From: Malacoraja senta
Lineage: Eukaryota
Reading direction: 5' to 3'
Assembly: GCA_038087875.1 (NCBI GenBank)
Contig: CM075990.1
Location: 9,302,001 to 9,366,000 of the forward strand
Length of the DNA stretch: 64,000 bases
The notes beneath the pieces are model-generated. The model saw only the letters and a program-made list of their open reading frames with translations, did not search any database and was not told where the DNA came from. Below, piece after piece: positions 1 through 64,000 of the stretch. The stretch's first letter is position 1. The number at the start of each line of letters is the position of its first letter. The translations under genes were made by a program, and so were the position numbers.

Positions 1-441
<441 letters not shown>

Positions 442-650
442 TTCAGTCATTCAAGATGTTGTTCCAGGTGGAGGGCAAAGGGTGACATGTTTGCTGTTGG
501 ATACAGACTCTCACTATTGTGCTAAAATTATAAAAAATACAAATAAATTGGAAAGAGAGTATGACTCATTTATGTTCATCCAACCAGATAGCTTCCATAT
601 TTCTCATCCTTTCTTTCTAACAAATTGTCCAACTGCTTCATGATTCTTAC

Positions 651-780
651 CTCAAATGCTCCATTGGGAGGATTTTAGATTTGGCATTGACAATTTTTTT
701 TAAAGACGGTCCTAATTGCAGTTCTGTATTTATTGGAGGGAACCCATATCCCATTATATGCTTTCATATCGCTTTCATAT
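651..780 (-). CDS. Candidate coding exon of an unidentified gene
   Basis: Strong donor GAG|GTAAGA at 650. Open frame MGYGFPPINTELQLGPSLKKIVNAKSKILPMEHL from the ATG at 754. The AG acceptor at 781-782 is weak. Confidence 0.25.
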
Positions 781-1018
781 CTATTTTTAAAGCTATGTCC
801 TAAATCCACTTTTTTTTTACACAACTGTCTCTTCTAATTAAGCCATTAACAATTAATGCTTAAACATATTACAATTATCAATGGCAATAAGAACATGAAA
901 CAGCAACAAAAGTCACATGGCTCCCTCATGGGTCAATAAGGTAAAAAAGTTATTCTCCACTTTTTACTAAACTTCATACATTTGAATTTGATTTTATTTT
1001 CAAAATATCTTTGGTATT

Positions 1019-1213
1019 TGTTTTGATATCTATCTGCTTATAAAATAAGTAAACTAGTACATTATATACAGAGAAAGATGGCTGCACACACACTCATATT
1101 GGAATAAAAAACAGGAATGATTTATTTCCAAGTCATAGTTCACTGACTGATTTACTGAGCATGTGCGAGAATTAGTACAGCTCATACGCATAAATTACAT
1201 GGATATCGTCACA
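1019..1213 (-). repeat. 3' LTR (195 bp)
   Basis: Matches 6394-6545 and lies next to the PPT. Confidence 0.93.
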
Positions 1214-1429
1214 TCCTTTCCGTTTTGACATCTTGAGATTACATTTCCAACAATCCAAAAACAAAGTAAACTTAAACACTTTTTTTAATACTAAACCGTA
1301 GTAATATGGTTTAACTTAACAGAATAAAACTGTTCTGTCTTATTTCACAATTTCAATCATAGTCACACTTGTGACATTTCAATAACGTAAACTAATGTTC
1401 ACATGCTTTCTTCTCATAAGCAAGTAGGT

Positions 1430-4400
1430 ACATCACAGCAAAACACTTTTCTGGCGGTCTGACAACTCTACCTGCCCTAGTCTTTGTGATGGTGTTTCTT
1501 TCAGAAATATCTTTCTTTTCAGTAGGTACATTCTATGCATCACTTCTAGTTTCTTCTCTTGTGTCACTGTTTTTGTTTAGATTTCTCCGTGTTAAGTTGC
1601 ATCTTGTTCTGGTGATGCATGCTGTGTTGGTATTTTCCATGTCAGCTGAGGTTGCAAAGGTGTCCCAGTCTTTTCCACGTCTGGTGGTTTCTCTGGAGTT
1701 ATGTGTGGAGGTAGTTCTCCGGTCTCCTTCAGATCCACTTGATTACTTCGGATTAGAAGTCCTGACTCTCTCGACTTCGTATGATCTCTTATCCAGTCGT
1801 CTCTGAACTGTTGCGCTCTGCCATCTCTGCCATATAGGGTTTGAGTCTAATGGCATCACCTTCTTCCAGGATTGGCAGATCCTTGGCATGTCGGTTGTAG
1901 ATTTTTGACTGTTTTCCTTGCAAATCCTTCATCTTTTTCCTCTCTTCTGTGAGTCTCAGCACCACGTAGTTTGAGGAGGTTAGATGTAGTTGGAAGTGTC
2001 ATCCTTGTTCTCCTACAATGTAGTCTTTGTGCAGGACTACTGTTCAATCCTTGCGCATGGGTGTTGTGCAATTCCAGTATTGCCATGTAATCATCTGCCT
2101 TGGAGTGATTGGTTTTCTTCAGCACTCGCTTAGCTCCCTTGACTGCCGATTCCACCTTATCGTTAGCCTGGCTATGTCTTGGAGAAATTGTGTAGTGGTC
2201 AAATTCCCATTTCCTGGTAAATTTGGCAAACTCCTCTGATGAGAACTGTGTCCCGTTGTCGCTTACCACAGTGCTGGGAATTCCGTATCTTGCAAAGTGG
2301 CTCTTGAGTTTCACAATGATTGTCCTGCTGCTCGGGTCGTACAGTCTGGCTATCTCCCAGAAATTATATAGATAGTCCACTGTGATTAAATAGTGCTTTC
2401 CCTCAAGCTCAAACATATTGGTTCCCACTTTCTCCCATGGTCGATCTGGGAGGTCATGGGGCATCAGTGTTTCTTTCTGATTCTGTTGTTCATACGTCCA
2501 GCAGGCTTCACAGTTTGAAATGAACTGTTTCACATCAGGGTTCATTCCGGGCCAGAAAATGCATTCTCTATCTGGTCTGAGGGTTCCTTCCACTCCCAGG
2601 TGAGAGGTGTGGAGTGTCCCCTTCATATCTCAACGTAGAGTGACAGGAATTACAACTCTCTCTCCTCTGAATACTAGGCCGTCTTGCATACTCAATTCGT
2701 CTCTGACGTTGAAGTACGGTTGTGCTGCCTCTGGAACTTCTGCCTTGTGATCTGGCCATCCATTTTGGATTACTCTCTTAACTGTTTGTAGTGTTTCGTC
2801 TTCCCTGGTGTGGTCTTGGATGCGTTTGACCTTGTCCTCTTCCATGCTCAAGGACTCAACTACGTTGACATCAGTGAATCTGATTGATCCTGTGGTGTCA
2901 GGGAGGTATGCTCGGGAGAGCATATCTGCTAGATGCATGTCTTTTCCCTTTACACCCTTGATCTCTATGTCGTAGTGTAGCATCCTTATCATCAAGCCCT
3001 GGAGATGTCTTGGTGCTGTATGCAGAGACTTTTTGACTATGACTTCCAATGGCTTGTGGTCACTCTCAACGATCACTCTCTGTCCATAGGTATACTGATG
3101 GAAGCGCTCGAGTGCAAACACTATTGCTAGTGCCTCCTTTTCGATCTGAGCATGTCTCTGCTCAGTTAGCGTCAATGCTCGACTCACATAGGACATTGGT
3201 TGTCCCTTCTGCATAAGTGTTGCACCTAGACCTGCCTTGATTGCATCACATTGTATGGTCAGCTGTTCGTCTGGTGTGTAGTACGCCAGGATAGGTGCCA
3301 TTGTCAACAGCTCCTTGATCTTTGACATTGCCATGTCATGTTCTGATGACCATTCCCACTCTGCTTCTTTGTAGGTCAATCTCCTCAAAGGCTCAAATGT
3401 GTCTGACAACCTTGGCATCCGGTTTAGGCCACAATCTGTAATTATATGTCCTAGAAATGTGATACACGTACCGACTTCTTTCGGTTCAGCTTGATGCTTC
3501 TGTCTCTGTATCGCTGAAGAAGATCTTGCAGTCTTGCATCGTGATTTCCTTCTGCATCTTCTCTGGTGTCCCCTACTCCGAATAGGATGATGTCATCTGC
3601 AACACATTCCACTCCCTTTAATCCTTCTAGGGCTTGTTGCAGCTTCTTCTGGAAGATCTCTAGACTTACTTTCAGTCCAAATGGCAACCTCTTCCAGCGA
3701 TATCTCCCAAAAGGGGTGTTCATGGTTGTTAGGAAACTGCTCTAGTTCGCAGTGGAGATATCCTGACTTCAGATTGAATTTGGAGAAAATCTTCGCCTTG
3801 GACAGCTCAGGGAGTACATCCTCTATGACTGGTAGTCTGTGGATCTCCCTTTTCAGGACTTTGTTGAGGGGTCTAGGATCTATGCAGAACCTCAACTTTG
3901 TGCTGTCCTTTTTCTCCGTAACGACCTGCTTGCTACACCATTCAGTTGGTTCTTCGACTTTAGACAAGATGTCCTGTTCGACCAGCTTCATGAGACCATT
4001 CATGACCTTCTCTTTCATGGCTACAGGTACCGGCTATGCCGAACACTGTGATGGGGTCACATCCTCCGTCCTGGTTACCAACTTGACCATGCCGGGCAGT
4101 CTCCCAGGTCTTTCGTCGTCAAAGACATCTTTGTATCTCCTGAGTAATGAGCCAGCCTCGCTAACAGCATTCAGGCTCTTGAAGTTCTCCTAGTTCGCGG
4201 CCAGATTTGAATTTTTTGAAATAATCGCCGGAACCACTTTCGACCATTAGGGAGACTGACAAAAACCTCCAGGAACCGCACGGAAACCTTGGGTGGGGCG
4301 CAAAGTCTCCATAGGTTTCCGTTCAGGTTTCCTAAGTGGGACAGGGACATTAAGGTGATTTTCTCTCGTCTAATGTCCTCTTTGTTGGGTACAAAATGCT

Positions 4401-4497
4401 TGGGAATCACATTAACACTGGCACCAGAGTCAATCTGAAACTTGATGGCTGCTGTGCCGACCTGCACATCAGCGAATAGGCTTCAAGAGGAATTGTT
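1430..4497 (-). pseudogene. pol: Gypsy pol (protease, RT, RNase H, integrase), disrupted
   Basis: Protease IDSGAS; RT LPFGL and VADDII; RNase H QCDA, IEKEALA and SDHKPL; integrase H-x3-H...CEAC, VDY, SDNG and VESAV. Confidence 0.95.
4191..4350. mobile_element. One-ended PIF/Harbinger-type MITE fragment inside the Gypsy protease
   Basis: Ends in CCTAAGTGGGACAGGGACA-TTAA, the same TIR core as the MITE at 15786-16224. The Gypsy frame resumes at 4190. Confidence 0.7.
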
Positions 4498-5245
4498 ATA
4501 CAATACAATACCGTTTATTGTCATTTGAACCTCAAATGAAGTTCAAACAAAATTTGGTTTCTGCAGTCATACAACCAGTAAAAAAAAAGACACACAATTA
4601 ACACAAACATCCATCACAGTGAATCTCCTCCTCACTGTGATGAAAGGCAAAGTCATTGTCTCTCCCCTGTTTTCCATTCTTCTCCCGATGTAAAAGCCCC
4701 CGGCGGGCGATGGCAAGTCCCGCGGCCCTTAAAGCCGCGCCGGGCGATGTAATGCCTTGCTCCAGGTCGTTTTCAACCCCGCAATTCGGGCGGGAGAAGT
4801 TACCATTGCGGGAGCTCCGAAAAGCGGTCTCCCACCAGGGACCAGCGAGTTCCCGATGTCACCGTCCACCAGGCCTGCGGCTGGAGCATCCGAAGCTCCG
4901 AAGTCGGGTAGCAGCTGCGCGCCACCACAGCTCTCTCCACGCTCCGAACCCGGCCAGCTCCACGATGGTGAGTCCACGGGCTCCGTGACTCACCCCAGGC
5001 CGATTCCGGTTGGAGGCCGCTCCACAGTGCTAGGCCCCAACAACAACGCAGACCCGACAGGGAAAAGGTCGGGTCCTCCGTACAGGGAAGAGATTTAAAA
5101 GTCCCCCCCCCCCCGCCCCCCACATATACACAGCTAAAAACAATATATAAACTACAACCAAACTATACACTCAAAAGGACAATTTTTTTTTTTTTTAAAC
5201 AGACGGACTGCAGAGGCCGCTGCCGCGAGGCGCCACCATGTTTCC
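4498..5245 (-). mobile_element. Non-autonomous non-LTR retroposon (GC-rich 5' part, LINE-type 3' tail) between gag and protease
   Basis: On the minus strand it begins GGAAACATGGTGGCGCC and ends AATAAA plus (GTATT)n. It has no coding homology and interrupts the Gypsy frame. Confidence 0.7.
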
Positions 5246-6119
5246 GGTTGCATTGATCTCAATGCAACTCGCCGACCCTGTGTCAGAAATGGACGTTGTG
5301 TCAGATGTCTCTACGACTTTGTGCAGGCCCCGTTTCTGCATGCTCTCCTTCCTCTGCTTGCAGCAGCAGGCAAAGTGGTTTTGACGTCCGCATCTGTTGC
5401 AGTCCTTCCCATACGCTGGGCATTCCACCTTCCTATGCTTGTGCGTCCTTGCACAGAACTTGCACTTTACTTGTCCCTGATTGTTCCTCTGCGAAGGAAA
5501 ATCAACCATCCTTTCCCTTGGTTTGCATCGTTCCACCTTGTCTATTGTCGGCTCTTCGCCGATGACCTGCATTCTTGCCGCTGTTACCTCCGAGGATCTA
5601 CATATGTCCGCAGTCCCCTGCAGTGTCAGATTCCTCTTTTGAAGGAGTGTCTTCATAGTTGACCAGTCTGCAATACCATTGACGATGTGATCTCGAATGA
5701 GGCTTTCTCTCAGGCACTCACAGAAGTTGCATGGTTTAGCAAGCTCCTTCAGCTCTTCAACATACGATTCAATGCTTTCCCCTGATTTCTGGTCTCATTT
5801 ATTGAAAAATAATCTTTCATAGGTTTCATTCATCTCTCCTATGATGATGGTAGACATCTTGTCGATGATGACTTTCACATCTGTCTCATCTGCTACCGTC
5901 TCGAACGTCAGGTCGATTTGCGTCTCGATTCTCACGCCCTCCAGTCCAACTATGCAGTAATACTGCTTTTTGATACTGTTTCTCCTTCTTATCCAGTTCT
6001 GTTATCACTGCATAATTTTCATACATTTGATTAAACATTTTCCATTCTTCCACCCTGTTCTCTTTGAGCTTTAGATTGGGTGGTGGAGCAACATGGAAAG
6101 ATGGACTGGTGTACGCCAT
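5246..6119 (-). pseudogene. gag: Gypsy gag (frameshifted) with CCHC zinc knuckles
   Basis: ORFs 5886-6119 and 5195-5656 contain CKFCARTHKHRKVEC and CNRCGRQNHFACCC. Confidence 0.9.
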
Positions 6120-6393
6120 TTTGAAATATCAGCGAATTCCCTCGCTCTTACTAGCTTATTTTATCTTTAAGCAGACTCTCATAGCATGTCGTTTCAAACT
6201 TCAACTCCCACAGCGCTGATTTACACGCAGCGTCTTATCTTTGTGTGTTCACTGACCTGCATTCATTCATGCATGCAGCTAGTCTGGTCGCTGAGCGTTG
6301 AAACATTGATTCCTGAAAGCTTTTCAAAGCATTTTATCTAATCATCATAGTGTCTATTTGATTCACAAATGTTCACTTTCACCACTGCCAACA

Positions 6394-6545
6394 TGTTTTG
6401 ATATCTGTCTGCTTATAAAATAAGTAAACTAGTACATAATATACATAGAAAGATGGCTGCACACACGCTAATGTTGGATTGATTTACTGAGCATGTGCGA
6501 GAATGAGTACAGCTCATATGCATAAATTACAGGGATATTGTCACA
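6394..6545 (-). repeat. 5' LTR (152 bp, about 43-bp internal deletion relative to the 3' LTR)
   Basis: Matches 1019-1213 and lies next to the PBS. Confidence 0.93.
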
Positions 6546-6801
6546 GTATTAATCGTAAATATCTTTATCAACTATGCGGACTCATCCCTCTGAACGCAGA
6601 CTTCCAAAAATTACTTTGATAAGGAAATTTCTCATTTAAATCCAAAATGACTAACTTCTCATCACTGCAACATATACTTTATTTTCAGCAGCATTCATGT
6701 TCAAGTGATTATTTCCAGTAAACTCCACTGAGTAAAGCACATTCTTATTCAATCCCTCTTACAGGACAACTCCATCATACCTACAATAAAGTTAATACTA
6801 T

Positions 6802-6897
6802 GAAGACAGAAACAAATTGTTGGAGTAACTCAGCTGGCAGGTAGCATCTCTGGAGAGAAGGAATGGGTGACATTTTTGGTCGAGACCCTTCTTTGAG
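6802..6897 (-). mobile_element. Penelope-like terminal repeat fragment (degenerate hammerhead core)
   Basis: Similar to the copies at 22981-23112 and 32452-32551. Confidence 0.7.
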
Positions 6898-7422
6898 GAT
6901 GTTAATTAGTCATGAAGTTGATGAAATCAGTGAGTTCTGCATGGGTGCAGGAGGTAGCACCGATGCAGTCGTCAATGTAGCAGAAAATAAATGTGGTCTG
7001 CATAAAAATAACACCTTTTAACTAAGTTTGTCCATTGCCATGGAACATCTGAAAGTAATACCAGATGCTGGAAATACTTATCAAGTCAGCCTGCATCTGG
7101 AGAAAGAGAATTACGAGTTAACGTTTCAGGTTGATGGCCTTTGTCCAGTATGTGTTATATGCCTATTTAAAACCGTAAGACTTTGAATTCTATCTGTCTA
7201 AATTATACAACATTTATTACACTTTACATACCTCGGCAATCTGTCTGAAGTTAGCAAAGTAAATCAAATGCCATGATTTTAGCATTACCTCATGTAATTC
7301 AAAGTACTTTTCCAAACCATATGTTTAAGCTCCCTCCTACCTTAAGTTTTGAAAGCAAGTTATTTCTCACTCTGACAGAACCTTTCAAACCGACAGTGCT
7401 AGCACCCAGAAGGACAAGACAA

Positions 7423-8495
7423 GGGTGGCACGGCAGCGTCAGAGATCCGGGTTCTATACCAACTACAGGTACTGTCTGTACGGAGTTTGTACGTTCTCCC
7501 CGTGACCGCGTGTATTTTCTCCGAGATCTTCGGTTTCCTCCCACACTCCAAGGACGTACAGGTTTGTAGGTTAATTGGCTTGGTATGTGAAAATTGGCCC
7601 AAATGTGTGTAGGGTGATGTTAATGAGAGTGGAGAGCATAAAGTTCCTCGGTGTGCAAATTACAGACAGCCTCACCTGGTCCAGGAACACCACTGGGACC
7701 GTCAAACGGGCCCATCAGCGACTGCACTTCCTGAGGAAACTAAAACAGGTCTCACTCCCCACCAACATCCTCAGGACTTTCTACAGGGGTACGGTGGAGT
7801 CTGTACTCACGTACTGCATAAATACGTGGTACTCCACCTGCAACTGCTTGGACAGGAAGGCTCTGCAGAGGGTAGTGAGGGGAGCAGAGAGGATCATTGG
7901 CATCTCCCTATCCTCGGTACAAGAACTGTTCTAGAGTCGCTGTCTGAAAAAAGCTCAGAGAATTGCTAAGGACAAACTGCACCCCCTCCACATACACCTG
8001 GATCTCCTGCCATCAGGCAAGAGATATCGCAGCATCAAAGCCCGGACTACAAGACTGCTAAACAGCTTCCTACCATATGCTGTGAGGCTGCTAAACAGTC
8101 TGTACTCACAGTCACCTGATTCTGCGGCTTGGCACGGACACTTTAATAACTGGCACTGGCCACTTTAATAACTGGCACTCCCCACTCAAATCAGCTGCCC
8201 CCGACATGTTTATGATCGGTTTTACTGTATTTTAACGTTGTTGTTTTACCTACTTTTTAACTATTTATACTGTTCCATCAGGGACTGGATTGTTTTTAGT
8301 GTTATTATGTGTGAAATGTTTTAAATTTCATGTGCGATGCCTGGGAAACGTCTTTTCATTTTGCACTGTACAACTGTTGCTTGCAAGATGACAATAAAGG
8401 TTGATTGATTGATGCGTGGACTTGGTGGGCCGAAGGGCCTGTTTCCGCTCTATTTCTCTAAAACTAAAACTAAAAGCTAAACCTAAAACTAAAAC
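7423..8495 (+). mobile_element. HE1/V-SINE-like SINE split by a LINE insertion
   Basis: The 5' part (7423-7625) and 3' part (8413-8495, GGGCCGAAGGGCCTGTTTCC...(CTAAAA)n) align to the intact copy at 55078-55400. Confidence 0.85.
7625..8412 (+). mobile_element. 5'-truncated Rex1/Babar-type LINE
   Basis: RT C-terminus VESIKFLG...QRLHFLRKL...LLPSGKRYRS, followed by AATAAA and a (TTGA)n tail. Confidence 0.85.
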
Positions 8496-9199
8496 ACCAG
8501 CATGGGATTCCACTGACAAGTTTCCAGATTACACATCTTCTTAACTTGGATACATACTTCATCATCTAAGGGTCTAAATCAAATCCCTATCCACCAGCAA
8601 AATCACACAATAAACTGCAGTGGATTGTTACAGCAACTCATCACATTTTGGAAAACACTTAGGGATGGGCTATAAATGTTGGTCATGCCACAAATTAAAT
8701 AAAAACTTTTGCTCATTAAACAACCTCTCGGTAAATTTCCAAAATGGTCTGAAAATAAGCATTAATAAGCATTAAAGATACAACTGGTGGAGAAGGTGAC
8801 AAATATTTGCTTTAACACAGATTTATTCTTACAACCTCGCAACATAATACCAAATTAAGTACCTTATACCAAATTATTTTGGAAGTATAGTCAGTGCTAG
8901 AATGCAGCAGCAAATTTACACAGCAACAAGCAATGCAATGATTCTCTGCAGCTCGACCTCACAGTTAGCATATGCTATATTTGGAAATGGAGACCAGAAT
9001 TGACACCGTCTGCAGACATCCTTACTAATTCACGACAGAAATAAGACATAACCTATTGATGTAATACATTGTACTACTGCAAAAGGTACCCCTCAGTTCC
9101 CAAGTAAATTGTTCCCCTCTCGACTTGCAATCTCATTCTTCTTTCCCCTATCCTGGGAAAAAGTTCATAGAATCGATGTTCGTGGCATCAATTATTTGC

Positions 9200-9830
9200 A
9201 TTTTATATCAATGACTTGGACAACAATGTACAAGGCATGATTAGCAAGCTTGCAGATAACACTAAAATAGGTGGTATCATAGACAGTGAAGATGGTTATC
9301 AAAAATTACAGCGGTATTTTGATAAGCTGGGCAAGTGGCCCGAGGAATGGACACTAGAGTTTCAGTCAAGAGTGATGTGTTGCATTTTGGTAACTCAAAC
9401 CAAGGGCAGGATCTTTACAACAAAAAGTAGAGCCTCGGGGAGCATTGTAGAGCAGAGGGATCTCGGTACAAATAAATAGCTCCTTGAAAGTGACCACAGG
9501 CAGATAGGGTGGTGAAAATGACATTTAGTAAGCTGACCTTCATCTACCAGGCAATAGAGTGTCGAAGTTGGGCCCTTGCGTCACAGTTGAAAAAAATCAT
9601 TGGTGAGGCCACGCTTGGAGTATTTGTTACAGTTTTGGTCACCCTGCGATAAGAAAGATGCAATTATGCTGGAAAGAGTGCAAGAAGTTTTATGAGAATG
9701 TTGTTAGGACTTCAGGGTCTGAGCTCTTGGAAGACGTTGGGCAGGCTAGGACTTTATTTCTTGGAGTGCAGGAAGATGAGGGGTGATCTTATAGAGCTGT
9801 ATAAAATCACAACGGGGATAGGGTGAATAG
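9200..9830 (+). mobile_element. Decayed CR1/HER1-like LINE
   Basis: INDLD...SKLADNTKIGG and EQRDLG motifs. Confidence 0.8.
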
Positions 9831-12356
9831 CAACTTTCTTTTCAACAGACTTGAATGCACATGATTTTTTAATTTTTTGTCTGCAGTGCAAAATTGCTCA
9901 CTTGTTGCCTCAACAATCAAGAACTCAATTTTGCATTTTACATACAATAATTAGATGATCCACTGACATTAAATTAGCTCTAGTGAGTTTCGCTGAAGCC
10001 GCAAACATTATTCTCAGTTGCCCCATCTGACGCAGATCTTGGGTAACATTTGTCCAACGTTGCTTTGGACAACTGTGTAATCATCCGTATTAATACTGTG
10101 TTGACTTGTGAAGTCTAAATAAAAATCAGTAAAAAATAATCAGCTGAATTCCATTGTAGCCATAGGGCACAAATAGATGGCAGATGAGAAGACAAACTAC
10201 TCATTCTTTATAAAATAAACTGTCATGGTAAATCAGAGGAGGTAAATTGCAGATAAAATGCCTGGAGGTTAATATATTTAGCACTTAGCGAGTAAATGTA
10301 GTACATGTCTATTTCTCAGTGTCAATAACGCAATCTACTTGAATTTAACCTGTATAAATAATGACATGTTTATCTGTCTACATTTGAATCACTTCAATAA
10401 AAATAGTATTTTGAAATTGGGATAATATAATAATGATTGCTGAGATAAATTAAAACTTCAGAATGAATAAATGAAAAATTTATGAATCAAACACTTTGGG
10501 CATTGCTTCAAAACTAGACAGTTTTGACCATATTTCTTTGTAATCACCAATTCTAAAGGACTTCGTACTGCAATGTGCTCTTAAATTTGCCTCACAAATA
10601 ATCCAATTCCTGACGTGTTTCAGTTTCTCTTAGGGTTAAATGGAAAATATTTTTTGGAAGGAAGCAAATCTAATTTTGTTAAGTCCATATCCCCGAAAGG
10701 CTGGAAAATAAAAGCTGATTCACATCATAAACCAATGAAGAACTCATGCTTCGATGTACAATGTGATAGGTAGAGCAGATTTGATTATTTTGAGCTGACA
10801 GTGGATCTCAAAGAAATTTACTGTGGAGAGACTGGAAATGGGCAAAGAAATAAGCACCTGCAAAGGAAATAAAGAGTTTATAACGGGGAGAGCACACCCA
10901 AAATATCGTAATCAGCTTTCAATTATTAAAACAGTTGGTTGATCTCCTATATTTTAAAAATGCTTTAATTTAATTTCCATTTGTTTCCCTTCAATTATAA
11001 TATTTGTCAAGAGCATAAGAAAATAAAAGCAGCACTATGTCATGCAGCCACTCCCAACTGCTCCTCCCCTAAATAAGATAATGACTGATCTTCTACTTCA
11101 TTACAACTTTCCTGCACTTAACCGCTTGCCTATTGGTTAACGTAATGTTTAAAAATATTTCCCTTAAAAACCAAAATAATACATGGTCGTAGAGTTTAAT
11201 AAAGTTGAAAACTCATCTTAAATCCAACTGTTTTTCTAAAATACTCATACTATTTATTTCCTCATATTTGTGGTCCAGTGTCAGCCAGTATAGACAGATT
11301 GTGACTAAGGTTTGATGGACACAGTCTCAAAGACATGATAAATGAATATCTGTATTGCTATTTTTTTTTTTAAATGACAAATAACCTCTATTTTTATTTT
11401 ATTTTATCAATGTACCATAAAACAAGGTATTGCGCTAATGTGTAAAGGCATTACTCTTGATATCTTCATAGTGGATTATTTTCTAACCTACCTTTTGGTT
11501 TGAATAACCATTAATAAACGTCCCAGTTAGGCTCTTATTTTAAACAAATAGTAAGGCTGCTTCTTTATGTCCTTCCTACTATCCTTCAGCCTATGCTGCT
11601 TGTCTTCAGCAGGATAAATATATACTACTATTGGAAGTGATCAGCTGACTAACTTCATCACTTGTCATTATCTGCCAGTTAGAAGGAAATAAATTTATTA
11701 GGCACAGCATTAGTTGTTTCATCATTCCGAAAGTCACGTCGGACCACATTCATTAACAGCTTCAAAACAGTCGCAAAAATCTCCCCAGCTAACCCACAGG
11801 TTAATCTATCTTTAATCTATATTTAATTACACAAGCATAATACAGTCCATTAGTGGTACTTAGATGCTAATATTTATGATGGGAAGAGATTGATTAAAAC
11901 CGGTCTTGGTAATCTATTTATGTAACATAGTTTTCATAATAAAATGTATTCCAGTGGTTTATCACACTTCTGTTAAACATTTGTACAATCACCTGAAACT
12001 GCTTCTAAGTCAGACTCCCAAAGAATAGCCATCAATCTACAATGCAAAGCTAAAGTTTACACAATTAATATGAATTTGTTATCTATTTCCTAAACTGTCG
12101 CAAACCAGTAAATTTCATGCAGCAAACGCCAACATATAAATACTTCTCAGGCCAAAAGAAGAAATGGGAAGAATGTTCCAATCCAATGAAAGTTCTGTTC
12201 AATATTAACCAATATCTTTAAAAAGTATGTTTTTTACAGTATCGATAGTATTGCTTGCGGCATCATGTAGCACTCAAATATACCATTGTGTTTTCGTACA
12301 TTATAACACTTTGAAAGTAATTCATTAGCTACAGTGCATTTCAGAAAACCATGAGC

Positions 12357-12590
12357 TCAGTTTAGTTTATTGTCACATGTACCGAGGTTGAGTTTTGTTG
12401 CAATATTAACCAGTCAGTGGAAACTATAAATGATTACAATCGTGCCAAGTGCACAGATACATGTTAAATGAAGTAACATTTGGTGCAATATAAAGTCCAG
12501 TAAAGTCTGATTAAAGATAGTCCGAAGATCTCCAATGAGGTGGATAGTAGCTCAGGACTGCTCTCTAGTTGTTGATAGGATGGTTCAGTT
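12357..12590 (-). mobile_element. LINE 3' UTR remnant
   Basis: Begins with an (AGTTT)n tail and TTTATTGTCAC, like the other LINE 3' ends in the window. Confidence 0.5.
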
Positions 12591-13192
12591 ATTATCTCGG
12601 AGAAGTACATAAAGTGAACTTAGAATGAGAATGTTATCTTAGTTTGGAAGTGCTGTAATGTTACTCAGCAGAATGAAATACATCAGACTCTTCATCCAAT
12701 CGTAGCAGATAATCAATTATTTTGATTTTTAATGTCATTTCCACAAATGATCACATATATTAATAATAATGACAATAATATAGCTTGCATTTAAATAACA
12801 AATGCCACAAAAGAGCAATGTTGAAGAGGTAGGACTTAAAGGTTAAAAGAAAATCAGGATGTCTAGTTTGGGACTTCCAAAACATGGTTACTGAATCTTT
12901 GAAAATCTCAGTTGTGGAAAGAGATTCAAAAAGCACCCAGAGTTGTCAGAATGGAAAGATTCCAGAGTTAGATCAGTTTACAAAGCTCGATGAAGGTTAC
13001 TTAATAAAAAGGTTCAATACATGTTATTCATTGTAAACAAAATGCTGTCATTTTAGATTTCGAAATCAACTATAACTGAAGTTCACGCATCATTTTAAGT
13101 GACTAATATATGTGCAAATTTTCAATACATAATAAAAAAGGTTGAAACAGTGGAAAGCTGTTCTTGCAACACAATAAAATCAGTTGGACTAT

Positions 13193-13293
13193 TGTTAGGT
13201 AGACAAAAAATGCTGGAGAAACTCAGTGGGTGAGGCCGCATCTATGGAGAGAAGGAATAGGCGACATTTCGGGTCAAGACCCTTCTTCAGACT
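13193..13293 (-). mobile_element. Penelope-like terminal repeat with hammerhead-like core
   Basis: Reverse complement reads AGT-CTGAAGA-AGGGTCTTGACCC-GAAATGTC. Confidence 0.75.
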
Positions 13294-13486
13294 GCTTACC
13301 AGATAATACGTTCTTTAAACCATTTACCAGAAAATATGTTCTTTAACTATAATTTTTAACATTGAATTGACCTCATTATGAATGCCCTATAATTAGCTAT
13401 CTTTCCAAGGCTAATTGAAATATACTACTGGGCAGATAAATGAACTATACATAACACAAGTGCTATAAAAGTGATGCCCCATTTTA

Positions 13487-14455
13487 CTACATCTCTGTCA
13501 TCCTATCAGCATTGTCTTTCATATTTGAGTTATCAGAATGAAAATCAGTAAGGTGTAGATTGATGGTATTGCTTTCATGCGGAATGTCTATAGGATCAAC
13601 AAGTTCAGCCGTTCTGCATGCATGCGCCGCGTCATCCAGCGATAACTCTGGCCGTCTCAAGAGCTCTGATCTGAGCTTTTGATCGGTGATACCATTCACT
13701 AAAATATCCCTCGTTAACTGATCAGTCAACTGATCCGCTGGCATTTCCTGAAATCGACAACGTTGGGCTAGATACATTAAAGAAGAAATATATGAGTCCA
13801 CTCGTTCCCCGGGAAGTTGACGACGAGAGAAAAACCTTGCCCTGTTCAAAATGTGATTTGAGGGCAGGTCACAGATCTGAGCCAGTTTACGCAGCAAAAC
13901 ATTAGGGTCAGTGGGAGACTCCGCCGGTGTAATTACCTGGTCATTGGCATCACGGATAGCCGGAGCATAACGGAATGTTCTGGATCGACGAAGGGCACCA
14001 GGTCCCGCAAGGTTGAGCAAGAGAGAGGCCTTAACAGCATCTGGTTCATTTCGGTGTACAATGTTTCTGAGATTCAGTAGATCGAGATAGACGTCAGACT
14101 TTGAAATGCGCGCTCCCTCCAGCAAGTGCTTGGCGCTTCTGACAGCGCGTTCAGCGAGTCCATTACTCTGTGGATACTCGGGACTGCTTGTGACGTGCTG
14201 GAAGTTCCATCGGTCGGCGAAAAGCTTGAACAAGTGGCTGGTGAACTGTGGACCATTGTCGGTTCTCAGAATAACAGGAATGCCATGGTCTGAGAAATGT
14301 CTTTTCAGCTTCCTGATGACCATCTCCGACGTGAGGGAGGTAAGTTGGTCAAGTTCAAACCAGTTGGAGTACGAGTCGACCAGAACGAGGTAGTGCTTAC
14401 CGCACCATTCGAAAATGTCCGCAGCCAGCGACGACCATGACAGTGCTGGTGGAGG
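13487..14455 (-). CDS. Chimeric stop-free frame: integrase DDE core fused upstream of a gag fragment
   Basis: 323 codons stop to stop. LVLVDSYS, TDNGPQF and NGLAERAV are joined at LRN/IVHRN to gag (SLLLNLAG...RDILVNGI). The first ATG is at 14323. Expression is unknown. Confidence 0.5.
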   Translation of the reverse strand, partial: PPPALSWSSLAADIFEWCGKHYLVLVDSYSNWFELDQLTSLTSEMVIRKLKRHFSDHGIPVILRTDNGPQFTSHLFKLFADRWNFQHVTSSPEYPQSNGLAERAVRSAKHLLEGARISKSDVYLDLLNLRNIVHRNEPDAVKASLLLNLAGPGALRRSRTFRYAPAIRDANDQVITPAESPTDPNVLLRKLAQICDLPSNHILNRARFFSRRQLPGERVDSYISSLMYLAQRCRFQEMPADQLTDQLTRDILVNGITDQKLRSELLRRPELSLDDAAHACRTAELVDPIDIPHESNTINLHLTDFHSDNSNMKDNADRMTEM

Positions 14456-14826
14456 TCACCACAATCCTCTCCCGTGCGGTTTTCACCTTCAGCCTCTCTG
14501 CCTCATCCTTCAGTTGAGGTAGGGGATGCTTGGGTCCGCACGCGTTCGGGCCGTGTTAGTAGACCACCAGACAGGTATGGCGAGTATGTTTAATATGCTT
14601 TTAATCTTTAGGGGGAAGGATGTAGATTGATGATGCATGTGAATCAATCACACTTAGCTAGCATCACTAACTCCACCCCATTATAACATTTATACTAACG
14701 CCCATTCCCAACACCGTTAGTTGAAGCAGCCAGGATGAACTGACAACACCTCGCTCTGTAATGCTGCCAAGTTAATGTGCTGATTAAAGATGTGTGTAAA
14801 TCTTATATGTTTTGAAGTGATTTACA
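13554..14826 (+). mobile_element. Rearranged Gypsy LTR element
   Basis: TSD TAAGG (13549-53, 14827-31). A 12-bp 5' LTR stub TGTAGATTGATG, inverted gag and integrase-core segments, then a plus-strand INT C-terminus (RTRSGRVSRPPDRY*), PPT GGGGGAAGGA and 3' LTR 14621-14826. Confidence 0.92.
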
Positions 14827-15785
14827 TAAGGTAAGACAGCTATAAAATATTCCCCCACCCCAAAGCTTGCGGACATTTCATTGCAAATTAATATTCAGCG
14901 GGGGCAAGGCATGATAGAATAACTAACCTGTCATACTGACACTCATTCAGTTAATTAAAATAGTGAACATCAAAGTTTTTTTCTGAGATTCTCGTGCAAT
15001 GACCTAATAAGCTTTAAAAAAAGTTCAATTTTTAAGATAGGGAATATCAATTTCCAGAAAAGCATATTCAAAGCACGCAAAGATACTGCTGAAAATAATT
15101 TTGTGTAGTGCCCTAAAGAAATCTCATTCTATGAAATAATAAATTAATAGGTCAAAGGAGGGTAAAATCTTGTAAGTAAACTTGTAATCTTGATAAAAGA
15201 AACAAATTGAAAAGCAAAGATTGAAATGCTAATACATTTAAATCTGCTCTGTGGCAACCCACAGATAAGGACATTTTTCATAGATGGCTGCCAGTTGCCT
15301 TTAAGGTATCAGTGTAAATGAAATTATTCAAATGAAGTCTGCATTAATCCCAAGGCTGAGCGAGAAAACTAGCACCTCCCAAACCAGTGACCAGTGGCCA
15401 CTGCCACCAGGAGGACAGTAGATGCTTGGTAACACTACCCTCTGCAAATTCCAATCCAAGTCCCAAATATTCTGATTTAGAAATATCTCCCTCTTCCTTC
15501 ATTATCCCTTGGATCTGGAATTCACTCCTCAAATGCTTTGTGGAAGTGTTTTCAGCAGAAGCAGTTTGCAAGACAGTGGCTCATCGCTATCTTCTCCAAG
15601 CCAATTAAAGATGGATAATAAATGCACTTGTTGAGTAAAATTTGTAAAACAGCCTATTATTCTATAAATTACAGTAGAAGGACAGCTCCTTGACAATTGA
15701 GAACCAAATAATAATTTGGTCATTGAGAATATAATCAGTGTGAACCAAAGATTACCTCCTTTGTTCCAATATGAAAGAAGTCTTA

Positions 15786-16224
15786 AGGGCCGGTCCCACA
15801 TAGGCGATTTTTTTAGGCAACTGTCGGCGACTAGGCTGTCGCCACACAGTCGCCGGGGTGTCGCCTGTATGGTCGTGAGTAGTCTCCTCAGTCGCCCAAA
15901 GAGTCGTAGCGTTTTTCTGGTCGCCGCTGGATTTTGAAATGTTCAAAACTTTTCGGTGACAGTCGGCGACCGTGGGCTTGTCATAGTTTGTCTTCTCCTG
16001 ACGTAGGTTGTTGCCAGGATGGCATAGGTTGTCGCCAGGTGATGTAGGTTGTCGCCGGTGCTGATTTCGGTGAATTCCACTGTCGTACTCGCCGGCAGTC
16101 GACTAAAAATTTGCCTAAGTGGGACAGGCCCATTAGTCCAGTCGCCGTTTTTTCAGCAACCTGCTACAACTATGACAGTCGACGGCAGTCGCCTAAAAAA
16201 AATCACCTAAGTGGGACAGGCCCT
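15786..16224. mobile_element. PIF/Harbinger MITE
   Basis: TIRs AGGGCC(G/T)GTCCCAC(A/T)TAGG, TTA TSD (15783-85, 16225-27), internal GTCGCC repeats. Confidence 0.88.
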
Positions 16225-16549
16225 TTAATCTAGTTCAACAACATAGTTATAGTTTTATTGTTATGAATTATTTTTGTTTTGGATTGTTATTTAGCCTAAT
16301 ATCTACTTATGTTTATTAACTCGAATTAATAGAGTTAATTAGACACTTCAACTCTAATTTAATGAGAAGTGCAGATGGGCATACAGAGGAAAAGTATCAA
16401 GCATACCGGAAAATGAATTCTAATGCTGGATATGTTGCAGGACAGGACAACATGCCAAAATAGCAGAAGTATGTGATCTTGTAACCAATGGTTCAAATCC
16501 AACTTCTGTGTTCCTGACATGTCTAGTCATGAACTGTTGATTGCCAGAA

Positions 16550-17720
16550 GTGACCGAGTGTGGCCTTCATGGTGGGCATCAAGGGGAAAACACTCTAATA
16601 CTGTAAATCATACCTCACAGAAAGGAAGGGGTTGGGCTACTGGAGATTACTCCCAGGGCTTAACTGCACGGAATCCTCAAGGCAATCATCTTCAGCTGCT
16701 TCATCAATTACCTTCCTCTCATTAGAGGGTCCGAAGTAGGAATGTTTGCTGATGATTACAAAATGTTCAATTCCATTGAACTACCTAGCTAATGGATAGT
16801 CCACGTCTATATGCAGCAAGATGTAGACAACATTCAGGCCTAGGCTCTTGCACATAATATTTACATCACAGAAGTGCTAGGTAATGGCCATCTTCAATGT
16901 TGAGAATATAACCTCCTCCCTTCAATATTCAATGACATTATCATCACCAAGTTCCCCACCAATAACATTCTGGGGATCACCATGAACCAGAAACTCTACT
17001 GATATGCTACATAAACTCCACATAAATATTGTAGCCATAACTCCAAACCAAAGGTTATGTGTCATGCAATATGCAACGCTCCTCCTAATACCTCAAAGTC
17101 TTCCCACAATCTACAAGGCACATCAAGTCAAGTCAAATCGAGTTCACTGTAATATGCACAAGTACATTCAGGAACAGGTATAATAAAAATCTTGTTTGCA
17201 GCAGTATCACGGGCATACAGATACTCAGGCAATGCACATAAACATAAATGCCACCAAAGGACTGTGTGAAAAAAAAAGTGCAGATACACAATTAGTAAAC
17301 AAGACTGTGGTAGTGCAAGAAATGCACACTCGGGAGCGTGACTGCATACTCACTACTTGCATGCATGATTGCAGCTTCAACAGCACTGAAGCAGTTTGAC
17401 ACTGGGCAAAGCAAAGCACTCGATTGGCACCCCATCTACCACCAGCACACAGTGGATACAGTGAATACCATTTACAAAATGCACACCAGTTACTCACCTA
17501 GTCTACTCTGACAGCACTTTCAATTTCATGACCTCAAACACCTAGGAGAATAAGGGGTTCAAGTGCATGGCATCAGCATCAACGTTCTCCTCCAAGTCGC
17601 ATCCTGACTTGAAAACATAATGCCATTGATTCATCATTGCTGGGTTTAAATCTTGGAATTTGTTAACCAACAACACTGTAAAAAATCCCAGCATCAGAAA
17701 GATTGCAGGTGGTTCGGAAA
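16550..17720 (+). mobile_element. Old CR1/L2-type LINE relic with a short nested LINE 3' end (about 17125-17260)
   Basis: PQG...FIN.L...MFADD and LGIT motifs, and a decayed YKA..VRS region. Confidence 0.6.
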
Positions 17721-18155
17721 GTGGTTCAACACCATTTTCACAATAACATTTAGGGTGTCGCCTTACCAGGAATGGTCTGATCTTGAGAATGAAAGAAATT
17801 TGAAAATAAATACTAATATCAACTTTATGTGCACAAATATAACTAAATTCTCTAAACCTTAATGTCATCAGGTTGGATTGTTGAACGCAAGAGTATCTTT
17901 GGGCTTACCCAGGATGAAAAATTAGAATAGAAAATGAAATCTCATTAAAACCTTGTGGAATGCACATAATATATGAACTTCTTAATGTGCAGAAAGTAAG
18001 GATAGAAAACAAAGTAATTAAACATACACAAAGAATTACCTCATTTCCTCAAAGTAAATCAAAAACAATCACGCCTTGTTACTTAATACTGATCCTTGAG
18101 GTGAAGTGGATGCTTTGGCATGCAACCACTAGAGATCTAGCTGACAGTGCTGTTC

Positions 18156-18296
18156 TTCTTCTTCTTCTTCTTCTTCTTCTTGCGTATGGCGTGCACAGCC
18201 TAAAGTTGGAGGACAACTTGTTCTATTTGATTGTACACGCTGGGTTGATTGCATTTGTCGAAACAGGGCGGACCGCGTGAAGGTTGCAATCTTCCA
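18156..18296 (-). mobile_element. Short retroposon insertion with (GAA)n tail
   Basis: Perfect 12-bp TSD ACAGTGCTGTTC (18144-55, 18297-308) and a (CTT)n run on the plus strand. Confidence 0.85.
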
Positions 18297-18309
18297 ACAG
18301 TGCTGTTCC

Positions 18310-18720
18310 AGTTCCAAAGATCTTGTTTTATGATTGTATGTCATCATTTGATTTCCCACTGCACTTCCAAAATAAAAGTTCATGGTGAGTTCTGGAAAAG
18401 ATGGAGCATATCCTATATTGCAGGATATTGCAGCAAAAACAGACATCAATGGTGAAACTAGCCTTCAAAGTGGCAATGCAGACTTTGGTCGATTGACAAA
18501 AAGAATTTTGGTAATTAAGACCACAAAATTTGCACAAAACTCATGATTGCAGTGTATCAGTGATTCCTGCCATCCTAATGTTTCTGAGACATGGATTAAT
18601 GTTGCCAGGCCTTCAAGGCACTTGAAAAATACTAACAAATGTTCTGAAAAATGTTCCATATTCAGTGGAAGGATTGCCAATATCAATGCTCTCGCCTTGC
18701 TATGAGGCACCAATTACACT
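18310..18720 (+). mobile_element. RTE-clade LINE relic
   Basis: Decayed IL.AK.DI...AFGRL.KR...TKL...SETW pattern. Confidence 0.6.
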
Positions 18721-18849
18721 CAAATTAACACCACTACAGTGAGTTGAGCAAGGGACTGAACACACACCCCTGGGGGACTCCAATCTTGTGATTCAGACTG
18801 GAGGAATTTTATGACCAATTCAAACCAACTGTGATCTGCTATTCATTGA

Positions 18850-19780
18850 CTTGTTTTCTAATTGTATTTTTCACTAATATCTTATTTTTATAGTGTTTTT
18901 CTTTACACTGTCTTACAGAATTTGTGTGTAATTTGTGTTACCTGAGTCTATTTGACTGTGATCTGATGCAAACAAAATTTTCATAGTACCTGTACCTCAC
19001 TGTACTGCATATGATAAACTTGACCTGACTGGACAATTCCAATGCACAGGGATGCAAGGGGCTGTCGAGAGTGGTGAACTCAGTTTGGCCTCAAGAAGAT
19101 AGCATTTCACTGCGACAGTCGTGCATAAGGTACAGACTATCTTGTATAATTTATATTTTGTTTGTTGTCTATGTCCATTCTGAAAGCAAGATTTTCATTG
19201 AACCTGTGCCTCACTGTATGTGTGCATATGATGATAAACCTGACTCGATATGTTTTGCTGAAACCGCTGATGACTGAGGTACGCTCATTCAGGCTGGATG
19301 AAGCAGTCTTGAACATGTTCCAGTCCATTGATTCAAAATAGTCCTGAAGTAGACCCACCATCTTCTCAGCACACTGCTGTATTACTCTTTTGTTTGGTGG
19401 CTCATACTTCAATCTCTGTACACCAGCATGAGAAGCGCAGATGATCAAACTGACCAAAATGAAGGTGACCTAAATGGAGCCATAAATATATTTAATGGTG
19501 GTGCAGCAGTGATTGTGAGTGCGGGAAGAAAGCATGCTTATGATATTTTGGAAATACCTTCCTGAAGTGAGCTTGAGTTAAGCTATCTGCGATGATGAAC
19601 TGGGCATCAAGATTTGCTTTCTCAGGACAGTGGATGACTTGAGTATTATTCGCCCAGTGCCACCTTAGAATAGGCTTGGGGAGGCCGACAAGATAGTAAA
19701 GGTAAATTCTCTCAGTAGGTAAAAGGAACGCCATTTTTTGACCAGGTGCACATTGAACATTGAACCAAAGCGTTAACATC
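18850..19780. mobile_element. Cluster of decayed Rex/Babar LINE fragments in both orientations
   Basis: LQDYFESMDWNMFK and YLVGLP..AQFIIAD on the minus strand; LINE-type 3' tails on the plus strand. Confidence 0.5.
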
Positions 19781-20144
19781 CTCCATTGGGTGCAGTACCC
19801 ATAACTGGACAGAATTCTTCACCTGATGCACTATACGCCAAACAACAATAAAGAACACTTTCAAAATGGTAGTTAGAATTTAAACGGTAATTCCAATAAA
19901 TAGTTGTGGCACTAATACAGAAACATGATCTATCTATATGTATTGTTGATTATAGTCCTGTTCAAAAGCTCATTCGCATTCTATTACAAGCTGAGTTTTC
20001 AAGGTCTAAGTTGCATTTTATTTTAAAGTTACCTGAATAGAGACTTTGAGTCATTCCCACTAGCAAGGTAACTACTACTTCTACTAATTAGGTCTAGGTC
20101 TTAGCACGTAGTCAGTTTTTGAGCAATGAACATGAAATGCTTCC

Positions 20145-20300
20145 ACAAGTAGCGGCATTTAAAAGGCTTTTGGATGAGCATATTAATATGTAGGGAATGG
20201 AGGGACATGTACTAAGAGCAGTTAGATAAGAGATGGTCTTGACATCATGTTCGGCACAACATTTTGGGCCGAAAGGGCTATTCTTATGCTGTACTGTTCT
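20145..20300 (+). mobile_element. CR1/HER1 3' end
   Basis: AFKRLLD..M..EG and a GGGCCGAAAGGGC tail. Confidence 0.65.
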
Positions 20301-20917
20301 AAGTAAGTACAAGATATGATACACATAATCAGTTGTAAATCGAGATTGATATAATTTCATTAAACAAACTAATGAAAAAATACGGGGAAACATTGATGTG
20401 AAAAATATATCCATCATGATCTTATCAAATGATTGAATAGATCTGAGAGGAGCTAAATGGCTTTCTTTCTGTTCCATTCAAAAAAATAAACTAGCCTTCC
20501 AATAATTAGGGAGTAAATGAATGTCACACAAAAGCATTAAGTATATTTTCATAGTACATTGCTATCCTTAGACATTGGCAATTCATCAAACATTAATCGC
20601 TCATCCAACTTGCATCACTGTGCTGATGAACTGAAGCAACATGTGTCATCATCAGCTACAAGGTAAAATCTTGCAATATAAAATTTAATTGCAAAATATA
20701 AATATGCTTTTGTAAATGGATATTGCCCATAAAAGAGATCATAAAATAAATACTGTTTTTGAACAATGAGCTATTTTATATTAAATAAGAACAGTTAGGT
20801 TTAAAAACTATGTTTGGCTCAAAGTTCAAGTATTTATAAGCTTAATCATGCTTTAGTGTTAGTTTAATTGGAATCAACTCTATAATTCAATTATAATTTG
20901 CTAATTTATTCTTATAC

Positions 20918-20998
20918 TTCCAATCCGTGTATGATTTTTGCACATTCCACTTCTGCACATTTTGGTGTGTATTGAAGATCGAAGAGAAAAAAATGTTC
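20918..20998 (-). CDS. Candidate 81-nt exon
   Basis: Acceptor TTCTCATTTTCAG; open in two frames (EHFFLFDLQYTPKCAEVECAKIIHGLE or GTFFSLRSS...); weak donor GAA|GTATAA. Confidence 0.22.
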
Positions 20999-21385
20999 CT
21001 GAAAATGAGAAGTCAATACCATAGAGACAAATTATTTTACTCAAGTGTGAAAAAATGAAGTATAGAATTGACCTTATCACTACCTTCCCTCTGTGGAGTA
21101 TTAAAGCAAGATAGGTTTCATTACATGCATGGTTGCCCTGAATTACCATAGACCGTGACCATAGAACATGCTCAGAACCCCACTCTGGGCACTACAGGGC
21201 AGACAATAACTGCAATACTGTGAAAATCTGTAGTTGAGAGTTTTATTGATACAGATGCTGCTCTTGCTATTAGGCCTCACATATTTGCTGTGCCAGTAAA
21301 TTGGAAAGGACTTCAAGAAGTTAGACATCTTCTTGAAATGACCAATACACCTTGGAAATATTAACATGAGAAATATAGTCATGAG

Positions 21386-23446
21386 TAGGGCCAGGATGTT
21401 TACGCACTAAAAAACTGAAATGGGCAGGCAAAAAGGCAGAATAAAATTACAAAAAAGGCACGAAAAATGCATTTATTGACAAAAAAACGCTTAAAAAGGC
21501 ATGTATTTCCACCACCAAAATATGGTTACAAATGATAATATAAAGGTATACTACATTAAATGACCAAAGTTGCCTGGTTGCACATAATTACTAGTATTTA
21601 TTTCAAATTATCTGGTGTTAAACTATGCCGCCTCTCAGACAGAATATGCTTCAGTTGTGAAAAACTCTTTCTACCTCAGCTGAGGTCACTAGTGCTTACC
21701 CGAAACATGCTACAGACTCTATATTCATGTCGATATCTTGTGCATTGCAACTACCTTTGACTTCTTTAGCTATCTTTTGTATTTCAAGATCTTTGTTAGC
21801 TAAAATTACTCACATTTTCTGTGTATGTCTTTACCTACATCGCCAGGAACTTTACGAATATTGTCAGTTACTTTGTGGAAAACCTGCAAGTTATTCACTA
21901 ATGTTTCACCACGTTTCTCAAGGGAAGTGATAGCTTGTGGGAAGTTTGCAAAATTGGAAGCAAAACACACACGATCACGGTGGAGGGACTTTTTCTGCAT
22001 GATTTCCTAACTGCAGCAGATTCTTCTTCTTCAAAACAGTTGACGATTTATTTTATCTTTTCAAAATTTGCAGCGTAGTAGAGTACAGCAGAGAGCCATG
22101 TACCCCATCTAGTCAAAACGGGCTGAGGAGGTAGCAGAATCTCGGGTGCCATTTCCTTGAACAACTGCACACGTGACAGTGCGTTGAGGAAGATTTTCTT
22201 GACATTGGAAACTAGGCGATCGACATTTGGAAACAATTCTATGATGCTTGCCAATTCTATGATGTCCTTGAGCTTAGCATGTCAAATGCAACATTTTGGG
22301 GAATAAAAGTTTAAGAGCACGAGCAGCTTTTCTCATGTACGGAGCTGCATCCCTCACAAACAGAAGAACATTCTCATATTTTATACCTTCTGGCCAAAGT
22401 ATAGCAAGTGAAGATGTAAACATCTGAGCAATAGTTGAGCTGTTTGACTTCTCCAATACTTCCGATGTCAACAAATACTCCTTTGATGGTTGACCTGCCT
22501 CCAGTGTACCGATGACCACGTTGGAAACATATCTCCCCACAACATCGGTTGTCTCGTCTATTGAGATCCATATTTTGTTGCATGCAACTTCATCTCTAGT
22601 TTTTTGCACAACAATGTTGAAGTCGCTGTCAACATAATTTTTCCGTACTGATGACTCGCTTGGTATATGTTCTTCTGTCTATTTCTCTAAAAAACTTCTG
22701 AGAGATTTGTTTTCCAATTTCCACAGTGGAATTCCAGCATCAATGAATGTCTTGCACAGATCACTCGAAAACTCAGATTTGCGACTGGAGCCAACAGTAA
22801 CTGTAGTGAGGAGACAAGTTTTGGTATTTTGCTTGGGTAGTCTACATCCCAGCGGTATTAACATTGATTTCCCTAATTTTAGATAGCCCTTGTCTTCTCC
22901 CTCCTCCCCCTCCCCCTTCCCAGCTCACCTTCTAGTCCTACTGTCTCTGCCTCTTCCTTTCTTTATCCCCCCCCCACATCAGTCTGAAGAAGGGTCTCAA
23001 CCCGAAACGTCGCCTTTTCCTTCTCTCCATAGATGCTGCCTCACCCGCTGAGTTTCTCCAGCATGTTTTGTCTACCTTCAATTTTTCCAGCATCTGCAGT
23101 TCTTTCTTAAATAGATCTTGGCGAAGACAGAACCAGCAGGCAGTGGCACGAACAAATGAACGAATGAACGACCGACGGTGGTACCCCCGGTTTTGCCCCG
23201 GTGGTGGAAATGTTCTTGTAAGTTATACTATGTTAACACATTAATAATAACATTAATATTAATGTGTTAACATAGAAAACGTCATTGTAATCATGGTACA
23301 ACCAGAGAAAATAGCACGACCTTTTAGCAAAACGGCAAAAAAAGGCTGATTTAGGCACGCGATCGTGAAAAAGGCATTATCCTGGTGAAATCATCAAAAA
23401 AAAGCATGAAAAGGCACATGGCATTTTTGGCAAAATCCTGGCTCTA
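21386..23446 (-). mobile_element. hAT-superfamily DNA transposon with decayed CGGBP1-like transposase
   Basis: TIRs TAG(G/A)GCCAGGAT, 8-bp TSD GTCATGAG/GTGATGAG, subterminal AAAAGGCA repeats. Motifs AGIPLWKLEN, SIDETTD, DAAPYM, HLTC and PVLTRWGTW. Confidence 0.9.
22831..23112 (+). mobile_element. Penelope-like element 3' end nested in the hAT
   Basis: GIY-YIG C-terminal-type LGSLHPSGINIDFPNFR*, a pyrimidine tract, then the hammerhead core CTGAAGA...GAAACGTC at 22984-23011. Confidence 0.82.
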
Positions 23447-24339
23447 GTGATGAGTTTTGGTTTACAATAAGCTAAAAACTTAATAAAACCATGCAACCAG
23501 ACTGCATTTTCACCTCCAGAGAAATTGCTCTTAGGTGTTACACCTAAGTAGCAGACAATCACTTTGAGTACTTATGAAAACAAAACAAAAGCCATTATAT
23601 GCTAATAATTCAAAATGTATTCAGTTGCAAAGCTCATTGGCCATTATTTAGGATATGAAATAACAACCAGAACAGATTGCCAGAATCTGGACGCATTACC
23701 TCAGGTCATCCGTGATACAACCTTTCCAAATTGAAAAATCTGTGTACACATTAAATCTACAAACTGTGTGAAATAAATGAGCCATTTTACAGGATTTAGC
23801 AAACCATGAACTAATTGAGAAAACACAAGGCATATCGTAGAAAGCTGGTCTAAAACCTTAATATAAACTTGTTAAGTCCCAACTGGAGCACTATATCCAA
23901 TTCTGGGCACCACATTTCAGCATGGATCGAAGCATGCAGAAAAGATTTATTGGAACGGCACCAGGTATAATGTAATTACTTATTTGAAGAACTTAAAGAA
24001 GCTTAGATTTTTTAACCTGGAGAAGTGAACATTAAAGGTAGCAGAGCTATTTGAAATTACCAGGGGTTTGGATAGAGTAAAGTCACATTGCTCAGATGTT
24101 TCCTGTAGAGAATCAGTTAATTGATGAGGTGTAAAACTTACTATCAGTAAATTTCCTCTGCATTTCAGGCTCCAGGGAGGACCCACAATGAAACATCTGT
24201 TCTTTCTAATTGCTAGAAAATTGTTTGATACCTAGCAAAATTATATTGGTATGTGATAGATGTACATCGGACAGAACATATTGATCTCCAACAGCAATGA
24301 AAGTGCTAAGCCAGAAAATATACAGACTTTGTAACTTCA

Positions 24340-26150
24340 GTCATAGAATCATACAGTACAGAAGGAGGGTCCCTCCAAGATGCCCCATTTGCCCGCATCC
24401 CTCTAAACCTTTCCCATCAATGTACCTGTCTAAATGTCCTTTAAATCCTATTGTGGTACCAGCCTCAACTACCTCCTCTGGCAGCTTGTCCCATATACCC
24501 ATTACCCTCTGAGTGATAAAGTTGCTCCTTAGGTTTGTATTGACTCTTGCACCTCTCACCTTAAACATATGTCCTCTTGTTTTTAAATCACCAACCCTGG
24601 GTATAAGTCTGTCGCTTCCCCTCACAATTTTACACACCCCTATAAGATAGAATAGAATAGAATAGAATAGAAACTTTATTTGCCACACGACCAGGGTTGG
24701 TGGTAATTGGGTTCGGTACATGATGGTACACTGCTTTAGCACATTAACACTAACAACAATAATAATAAAGCACATCACAAATCACAAATCTCACCAACAA
24801 TACATAGTGCAAAAGAACAGACAAAAACCATAGACAAGACACTGTATACATCAAAGTCAAAAAGTTATTGGAGGGAATTAAGTGTTCTTATTGCTGAGGG
24901 GAAGAAACTGTTTTTAAAACGGGTGGATTTTGTAGCAAGTGACCTAAGGCGCCTCCCTGAAGGGAGAGACTAGAAAAGGTGGTTTGCTGGATGGGAGGGG
25001 TCCGAGATGATCTTTGTTGCCCGTTTTGAGGTACGTTGGAGGTAAATGGAATGGATTGAGGGGAGGGGAGAGTTGATGATCCTAGAGGCCTTGGAGACAA
25101 TGCGCTGTATTCTGTGTAGTGAGTGACTGTCAGTGTTTCCGTACCAGACTGTGATTGAGGAGGTGATGATGCTTTCAATGATGGATTGATAGAAGCGTAC
25201 CAGGAGGTGTTTGTGGACTCTGAACTTCTTGAGCTGTCTGAGGAAGTATAGGCGTTGTTGTCCTTTCTTAATGATGTGGTCAGCATTGATGTGCCATTTT
25301 AGATTATTGCAGATATAGGTGCCCAGAAACTTAAATAAGTTCGTGGAGGTTATGGGATGGGAGTTGACATGGACCGCGGGTTTGAGGTTTTGTTTGCGTC
25401 TGAAATCTATGATGGTTTCTAAGGTTTTTGAGGTGTTAAGCTGGAGGTTGTTTTCTGCGCACCATTTGACTGCGCTGTCCACTGTTTGATGGTATTGTGA
25501 TTCATTGTTGTCTGAGATGAGGCCAATTATTGTCGTGTCGTCTGCATATTTGAAAATTTTAACTGAGCTGCATTGGGATGTGAGGTTGTTGGTGTAAAGT
25601 GAGAAGAGCTGAGGTGACAGAACGCACCCTTGAGGGGCTCCTGTATTGATAGTCAGAGGGCTGGAGAGTTTTTCACCCACCTTGACTCTTTGTTGTCTGT
25701 TTGTAAGAAAATGTAAAATCCAATGGCACATGGCTAGGTGAATGCCCATGTCCAACAGTTTATTGTAGAGTTTAATTGGGTGTATAGTATTAAAGGCCGA
25801 GCTAAAATCTATAAACAAGATGCGTGCATAAGTGTTCGGTGATTCCAAATGATGTAGGGAGTAGTGAAGAGCTAGGTTGATAGCATCCTCCACAGACCGG
25901 TTGGCGCTGTATGCAAATTGAAAAGGGTCCATGATGGGGACAGTGTATGTTTTCAGATGGGTGAGGACTATGTGCTCAAAGGCCTTCATGGCAACTGATG
26001 TTAGTGCAACAGGTCTAAAATCGTTCAGACAGATCGACCCAAAGCTACTTGTGCTCCAAGGAGTGAAAATGCTAAGCAAGTGCAACCTCGCCCTACAGCT
26101 CAGCCCCTCAAGAGCTGGCAACATCTTTATAAATCCTTTCTGCACTCTTT
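24340..26150 (-). mobile_element. CR1/HER1 LINE split by a Rex-type LINE
   Basis: CR1 motifs at 26070-26150 (QKGFIKMLPALEGLS) continue at 24340-24645 (KTRGH.FKV...LPEEVVEAG). Confidence 0.8.
24646..26035 (-). mobile_element. Young 5'-truncated Rex1/Babar LINE with near-intact RT
   Basis: [33 protein letters not shown] and FLG motifs; (CTATT)n tail. The stop at 24970 is CAG in the sister copy near 63531. Confidence 0.92.
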
Positions 26151-26409
26151 AGTGTTGACATTTCCATTTTAATTCATAAGGTGGAGGAATTCCTGCCACT
26201 CCATTGTTGAGCGCATAGTTTAGAAAGGCCAAATGTTTCATCTGTATTCTCTTAAAGAATATAAAATAACACAAAACAATACAAACATTGATTTTTTTCA
26301 TAATTTCAGAAGTAAAAATGTTTTATTACAACAATTACTTTCTACTGAAGGTATTTTGAAGTATCCAAAGAGATCTAAATTATGCCAATCTTCATTCAAA
26401 GTACACTGA

Positions 26410-26468
26410 TCATTTCTTATTCATATCAGCTTGGTAACTAGGGCTTGGAGTTGTGCCAATTGGTATAT
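26410..26468 (-). CDS. Probable terminal coding exon of an unidentified host gene
   Basis: Acceptor TTATCTTCAG; phase-1 reading DIPIGTTPSPSYQADMNKK*; AATAAA at 26327-26322. Confidence 0.5.
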
Positions 26469-26963
26469 CTGAAGATAATACATGCAAATGTTGAACGTTC
26501 TATTAAGCTGCAAAGAAAAAATCTGCACGAGTGAAAATTCTTATTAGTTCTTTTTCTTTGCAGAAGAGAAAGTGATCCTGCAACTATTTGTTTTATTACT
26601 GCCATATGGTGGATTAAGCGACTGAGTCCAGGGCCAGGCTTTATAACAAGCTGAGCAAGTAGAAAAGATGTAAATCATATATTTTAAACCCCTCAGAATT
26701 TAATAAATTCAATTATTTTAAAGATTCTGAGAATCAGATTAGCATGAGAAAAAAAATAACTTGAACCAGCCAGGGTCATTATATTCAAGAAAATAAGCTC
26801 CAAAACACATTCACTCACTGCAGATTCACTTCAGTCCAAAGAAAGACCTGTTGTGTTCTCATAGGATGACACTTTGCCACCCATTCAAGGTTGAAGGCGA
26901 TACTGGTGCATTAATGAAAATGCACTGGTGCAAGAGAAGTACTTCCTGTTGTTGACAACTTGC

Positions 26964-27079
26964 CTTGACGTTTGTTTTCTGCTTGTTTTTGAAGATTTTC
27001 TGACAAAATAAACGTTGATGAGGATGATGGTGAAAGAGGGGCTAAGGGTGGGACAGGGGCAGAACGAGACAAGGACTGC
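26964..27079 (-). CDS. Probable internal exon (116 nt, Ser/Pro-rich) ending in a GC donor
   Basis: Acceptor TTCCTTTTCCAG; QSLSRSAPVPPLAPLSPSSSSTFILSENLQKQAENKRQ; donor AAG|GCAAGT; phases 2 to 1 fit both neighbours. Confidence 0.6.
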
Positions 27080-27127
27080 CTGGAAAAGGAACTTAAGATG
27101 GCATAGGTCGCATTATAGTTATATGCT

Positions 27128-27260
27128 CATAAGGTCATAAGTGATAGGAGCAGAATTAGGCCATTCGGCCCATCAAGTCTACTACGCCATTCAATCATGG
27201 CTGATCAATCTCTCCTTCCTAACCCCATTATCCTGCCTTCTCCCCATAACCCCCATGGGT
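27128..27260 (-). mobile_element. CR1-type LINE 3' tail
   Basis: CATAAGGTCATAAG tail followed by GGCCATTCGGCCCATC. Confidence 0.65.
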
Positions 27261-27974
27261 CAATGGAGTCAACTTCAGGCAGCATAAAGAATGGTGTGCA
27301 GCGACTTTTGGAAGAAGAGGATATCAAAGAGATCGGACAGATAGTACATAATAATAAATATATTAATAAGGTTAATAAAAATCTTCTGTTGATTTCTCAT
27401 TTAATTAAACATTAATTAAAGCTGCATGTGTTCTTTCAAGTTTTGATGTTAATTCTGGGAATGCAGCTTTTTCCTTTTTAAAGAATCATAGAATGCAGCT
27501 ACACAGAAACAGGTTATTCAGCTCAAGCATAATAGTTTATGAAACATAACCCTTGCATAAGTCTCTGTATACACATTTCCAATATTTTCTCCCATCTCTT
27601 AAATCGCTTAATTACCATGTCAAGTGATGGCTTCCTTGTAATTTTCTTAAAATATGATGACATTGCTTCTGTTAACTTCATACAGAGAACACAAACCCAA
27701 GTTTTAAAAGGTGAAACAGACAGAATATCGATGTTTAGCAGAAGCTAGACAACACAGTAACACCAATTTATTCATCTTTATTTCTGACAATATATCAAAC
27801 TTTGGATTCGTAAAACTATAAACACTATGCAAAAGAATAGCTAGATAATAATACAAGTACATGGAATAATTTTCAGCTAAAAGAGACAAATGAAACGGAA
27901 CAGAGAAAACCTCGTTTACAAGGAAAACTGACTTTGTCTTCCTAATGACCTTTACCAAAGTCATGAAAACATAC

Positions 27975-28098
27975 CTTTGCAATTCAGTGTTCCCATGGCG
28001 ATCCTGTCCACTCCAACGTGGGTATCTCTTCCGCCAGAATCCTTGGTTCCTGCTTCCCCTCTCTGACCTCTCTAGGTGAGCCATGCTTTCACATGCTT
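27975..28098 (-). CDS. Probable internal exon (124 nt)
   Basis: Acceptor CCTTTTCAG; ACESMAHLERSERGSRNQGFWRKRYPRWSGQDRHGNTELQ; donor AAG|GTATGT; raised GC relative to the flanks. Confidence 0.62.
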
Positions 28099-28911
28099 CT
28101 GAAAAGGCCATTAAAAAAACATAAGAAATAACATATGCAATATTAAATCAGATTTACCAATGATTCATTGAACACCAATATATGAACTCAAAATGTTTTG
28201 ATATATTTGATGTGGCATATTGGAAGAGTCTTTGCTATGATTAACATTTTCTATAGGTTGGTAGGTTGGACTCTTTGTGGCAGGTCTCACATTCAAAGGG
28301 GAGGGGGAATACCAAAAGCAACTCAATAAATACTAAATTAAAGGTAACTGATGTGACGTGATGTGACATTGCATTGGTAACACAAGCCTGTCAGGACTAC
28401 AGCATGGGTTTTAGACTTGTGAAACCAACAAAGTTGCATGTAACTTGCAGATTCATGGATGAGGCTGAAACTTCAACTAACTGATTAAGATCTTAGAGCT
28501 CAATGAGTTTTTATGAGGAAAGGAAACCGCCAAAACATTAAAGTGCAGACATTCATATACAGCTTTATACAGTGAATGTTTTTTCCAAGTTACAAAAATG
28601 GAATCACCTTCCCCCATACCACTCTCATCTTTAAAAGTGGCTTTTGAATTAACCTGTTGTACATTCAGAATTATTGAATTTTAAGTCATTAGTTAATAAA
28701 TAATCCTAATTTCAGAATTTCACAAACAGAAATTTCAGTTTTTGGTCTATCTTCATCTCTGTCAATGTCCAATAATATTGTCCAAGAATCAAGAAGAACT
28801 CTTTATTCAATTCTACCACATACTTCCAGTAAAGTTTCTGATCATTATACTTCCATAGCAGAAAGGAGGTCTACCAAGGATTATCTTCGGTAAATAACAT
28901 ATGAACACATA

Positions 28912-29111
28912 CAGCTGCTCCTCGACCTACAATAGGGTTACCTTCCGATAAGCCCATCGTAAATCAAAAATATCGTAAGTCAAAAACGCATTTAATACAA
29001 TTTGATCATGTGACCGGAAGTGAATGGTGGCTCGCTGCCATTGCCGAGCGTTTGCACCATCGTAAAGTTGAAATATCGTAAGTTGAAGCATCGTAAATCG
29101 GGGATCCCCTG
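28912..29111. mobile_element. Tigger/pogo-type MITE (200 bp)
   Basis: TA...TA TSD, imperfect CAG-initiated TIRs and repeated ATCGTAA motifs. Confidence 0.8.
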
Positions 29112-29844
29112 TAGTTGAAAATGAGGTGGTCAACTTGCAACACAAAGGGTCACATGTTTACATCCAGCCACGATAATACACAGGACAAAACCATGAAAGT
29201 TGCTGCACTATTACATTAGTTCCACTAGTTTACGGTTCAAAGGTCTTTTATTGTAACGTGTACCAATTAAGGTGCAGTGATATTCGATTTACCAGTTGCC
29301 CTTCAGGATAGAATTTTGTCAACCTGAGACAACCTATCCTGCATACAAATACAAAATACAATACAAATTGCCTTTATTGTCATTCAAACAAACAGAGGTT
29401 TGAACGAAATTTGAACAATCCAAGTTTCTCAAGATATAGTTGACACTAAGTGCTATCCTAAGTGCCTACAGGCTGCTAGCGAGTGTGTGATAAATATTAC
29501 CTAGACAGTTATTGATGTCCGAAGGAAAAGAAAATCTTAACACAATATAATCATGTACTTGGAAACTCAGAGGTTTAAACGCTAATGTATACCTCAGGTG
29601 AACACAATGAAAAAGAGGTTCAAGTGAAGAGAGATTCATACCAGCCAACAAAAGGTAGATAAATATGAGGTAATCAACAACCATGACAGAAAAAATCCTT
29701 AATTCCTAATATTTTAGCTATTACCTGCAACCAACAATATCAAGACAACATCTCAGCATGGATTGAAACGACGTTATTCAATAAAGTGAGAAAACATGAG
29801 ATTAGTGTCAATTTACTGTATTGGACCAAGAATTGCTTAAGATT

Positions 29845-30330
29845 CAGAATCAGATTACTTTATTGTCATATGGACCTACGGAGTAACGTAATTCCTCGTT
29901 TGCATGAAGCGCACAAAGGAAATGATGCAGGGTGATGATAAATACAACTATAGATGTGACGAGTGCAAAGCAGCAGAATGATGCAAAGATTGTATTACAG
30001 CCTAAAGTACTGCAAAACAATATTAAACTGCAATAACAGAATAACCCAATGTGGTAGAGGTAAGAGTAAGAGTATGTGGCAGCACACCTGTACATCCAGG
30101 CTCGATTGGCTTGAATCCGATAGCAATGGAAGGAAGCTGGTCTTCAGTCTGGACATCTGGGTTTTCAAACTCCTGTTACTTCTACCTTCTGGTAAAAGGT
30201 AGAAGGGAAAAGAGAATGGCCAGAGAGGCTGGTATCCTTGACAATACCTCCAGAAATCATGACACAATGCACCAAGTCCAGAACCCAGTTACCCAGTTGC
30301 GGATGGAGACCCCAGGGCAGGTTCCATGAT
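29845..30330 (-). mobile_element. Decayed Rex/Babar LINE 3' fragment
   Basis: LLPEGR..RSLKT.MSRLKTSFLP followed by an AATAAA tail. Confidence 0.6.
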
Positions 30331-31079
30331 CTCATAGGCTATTATGTTGGAAGCTGAAGTTTAGTCAATTAATAGAAATTGCAAGGGGTCTAGATTATTC
30401 GAAACATGTGGGCCATTACCAAATCTTTCAAAGCATTTCATAATGGTTGATGTTAGTTTAGTTTATTTTTATTCTTGTCATGTGCATATTTTGTCATGTC
30501 AGGTACAGTGAAAATAACTATTGGATGGTCGTCACTAGGACAGGTCGCTTTATTTTTCTTGGGGACTGGAATTATCCCCAGCAGGTATCCTTGAAGCAGA
30601 TGGAATCAGCTGACTGTTGAAGTGAGAAGTTGACGACCTGGTAAAGACTGTGGCCAGTTAATTGGTGCAAGATTTGAGAACCCAAAGATTCCATCCGGGT
30701 CAGCTACTTTCCGAAGGTTTACCCTTGTGAAAAGAGATTTGGCTATTGGCACTGGGCCAATGGCTGCAGAGCCAGCATGGGATGGGCGACGTGCCCAGGT
30801 AGAACTTTCTTTGCCTGCTGAACACGGGTGTAAAAGGCACTCTCATCTGATAGAGTTGCAAAGATGCAAAGATGCAAAAATGCACTTGGGGCCGTGGAAA
30901 TATACTGTAACAATTGCTTAACAAATAGATCCTGAAAATGAGGTTTGTCCTATGAGGAACAATTAATCAGACTGAATATGTCCTCAGAGTTTTGAAAAGT
31001 GAGAGGGAAATCTCAATAAAACATACAAAATTACTGCATGGCTTGACAGGAATGATATTCCCCTTGGGGTCTATCAAAC

Positions 31080-32243
31080 TGTAGATTGGTTATTTCCTAC
31101 TAACCAATTGTAGTGCTTGTTAGTAGTTGCTCCACCTAATATGCGATTCATATTATCAAGAGCTTGCCTACGCCATTCAGTATGAGTAGCTGCTAGGAAC
31201 TGTAATGTCCTGCAGACCGATGTGATTTTAATAAACATGTGTTGTATATGTGTTTGACTCGACTCATTACATGGTGTCACGGAGTGAGTCTTACCTACTC
31301 CGTTCACGTTTTTAATTTGTTTGTGTGCAAGTTATCTCTATCATGGCAAACTCGTCTCGCCGTCCTAGTCCTCTGATCATTGACTCTGACATTGCTGAAC
31401 ACTGGGTCAGTGTTTTCGAACGCAACTACATTCACTATGTTCGCATCGTTCATCGCAACGATCCTCCAAATGTACGTGCTTCTGTATTACTCAACCTAGC
31501 TGGCCCAGAGACAATGAAATGTGCCGACAGTTTTACATTTGAGCCTGCTGTTTTAGATGAGAATGGACAGATCCTAGTGCCTGCAGAGACGATTGATGAC
31601 CCTGCCGTCCTACTTGCAAAGTTCAGACTGTTGTGTGAGCTCCCCTCGAACTACATTATTGAACGTACCAAGTTTTATACTCGTATGCAACAGATTGATG
31701 AACCAATAGAATGTTTTATCAGCAACTTAAAACACATGGCTGCATGCTGCCAATTTTGTGATTTGTGCGATGAACTAATTTGTGACAAGATTGTTAGAGG
31801 TAAGCTTAATAACAAGTTAAGGGATGAACTGCTCTGTAGCACTGACCTGACCCTTAATCAAGTCGAGCACGCCTATCGGATTGCTGAGATAACATCTTCT
31901 CACACTATGTCTGTGATCTCTGGCCAGGTCTGCTCCTCAATGTCCTAATTGCAACTATTTTCATGTTATGGGTCGAGAGTTCTGTATTGCTTATGGTAAA
32001 ACCTGTAATTTCTGCAAGAAATCAAACCACTTTGCAAGATGTTGCTATTCCCGTGCGACTCAATCCGCCTCAAGGACGAGCTTGCACCTGTTACAACATG
32101 AGCTTGCTGATAACGAATACCAAGAGCCTGACTTGCCATCCTCCGCTCAGCTCTCTGAAAGTACAGATAACAGTTCAGCCATCCACTCTCTCCTCCCTTC
32201 CTCTAACGAGCAACTTGATATGTGTTTGACTCGACTCATTACA
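31080..32243 (+). mobile_element. Internally deleted Gypsy element (5' LTR, PBS, gag, 26-bp 3' LTR stub) inserted in a CR1 relic
   Basis: TSD CAAAC (31075-79, 32244-48); LTR 31080-31271; PBS TGGTGTCACGGAGT; 32218-32243 is identical to 31246-31271. Confidence 0.92.
31343..32217 (+). pseudogene. gag: Gypsy gag with CCHC knuckle, frameshifted near 31940
   Basis: MANSSRRPSPL...VLLNLAGP...; CNFCKKSNHFARCC. Confidence 0.88.
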
Positions 32244-32431
32244 CAAACCAAGGTCAGAATCTCAATATAAGAGGTCAGCCATTCAAGACAGAACTTTTTT
32301 TCACCCAGATAATAGTGAATCTTAAAAATTATCTACCCAGTGGTATTATAGGTCAGTCATTGGAATATATTCATGACAGGGATCAATTAATTTTTCGATA
32401 TTGAAGAAATCAAAGGACAACAAACAACATG

Positions 32432-32551
32432 TGTGGGATGGAACTGCAGATGTCTGAAGAAGGGTTCTCGACCCGAAACGTCACCCATTCCTTCTCTCCA
32501 GAGATGCTGCCTATCCCGTGGAGTTACTCCAGCTTTTTATGTCTATCTTCG
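32432..32551 (+). mobile_element. Penelope-like terminal repeat with intact hammerhead core
   Basis: CTGAAGA (32454-60), stem GGGT..ACCC, GAAACGTC (32475-82), and a short inverted 5' piece GGAACTGCAGATG. Confidence 0.8.
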
Positions 32552-34469
32552 ACACCATACAACATATTTACTGGTACCTAAATATTAATAAAACCTAAAA
32601 GGACATTCAACATTAGTGTGAGTGGGTCCAAACTGACATGATTCTTATAACAGAAACATTTGACTGCTCCACCGTTTGTCAGCTTGAAATGAGTGCATCT
32701 TTATTCCTCCCCACATGAAGTTGATAGACACGCACTGATTGTATGACACCGCACAAGCAATGTAATTACACTGTGTGAAACCATCTATCTTGTTTGCAGT
32801 TCTTTTATGTCAAATTATTTCCCAATAATCTGATTGTAGTACCACTGTCAAAAACAAATATTTACGTGCCATTTATGAAAGCAGTTGGTAAAACAATACA
32901 AAGCTAGACAGGAGAATAAAACAACATATTCATTGCCTGAGCACTAATGTGTTTTTATTATTAACTTTAAGAATTCGGACTTCAAAGTCACTATTTATTG
33001 CCATTCCATTTTACCCTTGAGAAAATGATGGTCAGCTGTTTTCATGAACAACTCCAAACCATCTGTGCTAATGGCATACAGAATCAAACATAATACTATG
33101 AAGCTTATAGGCCAGACTAAAAAAAAAGATGAATTTCCTTCCTTCCCAAAAGGACATTAGTGAATCAATTGATTTTTTTACACAGTTAACAAATGAAGAA
33201 TAGCAAGGATAAATGCCATTTTACTGCCATGGGTTGTCTTCGTTCTGTCTTAATTGTTTTCATCTTATTGCCAAAAATTCTTGCAGCCTACAAAATACCC
33301 TATCAAAACATTTTGTTAAATGGTTACATAGGAAGCGACTTGAGTGGTACAACCTACCTAACACACTGAGAACTGTACGGTGCACTATAATATGTAAATA
33401 GAGAATCACTGCCCTAATAAATGCCAGCTCATTAATTTAAATGCCAAATCAAAACCTCTCAACTATCTTACAAATTGTTAACAAAGCCTCATATTTCCTT
33501 ATGAAATAGAACAAGGCCATATAGCCCATTGCGTTTATACACGCTCTCAGGACATTCCCATCAGTCTCATTCCCCAACCTATTTCACTGCAACCTATTCT
33601 CTCTCACATATGCATCAACTACCCTCTGTTGCAAACATGATATCAGCAAGTATCCAAGATTAGATTTAAACTAAAGTCCATTTGAGGTAGAGAGAGGTTG
33701 GGCAAGCTAGGACTATATTCCTTGGTGCACAGGAGGATGGATACAAGCAAAGTCCAAAATGAGAGTGTTGTTCTACATCGAGGCCTGTGGTAACTATTAA
33801 TGAAGGAAGAGGCTAATGCTGGCCTTCTGGCTGTCTGGACAATTTATAAGGTAGAAATATAAGGCTTCAACACATCCTTCATGTGTTGGTGCCTTGTGAG
33901 CTAAATATCAGTGATGGGTCATGCTGTAATTAGAGAGGCAACTCCTTGGAACGTAGAAAAACTGAAACTAATAAGCTACACACTGCCATTAATGCCATAA
34001 GTGTTCTTTGCTTCATGTGGTACTCCAGTTCATAAGCAAAACAGTAGCTAGAAAATGCACTGTCCCCAATGGACAGCAAATAATGTGAAAAAGCAATTTG
34101 AAAGAAAGACTTTGTACTTCTTTTGAACATAATTTCATAAATCTTTCTTCAAATCTATGATGCGTCAAGATATTTTACGGAACAAGGTTTGATATAATAA
34201 GTAAATAAACAGGTATTAGAAACACACAAAAAAACCCGATTATGTGAAAATCATCAACATCACCCTTGCACCCATTCAGAATCAATAACCCTTAAGACAA
34301 CAAAATAAATGTGGCAATCTGAATTCACAACAAGGGTCTTAAGATTTTCATCAAGCAGATTTGGTATTTATTAAGAAGATACCAACTTGGGAATCAAGAG
34401 ATCGGGAATCACTAGCATATGGTTTAAGGGTCAACAGAGACAGATTCAATTTGTTTTCATTTTTTTCAT

Positions 34470-35440
34470 TTCCACAACAGATTAACAGCAGATGCTGTCT
34501 CACTGGCTCTTCACTCTGCTCTGGACCATCTGGATAATAGGAACCCACATGTCAGGTTACTGTTCATTGATTAAACCTTGATGTTCAATACTATCATCTC
34601 CTCCAAACATCACCAAGATCTGGGTCTCCGTACCTCCCTTTGCAAATGGATCCTTCACTTGCTCATCGACAGACAACAATCAGTGCAGAGCGTAACAACA
34701 TCTCCTCCTCACTGACCATCAACACAGATGCACCTCAAGGCTACATGCCTAACACCCTGCATGACTCTCTTTACACCCACGATGTTGTGACTAACCACAG
34801 TTGTAAAGACATCTATAAATTCATCGGCAACACCATTGTTGGTGGCCGAATCACAGGCAGTTTTAACTGAGAGTACAGAAGAGAAATAGAACACCTGATT
34901 GAGTGGCACCCAACATCTCAGCATCAACACAAACAAGGAAGTAATTGTTGACCAGAAAGGGGAAGTCGGGAGACAATGTGCAAGTTTTCATTGGCATGAC
35001 AGTGGTGGACAGAGTTAGTAGCTTCAAATCCTGGGTGTTGACAACTGAAATGACCTGCCTTGGGCTCAGCATGTGGACGTAATCATGAAGGAAATGCACC
35101 AACACTTCTAGTTTCTTAGAAGTTTCAAGAGATTCTGCATGTCACTAAATACACAAACAAACCTACAGGTATACAGTAAAAGGTATTCAGACAAGTTGAA
35201 TCATGGCCTAGTGCAGCAATTCCAACGCACATGAAAACAAGAGGCTGCAAAGAGTGGTAAATTCAGCCTGGATCATCAGGCACATTGTCTGCGTGCCCTT
35301 GAAAGCACCTACATGAAGTACTACCTCAAGAAGGCCTCATCAATCATCAAGGATCTCCGCCGACCAGGCCATGCCCTCTCTCTCTGCTACTGCCAGGCAG
35401 GAGTTTCAGAAGCTTGAAGACACAGGCCACCAGTGAACTG
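34470..35440 (+). mobile_element. Decayed Rex1/Babar LINE
   Basis: [29 protein letters not shown] and IIKD motifs. Confidence 0.8.
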
Positions 35441-35800
35441 ACCCCACAACTCTAATCCTACTACAAACCACCTCTTACACCACCATGGAGTCATGTTCTT
35501 CCTAATTGTCTTTGTTTATGTGCCTGTAAAGTGTTGTAAGTGAGAATTTCACATATGATAATAATTAGATGGGCACAGTGAACAATTATGAACTAAAAAT
35601 CACTACCTTTAAGGATGGTGGAAACAGTCAATTAAGCTTGTTACAAGTTCAAAGTTCCAAAAGTAGCAGTGACATAAATGTCTAGTTATTCAATAGCCTG
35701 CTGCTCCCATACTGAGATGTTTCATAGTCACAAGAACCAGCAGCTCAGTTTAACAAAAACACCATTTCTGATAATTCAGCACTTGTGCCATCGTACAAAA

Positions 35801-36354
35801 TCTATATAATTAAAAGTCTCATCTTGACCACTTCCCGTTTGCGTTGTTGTTTGATTTTATTAAAAAAACGTTACTATAGATGGCTGTGATTTTTTTGGCC
35901 ATTTTACTCAGAGTCCTCCTCCGATGATCAGGCCCCGGGATTTTTCCCATCGAAGAAAAATAAAAGAGTTATTAGTGTTTAAAAAATCTTGAGATTCTCT
36001 CTCTAGTCAATCACCGCAATGAAGGGCACTCCCCTTCCGGGGGAGGGGGGGCACACTATAAAACCCGGAGGTCTGGACATGGCTCAGTCACTGCACGATG
36101 GCGAGGGAGAGGCCACGACTCTCAGTCTGAGCTGGGAATCTACACAACACTGAGTGCCTACTGAACTGTGAGTGCCCTTTATGTGGTTTCATGTGGTCTG
36201 GAAACCATTCCCTTCAGCCCACAACACCCATACTAGCGTTCCAGAAAGCCCCCCACTGGCCAGCAATATAGGAATTTGTGGAGACGTGGAATATTGCGTT
36301 GGGGGACCTGCCCTCCCGTGTGAAGCTGGGACCCAATGGGTCGCAGCTTCACAC
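35801..36354 (+). mobile_element. Non-autonomous Helitron-like element
   Basis: A|TCTATATAATTAAAAG 5' terminus and a GC-rich subterminal hairpin GGGACCCA-A-TGGGTC. The canonical CTAG end is absent. Confidence 0.6.
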
Positions 36355-37444
36355 TTTAAATGTTACCTTTAAATTCTGGAACAAAGTATGAAACCACCAG
36401 CTATTGACTTCAAGAGAGTGAATGTTATGACTGAGTTTAGCTCAAAAATATAGAATATATATTTTGGAAAAAAATTAATCTTGGCAAAGAACTACAGTTC
36501 AGTTAATAAAAAGAAACAGTGAATAAATGAGGCGTGAGTATATGAGGCAGGCAGATGAGATTTTGAAATAAACACATATTGGCAAAACAAATAAAAACAA
36601 AATTCACAAATGAATCATGTAAATAACCACAAGAATAATTTTGTATCGAGATCCTATTGCTGATAAAATGTACACCCATATATATTTCTCCTATCTCTCA
36701 ATGTGACATCATAGTTCAGAAATTTGTGAAATGTATTTTTACCTCAATTTCTCCTGTATTCCTAGGATCCGCTTATTTTCAGCTGCAATCACACGTCTCT
36801 ACACTGTCCACTAAATGTGATGACTTTTCTCCAGAGCAACAAACATCTGTATAAGGGAAAATTGCACCTATTTGCTTTGATCTCAGCTACCCTTCTCACG
36901 CAGAGTGTTTTTTTGCTTTTGCTGGAAACCCTATTGCAGATTGATTTGTCATTGTGCCAAATATTTCCACCCTGCCGCAAGCGTGATGTTTGATGTGCAT
37001 TGTAGTTTGTGTGGTTCCCAATTTATAGTCCACCAATCTACATAGATAAGGTGTCTATACATCATACCATAGTAAGTGTCACAGCTGCAAATGTTAAGAC
37101 CACCAGTTCACAAAAATCATTTGTATCTATCTATTCCCAACCAAACACGCCTCTAAAGCATGCGACTCTTTTAGTCTCTGTTTATGTAGTCGTTTTAGGC
37201 AATCAACCCAAATCCTTTAGGTGTCATGCAACCCTCTAATCTTCCAAAGGGGTTATCAAATTCAAATCTCGAGAGTCTTCTCCTCCCTCCACATTTTTGC
37301 TGGTGTGTTCTATTCACTCTGTTTCAGCTTTTCAATGTTTCTTCATTTCCTTGCTCTCCTTTCGTGTTTCAAATATCTTTACATTAGCTTGAACTAGATT
37401 TCATTTTTCTGGACTGCTTTTAAGAATGTCTTTACCTTTAAAAT

Positions 37445-39415
37445 AGTTATGGGTAAGGACAGAGTTGGTGTTTAACACAAGTTGATGTTTGAAATTGGGA
37501 CAAGGCCAACTTTGATGGTATTAGGCAAGAGCTTGCAAAAGATGATTTGAGCAGGTTGTTTGCGGGTAAAGGGACATCCAAAAAGTGGGATGCTTTTAGA
37601 GTGATATTTCGAGATCCGGGTATGTATTTTTCTTTTAAAGTACGAAGGACAAGGCAGGTAGGAGTAAGGAACCTGGATGACAAGAGAAATTGAGGTGCTG
37701 TTCAGGAAAAAAAAGGCGTTAGTCAGGCTTAGGCAACCGGGATCAAATGTATCCTTGGTGGAGTATAGGAGATTGAGGAGAATACTGAAGAAGGAAAAGG
37801 GCAAATAGGGATTGTGTGAGTGCTCTGGCTTTTAAGATGAAGGAGAATCCAAAGAGATTTTGTAAGTATATTAAAGAAAAATGGGTAACACAAGAGATAA
37901 TAGGGTCTCTGAGAAACCAATGTGGTCACCTATGTGCGAAGCTGCGGAAGATAGGCAAGGTCCTCAATGAATAATTCGCCTCTGTTTTTACTATCATCAA
38001 GATTAGGGAATTGGACCAGGTAATGGGGATTCATGAGGACAGCCCATACTATTGTATCTTACTAATTTGATTGAGTTTTTTAAATTAGTAACCAAGGCGT
38101 CTGATGAAGGCTGGGCCATAGACATAGTTTTTAGTTGTTAGAGATACAGCACAGAAACAGGCCCTTCGGCACTGAGTCCACACCGACCAGCGATCCCTGC
38201 ACATTAACACTATTCTACACACGAGGGAGAAAACCCACGCGGTTACCGGGAGAACGTACAAACTCCGTACAGACAGCACCTGTAGTCAGGAACAAATCCG
38301 GGTCTCTGGTGCTGCAAGCGCTGTAAGGCAGCAAATCCTTGCAGCGCCACCGTGCCACCTTTCAGTAAGGTTCCACATGGTAGGCTGCTGTAGAAGGTAA
38401 GATCACATGGGATCCATGTGGATACGTAGCTGGATACATAATTAACTTCTTGGTAGGAAGCAGAGGGTTTTGTTGGAAGGTTGTTTTTTCAGACTGGAGG
38501 TGAGTGACTAGTGATGTACCTCATCAATCGGTGCTGGGCCCATTGCTGTATGTCATCTATATCAACGATTTAAGGGAGAATATACGAAGCATGATGAGTT
38601 TGTTTGCAGATGACACTAAAATAGGTAGTATCATAGACAGTACAGATGAATATCAAGAATAACAGTGAGATCTTGATCAGCTGGGCAAGTGGGCCAAGGA
38701 ATGGCGAATGAAGTTTAATTCAGATAAGTGTGGTTTTGAAAAGTTAAACAAGGGCAGGACCTTCACAATGAACAGTAGGGCCTTGAGGATTTTTGTCGAG
38801 CAGAGGGATCTATGAGTACACATACAAAGTTCCCTGAAAGTGCATCACAGGTAAATAGGATGGTGAAGAAGGCATTTGGCACTTTGGGCTTCATCCGTCA
38901 GGGAATTGAGTACAGAAGTTGGGACGTTATGTTACAGCTGTACAAGATGTTGGGAAGGCTGCACAAGGTATGATGTTCAGTTTTTGTTACCCTGCATGAG
39001 GAAAGATGTAATTAAGCTGCAAAGAGTACAGAGAAGATTTAAGAGGATGTCCACAGACTCGAGGGCCTCAGCTATAAGGAGAGATTGGGCAAGCAAGGAC
39101 ATTATTCGTTGGAATGCAGAAGGTTATGGAGTGAAATTATTGATGTACATAAAATCATGAGAGGGTAAATATTTAATAGGAACATAAGGGGGAACTTTTT
39201 CATATAAAGAGAGATGGGTTTTTGAAACGAGCTTCCAGAGAACATAATTGAGATAGGTGGAATAACAACATTTAAAATACATTTGGATAAATTCACAGAT
39301 ATGAAAGGTTGAGAGGGATATGGGCCAAATGCAGGCAAATGAGACTAGCTTAGATGGGGCATCTTGGTTGGCATGGTCAATTAGGCCAAAGGACCTGTTT
39401 CCGTGCTGTGTGAAA
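37445..39415 (+). mobile_element. Long decayed CR1/HER1 LINE
   Basis: KENPKRF, KV.H.RLL, GKQRV, INDL, FADDTKIG and QRVQRRF motifs, with a 3' tail. Confidence 0.85.
38128..38360 (-). mobile_element. HE1/V-SINE-like SINE nested in the CR1
   Basis: Reverse complement matches 55078-55400. Confidence 0.85.
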
Positions 39416-40239
39416 CTAAACCCTCTTTTCAAAGCAATAAATGCTGTCTTGTGATCACTGTCTACATTCTTGACTGACATGTTCTCTATTTTTTTTTCTC
39501 CCTGGCTTATTTGTAAAGTTCTATAAAGCTCAAAGGGATATTACTAGCATTTTAACTAGCTTTATTTAACTGTTCAGGCCGATTCGCTTTGCCAGATTGA
39601 AACAAACCAAAAGCAAAAACAATCTATAGCCTCACAGCAAAAATAAACAACATCCTTAACGCCAAAACATGAAAAGGCTCAATTTTGCATTTTTGAAACC
39701 CACCTCCAATGCCAAGCCTTTCTACCAACTTTATAATTTTGTTTGAACCTCAAACTGTTTACATACCATCTATTTTCAGACTTCAAAGGCAAGAAATTGA
39801 AAGTAACCTTTATACATTCACAACGTGCAGTAACATCAAGATCTGTTCAAAGACAGACATAGCCACGGTAACTTAACTCAAATACTGAATTATTTAGTGG
39901 GGCTCACATCAAATTACTTATTTCCAGAAGAATTTCATTGTCGTGACCAGCTTCTTGATGTATAACTAACACCACCTCCATCACAGTCCTGCTACTTCTA
40001 ATATAATTTCATTCTGCTTATTTCAACAACCATTCTGCCAAGTTGTTGGAGAATAGTACTTTCTGATGTACTGTTAATAAAACAAATTAATGCCTTAATA
40101 AATCCAACATAGAGTGGCCAATAAACACTTATATTTGTGCCCCATAACTAAAACTCCCCTCTATACTTGTCTTTAACCACATCCAATGCCTTAATCGGGT
40201 GAGTAAAATATGCAACACCCTTTATTAGGGCAAACTTAC

Positions 40240-40304
40240 TCGGCCTGTTCTTCAGCTGTCTGGAGGTTGACGATATTCATCGGCTCCAAAACACATGATT
40301 CATA
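40240..40304 (-). CDS. Candidate 65-nt exon
   Basis: Acceptor TTCCTTTTAG, donor GA|GTAAGT, and a single open frame YESCVLEPMNIVNLQTAEEQA. Confidence 0.4.
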
Positions 40305-41092
40305 CTAAAAGGAATTCACCCACCCACTTGGATGCTGAGTTGGAACTATAAATATGAGCAGTGCTTCTAATCTTGCACAGTACACAAGATCTTTCTCCCG
40401 AAGTGAAATCCTACACTTGAATTTCAAAAACTGTGGAAAACAGCAAAACAACTTCTGTTTATTACTGGAAAATTAGATTACTGAAAATTGAATAAGTACA
40501 CAACAACTCCACACATAAAACTGAACGACTATTCCCCATTTAGCTTACACAGATAATACCTAATGGCCAACAAGAATTACTTTTAGAATTTAATAATAGA
40601 CTAGGCCTTCATATTTATAGTTATTACAGTTATTCATAATTTAATTTACAAGTCATATTATACAATATTTCAGAATGAGAGATTAATCTGCTTTTATTAA
40701 TTAAATAATTTTTAAAAATCAGATAATGAACTAACAGACTGAGATTAATCTTTAATTTATCTTTTATTAATTTGAATCCGTTTCTGTTTAATTCTCACAA
40801 TTTAATTCAAATTCTGAATCTACATTTTCCATTCTTTTGACTTGCTTCATTTCCAAGCCGCAAAACAAATATTATCACTCTTCTGTTTAATTCAATCAGC
40901 TTAATGTACCCAAGAACATTAACATAATTCTAAAACCAAATTAAATCTTAGTAACTTTTACAAAGAATATTCACAGAACAAGAAATTCAAGAAATTAAAT
41001 ATTTGTTTTCCAGTAATATTCATTAAAAAGAGGTGCTATATATTTTTGTACCTTTCAGGCGTTCAAAAAGTCAATTTTGCACTTTTTAAAAT

Positions 41093-41412
41093 TTGAATTG
41101 AATTGAATTGAATACATTTTATTAGCCAAGTATATATACATACAATGAATTTGACTTGGCGCTTTCCTCGCAAGTAACAACACGATATACAGTAAACAAT
41201 TAAGAATAAAACATTATAATTTAAACATGTGAAGAATGAAATAAAATACCAGAGCAAAAGAAGGCTACAGACTTTTGGGTATTGAGTAGAGCTACTGCTC
41301 ATGGAAAAAAGCCGTTTTCATGTCTGGCTGTGGCGGCTTTGACAGTCCGGAGTCGTCTTCCAGAGGGAAGTGCTTCAAAGAGTTTGTGGCAAGGGTGAGA
41401 GGGGTCAGAGAT
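41093..41412 (-). mobile_element. Rex/Babar LINE 3' fragment
   Basis: ISDPSHP...LPSGRRLR and a (CAATT)n tail. Confidence 0.8.
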
Positions 41413-41456
41413 AGGTATGAAGCAAATAATATGGTTCAAATAATCTGTTTTAATGT

Positions 41457-41602
41457 GTAGGAGGAACTGCAGATGCTGGTTTAAACTGAAGATAGACACA
41501 AAAAGCTGGAGTAACTCAGCGGGTCTTCTCGAGAAAAGGAATAGGTGACGTTTCGGGTCAAGACCCTTCTTCTGAAGAAGGGTGTTGACCCGAAACGTCA
41601 CC
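41457..41602. mobile_element. Penelope-like insertion with fold-back (inverted) hammerhead region
   Basis: 16-bp TSD TAATCTGTTTTAATGT (41441-56, 41603-18) and a 63-nt near-perfect palindrome at 41542-41604. Confidence 0.88.
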
Positions 41603-41859
41603 TAATCTGTTTTAATGTTGGTTTATGACAAATACACTGGAAAGGAATAATCAGAATACTAACAAATAACTGTCCAGACAGGCTCTGAATTCAGTTAAAA
41701 TGAGACTTATCTTTCACTTTAATCAGTGGAAGTAGATTAAAAAATCTTGAATATTTTGATTCTTGATGTACAAAAATTCATACATTTATATTCAAATCAC
41801 AAAATCCAAAATTATAATAATGTAATAAATTTATTTTCCATTTTGTATGAATAGACCCA

Positions 41860-42005
41860 CATAACCCTTTCGAACTGAACACACAACTAGGGGAAACTCA
41901 CAGGGCTACAGGGGGAATATACAAATCTATACAGACAGTACCCAACTTCAAGATTGAACCAAGGTCTCTGTTGCCGAGAGGCAGCAGATCTACCAGCTGC
42001 CCTAT
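41860..42005 (-). mobile_element. Partial HE1-like SINE
   Basis: ACAGACAGTACC...GGTCTCTG..GC.G.GAGGCAGCAG.TCTACC.GCTG. Confidence 0.6.
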
Positions 42006-42449
42006 GTTGGCAAAGTAAAATTGGTCCCTATTACATTTCAATAAATATTTTATCCACCATACCCAAGGCCTTTGTATATTCGCTGAAGTGTAGTGCCTAG
42101 AGCTGGACACATTAATCCAGTTATGGCTAAACTACTCTTTTACAAAGATTCATCAGAGCTTCTTTGATTTGACACACTATCCTGTTTTTTTAAATCACTG
42201 TTCAATTCAATGTTAAAAGTCACAGCTCCAGCCTTACAATAAGAGATTATACATTTGTAGTTACTTCCTAAATGGAGGACACAAGAGACTAAATACGGGA
42301 TCTAAAATGTCAACACATTTAGTCAAAAGGCATTTCCAAAGTACATGTCCAGCATTTTACTTAAGGTAAAGCAACCTAATGTACAACTAGACCTTAACAA
42401 TATCAATACCTTCACAATACCTCGAATACCTCGAAAGACAAGCTTATCT

Positions 42450-42880
42450 CATGAGAAAACAGTAGACCATTCAGACCTTCAAACCTTATGATACAATCAC
42501 CCTGATCCACGGTCTCAATACCAGATTACAACACTCTCCCCATATCCCCTAATGCATTCTGTGACTTAAACCCTCCTGGGTCTGTACGTTTATCACCATC
42601 TGAGTGAAGATATTTCTCCTCATTTCTTCTGTATCCTGAGAATATGCCCTGGTTCTGGACCATATACATTAAGGAGAAACATCTCCCCTGCACCTAGTCT
42701 GTCAAGCCCTATCAGAATGTTATATTTTCGCAAGATCTCTCATTCTTCTAAACTCTAATAAATGCAGGCTTATTCGAGCCAATCTCCCCTTGCACTGCCA
42801 TCCCTGGAATCGATCTGCTGAGGTTTTGCTGTTCATCAATGGCAAATTTATCCTTTATTAAGTGGCCGACCAAAATTGAA
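42450..42880 (-). mobile_element. Old CR1 relic
   Basis: Decayed CR1 3' region, for example CTCTCATTCTTCTAAACTC and GACCAAAATTG. Confidence 0.5.
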
Positions 42881-43699
42881 AATTTCACAAAGTCAAAGAT
42901 TCAAAGCAACAGATGAAGTTCACTTATGCCCCAATACCCCAATTTGAATTGAGTTTTTTAATTTATGGAGCTTGTCTCTCAGAGCGATAGCCATAAAACA
43001 AACTGAAAGCCCAGGTAACTAAATAAATAAAGTAACTAAATTACTTGTTGTTACACTGAACATATTTGGTAACATTTTTAAGGGATCTCTCATGTTTGTG
43101 TTTAATAGGTTGATGCCCAGGGCATATAATAGTCAAGTGGATTTTTGAAGGTTTAATGGTAATAGTGAACTTGTTCCAGGGTCATATAACTATGTGCGTA
43201 TGATTGACATAATACAATTATTTGACATATGCGGGTTAAGGCAGATGAACTGAGGAGTTGATGTCATCATTTGCTATTTAATGGAGCATTCAAAATAATA
43301 GGAATGCACTCCGTAAGGGTACACATATAAATGGACCATGCATGGAAGCTTAATGAAGTCTGCTGACAATGATTACAAAAACAGAACTGCGTCAAACATT
43401 ATATTGTTAAGATGCATCTGTCTGCCTTAAGACCACTCTGTGATTCTTTACGTAAACATAAGTTGATAGGTTAAACTTTTCAGGGAGAAATGAAAAGTAT
43501 TTATTGGTACCATGTTTTAAGCTTTTAGCATCAGGTGATATTTTTTAAATAACTTTCCCCTTCTCACATATGCACGGGTAAATCTTTAGTAAATTGCTTG
43601 CCTCCACAGCTTTATACAAAATCAGAAGACATGATTTTTTGTGTCCTAGCTTCCCCGAAGTTCATCCTCTCAGACCACTATATTGAGCATTCATACACT

Positions 43700-44700
43700 A
43701 TGGCTAAATCTGTAATGACGAAATTATATTGTAATCACTGTGGATCACACAAATGCAGCAGTAGTACAATTTAACCACAGCTGATAACATCTATCTATTT
43801 GCTTAAAACATCTTAAAAAAATGAAAATAATCTGTCCTCTATATAACTCTCAATTTTTCTTACAACTCATGTCCAACTGATGTCCGTACTGATAGATGAT
43901 GCAAATAGTTCAATTATACCTTTTCTTTACACTCAGATTTTACATTGTTTGCGAACAGTTCTCTGAAATAGTATCAGTGACAGTTTGATGAATGCTAACA
44001 TTAGTGTCCAGGAAACTTCACTGCTATTCTTCCATTACTTCTATTTAGTATACTCTGGAGCAGAATTACTGTCACATCGGGGAGAAATTAAGACTGACAA
44101 CAGCAGCTTCCTCCTCCAGAATTAAGGCTTACAATGCTTTTGCCTTCCTGTGATTATAAATGAGTAGCAAGCACATGGACACTTTTCCCCAATGCAACAA
44201 CACAATGTAGATAAGAATTACTGATAATGTAGGAGAGATGTGGTGTTCATTTGAAAGAAATGTCTTGATGGACAGAATTACATTTCTTTGTTTTTAAAAT
44301 TGCTTTGAGTGCTGTCTTTCTCTGGACAATTGTTCTGCACATTATTAAACTGCCAATAATTCAGTTCTGTGGAATCATACTGGCAGATATTTAACACACA
44401 CAGCAGATGAGGTAAGATTGCTTTGGCAGAACAGTTGGCATAGCTACAGGATGCTGATAACGTGTTTTTTATTTTTTTATTTGAACCTGCTAACAAGCAC
44501 AGAGAAGAAATAATAGATGCAACAAATGAGAAGGCTGGGACTTTGGTGCAAGTCCAAAATCTCACTCTGAAAGCAATTATAACTCTTTCTTTGAAGATCT
44601 TCTCATATGGATGGACTCCTGATTTAGCAGTTGTCAGTTGAGGAGAGATTATGCAAACTTGGTCTGAAAAATGATAGGCAATCTCACTGAAATGTACCGA
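43700..44700 (+). mobile_element. Ancient Tigger/pogo (DDE_1) transposase relic
   Basis: Collinear remnants RITV (44062), LPVI (44144) and LDNCSAH (44322-42). Confidence 0.45.
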
Positions 44701-44787
44701 TTCTATTACCACATAGCAATTTTATTTCCTCTCTTCGGGTGAATCATATATATCATAAATACGAGATACCCCATCAATAAGGGCACT

Positions 44788-45103
44788 TTAGACTTTAGAT
44801 TTTCGAGATACAGCATGGAAACAGGCCCTTCGGCCCACCGAGTCCGCACCAACCAATGATCACTCCGTATACTAATATTATCCTACATACTAATAACAAT
44901 TTACAATTTTACCAAAGTCAATTAACCTACAAACCTGTACGTCTTCGGAGTGTGGGAGGAAACCAGAGCACCCGGAGGAAACCCACGTGGGCACAGGGAG
45001 AACGCACAATCTCCATACAGACAGCACCCGTACTCAAGATCAAACACAGGTCCCTGCACTGTATGGCAGCAGCTCTAACGCTATGCCACTGTGCCGCCCC
45101 GAC
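44788..45103 (-). mobile_element. HE1/V-SINE-like SINE
   Basis: Near full-length reverse-complement match to 55078-55400. Confidence 0.88.
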
Positions 45104-45398
45104 CATAGCATGTACCATTGATGCTACATAGCATATTGTAAAGGGCTAACATGTTTGGAAAAAGATAGGAACAGCCTATTTCAGAGGCTGAAAGTGGGCA
45201 TTGAACTCAGATTTCACAAGTCATGGATTTGCCTGACCCAACATGCCAAAATGGGATATATGAACCAATTTTTTTTCAATTGAAGAGCTCAGTCAGATTT
45301 CTTTTCCAGCTTGAGTAAACTATGGTTATATGTATGACAAAGAACGAAAAGGATTTTTGTTATTTGTGTTCTATGTTTTGTCCTTTTTAGAATTGAGC

Positions 45399-46704
45399 TA
45401 TATACCTATAGTCAATAACCCTTCGTTTAATCCTTCTATTATAGATAAAGCTTATACACAATGGGATAGATTAGGAATTAAAACGCTTGGTGACTTGTAT
45501 GAAACTGGAAAATTACTTTCATTTCAACAATTACAAATAAAATATAAACTCGGAAATAATCAATATTTTAAATACTTTCAAATATGCGACTATTTGAAAA
45601 AATATACAAAAGATCATCATAATAACCCAGCAGATGTACTGGACGAGGCAATGCAGATAAAAGCGGAATCAGCAAACTTAATATCATATTTGTATAATAT
45701 TATCTTAAATGCACAAATACCATCTACGGAGGGTATCAGAAGAGACTGGGAACAAGAGTTAGCTATTAAAATTTCAAAGGAAAGTTGGAATGAATACTTA
45801 TTAAACGTGCATAAATGCTCGATTAATGTAAGACACACTTTAATACAATTTAAAATTTTACATAGATTATATTATTCGAAAACTAAAATTCATAAAATTT
45901 TCCCAAATGTATCATCTATTTGTGATAAATGTCAATCCCAAGAAGCTACCATAACGCACTCATTCGTTTCTTGTACAAAAAGTCAAAAATTTTGGAATGA
46001 AATTTTTGAAATCTTTACAAAGTTATTTAAAACAAGACTGATACCCAAAGCAGAATGGATTATCTTCGGTATAACGGAAGATGGTCCAGATCTAAATGTG
46101 TTTCAAAAGAAACTAATGGACTATGGGTTAATAACTGGAAAAAAGCTAATTCTAAAATTTTGGAAGAAGGCTCCAATACCAACTATAAATATGTGGATTT
46201 CAAATATGTTTGAAACATTACACCTAGAAGAGATAAGACTCCTCCTAGCAGGTAAACCAGATCACTTCCACCTGACGTGGTCTGCATTTATAGAATTATT
46301 ACAAACATAGGGTGCAAAAGTACTTAAAAAAAAAAAAAAATTGAGGTCAGGTAAGGGGGGATGATAGTTGAAGAGCTGCTATGTCCCATTTACGTAATGC
46401 TCATAAAAATATTTGTTTCTCTCTTTTTCCTCTTTCTCTCTTTCTTTCTTTCCTAGGGTCTATTTCTAAACTCTTTTTCTTTTGTTTTTAATTTTGCTCT
46501 TATAGGGTCTTCGTCCTTTTTTGTTGTCACATTTCCTACACTTTCACTTTTTCCTTCACTTTCTTCTTTCTTTCAATCTTTTCCTTTTCTAGTGTAAAAA
46601 ATAAATGGAGTACATTAATTGTAAGAAGATATAAATGACAAGTACTAATGTATGTGGTTGTAATGTAATGTACTTCTAATAAAATACAAATTTAAAAAAA
46701 AAAA
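45399..46704 (+). mobile_element. 5'-truncated L1/Tx1-clade LINE (ORF2 C-terminus, 3' UTR, polyA)
   Basis: TSD AGAATTGAGC (45389-98, 46705-14); zf-RVT-type FKILHRLY...CDKC...H.F..C; open to the stop at 46310; AATAAA and polyA. Confidence 0.92.
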
Positions 46705-46778
46705 AGAATTGAGCCATATAAATCATGGTCTTTTGTACAAATTCTCAGAAAAATCAACACAAATAACTGATCTATTAT

Positions 46779-47284
46779 TGATTTTATTTTTTATTTTTTA
46801 TTTATTAGAAGTACATTACATTACAACCAATTACACTAGTACTCATCACATATATCTTATTACAATTAATGTACTCAATTTATTTTCTACACTAATAAAG
46901 GGAAAGGATAAGATTGAGAGAAAGAAGAAAGTGAAGGGAAAAAGTGAAGGTGTAAAAAACGTGACAAAAAAACAAACAAAAAAAAACACAAAGACCCTAT
47001 AAGAAAGAAATTAAACACATAAGGAAAGAGTTAAGAAATAGACCCTAAAAAATAAGAAAAAAAAGAAATAGGGAAAAGAGAAAAACAGATCTTTCTTTTG
47101 TAAGCATCACGCAAATGGGACATACCAACTCTCCAGCTTTCATCCCCCCTTACCTGACCTCATTTAAAAAAAAATTTTTAGTACTTTTGCACCCTATACT
47201 TGTAATAATTCTATAAATGCAGACCACGTCAGGTGGAAGTGATCTGGTTTACCTGCCAGGAGGAGTCTTATCTCTGCTAGGTGT
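46779..47284 (-). mobile_element. Second 5'-truncated L1/Tx1 copy, tail-to-tail with the first
   Basis: 17-bp TSD AATAACTGATCTATTAT (46762-78, 47285-301). The reverse complement of about 47085-47284 matches about 46218-46420. Confidence 0.9.
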
Positions 47285-47842
47285 AATAACTGATCTATTA
47301 TGGTTTGCATCTAACTCCTAGCAGATATCTATCATAATCAGCAAACAAAATATAATCCTCCCCATATAATTTCTGTTCTCAATGTTAACATATCACAATA
47401 AACTCTACTCTAAGGTGGTTACAATCATGTGACATTTCTAAAGGCACTAAATTAGTTTTCTTTTCACGTTTGAAGGTCACCGAAACATGCTAATTTCACA
47501 TATTAGCCTGGATTCAATTGCAAGGGATACAACTCTATCAGAAAATACTTTATATGAAAAATCTCTAATATCTTGACTCCTAATATTACTATGAACCATG
47601 CTGATGATATGACCATCCCCCTGACCAAATGATTGGGAAAAAAACAATTGAAACTGAGTTATCAGAATAGACATCCAGTTATGTACAATATTGGGCATCT
47701 ACACACCTCCTGATTTGTTGTTTGCTTACAGCGTCTACCATCACCTGCCATGCTCTACTCTGTTCTTCCCTCAAGTTATACCATTCAATTCTTTCCTGCC
47801 TTTCATGCAAGGTCTAGTTGTTCAAGGATCCCAAGGAATATA

Positions 47843-49229
47843 GTTCAAGTTCAAGTTCAAGTGAGTTTATTGTCATGTGTCCCTGATAGGACAATGAAAT
47901 TCTTGCTTTGCTTCAGCACAACAGAACATAGAAGGCATTGGCTACAAAACAGATCAGTGTGTTCATATATCATTATATAAATATATACACACATGAATAA
48001 ATAAACTGATAAAGTGCAAATAACAGATAATGGGCTATTAATGTTCATAGTTTTGTCCGAGCCAAGTTTAATAGCCTGATGGCTGTGGGGAAGTAGCTAT
48101 TCCTGAACCTGGTCATTGCAGTCTTCAGGCTCCTGTACCTTCTACCTGAAGGTAGCAGGGAGATGAGTGTGTGGCCAGGATCGTGTGGGTCCTTGATGAT
48201 ACTGCCAGCCTTTTTGAGGCAGCGACTGCGATAGATCCCCTCGATGGAAGGGAGGTCAGAGCCGATGATGGAATGGGCAGTGTTTACTACTCCTTGTAGT
48301 CTTTTCCTCTCCAGGGCGCTCAAGTTGCCGAACCAAGCCACGATGCAACCGGTCAGCATGCTCTCTACTGTGCACCAGTAGAAGTTAGAGAGATTCCTCC
48401 TTGACAAACTGACTCTCCGTAATCTTCTCAGGAAGTAGAGGCACTGATGTGCTTTCTTAATAGTAGCATCAGTGTTCTCAGACCAGGAAAGATCTTCAGA
48501 GATGTGCACGCCCAGGAATTGAAAGCTCTTGACCCTTTCAACCATCGACCCATTGATATAAACGGGACTGTGGGTCCCCATCCTACTCCTTCCAAAGTCC
48601 ACAATCAGTTCCTTGGTTTTGCTGGTGTTGAGGGCCAGGTTATTGTGCTGGCACCATATGGACAGTTGCTCGATCTCTCTTCTGTACTCTGACTCATCCC
48701 CATCAGTGATACGTCCCACAACAGTGGTGTCGTCAGCGAACTTGATGATGGAGTTCGCACTATGACCGGCTACGCAGTCATGAGTATAGAGTGAGTACAG
48801 CAGGGGGCTGAGCACGCAGCCTTGAGGTGCTCCCGTGCTGATTGTTATCGAGTCTGACACATTTCCACCAATACGAACAGACTGTGGTCTGAGAGTGAGG
48901 AAGTCAAGGATCCAATTGCAGAGGGATGCGCAGAGACCCAGTTCTGCGAGTTTGGTAACCAGCTTGGAGGGGATGATTGTATTAAATGCCGAGCTGTAAT
49001 CGATGAATAACAGCCTGACATATGAGTTTTTGTTGTCCAAGTGGTCCAGAGCGGAGTGGAGGGCCAGCCAGATCGCATCCACCGTTGATCTGTTGTGGCG
49101 GTAAGCGAACTGCAGTGGGTCCAGGTTTTTGTCGAGGTAGGAGTTGATTTGCACCATGATCAACCTCTCAAAGCACTTCATCACCACAGGCGTTAGTGCC
49201 ACAGGTCGATAGTCATTGAGGCACATCAC
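47843..49229 (-). mobile_element. 5'-truncated Rex1/Babar LINE with uninterrupted 394-aa RT frame
   Basis: [36 protein letters not shown] 48045-49229; (CTTGAA)n tail. Confidence 0.93.
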
Positions 49230-50049
49230 TATTATACTATGTTAAATAGAGATGCATACTATAGTCAATACCACAAAAATAAAACACCAAAGATTAATGT
49301 CAATAATGGATGTCCTTTATGTTAAATGTTGAAATTGCTTCATTCCTATTTTCTAAAATCTTAAAAATGATAACATGTTGCAGTATGTCTATCGCAAGCC
49401 CTCTAGGATCAGATAAGCTTTTCTATTTGTAACATAAAGTGAAATGAACAAACGAGCACACGTTCAAATGTTGTATTGCCTCCCACAAAAGGTTCCACTT
49501 TAGAAATTGTGTTTCCAATGTATTAAATGTTCATTTTAAGAATGATATGCATTGTGTCAAAGTAGATTTATAATAATAGTTCTGATCTTTTTGCTTTTTT
49601 ATAAAGAGAGCTATTACAGACAGCTGGCACTTTTCTAATCTGCAATTTAATAGTATAACAAATTCTTCAGAAACCTTAAGTCAGATGCATATAATTCTGC
49701 TAATACAGAAGATTGCTATAAAGTTGAAAATTCCATACCAACTAAGGTTTTCAAATAAATTAAGGGAAGGTTGAAAAAATAAATCATCAATAGAAAATAA
49801 TCGGCATACTGGTGTAATTAAATTTCCACTTTTGCATACAAATACAATTTAATATTAAAAAGCCTCCAATTTAATTGTACCAATAAATTTGATGGTGTGA
49901 ATGCAGTTGTTAAAACAAATATAAATCCATGTATTCCAATTTAACTCCATCAAAGCAGATTATCCTAAACCGATTTTTTAAATTTCAAAAGAGCAGAGAT
50001 TTCCAAATTGCAGAGGCTGCATTGCTAGGAGTGGAGGAATATAGTGCAT

Positions 50050-50475
50050 ATAGTCATTAGAGTGATACAGTGTGGAACAGGCCCTTCGCCCCAACTTGCC
50101 CACACCAGCCAACTTGTCCCAGCTACACTAGTCCCACCTGCCAGCATTTGGTCCATATCCCTCCAAACCTGTCCTATCCATGTACCTGTCTAACTACTTC
50201 TTAAATGTTGGGATAGTCCCTGCCTCAAATGCCTCCTCTGGCAGCGTGTTCGATCATCCACCTGTGAAAAAGTTGCCCCTCAGATTCCTATTAAATCTTT
50301 TCCCCTTCACCTTAAACCTATGTCCTCTGGTCTTTAATTCACCTACTCTAGGCAAGAGGCTCTGTGCATCTACCCGATCTATTCCTCTCATGATCTTATG
50401 CACCTCTATAAGATCATCCCTCATCGTCCTGCGTTCCAAGGAATAGAGTCCCAGCGTAACCAACCTCTGCCTATA
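50050..50475 (-). mobile_element. CR1/HER1 LINE 3' fragment
   Basis: LGLYSLERR.MRDDLIEV.KIM...KTRGHRFKV. Confidence 0.85.
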
Positions 50476-51833
50476 TTTTCATGATAATTTCTGAAATGTA
50501 CATACGTGTTTACTCTTTCAATTTTAAGACTAAAAATTGTGCATGGAAATTACCCAGACCCAATTACATTCTGTAAATAACCACAATTCTGCTTTAAATA
50601 TTTTTATGTTAAACTCAATTATAAAAGTTTTTTTAAACATTGTGCACATTTAAGAAAGCCGCTTCATACTGACGCGCCAACTATTGTTTTAATCAATAAG
50701 AAAATTGTAGTATGTTGAATATTTTGGAATTAAATAATCTTCATTTTGAAGTTACTGGCTATTTACAAGCATATGATGGACATAAAAAGGAAGGCAATTA
50801 CAAAACTTAACATGCTCCTTTGATAACATATTTATAAATTCCAAGTAAAGAAACTTTAAACTCTGAACATAAAGCCTTGTGAAAAAATCCAGCATTATGT
50901 TAAACCAGTTTATAAAATGATTAGGAATCTGCCTTTATGTAAATGAACATGTTATTTAAAAGAAGCTCAAGTCCCATTCAATGTTTCCATTTTTTTTTAG
51001 AATTTACTGACAGTAGAACTCCCACCCATGAACATCGCCTTTCTATGCCGTCAAGAGTTAAAATCACAAGTAATTATGTCACAGACCGGAAGTTATGGTA
51101 CAGAATTAGTATTGGTTAGAATATTATGAAGCATTTTGGCCTATGGCATAAGAAGGGTGGAGGGTGTTATTAGAACAGAGAAGTTGTAACCATCAGTAAA
51201 CATTAGTAGACAAGTGTATTTTTTCTGGAAAACACAACTGTGGGGTGATCTTGTAATGATCTTTAAGGGTAGATATACAGAAGATACTTCCCAATGGTAG
51301 TAAAAGCAGAACATTTTATAAACAGTAGATGGTACTTTGGAATCCAAGTAAACCAATATTGACGAGCTCCTTGCTAATTCAATGTTAAAGTAGAGCTCTG
51401 TAAAAGGTTTTACAAGCACATAGTATTATTCTGCCTCCTTTATAATTATTTTATTACATCTTCCTGCCTTTAGCAACCACTGCACTTCAAAAGCAACCAA
51501 TGAATCCAAGCGTTTTGACTAAGGTCCAGCTCATGTTCTGTCACCAGAGAGTCTTGTCACTGAGACAACAAGTCTTTTTTTTATCATTACTGGCTGAGCA
51601 AGTTCAATCTATCAAGCTGTAGAGTCATGCTGCGTATGTTCTGGTGCAAGCATATTGCACTCACGATTCAGATAAGTGTACTATGAAGAGTGAATCCTTC
51701 CTCTGTAACTGTGGAACACCAGCAATCCATTAGGCAGTATCCAACTAAATCCACTCCTACCTCCATTGATGTTTACCTTAAACTGATTAAAATACAATCA
51801 TCTGTGGGATTACATTCACATTAATATTGAGAC

Positions 51834-52050
51834 AAAGGGAACTGCAGATGCTCAAATCTTGGGTAAAGCAGAAGGTGCTAGAGTAACTCAGTGGTTCAGG
51901 CAGCCTCTGTCATGGGATTGGATAGGGGGTGTGCTCTGGTTGGAACCTACTTCAGACTCAAAAGGGTCCCGACCCAAAAGGGCGCCTATCCATGTCCATC
52001 ACAGATGCTGTCTGACCCGTTGAGTTACTTCAGCACTTTGTGTTTTTTGC
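51834..52050. mobile_element. Old inverted (head-to-head) Penelope-like repeat pair
   Basis: GAGTAACTCA...CTTCAGACT is mirrored by AAGGGTCCCGACCC...TGAGTTACT; the cores are degenerate. Confidence 0.65.
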
Positions 52051-52476
52051 ACATTTGAAGATTCTTTTTTATGGAAACTAGTGGATAACTTTTATTAGAG
52101 TTCTACTCAGATTAATTCACCATTGTGCAATTCAGTGAGGAATAAAATGAGTTATATTCCAAGATAGAAGGAGAGCAAACATTTTTTTTAAAATTCAAGA
52201 TCCATCACAAACTTCTATGGAAAGCTCACAACACAATCTCCAAAAGAGTAGACAAATTCTGTCTGCTTTCTTTCACATATCATTTCTTTATGAGGGAAAA
52301 AAATGATTTATTCCCTCCTGAAACTCTATTGGTTGTGTGAGTGAAGGCAGTCTATCTTCTTTCTCCATCTGAGCTTGGTATCCAGCAGATCATCAGAAGG
52401 AACATCAGTAATTTTGCTGAACCAGGCTTTGTTCCATGTATTAGCATTTCTGAGGTTTAGGAGTATAGCAACTTAC

Positions 52477-52551
52477 TGGAAAGGATGTTGGATGATGTTA
52501 ATATCAGAGGGAAAGTATCGCAAGAAAGGGGCACCAAAAAGAATAGTAAAT
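52477..52551 (-). CDS. Candidate symmetric 75-nt exon
   Basis: CCTTCAG acceptor and CCA|GTAAGT donor. Open as FTILFGAPFLRYFPSDINIIQHPF; a second frame is also open. Confidence 0.35.
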
Positions 52552-53789
52552 CTGAAGGCATTATTATTATTCAATGAATTTCGAACATAAATTTAAATTT
52601 ACAGCCAGAAATGTTGTAGAGATAATACAGTACTTACAATCATAGAAAATAATTTGATTGATTATGCAATTCAAGTTACAACTAATGTTTAATAAGGAAT
52701 GATGTTTGTTTTAAATAAAACCTACATTACCCTATCTGATGACAAAGGTTCTGACTTATTCAAATGAATCACAAGCATAGTAAGTCCGCCATGACTCTTG
52801 GCAACATTTCCACTTATCTTGGCATTTTTGATGAGATTATTAATCTAAGTAACTAATGTTCTTGCGTTAAGAGGACCACAAAGGAACAAAGCATTCTGCA
52901 AATATAATATGTCTGAGCCACCAAGAAAGGTTAAAAAATATATATGACAGTGCATAAACATGGTGATTAAGGGCATTGGTGAAGAGAAAACATAAATAAA
53001 TCCAGATTGCTCTAAATAAACCACAAAGAGAGCATTTGAAATAATTTACAATGTACTACGAACAAAAAGCCAGGTGATTGAAGATACAAGTAAGTATCCA
53101 TGATGGAACGTGCATACTTGAGTGAAATGTGCACCTTATACATTATACTAAGGTTTATTAAGCTTTGAAACAACACATTGTGTTGTCACTAAATCATTGA
53201 TACACCCTGTACGAATTGTGCAACAAACAACATTCACTTCTTCTATTTCTTATAAACTGTTCATTGCTGGTAGACTCTGGAGAATATATGTGTATGATTT
53301 TTCTCTGTTCAATACATTCATAACTACTGCTTGTTTTGAAGAGAGATAATGATTGGATTTCTTTCAGCTTATTCCTGTCAGTTTGCACCACTGAAGATTT
53401 AATGCCGATACAATAAACCCTTTGAGGATGAAACTATAATTTCTGCTCTAAAAAGAAAAACTGTAATACATATTGCTCATGAGAGAGACACAGAAGCTTT
53501 AATCTTAATTTGCTTTTCCCTGACTTTGATGATGTTACAAAACATATGTGCAGTACTCAAACATATTCTCCTCTGTTTAAAAATCAGCTTTTAGTTATGT
53601 CTCACCAACCGCTGAGAAGCATTGACTGCAAAAGAAAACAACATTTGTTTCTCTGTGGAAAGGATGATATCCTAAATAATTATAAAATGCAAATCAGTCA
53701 TATTCCTAAAGTTCACATAAGAATGTTGACAGTTTTAAAAAGATATTTGATATTTGTCTTGTAAATTTGATTTCTCCTTACTTCAGTGT

Positions 53790-54085
53790 TAAGAGATACA
53801 GCGTGGAAACAGTCACTTCTGATGAGTCAGCGCCAACCAGCGATCACGTGAACTAGTTCTACCCAGCAAACTAGGGACAATTTACTGAAGCCAATCAACT
53901 TACAAATTTGCATGTCTTTGGAATGTGGAAGGAAACCAGAGCACCCAGAGAAAGCCCACGTAGTCACAGGAAGAACGTACAAACTCCATACAGGCAGCAC
54001 CTGCAGTCAGGATCGAAGCAGGTCTCTGGTGCTGTAAGGCAGCAACTCTTCCGCTGCGGCATTGTGACACCCTCTGCACCACTGT
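53790..54085 (-). mobile_element. HE1/V-SINE-like SINE
   Basis: Reverse-complement match to 55078-55400. Confidence 0.82.
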
Positions 54086-55077
54086 GCTGCTCGAAACTGG
54101 AACAACGTCTCAAGTGCACAAACGAGAAGAACACCTCATAGTCTAAAGTCCAATAATATGAACACCCCCCTATGTTCCATTCCCAAACCCACCAGTCCAC
54201 CATAGTTCCATCTCCATTTCCACCCCCCCCCCCCCCCCATCTCTTACATTATCAAGATGCATTAACCTCCCCAACCTAGTTCTATCTGCCCATTCCCCAT
54301 AACCTAACCACCTGGGTTTCTTCTCCCTTAGTTCATCTTTCCTGCCCCCTCCCAGCCCCACCCCGTGATTCCATGTATTCATTATCAACTGCCCTGCCAC
54401 CGCAGCGGGTTCTACATATCACCTAGCTGCCTCTGCCTCTGCCTCATTCTCTCTTATGTACACTTGTTAACATTGGTCTACGCTTCCAGTCCTGATGCAG
54501 GATCTCAATCATCAACTTGACCACAGTTTGCAACTTGACCACAGTTCTTCCAGGTCTATTTTTTGCAAACTTTATTTCCTTGCTTGCTTCTTCAAGCCAT
54601 AAGATTTTGGCACAAAGAAAACTAGTTTAGCCAATGTGCAAAACTACCAAACAATGGATCTTCATGATGACCTGTCAAAACTAGTTTAGTCAAGCTATTT
54701 CATGACAGAAATGATCAGAAACCCTACTGGAAATAAATTATGCAAGGAAAAGGAAATGTGAAGAAAAATAATTCAAAAGTGGAGTCGATGAAGGTGGGTG
54801 AAGAACAGTCATTACAAAAATAGAAACATAGAAATAGAAAAAGTCTGGAGATAATCAACAGCTCAGACAGGATCTATTGTTGTTCTTTCTGCCTGACTTG
54901 TTAAGCATTTCCCAAATAATCTGAATATGTTTAAAACTTCTAGCATCTCCCATTGTTTTCTTTGGATCAAGGTTATGATCAAACCAGTTACAGCTCACTG
55001 GAACTCATTCCAGGCAAAAATCCGGAGATCCAGAGATTTTATCTCAAAATAAAACACTCCACTCCAATGCTTAGTAC

Positions 55078-55400
55078 AGGACGACACAGTGGCGCAGCGG
55101 TAGAGTTGCGGCCTTACAGCGCTAGAGACCCGGTCTCGATCCAGTCTATGGGTGCTGTCTGTATGGGGTTTATGTTCCTTCTTCGTGACCACGTGGGTTT
55201 TCTATAAGATCTTCGTTTTCCTCCCACACTCCAAAGACGTACAGGTTTGTAGGTTAGTTGTAGGTTATTTGGCTTGGTATAAAATGTAAAATTGTCCCTA
55301 GTGTGTGTAGGATAGTGTTAATGTGCGGGGATGACTGGTCAGTGCGGACTCAGTGGGTCAAAGGGCCTGTTTCCGCGCTGCATCTCTAAACTAAACTAAA
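55078..55400 (+). mobile_element. Full-length HE1/V-SINE-like tRNA-derived SINE
   Basis: A-box-like TGGCGCAGCGG, degenerate B-box, central CTCCCACACTCCAAAGAC domain and a (CTAAA)n tail. Confidence 0.88.
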
Positions 55401-55780
55401 AAAGTACAGCTCTGAGGGTCAACTACAGATTCAGCTTTCAATTGAGATGCACAACTGTAATCCTGCCCATTGCAGATGAATATAAAGATGCCAATGTTCA
55501 TTGCAGTGTAATTCTTGATATCCAGGTCAATATTTAACTCTTAATCAATATAGCTAAAACACATTTCTGGTCAATGTCACATTGTTATTTGTAGGTGCTT
55601 TTTCTGCATGCAGATTATCCGGCCACTTGCTATATTATATTTTGCTACAAAGAAAATGGAATAACTTGTAAAATTTGTCATAAAAATGCCAGACTACATT
55701 CTCATAGATTCATAATGCTAAACCGCATAGAAATGGGTCATTCAACCCACCACATCTACACCGACCATTTTGACTATCTA

Positions 55781-57384
55781 CAGTGGCTTGCAAAAGTATT
55801 CATACCCCTTGAACTTTTCCACATTTTGTCACGTTACAACCACAAACGTAAATGTATTTCATTGGGATTTTATGTGATAGACCAACACAAAGTGGCGCAT
55901 AATTGTGAAGTGGAAGGAAAATGATACATGGTTTTCAAATTTTTTTACAAATAAAAAACGGAAAAGTGTCGCGTGCAAAAGTATTCAGCCCCCTTTACTC
56001 AGATACCCCTAAATATAATCCAGTGCAACCAATTGCCTTCAGAAGTCACCTAATTAGTAAATAGAGTCCACTTGTGTGTAATCTAATCTCAGTATAAATA
56101 CAGCTGTTCTGTGAAGGCCTCAGAGGTTTGTTAGAGAACATTAGTGAACAAACAGCATCATGAAGCCCAAGGAACACACCAGACAGGTCAGGGATAAAGT
56201 TGTGGAGAAGTTTAAAGCAGGGTTAGGTTATAAAAAAATATCCCAAGCTTTGAACATCTCACGGAGCACTGTTCAATCCATCATCCGAAAATGGAAAGAG
56301 TATGGCACAACTGCAAAGCTACCAAGACATGGCCGTCCACCTAAACTGACAGGCCGGGCAAGGAGAGCATTGATCAGAGAAGCAGCCAAGAGCCCCATGG
56401 TAACATTGGAGGAGCTGCAGAGATCCACAGCTCAGGTGGGAGAATCTGTCCACAGGACAACTATTAGTCGTGCACTCCACAAATCGGGCCTTTATGGAAG
56501 AGTGGCAAGAAGAAAGCCATTGTTGAAAAAAAGCCATAAGAAGTCCCGTTTGCAGTTTGCCACAAGCCATGTGGGGGACACAGCAAACATGTGGAGGAAG
56601 GTGAGACCAAAATTGAAATTTTTGGCCTAAATGCAAAACGCTAAGTGTGGCGGAAACCTAACACTGCACATCACCCTGAACACACCATCCCCACTGTGAA
56701 ACATGGTGGTGACAGCATCATGCTGTGGGGATGCTTTTCTTCAGCAGGGACAGGGAAGCTGGTCAGAGTTGATGGGAAGATGGATGGAGCCAAATACAGG
56801 GCAATCTTGGAAGAAAACCTGTTAGAGTCTGCAAAAGACTTGAGACTGGGGCGGAGGTTCACCTTCCAGCAGGACAACGACCCTAAACATACAGCCAGAG
56901 CTACAATGGAATGGTTTAGATCAAAGCATATTCATGTGTTAGAATGGCCCAGTCAAAGTCCAGACCTAAATCCAATTGAGAATCTCTGGCAAGACTTGAA
57001 AATTGCTGTTCACAGACGCTCTCCATCCAATCTGACTGAGCTTGAGCTATTTTGCAAAGAAGAATGGGCAACAATTTCAGTCTCTAGATGTGCAAAGCTG
57101 GTAGAGACATACCCCAAAAGACTTGCAGCTGTAATTGCAGCGAAAGGTGGTTCTACAAAGTATTGACTCAGGGGGGCTGAATACTTTTGCACGTGACACT
57201 TTTCAGTTTTTTATTTGTAAAAAAATTTGAAAACCATGTATCATTTTCCTTCCACTTCACAATTATGCACCACTTTGTGTTGGTCTATCACATAAAATCC
57301 CAATAAAATACATTTACGTTTGTGGTTGTAACGTGACAAAATGTGGAAAAGTTCAAGGGGTATGAAAACCTTTGCAAGCCACTG
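55781..57384 (+). mobile_element. Tc1/mariner IR/DR-type transposon (Passport-like), 1604 bp
   Basis: TA TSD; about 213-bp near-identical TIRs starting [30 protein letters not shown] and SPDLNPIE motifs. Confidence 0.96.
56160..57166 (+). pseudogene. Tc1 DD34E transposase, inactivated
   Basis: The LWSD motif is lost by an inferred 13-bp deletion at about 56603 (frameshift), and there is a TAA at 56642-44. Confidence 0.92.
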
Positions 57385-57544
57385 TAATCCTTTTGGCCCA
57401 CATTAGGTATATATCTTTTGTTGCCATGCCTATTCAAGGGCCTGTCTAACTGATTCTTATACCCTAACTATGCCTCTCGTTATTTTATTTACCTCTATTA
57501 GGTTAGCCCTCAGCCCTCAGCCTCCCTTGCTCCATGGAAAACAA

Positions 57545-57820
57545 TTAGATACAGAATGGGAACAGGCCCTTCGTCCACCCAAGTCTACACTAGTTCCATG
57601 TTATCCCATTTTCTCATCCACTCCCTACATATTAGGGGCAAATTTACAGAGGCCAATTAACCTACAAACCCGTACATCTCTGGGAGAAAACCAAAGAACC
57701 TGGAGGAAACCCATGTACTCACAGGGAGAACATGTAAACACAGATAGCACCTGAAGTCAGAATGGAACCCATGTCTCTGGCACTGTGAGGCAGCAGCTCT
57801 ACAGCGACACCATTGTGCTG
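57545..57820 (-). mobile_element. HE1-like SINE (diverged)
   Basis: Reverse-complement match to the other copies. Confidence 0.75.
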
Positions 57821-58109
57821 TCTCTGTAGTCAGTCCTTATAATTATAGTGTTACAATCCAGACAGCATCATGGTAAACCCTCACTTTAATAAGCTAATTT
57901 AAAGTCACTGCTTATGGTTATGGCATTTCAGCAAAGTTTTATTAGCCTTTGAAAGCATTAATAGTATTAAGCACACCTATTTCATAAATAAAAAATGTTT
58001 TATGAATTAAGTCAACTGAAATTGGAATTTGTTTCTTGCAACTACAGCATTGATGGATCTCATTTTTGTGGATTAATCGGTGCCTGAAAATAGCATACAG
58101 GAACAGCAA

Positions 58110-60230
58110 GTTTTAAAGAAAGCAAACGACATGATAACCTTTATTGCAGAGGAGTTGGAGTTTAAGAATGGGGAGGTTTTGCTACAATTGTACAATGTGC
58201 AGTTTTGATCCTCTCACCAAAAAGAGAATATAGTAACATTGGAAGTAGACCAATGCAAATTCAATAGGCTTATTCTTGGGATGAGAGGGTTGACCTACCA
58301 AGTGAAGCTGGATAGCTTGGGTATGTATTCCTTCAGGGAGATATTCAAACATGCAATATCCTAAGAGGGCTTACAAGGTGGATGTTAAATGAATAGTTCT
58401 CACCAGTGGGAGTATCACGAGTGAAACGACAGAGCAATAAGGGTCTGGTTATTTAAAATTGTTGTAAAAATTCTTCTCTCACAGGGGGATAATCCCTGGA
58501 ATTCTCTACCCTCCTCACTCCACACCCCTCAACACCCCACCGCCCAAGGTGGTAGAGACTAGATCATTTGTTACATTTAAGATGCAGACTTAAATATTTG
58601 AAATCTTGAGGAATTGAGCATTGACAAGAACTAGCATGCAAGAGGAGTTTAGATCAGTGTGGATCGGCCATGATTATGTTGAATTTTGGAGCAATCTTCA
58701 GGGATCCAGTGGCCTACTTCTACGTCTATTTACCTGTGTTCAATTAAAATTCTATTTGTTATCTACAGTTCAATGGGTTATCTTTCTCCTTATTTTTTGG
58801 GAAAGCTATTTGGAAATATTTAAACCATGTTATTACTTTGTTACTTTATCGGATTGATCCGCAAATATCATAATTTAGACAATTCCAGCTTTTTACAAGA
58901 TTAAATATTTTTTAAAGTCAATTCGCAATATCTGATATCTACATGGGTCCAAAAATAATAGACCACCAATTATTTTCTTTACCTCATAAGCATTATCCTC
59001 ACTAACAATAACACAAGATTCCACACCAAATCTTCATTTTACCCAGTCATTTCCATACTTCCAAACTATATTTTCCTGTAACAGTTAGACTACCCATTTG
59101 TTTCAAGTTCCTTCCTTTTTTTCTTATTCTCCATTTAATTCCTTCACATCCCCCTATCCTGCTCCCAATTTCTCCATCCCACTTTCCCAACCACCCTTTT
59201 CAGGACGCCAAACACCATTCATAGTTGTATATTATCAAAAGCTCATTTCAAAAGATGATGCCTCAATCAACACCAAAATATATGTGGATGAAGCCATGAA
59301 GTATGACGAAGGCTTGAGAGATAACTGATAACACAAAAATAGGTGTATAGAGAATTAAACATATGTGGACAAATGTGTCAATTTTACCACAAGTACAAGA
59401 AGATTTAAATAATTCAAATTAATGGACAGCAGCTGGCCAATTAAGTGTAGGTAAGTGTTAAATTGACCATGCCAGGAAAAATAATAAAAATATTATCTAA
59501 ATAAAAGATTTCAGGACTGAAATGTAGAGAGACTGGCTATCCCACTCATGGTTTGCAAAGGACTATTATGCAGTCAAAGTAATTAGGAAAGGAAACAATA
59601 TCGTTCATTGCTAAGGGAATTCAACCTAACATTGGGAGGTGATGCTTTAATCATGCAAGGCATTGGCAAGACCATATCTGGAGTCTTCTGTACAATATTG
59701 GTCTCTTAGAGGAAGGATATCAATGTATAGAAGGCAGTTTGGAGAAAAAATATTTAACAAATAACTATTGCTCTCACAGAAAAGGTTGTATCTGTTGGTG
59801 TTCAGAATACAGAGATGAGACACGCTAGAGAGGATGCAGAGCAGATTCAACAAGATTTTACCTGGAATGGAGCTTTTCAGGTATGAGAGTTGGAGAGAGT
59901 AGAGTTGGCTAATAGAGGAAATGATTGAGATATATAAAATTATGAGAGCTATAAATAGGGTAGATTGCAGGAAACATATCAGTGGGAGATAAAACTAAAA
60001 GATATGGATTTAGGGTAAGAGGACCTAGATTTAAGGATAAATGGTAAGAGATTTATGGGGAATCGGAGGAGGACCATTTTTTAATTCAGAGAGTGGTGAT
60101 TTCCTACAATACACGGAAGAGAGTGGTTGAAGCAGAATTGCTGACAACATTTAAATGTCTAGATGAGCACTCGAGTAGCCTAATAAAGAAGATTATGAGT
60201 CAAGTGCTGGAAAATGGATTATTACAGATG
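58110..60230 (+). mobile_element. Old CR1 relics (about 58110-58740 and 59440-60230)
   Basis: Decayed CR1 RT C-terminal motifs, for example LERMQSRF.R..PG and IEIYKIM. Confidence 0.6.
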
Positions 60231-60611
60231 GGTGACTTTAAATCATTTGATATCACCTATTTAATGGGGATGAGATTTTGTCTTTATCTATTCATTTGCT
60301 CCAGGATCAACACAAGAAGACGATATATAGGACTAGGCATTAGCCACAAGGTCACTCAAGTGTACCTGCCATTCAACATGATTATGACTAAATCTGCTCC
60401 ATGCTTCAACTTCTCTTCTGTACCAGATCCCTATAGTGGCAAACTCCCCAATCTTTCAAAAAATTGTCTATCTCCTCTTTAAGTCCCTGCAATGATCTAG
60501 TCTTTAGCAGAGTATTTAAACCCTTTTTTTCAGGCAGAGGCAGACAAATATATGATAAAGCGGTGAAAGACTACAACTGAGTAGTGGGAATACAGAGTTG
60601 TGATCACAAAT

Positions 60612-61250
60612 ATGGTTTGATGGTTTCTTTATTATCACGTGTACCAAGGTAGTGAAATCCATTTTTTGCACACAGATCAGCAAGATTACCACCACACATA
60701 AGCACAATCTCCTGGTTAGTTCAGAATGTACAGAACAGCCCAATGAGTCCATATGCAAGTGACACCATTTTACAGTCCCAGCTGCAGCTGGCCACAATGG
60801 CCCGTTGCAGCCATCCCGCAAACCGCCATCCCTCTCCTTGCACGGCCCTCCACAGCCCTTGTTCCCCGGAGGATGCCTCCCACAGCCGCCCTTGTGGCAC
60901 AAGAGGTAAGGCCCACCCCCCGGTTCATCTTACCGGGCCATTTGTCCAGCGTTGGCAACCATCACCGATACCCTCATCCTCCACTGTGCTCTTGGGCGAG
61001 CAGGCAGGGGCCAAGCAGGTTCACGGTACCGCGACGGGCGAGCCTGGCCTGCTGTTGAGATGCGGCCACGGCTTGCTCTTCACCCTCTTACCAGCCCTTT
61101 ATTCCAGCGTCTAGCGCCAACTTCTCCACCCCACGATGTCCTCAGGCCGAGCAGGAGACAAGCTTCAGAACCATTCCATGTTGGCTCCTCCAGTTCTGTG
61201 ACGTGCTAGCCAGGCCTACTGCCTATCAGGATTTGGCAGCCACCCAGCTG
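60612..61250 (-). mobile_element. GC-rich non-autonomous retroposon inserted in a CR1 3' tail
   Basis: TTTATTATCAC tail at the left, a GC-rich non-coding body, and CR1 tail sequence continuing at 61280-61340. Confidence 0.5.
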
Positions 61251-61669
61251 GGAGCATCTGCTGTGCAGCCCACCATAATCATATTGAATAGAGGAGATGG
61301 CTTGATAGGCCAAATGTCTTGCTCCTACTCATTATACATAACTGCGTATGTTCAAACATTCTTCAGTTCCTTACATTTATTGAGCCTGGAAGACTGGGAA
61401 AGACGGGTGAAAAGTAACTTTTCTAATCCATTTCCCAGTCCATACTGGGAAACTAACGGCTGTATGGTTCTGAAGGTACCATCTTGTAAAGATTAAAGAG
61501 GGAAAAACAATGTTCACTACAGAGATCAGGTCAATGAAGCTTGCTCATCATACATACCACAAAATTGATATCTTGGCATCTAGCATGTTTTTGAGGTTTG
61601 AGGACTAAAAATAATTTAAACATTATATATAGATGTAATAAGGAGATATTTGATAGGCTGGGACTGTTT

Positions 61670-62075
61670 TCCCTGGGGGGAGGAAACTGAGGTTGTTTGT
61701 AAAATCAGCTCAGAGGATTGTATCTCATTAAGGTAACTTGATAAGGTGAATATCCACAATGTTTTTCCTGGGGTAAGGGACTCTGAAATTAGAGGACATA
61801 GATTTGAGGTGTGAGGGGACAGATTGAAGCGGGATCTGATGGGCAAGTTCTTTCACACAGATGGTACTCATATGTAGAACAAGCTGCCAGAATAATGGTA
61901 GTCGGTAATCAATTACAACACTTAAAAGACAATGGACAGGTTCATGGGCAGGAAAGATTAAGAAGGATATGGGCTGAATGCAAATAAATGAGACCAGCTC
62001 AGGAAGGCACTTTGGTCGGCTTGGACGTGCTAAGTAAAAGGGCCTGTTTCCGTGGTGTATATTTCTGTGACTTTA
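61670..62075 (+). mobile_element. CR1/HER1 3' fragment
   Basis: SEIRGHRFEV.G.RL..D..GKFFTQ and an AAGGGCCTGTTTCC tail. Confidence 0.75.
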
Positions 62076-63204
62076 TATGGTTCAGTAATTTGTAGCTGAC
62101 TGTCTAATTCATGAGAAACACTCATACAAAGTCATCCTGGAAGAACCAAAGAAAATATGGGCACACAGCCAAGCAATAACAGACGTATAACTAATAAAAG
62201 ATGTGACAATCAGTGAATATTTTCGGATATAATGGGTTTCAAAAACAGTCCCTGGAGTATATTCTACATAAAATGCAGCATGCATATTTCATCAGAAACA
62301 GGATGTGTCTATATTTCCTTTTGTCCTCACTTCAAGGAGTGTTTTATAATTCAGTAAAGAATGTTGTATTTGTCTTTCTGATGAATGAGATAGCCATCAG
62401 CATTAGTAAGAATTATTAATATGTCATACCCTGTGCTGGTTGCAGGAAAAATAAACAACCAATGTGGAGGGTACAGTTTGTGATCAAATTATTTAAAAAT
62501 ACTTCAAAATGTATTATACACATTTATTATTTTTTAAATGGCTGAGATTTCAATGTTTCTCCAAGAGCTGTGGATTATGTACTGTTGGCACATAGGCTGT
62601 TGCTCATTACTGTTTTAGTCTGGCTAATGTTATGCACGGCCGTGTAACTGTGAAGCAAACATATATCAGTAGCTCTCAATGTGATTTCTGAAAACATTGT
62701 GGGGGGTGGAGGATACATTCTAAGGTATGCTCAAAAAGACCATTGAAAAAAATGGGCGGGTTCAAGTTTGAGATTTGATGTTCAAACTCTCATAGTGGAA
62801 TAAAAGGGGTCATTATCCTGTACTAAACCATCTTTTTAGAGTGGCTTGGGCCATTCCATTTACATTTCCCATACTGACCTGAATTTAACCCTTCCACTAA
62901 AATCATGTCTTAATGTCAACCGAGTGTGGATCAGCACCATATACTTTAAAATATCAGGATATGACATCTTATTTCATGTATCCCTTTTTCTATGAAGTCT
63001 CATGTCTTATAGATTGATGGTGTAACATTTTTTAACACTATCCTTGTACCATCGAAAAAGTAAACTTGCTATGCAGGAATAGTTAGGTTTTTGACTTGAG
63101 GATCTGGGAGGCAATAATGCAAGGATTAACATTCCTCCAACACCTTTCCTGACCTCAGGATATCCCTAAATAACATGATTATAACGTATTTTACCTCAAA
63201 GTTA

Positions 63205-63968
63205 GATTTAGATAGATAGATAGATAGAATCTTTATTTGCCACACGACCAGGGTTGGTGGTATTTGGGTTCGGTACATGATGGTACACTGCTTTAGTCAC
63301 ATTAACACTAATAATAATAAAGTGCATCCATACCACATCACAAATCACAAATCTCACCAACAATACATAGTGCAAAAGAACAGACAAAAACCATAGACGA
63401 CACTGTATACATCAAAGTCAAAAAGTTATTGGAGGGAATTAAGTGTTCTTATTGCTGAGGGGAAGAAACTGTTTTTAAAACGGGTGGATTTTGTAGCAAG
63501 TGACCTAAGGCGCCTCCCTGAAGGGAGAGACTGGAAAAGGTGGTTTGCTGGATGGGAGGGGTCCGAGATGATCTTTGTTGCCCGTTTTGAGGTACGTTGG
63601 AGGTAAATGGAATGGATTGAGGGGAGGGGAGAGTTGATGATCCTAGAGGCCTTGGAGACAATGCGCTGTATTCTGTGTAGTGAATGACTGTCAGTGTTTC
63701 CGTACCAGACTGTGATTGAGGAAGTGATGATGCTTTCAATGATGGATTGATAGAAGCGGACCAGGAGGTGTTTGTGGACTCTGAACTTTTTGAGCTGTCT
63801 GAGGAAGTATAGGCGTTGTTGTCCTTTCTTAATGATGTGGTCAGCATTGTTGTGCCATTTTAGATTATTGCAGATATAGGTGCCCAGAAACTTAAATAAG
63901 TTCGTGGAGGTTATGGGATGGGAGTTGACATGGACCGGGGGTTTGAGGTTTTGTTTGCTCCTGAAATC
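63205..63968 (-). mobile_element. 5'-truncated Rex1/Babar LINE, sister of 24646-26035
   Basis: Near-identical to about 24660-25410; (CTAT)n tail. Confidence 0.93.
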
Positions 63969-64000
63969 TAGTTAAAATATTATGAAGTGTAATTGCTGTG

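Follow-up and report, generated by a model that had tools for sequence, protein, structure and literature searches.

The window analysed here, a 64,000-nucleotide (64-kb) stretch of Malacoraja senta DNA, contains a scrambled Gypsy element at 13554–14826 (1,273 bp), flanked by TAAGG duplications at 13549–13553 and 14827–14831. On the plus strand, the element reads as a 12-bp long terminal repeat (LTR) tip, inverted gag, an inverted integrase core, an integrase tail in normal orientation, a polypurine tract (PPT), and a full LTR. The tip (13554–13565, plus strand) is the U3 end of the 5′ LTR and is identical to 14621–14632. It contains the entire short terminal inverted repeat, 6 of whose 7 bases match the reverse complement of the LTR end, and inverted gag follows it directly, with no primer-binding site between them. 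The inverted gag segment (13557–14065, minus strand) corresponds to approximately residues 33–200 of the gag-pol polyprotein and has neither the start nor the zinc knuckle. Next to it, the inverted integrase catalytic-core segment (14059–14456, minus strand) carries D13, D66, and E102, which we take to be the catalytic triad on the basis of the D,D(35)E motif, and lacks the HHCC zinc domain and the C-terminal domain.

The remaining parts are in normal orientation. According to homologue comparison, 14457–14593 (plus strand) encodes the last ~45 codons of the integrase tail plus the stop codon, matching the final 45 residues of relatives' integrase C-termini. The PPT (14608–14620, plus strand) adjoins the complete 3′ LTR (14621–14826, plus strand; 206 bp, TG…CA), and other contigs start at 14621 after other flanks. 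An initial annotation of this DNA, made from the sequence, had described the TAAGG duplication on both sides, the retention of only 12 bp of the 5′ LTR, and the normally oriented integrase C-terminus followed by PPT and LTR, and we find all of these as described. It had also stated that gag and the integrase core were each inverted in place; the inversions are real, but "in place" hides large losses at the three junctions.

Features of a Ty3/Gypsy derivative are present (a TG…CA LTR, a target-site duplication of 4–6 bp, a PPT before the 3′ LTR), and those of an autonomous Gypsy element are absent (two full LTRs, a primer-binding site, an intact gag-pol). A search for 8-base primer-binding-site motifs stayed at chance level, with 60 matches vs 66 expected, and the 64-kb window held no tRNA or Rfam match and no second copy of the scrambled element. 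In its LTR ends, PPT, 5-bp duplication, gag, and integrase, the element resembles the Ty3/Gypsy elements of cartilaginous and bony fishes (K02A2.6-like gag-pol); unlike them, it misses protease, reverse transcriptase (RT), RNase H, the zinc domain, the primer-binding site, and the 5′ LTR, and two of its pieces are inverted. The best named protein matches are from Leucoraja erinacea, and identity to the best hits is 57–80%. TRIM and LARD elements have two LTRs and a primer-binding site, occur in many copies, are short and internally deleted, and need their parent's enzymes. The scrambled element is likewise short, internally deleted, and reliant on its parent's enzymes, but it is without two full LTRs or a primer-binding site and has one copy in the window.

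We estimated the size of the parent from homologue lengths and from the LTR-to-ATG distance of a relative within the window, that is, from lengths only. Judged by medians over 68 full-length homologues, the gag piece begins near residue 36, and the integrase piece corresponds to about residues 1012–1143; the closest integrase relatives carry ~221 residues beyond the core. On this estimate, the parent was ~4.6 kb long, and ~0.37, 2.4, and 0.53 kb were lost at junctions 1, 2, and 3, respectively, so that ~70% of a parent-sized element (~3.3 kb) is gone and ~28% of the length is kept. The losses comprise the primer-binding site and all of the 5′ LTR beyond the tip and, from the coding region, the start of gag and its zinc knuckle, protease, RT, RNase H, the zinc domain of integrase, and the greater part of its tail. 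Homologues P0124 and P0133 display the polyprotein order RT, RNase H, integrase, with RT missing from the scrambled copy. Pfam detected the integrase zinc domain in all three homologues with the core domain (3/3) and not in the scrambled element; a home-made HHCC pattern, which found only 3 of 68, was dropped in favour of Pfam. Longer and shorter protein relatives amounted to 1 of 1,553 and 2 of 192 candidates, respectively, none of them near-identical. The species carries the parent family in abundance, since the bins of the element have far more summed contig depth than the flanks, although this depth is not a copy number.

We compared the locus with read-derived contigs from 4 of 24 listed sequencing runs, namely X1 and X2 from the species and X3 and X8 from two other, related organisms. 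The X1/X2 organism shares ~0.8 of the window's words; both runs come from one study, and either may be the source of the window. X3 and X8 were the two runs used from among those with a share near 0.1. The depth of X2 is near 4, and the Logan contigs used are simplified graphs that drop rare variants. In X8, a contig joint (13551>14830) leaves out 1,278 bases, equal to the element plus one TAAGG, and record 17 of X3 goes from 13548 directly to 14827. The site is therefore empty in both related organisms compared (2/2), whose flanks diverge from the window by 4.4% (X3) and 4.7% (X8). Because the empty site equals the filled one minus the element and one TAAGG, the repeats are a true target-site duplication, and the event neither removed nor picked up host DNA. 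The element was inserted precisely, and its presence is lineage-specific.

In X1 and X2, a single contig runs from 13269 to 13586 with 0 differences to the window and at flank depth (31.2 and 3.8, respectively), and another contig begins at 14797 and continues into the right flank; no empty allele was seen among the X1/X2 contigs listed. The compared stretch included a high-copy repeat (13200–13294) that dominated the contig tables. Misassembly of a repeat could also give such a structure. No listed contig spans the whole stretch, and none of the pieces listed spans junction 2 or 3 (there are 136,518 further pieces and 1,108 further loose ends). But in each of two runs a single contig carries flank, tip, and inverted gag without a difference, contigs also contain the boundary between the LTR and the right flank, the empty site fits to the base, and the junction microhomologies are in register, which makes misassembly extremely improbable. 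The element differs from nearly all of the family depth at four or more positions (13846, 14499, 14529, and 14711, among 40 difference rows listed, with 279 further rows). Going by so few private differences among the rows listed, the copy looks young.

The three junctions were then considered individually. At junction 1, between the plus-sense LTR tip and inverted gag, the contigs of X1 and X2 both terminate at 13586. A unique flank that enters sequence shared from 13554 on would give a contig break at 13583; the end at 13586 instead means that words starting at 13554–13556 are unique and that sharing begins at 13557. The Leu-300 codon has its third base at 13556, and the gag homologue P0021 reads I-N-L at these codons. 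Contig end and codon wobble, two independent lines, both point to a 9-bp inverted overlap at 13557–13565, and a 9-mer from the 12-nt tip is expected by chance 0.07 times in 4.6 kb. The junction-1 contig has 21 letters to the right of 13565, under the 31-letter bridging rule.

Junction 2 (14059–14065, minus strand) probably comprises an overlap of ~7 bp, a length that we infer, which encodes Asn-Ile in the same frame in integrase and gag. Integrase-derived contig pieces halt at 14059 in three records (X3 record 19; X8 records 26 and 27), and of the homologues checked, 4 of 6 for gag and 6 of 9 for integrase have N-I at this place (14065–14060). The initial annotation had joined the two pieces as LLNLRN/IVHRNEP. 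They do join in frame, but the sharp cut between N and I does not hold, since the overlap at about 14059–14065 is common to both pieces. Junction 3, where integrase core meets integrase tail, lies at ~14456/14457, and integrase-core pieces end at 14456 in three contig records (X1 record 7, X2 record 15, X3 record 22). The microhomologies at junctions 1 and 2 are putative, deduced from contig ends, codons, and homologues. Searches with the LTR-start pattern in metagenome contigs and with the junction-2 pattern in viral contigs each returned 0 matches.

The initial annotation had considered that the copy might belong to a replicating non-autonomous family with this scrambled structure. Abundance of the parent family in the species would suit such a family, but in a normal cycle both LTRs are restored in full and a primer-binding site is required, and the element has neither two full LTRs nor such a site. 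Further, the unique-flank contig reaches 13586, past the 13583 break expected from a second copy, in both runs (2/2), and none of 107 listed homologues with both integrase and gag displays a direct integrase-to-gag join. With neither a complete 5′ LTR nor a primer-binding site, and with an unbroken junction-1 contig, the element is very unlikely to represent a replicating family, and we have no evidence for a new mobile family.

The locus displays a precise insertion with a 5-bp duplication in an otherwise intact site, with all pieces derived from the element and both tips correct. We consider it probable that microhomology-guided template switches in reverse transcription produced a linear cDNA with two correct tips, which was then inserted by integrase. 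PPT-primed plus-strand DNA would halt after ~12 nt and leave its template, and the last 9 bases of the tip would anneal to gag on a plus-sense template, the genomic RNA. RT would then copy ~500 nt of gag backwards, as antisense gag, switch at the 7-bp match to the integrase core, and copy ~400 nt of it. The extended strand would pair with minus-strand cDNA stalled ~160 nt past the LTR, and fill-in of both strands would yield a linear duplex with two correct tips, ready for insertion by the family's integrase. A mirror route, in which the minus strand jumps onto a sister cDNA and ends on plus-strand strong-stop DNA, would give an identical and indistinguishable product. Multi-step template switching had been among the earlier suggestions and, as a route that left two correct tips, is the best supported of them, given the microhomologies at junctions 1 and 2 and the empty orthologous site. 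Of the three outcomes that had been offered, a one-off accident is the fitting one: a member of a young, multi-copy Ty3/Gypsy family was probably scrambled in the particle and inserted once, dead on arrival. Having no 5′ LTR and no primer-binding site, the copy cannot replicate again.

In a different order of events, a full-length copy would have integrated normally, and two inverted pieces copied from that element or from a sister copy would have taken the place of most of it during later host repair, either microhomology-mediated break-induced replication or end joining by polymerase theta. A deletion-inversion-deletion with 4–10 bp of microhomology is a repair signature, and an intact duplication is expected here too; microhomology alone does not separate RT switching from host microhomology-mediated end joining (MMEJ). 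Deleted HTLV-1c proviruses offer a parallel: as reported in PMC13427564, 58 of 185 deletion junctions have 4–10 bp of microhomology, inversions occur in 1.9% of amplicons, junction-spanning ORFs occur in 75.8% of defective human-derived proviruses, and a mostly post-integration origin is favoured. But in our case no host base was lost or captured on either side, and all six breakpoints lie inside the element although the rearrangement spans ~4.2 of 4.6 kb. With random placement, such containment is expected in ~4% of cases and, if contained, a break within the first 12 nt in ~3%, both under a crude uniform model and the estimated parent length; each is unlikely for a process blind to the ends of the element. 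The copy also looks young (at least 4 private positions among the 40 rows listed), which leaves little time for later repair, and no unrearranged left end appears in either run of the species. We therefore judge repair after integration to be unlikely, although it is the strongest of the alternatives.

For HTLV-1, intact 6-bp target repeats have been taken to mean that the 5′ LTR was lost before integration (PMC6950816). The scrambled element shares with the HTLV-1 and HTLV-1c proviruses of these two studies an intact target duplication around a 5′-truncated genome, inversions, microhomologies, and junction ORFs. Those cases concern a somatic retrovirus in which the repeat abuts internal sequence, whereas the scrambled element keeps a true LTR tip.

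Autointegration had also been raised, as an autointegration-like cDNA that still integrated. Here an LTR end would attack its own cDNA to form an inversion circle, which would later enter the genome. Inversion circles are documented in particles of Ty1 and of Arabidopsis, and their hallmark is a processed LTR end joined to internal DNA with the LTRs whole (PMC7197481). Like the Ty1 and SISYPHUS circles of that report, the scrambled element has an inverted internal portion, which in those systems is made inside the particle; they are circles joined at LTR ends, and ours is a linear integrated copy with microhomology junctions. Both of its ends abut host DNA, junction 1 falls at LTR base 4–12, junction 2 is without LTR, junctions 1 and 2 both have inferred microhomology, and junction 3 has neither an LTR end nor a short internal duplication. 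With no junction using a processed LTR end and both ends spent on host DNA, autointegration appears very improbable.

Template switching before integration, the reading we prefer, has a close known counterpart in HIV-1. Premature second-strand (plus-strand) transfer is reported to delete most of the 5′ LTR of HIV-1; the start point lay upstream of the primer-binding site in 20 of the 23 large deletions obtained with LTR-spanning primers, and an integration complex is stated to require ~15 terminal bp (Hardy et al. 2025, PMC12657518). As in those proviruses, the break in our element falls within the 5′ LTR, before the primer-binding site, the 3′ LTR is intact, and a short U3 tip would have been enough for integration. 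The two cases differ in that the HIV-1 strand lands on minus-strand DNA, giving a colinear deletion, whereas here a landing in the opposite sense would give two inverted pieces and three junctions; moreover, unlike the HIV-1 proviruses, the scrambled element is a germ-line Gypsy retrotransposon. Provided that the rearrangement did precede integration, a Gypsy integrase can make do with ~12 bp of U3. Template switching is treated in PMC6894440 and PMC3187697, whose passages on the subject do not deal with inverted integrated copies, and a literature search, with most subscription papers outside it, returned no LTR retrotransposon that had integrated with a short 5′ tip and with two of its internal pieces inverted.

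HIV-1 RT is described as extending the PPT primer by 12 nt, pausing at +12, and removing the primer (PMC3185654). The 12-nt tip of our element agrees with this pause, but the enzyme is another one and the match may be chance, so we treat it as a lead only. More speculatively, and with rather low confidence, the tip could be the fossil of a pause ~12 nt into plus-strand synthesis by a vertebrate Gypsy RT, after which the released DNA primed on genomic RNA. If so, tip-truncated, duplication-flanked copies in fishes should cluster at one U3 length with 3′ microhomology, and genomes would record the initiation kinetics of RTs that nobody has purified. The same route would make in-frame domain orders, such as integrase before gag, that are absent from the normal cycle. 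A tip length that recurred genome-wide would make plus-strand initiation by vertebrate Gypsy RT testable from sequence alone.

An integrase-before-gag order is readable at the locus. According to the ORF list, a stop-free frame from integrase core to gag occupies 13487–14455 on the minus strand, with 322 sense codons plus a stop codon; the sense codons run from 14455 down to 13490, and the last 22, past gag, lie in the LTR tip, the target-site duplication, and host DNA. The initial annotation had reported this frame running out into host DNA, with the D-D-E triad ahead of gag and the first ATG after the first catalytic Asp, and both descriptions are borne out. Pfam rve matches residues 20–95 of the frame (E 1.5e-11), residues 132–297 match the gag of Gypsy relatives, one of them a further element of the window, a stop codon immediately precedes codon 1, and the first Met is codon 45 (ATG at 14323), after D13 and before D66 and E102.

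To judge the in-frame join, we counted the joins possible between integrase and gag through shared words. Those in phase made up 5 of 12 shared 7-mers and 21 of 57 shared 6-mers (0.36–0.42), which does not support the idea that coding microhomology strongly favours in-frame joins. A further 22 open codons are expected ~35% of the time. Since an in-frame join arises about 1 time in 3 and young coding pieces are free of stops, the long frame can be explained as a by-product.

We also looked for the fused order among relatives. The comparison covered 258 listed proteins (the best 120 of 430, 1, and the best 150 of 27,450), of which 146 match integrase only, 5 gag only, and 107 both. Among these 107, gag lies only before integrase in 93, and 14 have a gag stretch after the integrase stretch. 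The latter are 1,325–3,582 aa long with gaps of at least 89 residues between integrase and the later gag, and we read them as multi-element gene models; P0049 and P0057, considered as fused proteins, were rejected because their integrase alignments run on. Neither of two translations of the frame that were checked occurs in the protein collection searched. A Pfam scan of 150 of 187 frames (at least 62 codons, beyond position 6500) gave matches in 5, all read as mobile-element domains, and no host-gene domain was found in these 150 frames, a scan that short host exons would escape.

It had been suggested that the frame is raw material for a new gene. If it were used, an antisense-LTR transcript or splicing into a host transcript would yield an integrase-core/gag protein, for which the 322 open codons, a TATA-like word on the minus strand of the LTR, and pyrimidine-preceded AG sites on the minus strand (14606, 14508, and 14324) could provide the means. 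But the join is of a kind expected at 0.36–0.42 among young coding pieces without stops, a stop stands directly before codon 1, the first ATG comes after the first Asp, and the zinc and C-terminal domains are missing. Further, the site is empty in both related organisms compared (2/2), so that a kept orthologue, the criterion for a domesticated gene, is lacking. The absence of host-gene domains from the frames scanned and of either translation from the protein collection points the same way, and among the rows listed, the one private difference that falls within the frame sits at a first codon position. Use of the frame is therefore exceedingly doubtful: with an in-frame join expected about 1 time in 3, empty relatives, and no listed homologue with the fused order, there is no evidence for a new gene, and the frame looks like a by-product of the joined pieces.

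Taken together, the element most likely belongs to a known class, that of aberrant reverse-transcription products that integrated, and is a readable scar rather than a new gene. It provides a clean germ-line example of such a product that still integrated. Programs that search for pairs of LTRs overlook copies of this type, and the long ORFs that arise when young coding pieces are joined in frame can lead to such copies being taken for new genes. A second element, of a different Gypsy lineage, lies at 31080–32243 in the same window and has a full 5′ LTR, 26 bp of the 3′ LTR, and CAAAC duplications; tip-only Gypsy derivatives accordingly occur twice in 64 kb.

The gag piece of the scrambled Gypsy element (13557-14065, minus strand) carries five residues, in the region of 13713-13736, that most of its homologues lack. 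This insertion, a DQLT repeat, is also present in the homologous protein P0145, and a read-derived contig of the element's own Gypsy family aligns there without a gap. Because it is common to both, the insertion is a family trait.

A Gypsy element of a different lineage, whose gag is 44% identical to that of the scrambled element, was found at 31075-32248, with CAAAC duplications at both ends. It carries, in order, a complete 192-bp 5′ LTR, a primer-binding site and gag, after which all that is left of the 3′ LTR is its final 26 bp. It is thus a tip-only derivative, in which one LTR is cut to a short terminal piece, and a mirror image of the scrambled element, since here the 5′ LTR is complete and the 3′ LTR reduced. 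An older, decayed full-length Gypsy-like element lies on the minus strand at about 1019-6545, with a similarity of about 72% between its terminal repeats; it matches the integrase-core-to-gag frame of the scrambled element at 34% in gag and 41% in integrase.

The tail of a high-copy short repeat (13197-13294) lies 250 bp to the left of the scrambled element. Five copies of it occur within the 64-kb window, and it is also found at the empty site of the two related organisms.

Three LINE-type RT fragments were located at 7575-7931, 24973-26148 and 48048-49241. In two of them, a Pfam ALKBH8_N match immediately follows RVT_1, and therefore this model appears to match a LINE tail here. A 764-bp repeat pair with 96% identity (24652-25409 and 63212-63970) overlaps the LINE fragments. 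Further, terminal inverted repeats of 228 bp (95.6% identity) at 55779-57386 enclose two long frames, which resemble a Tc1 transposase.
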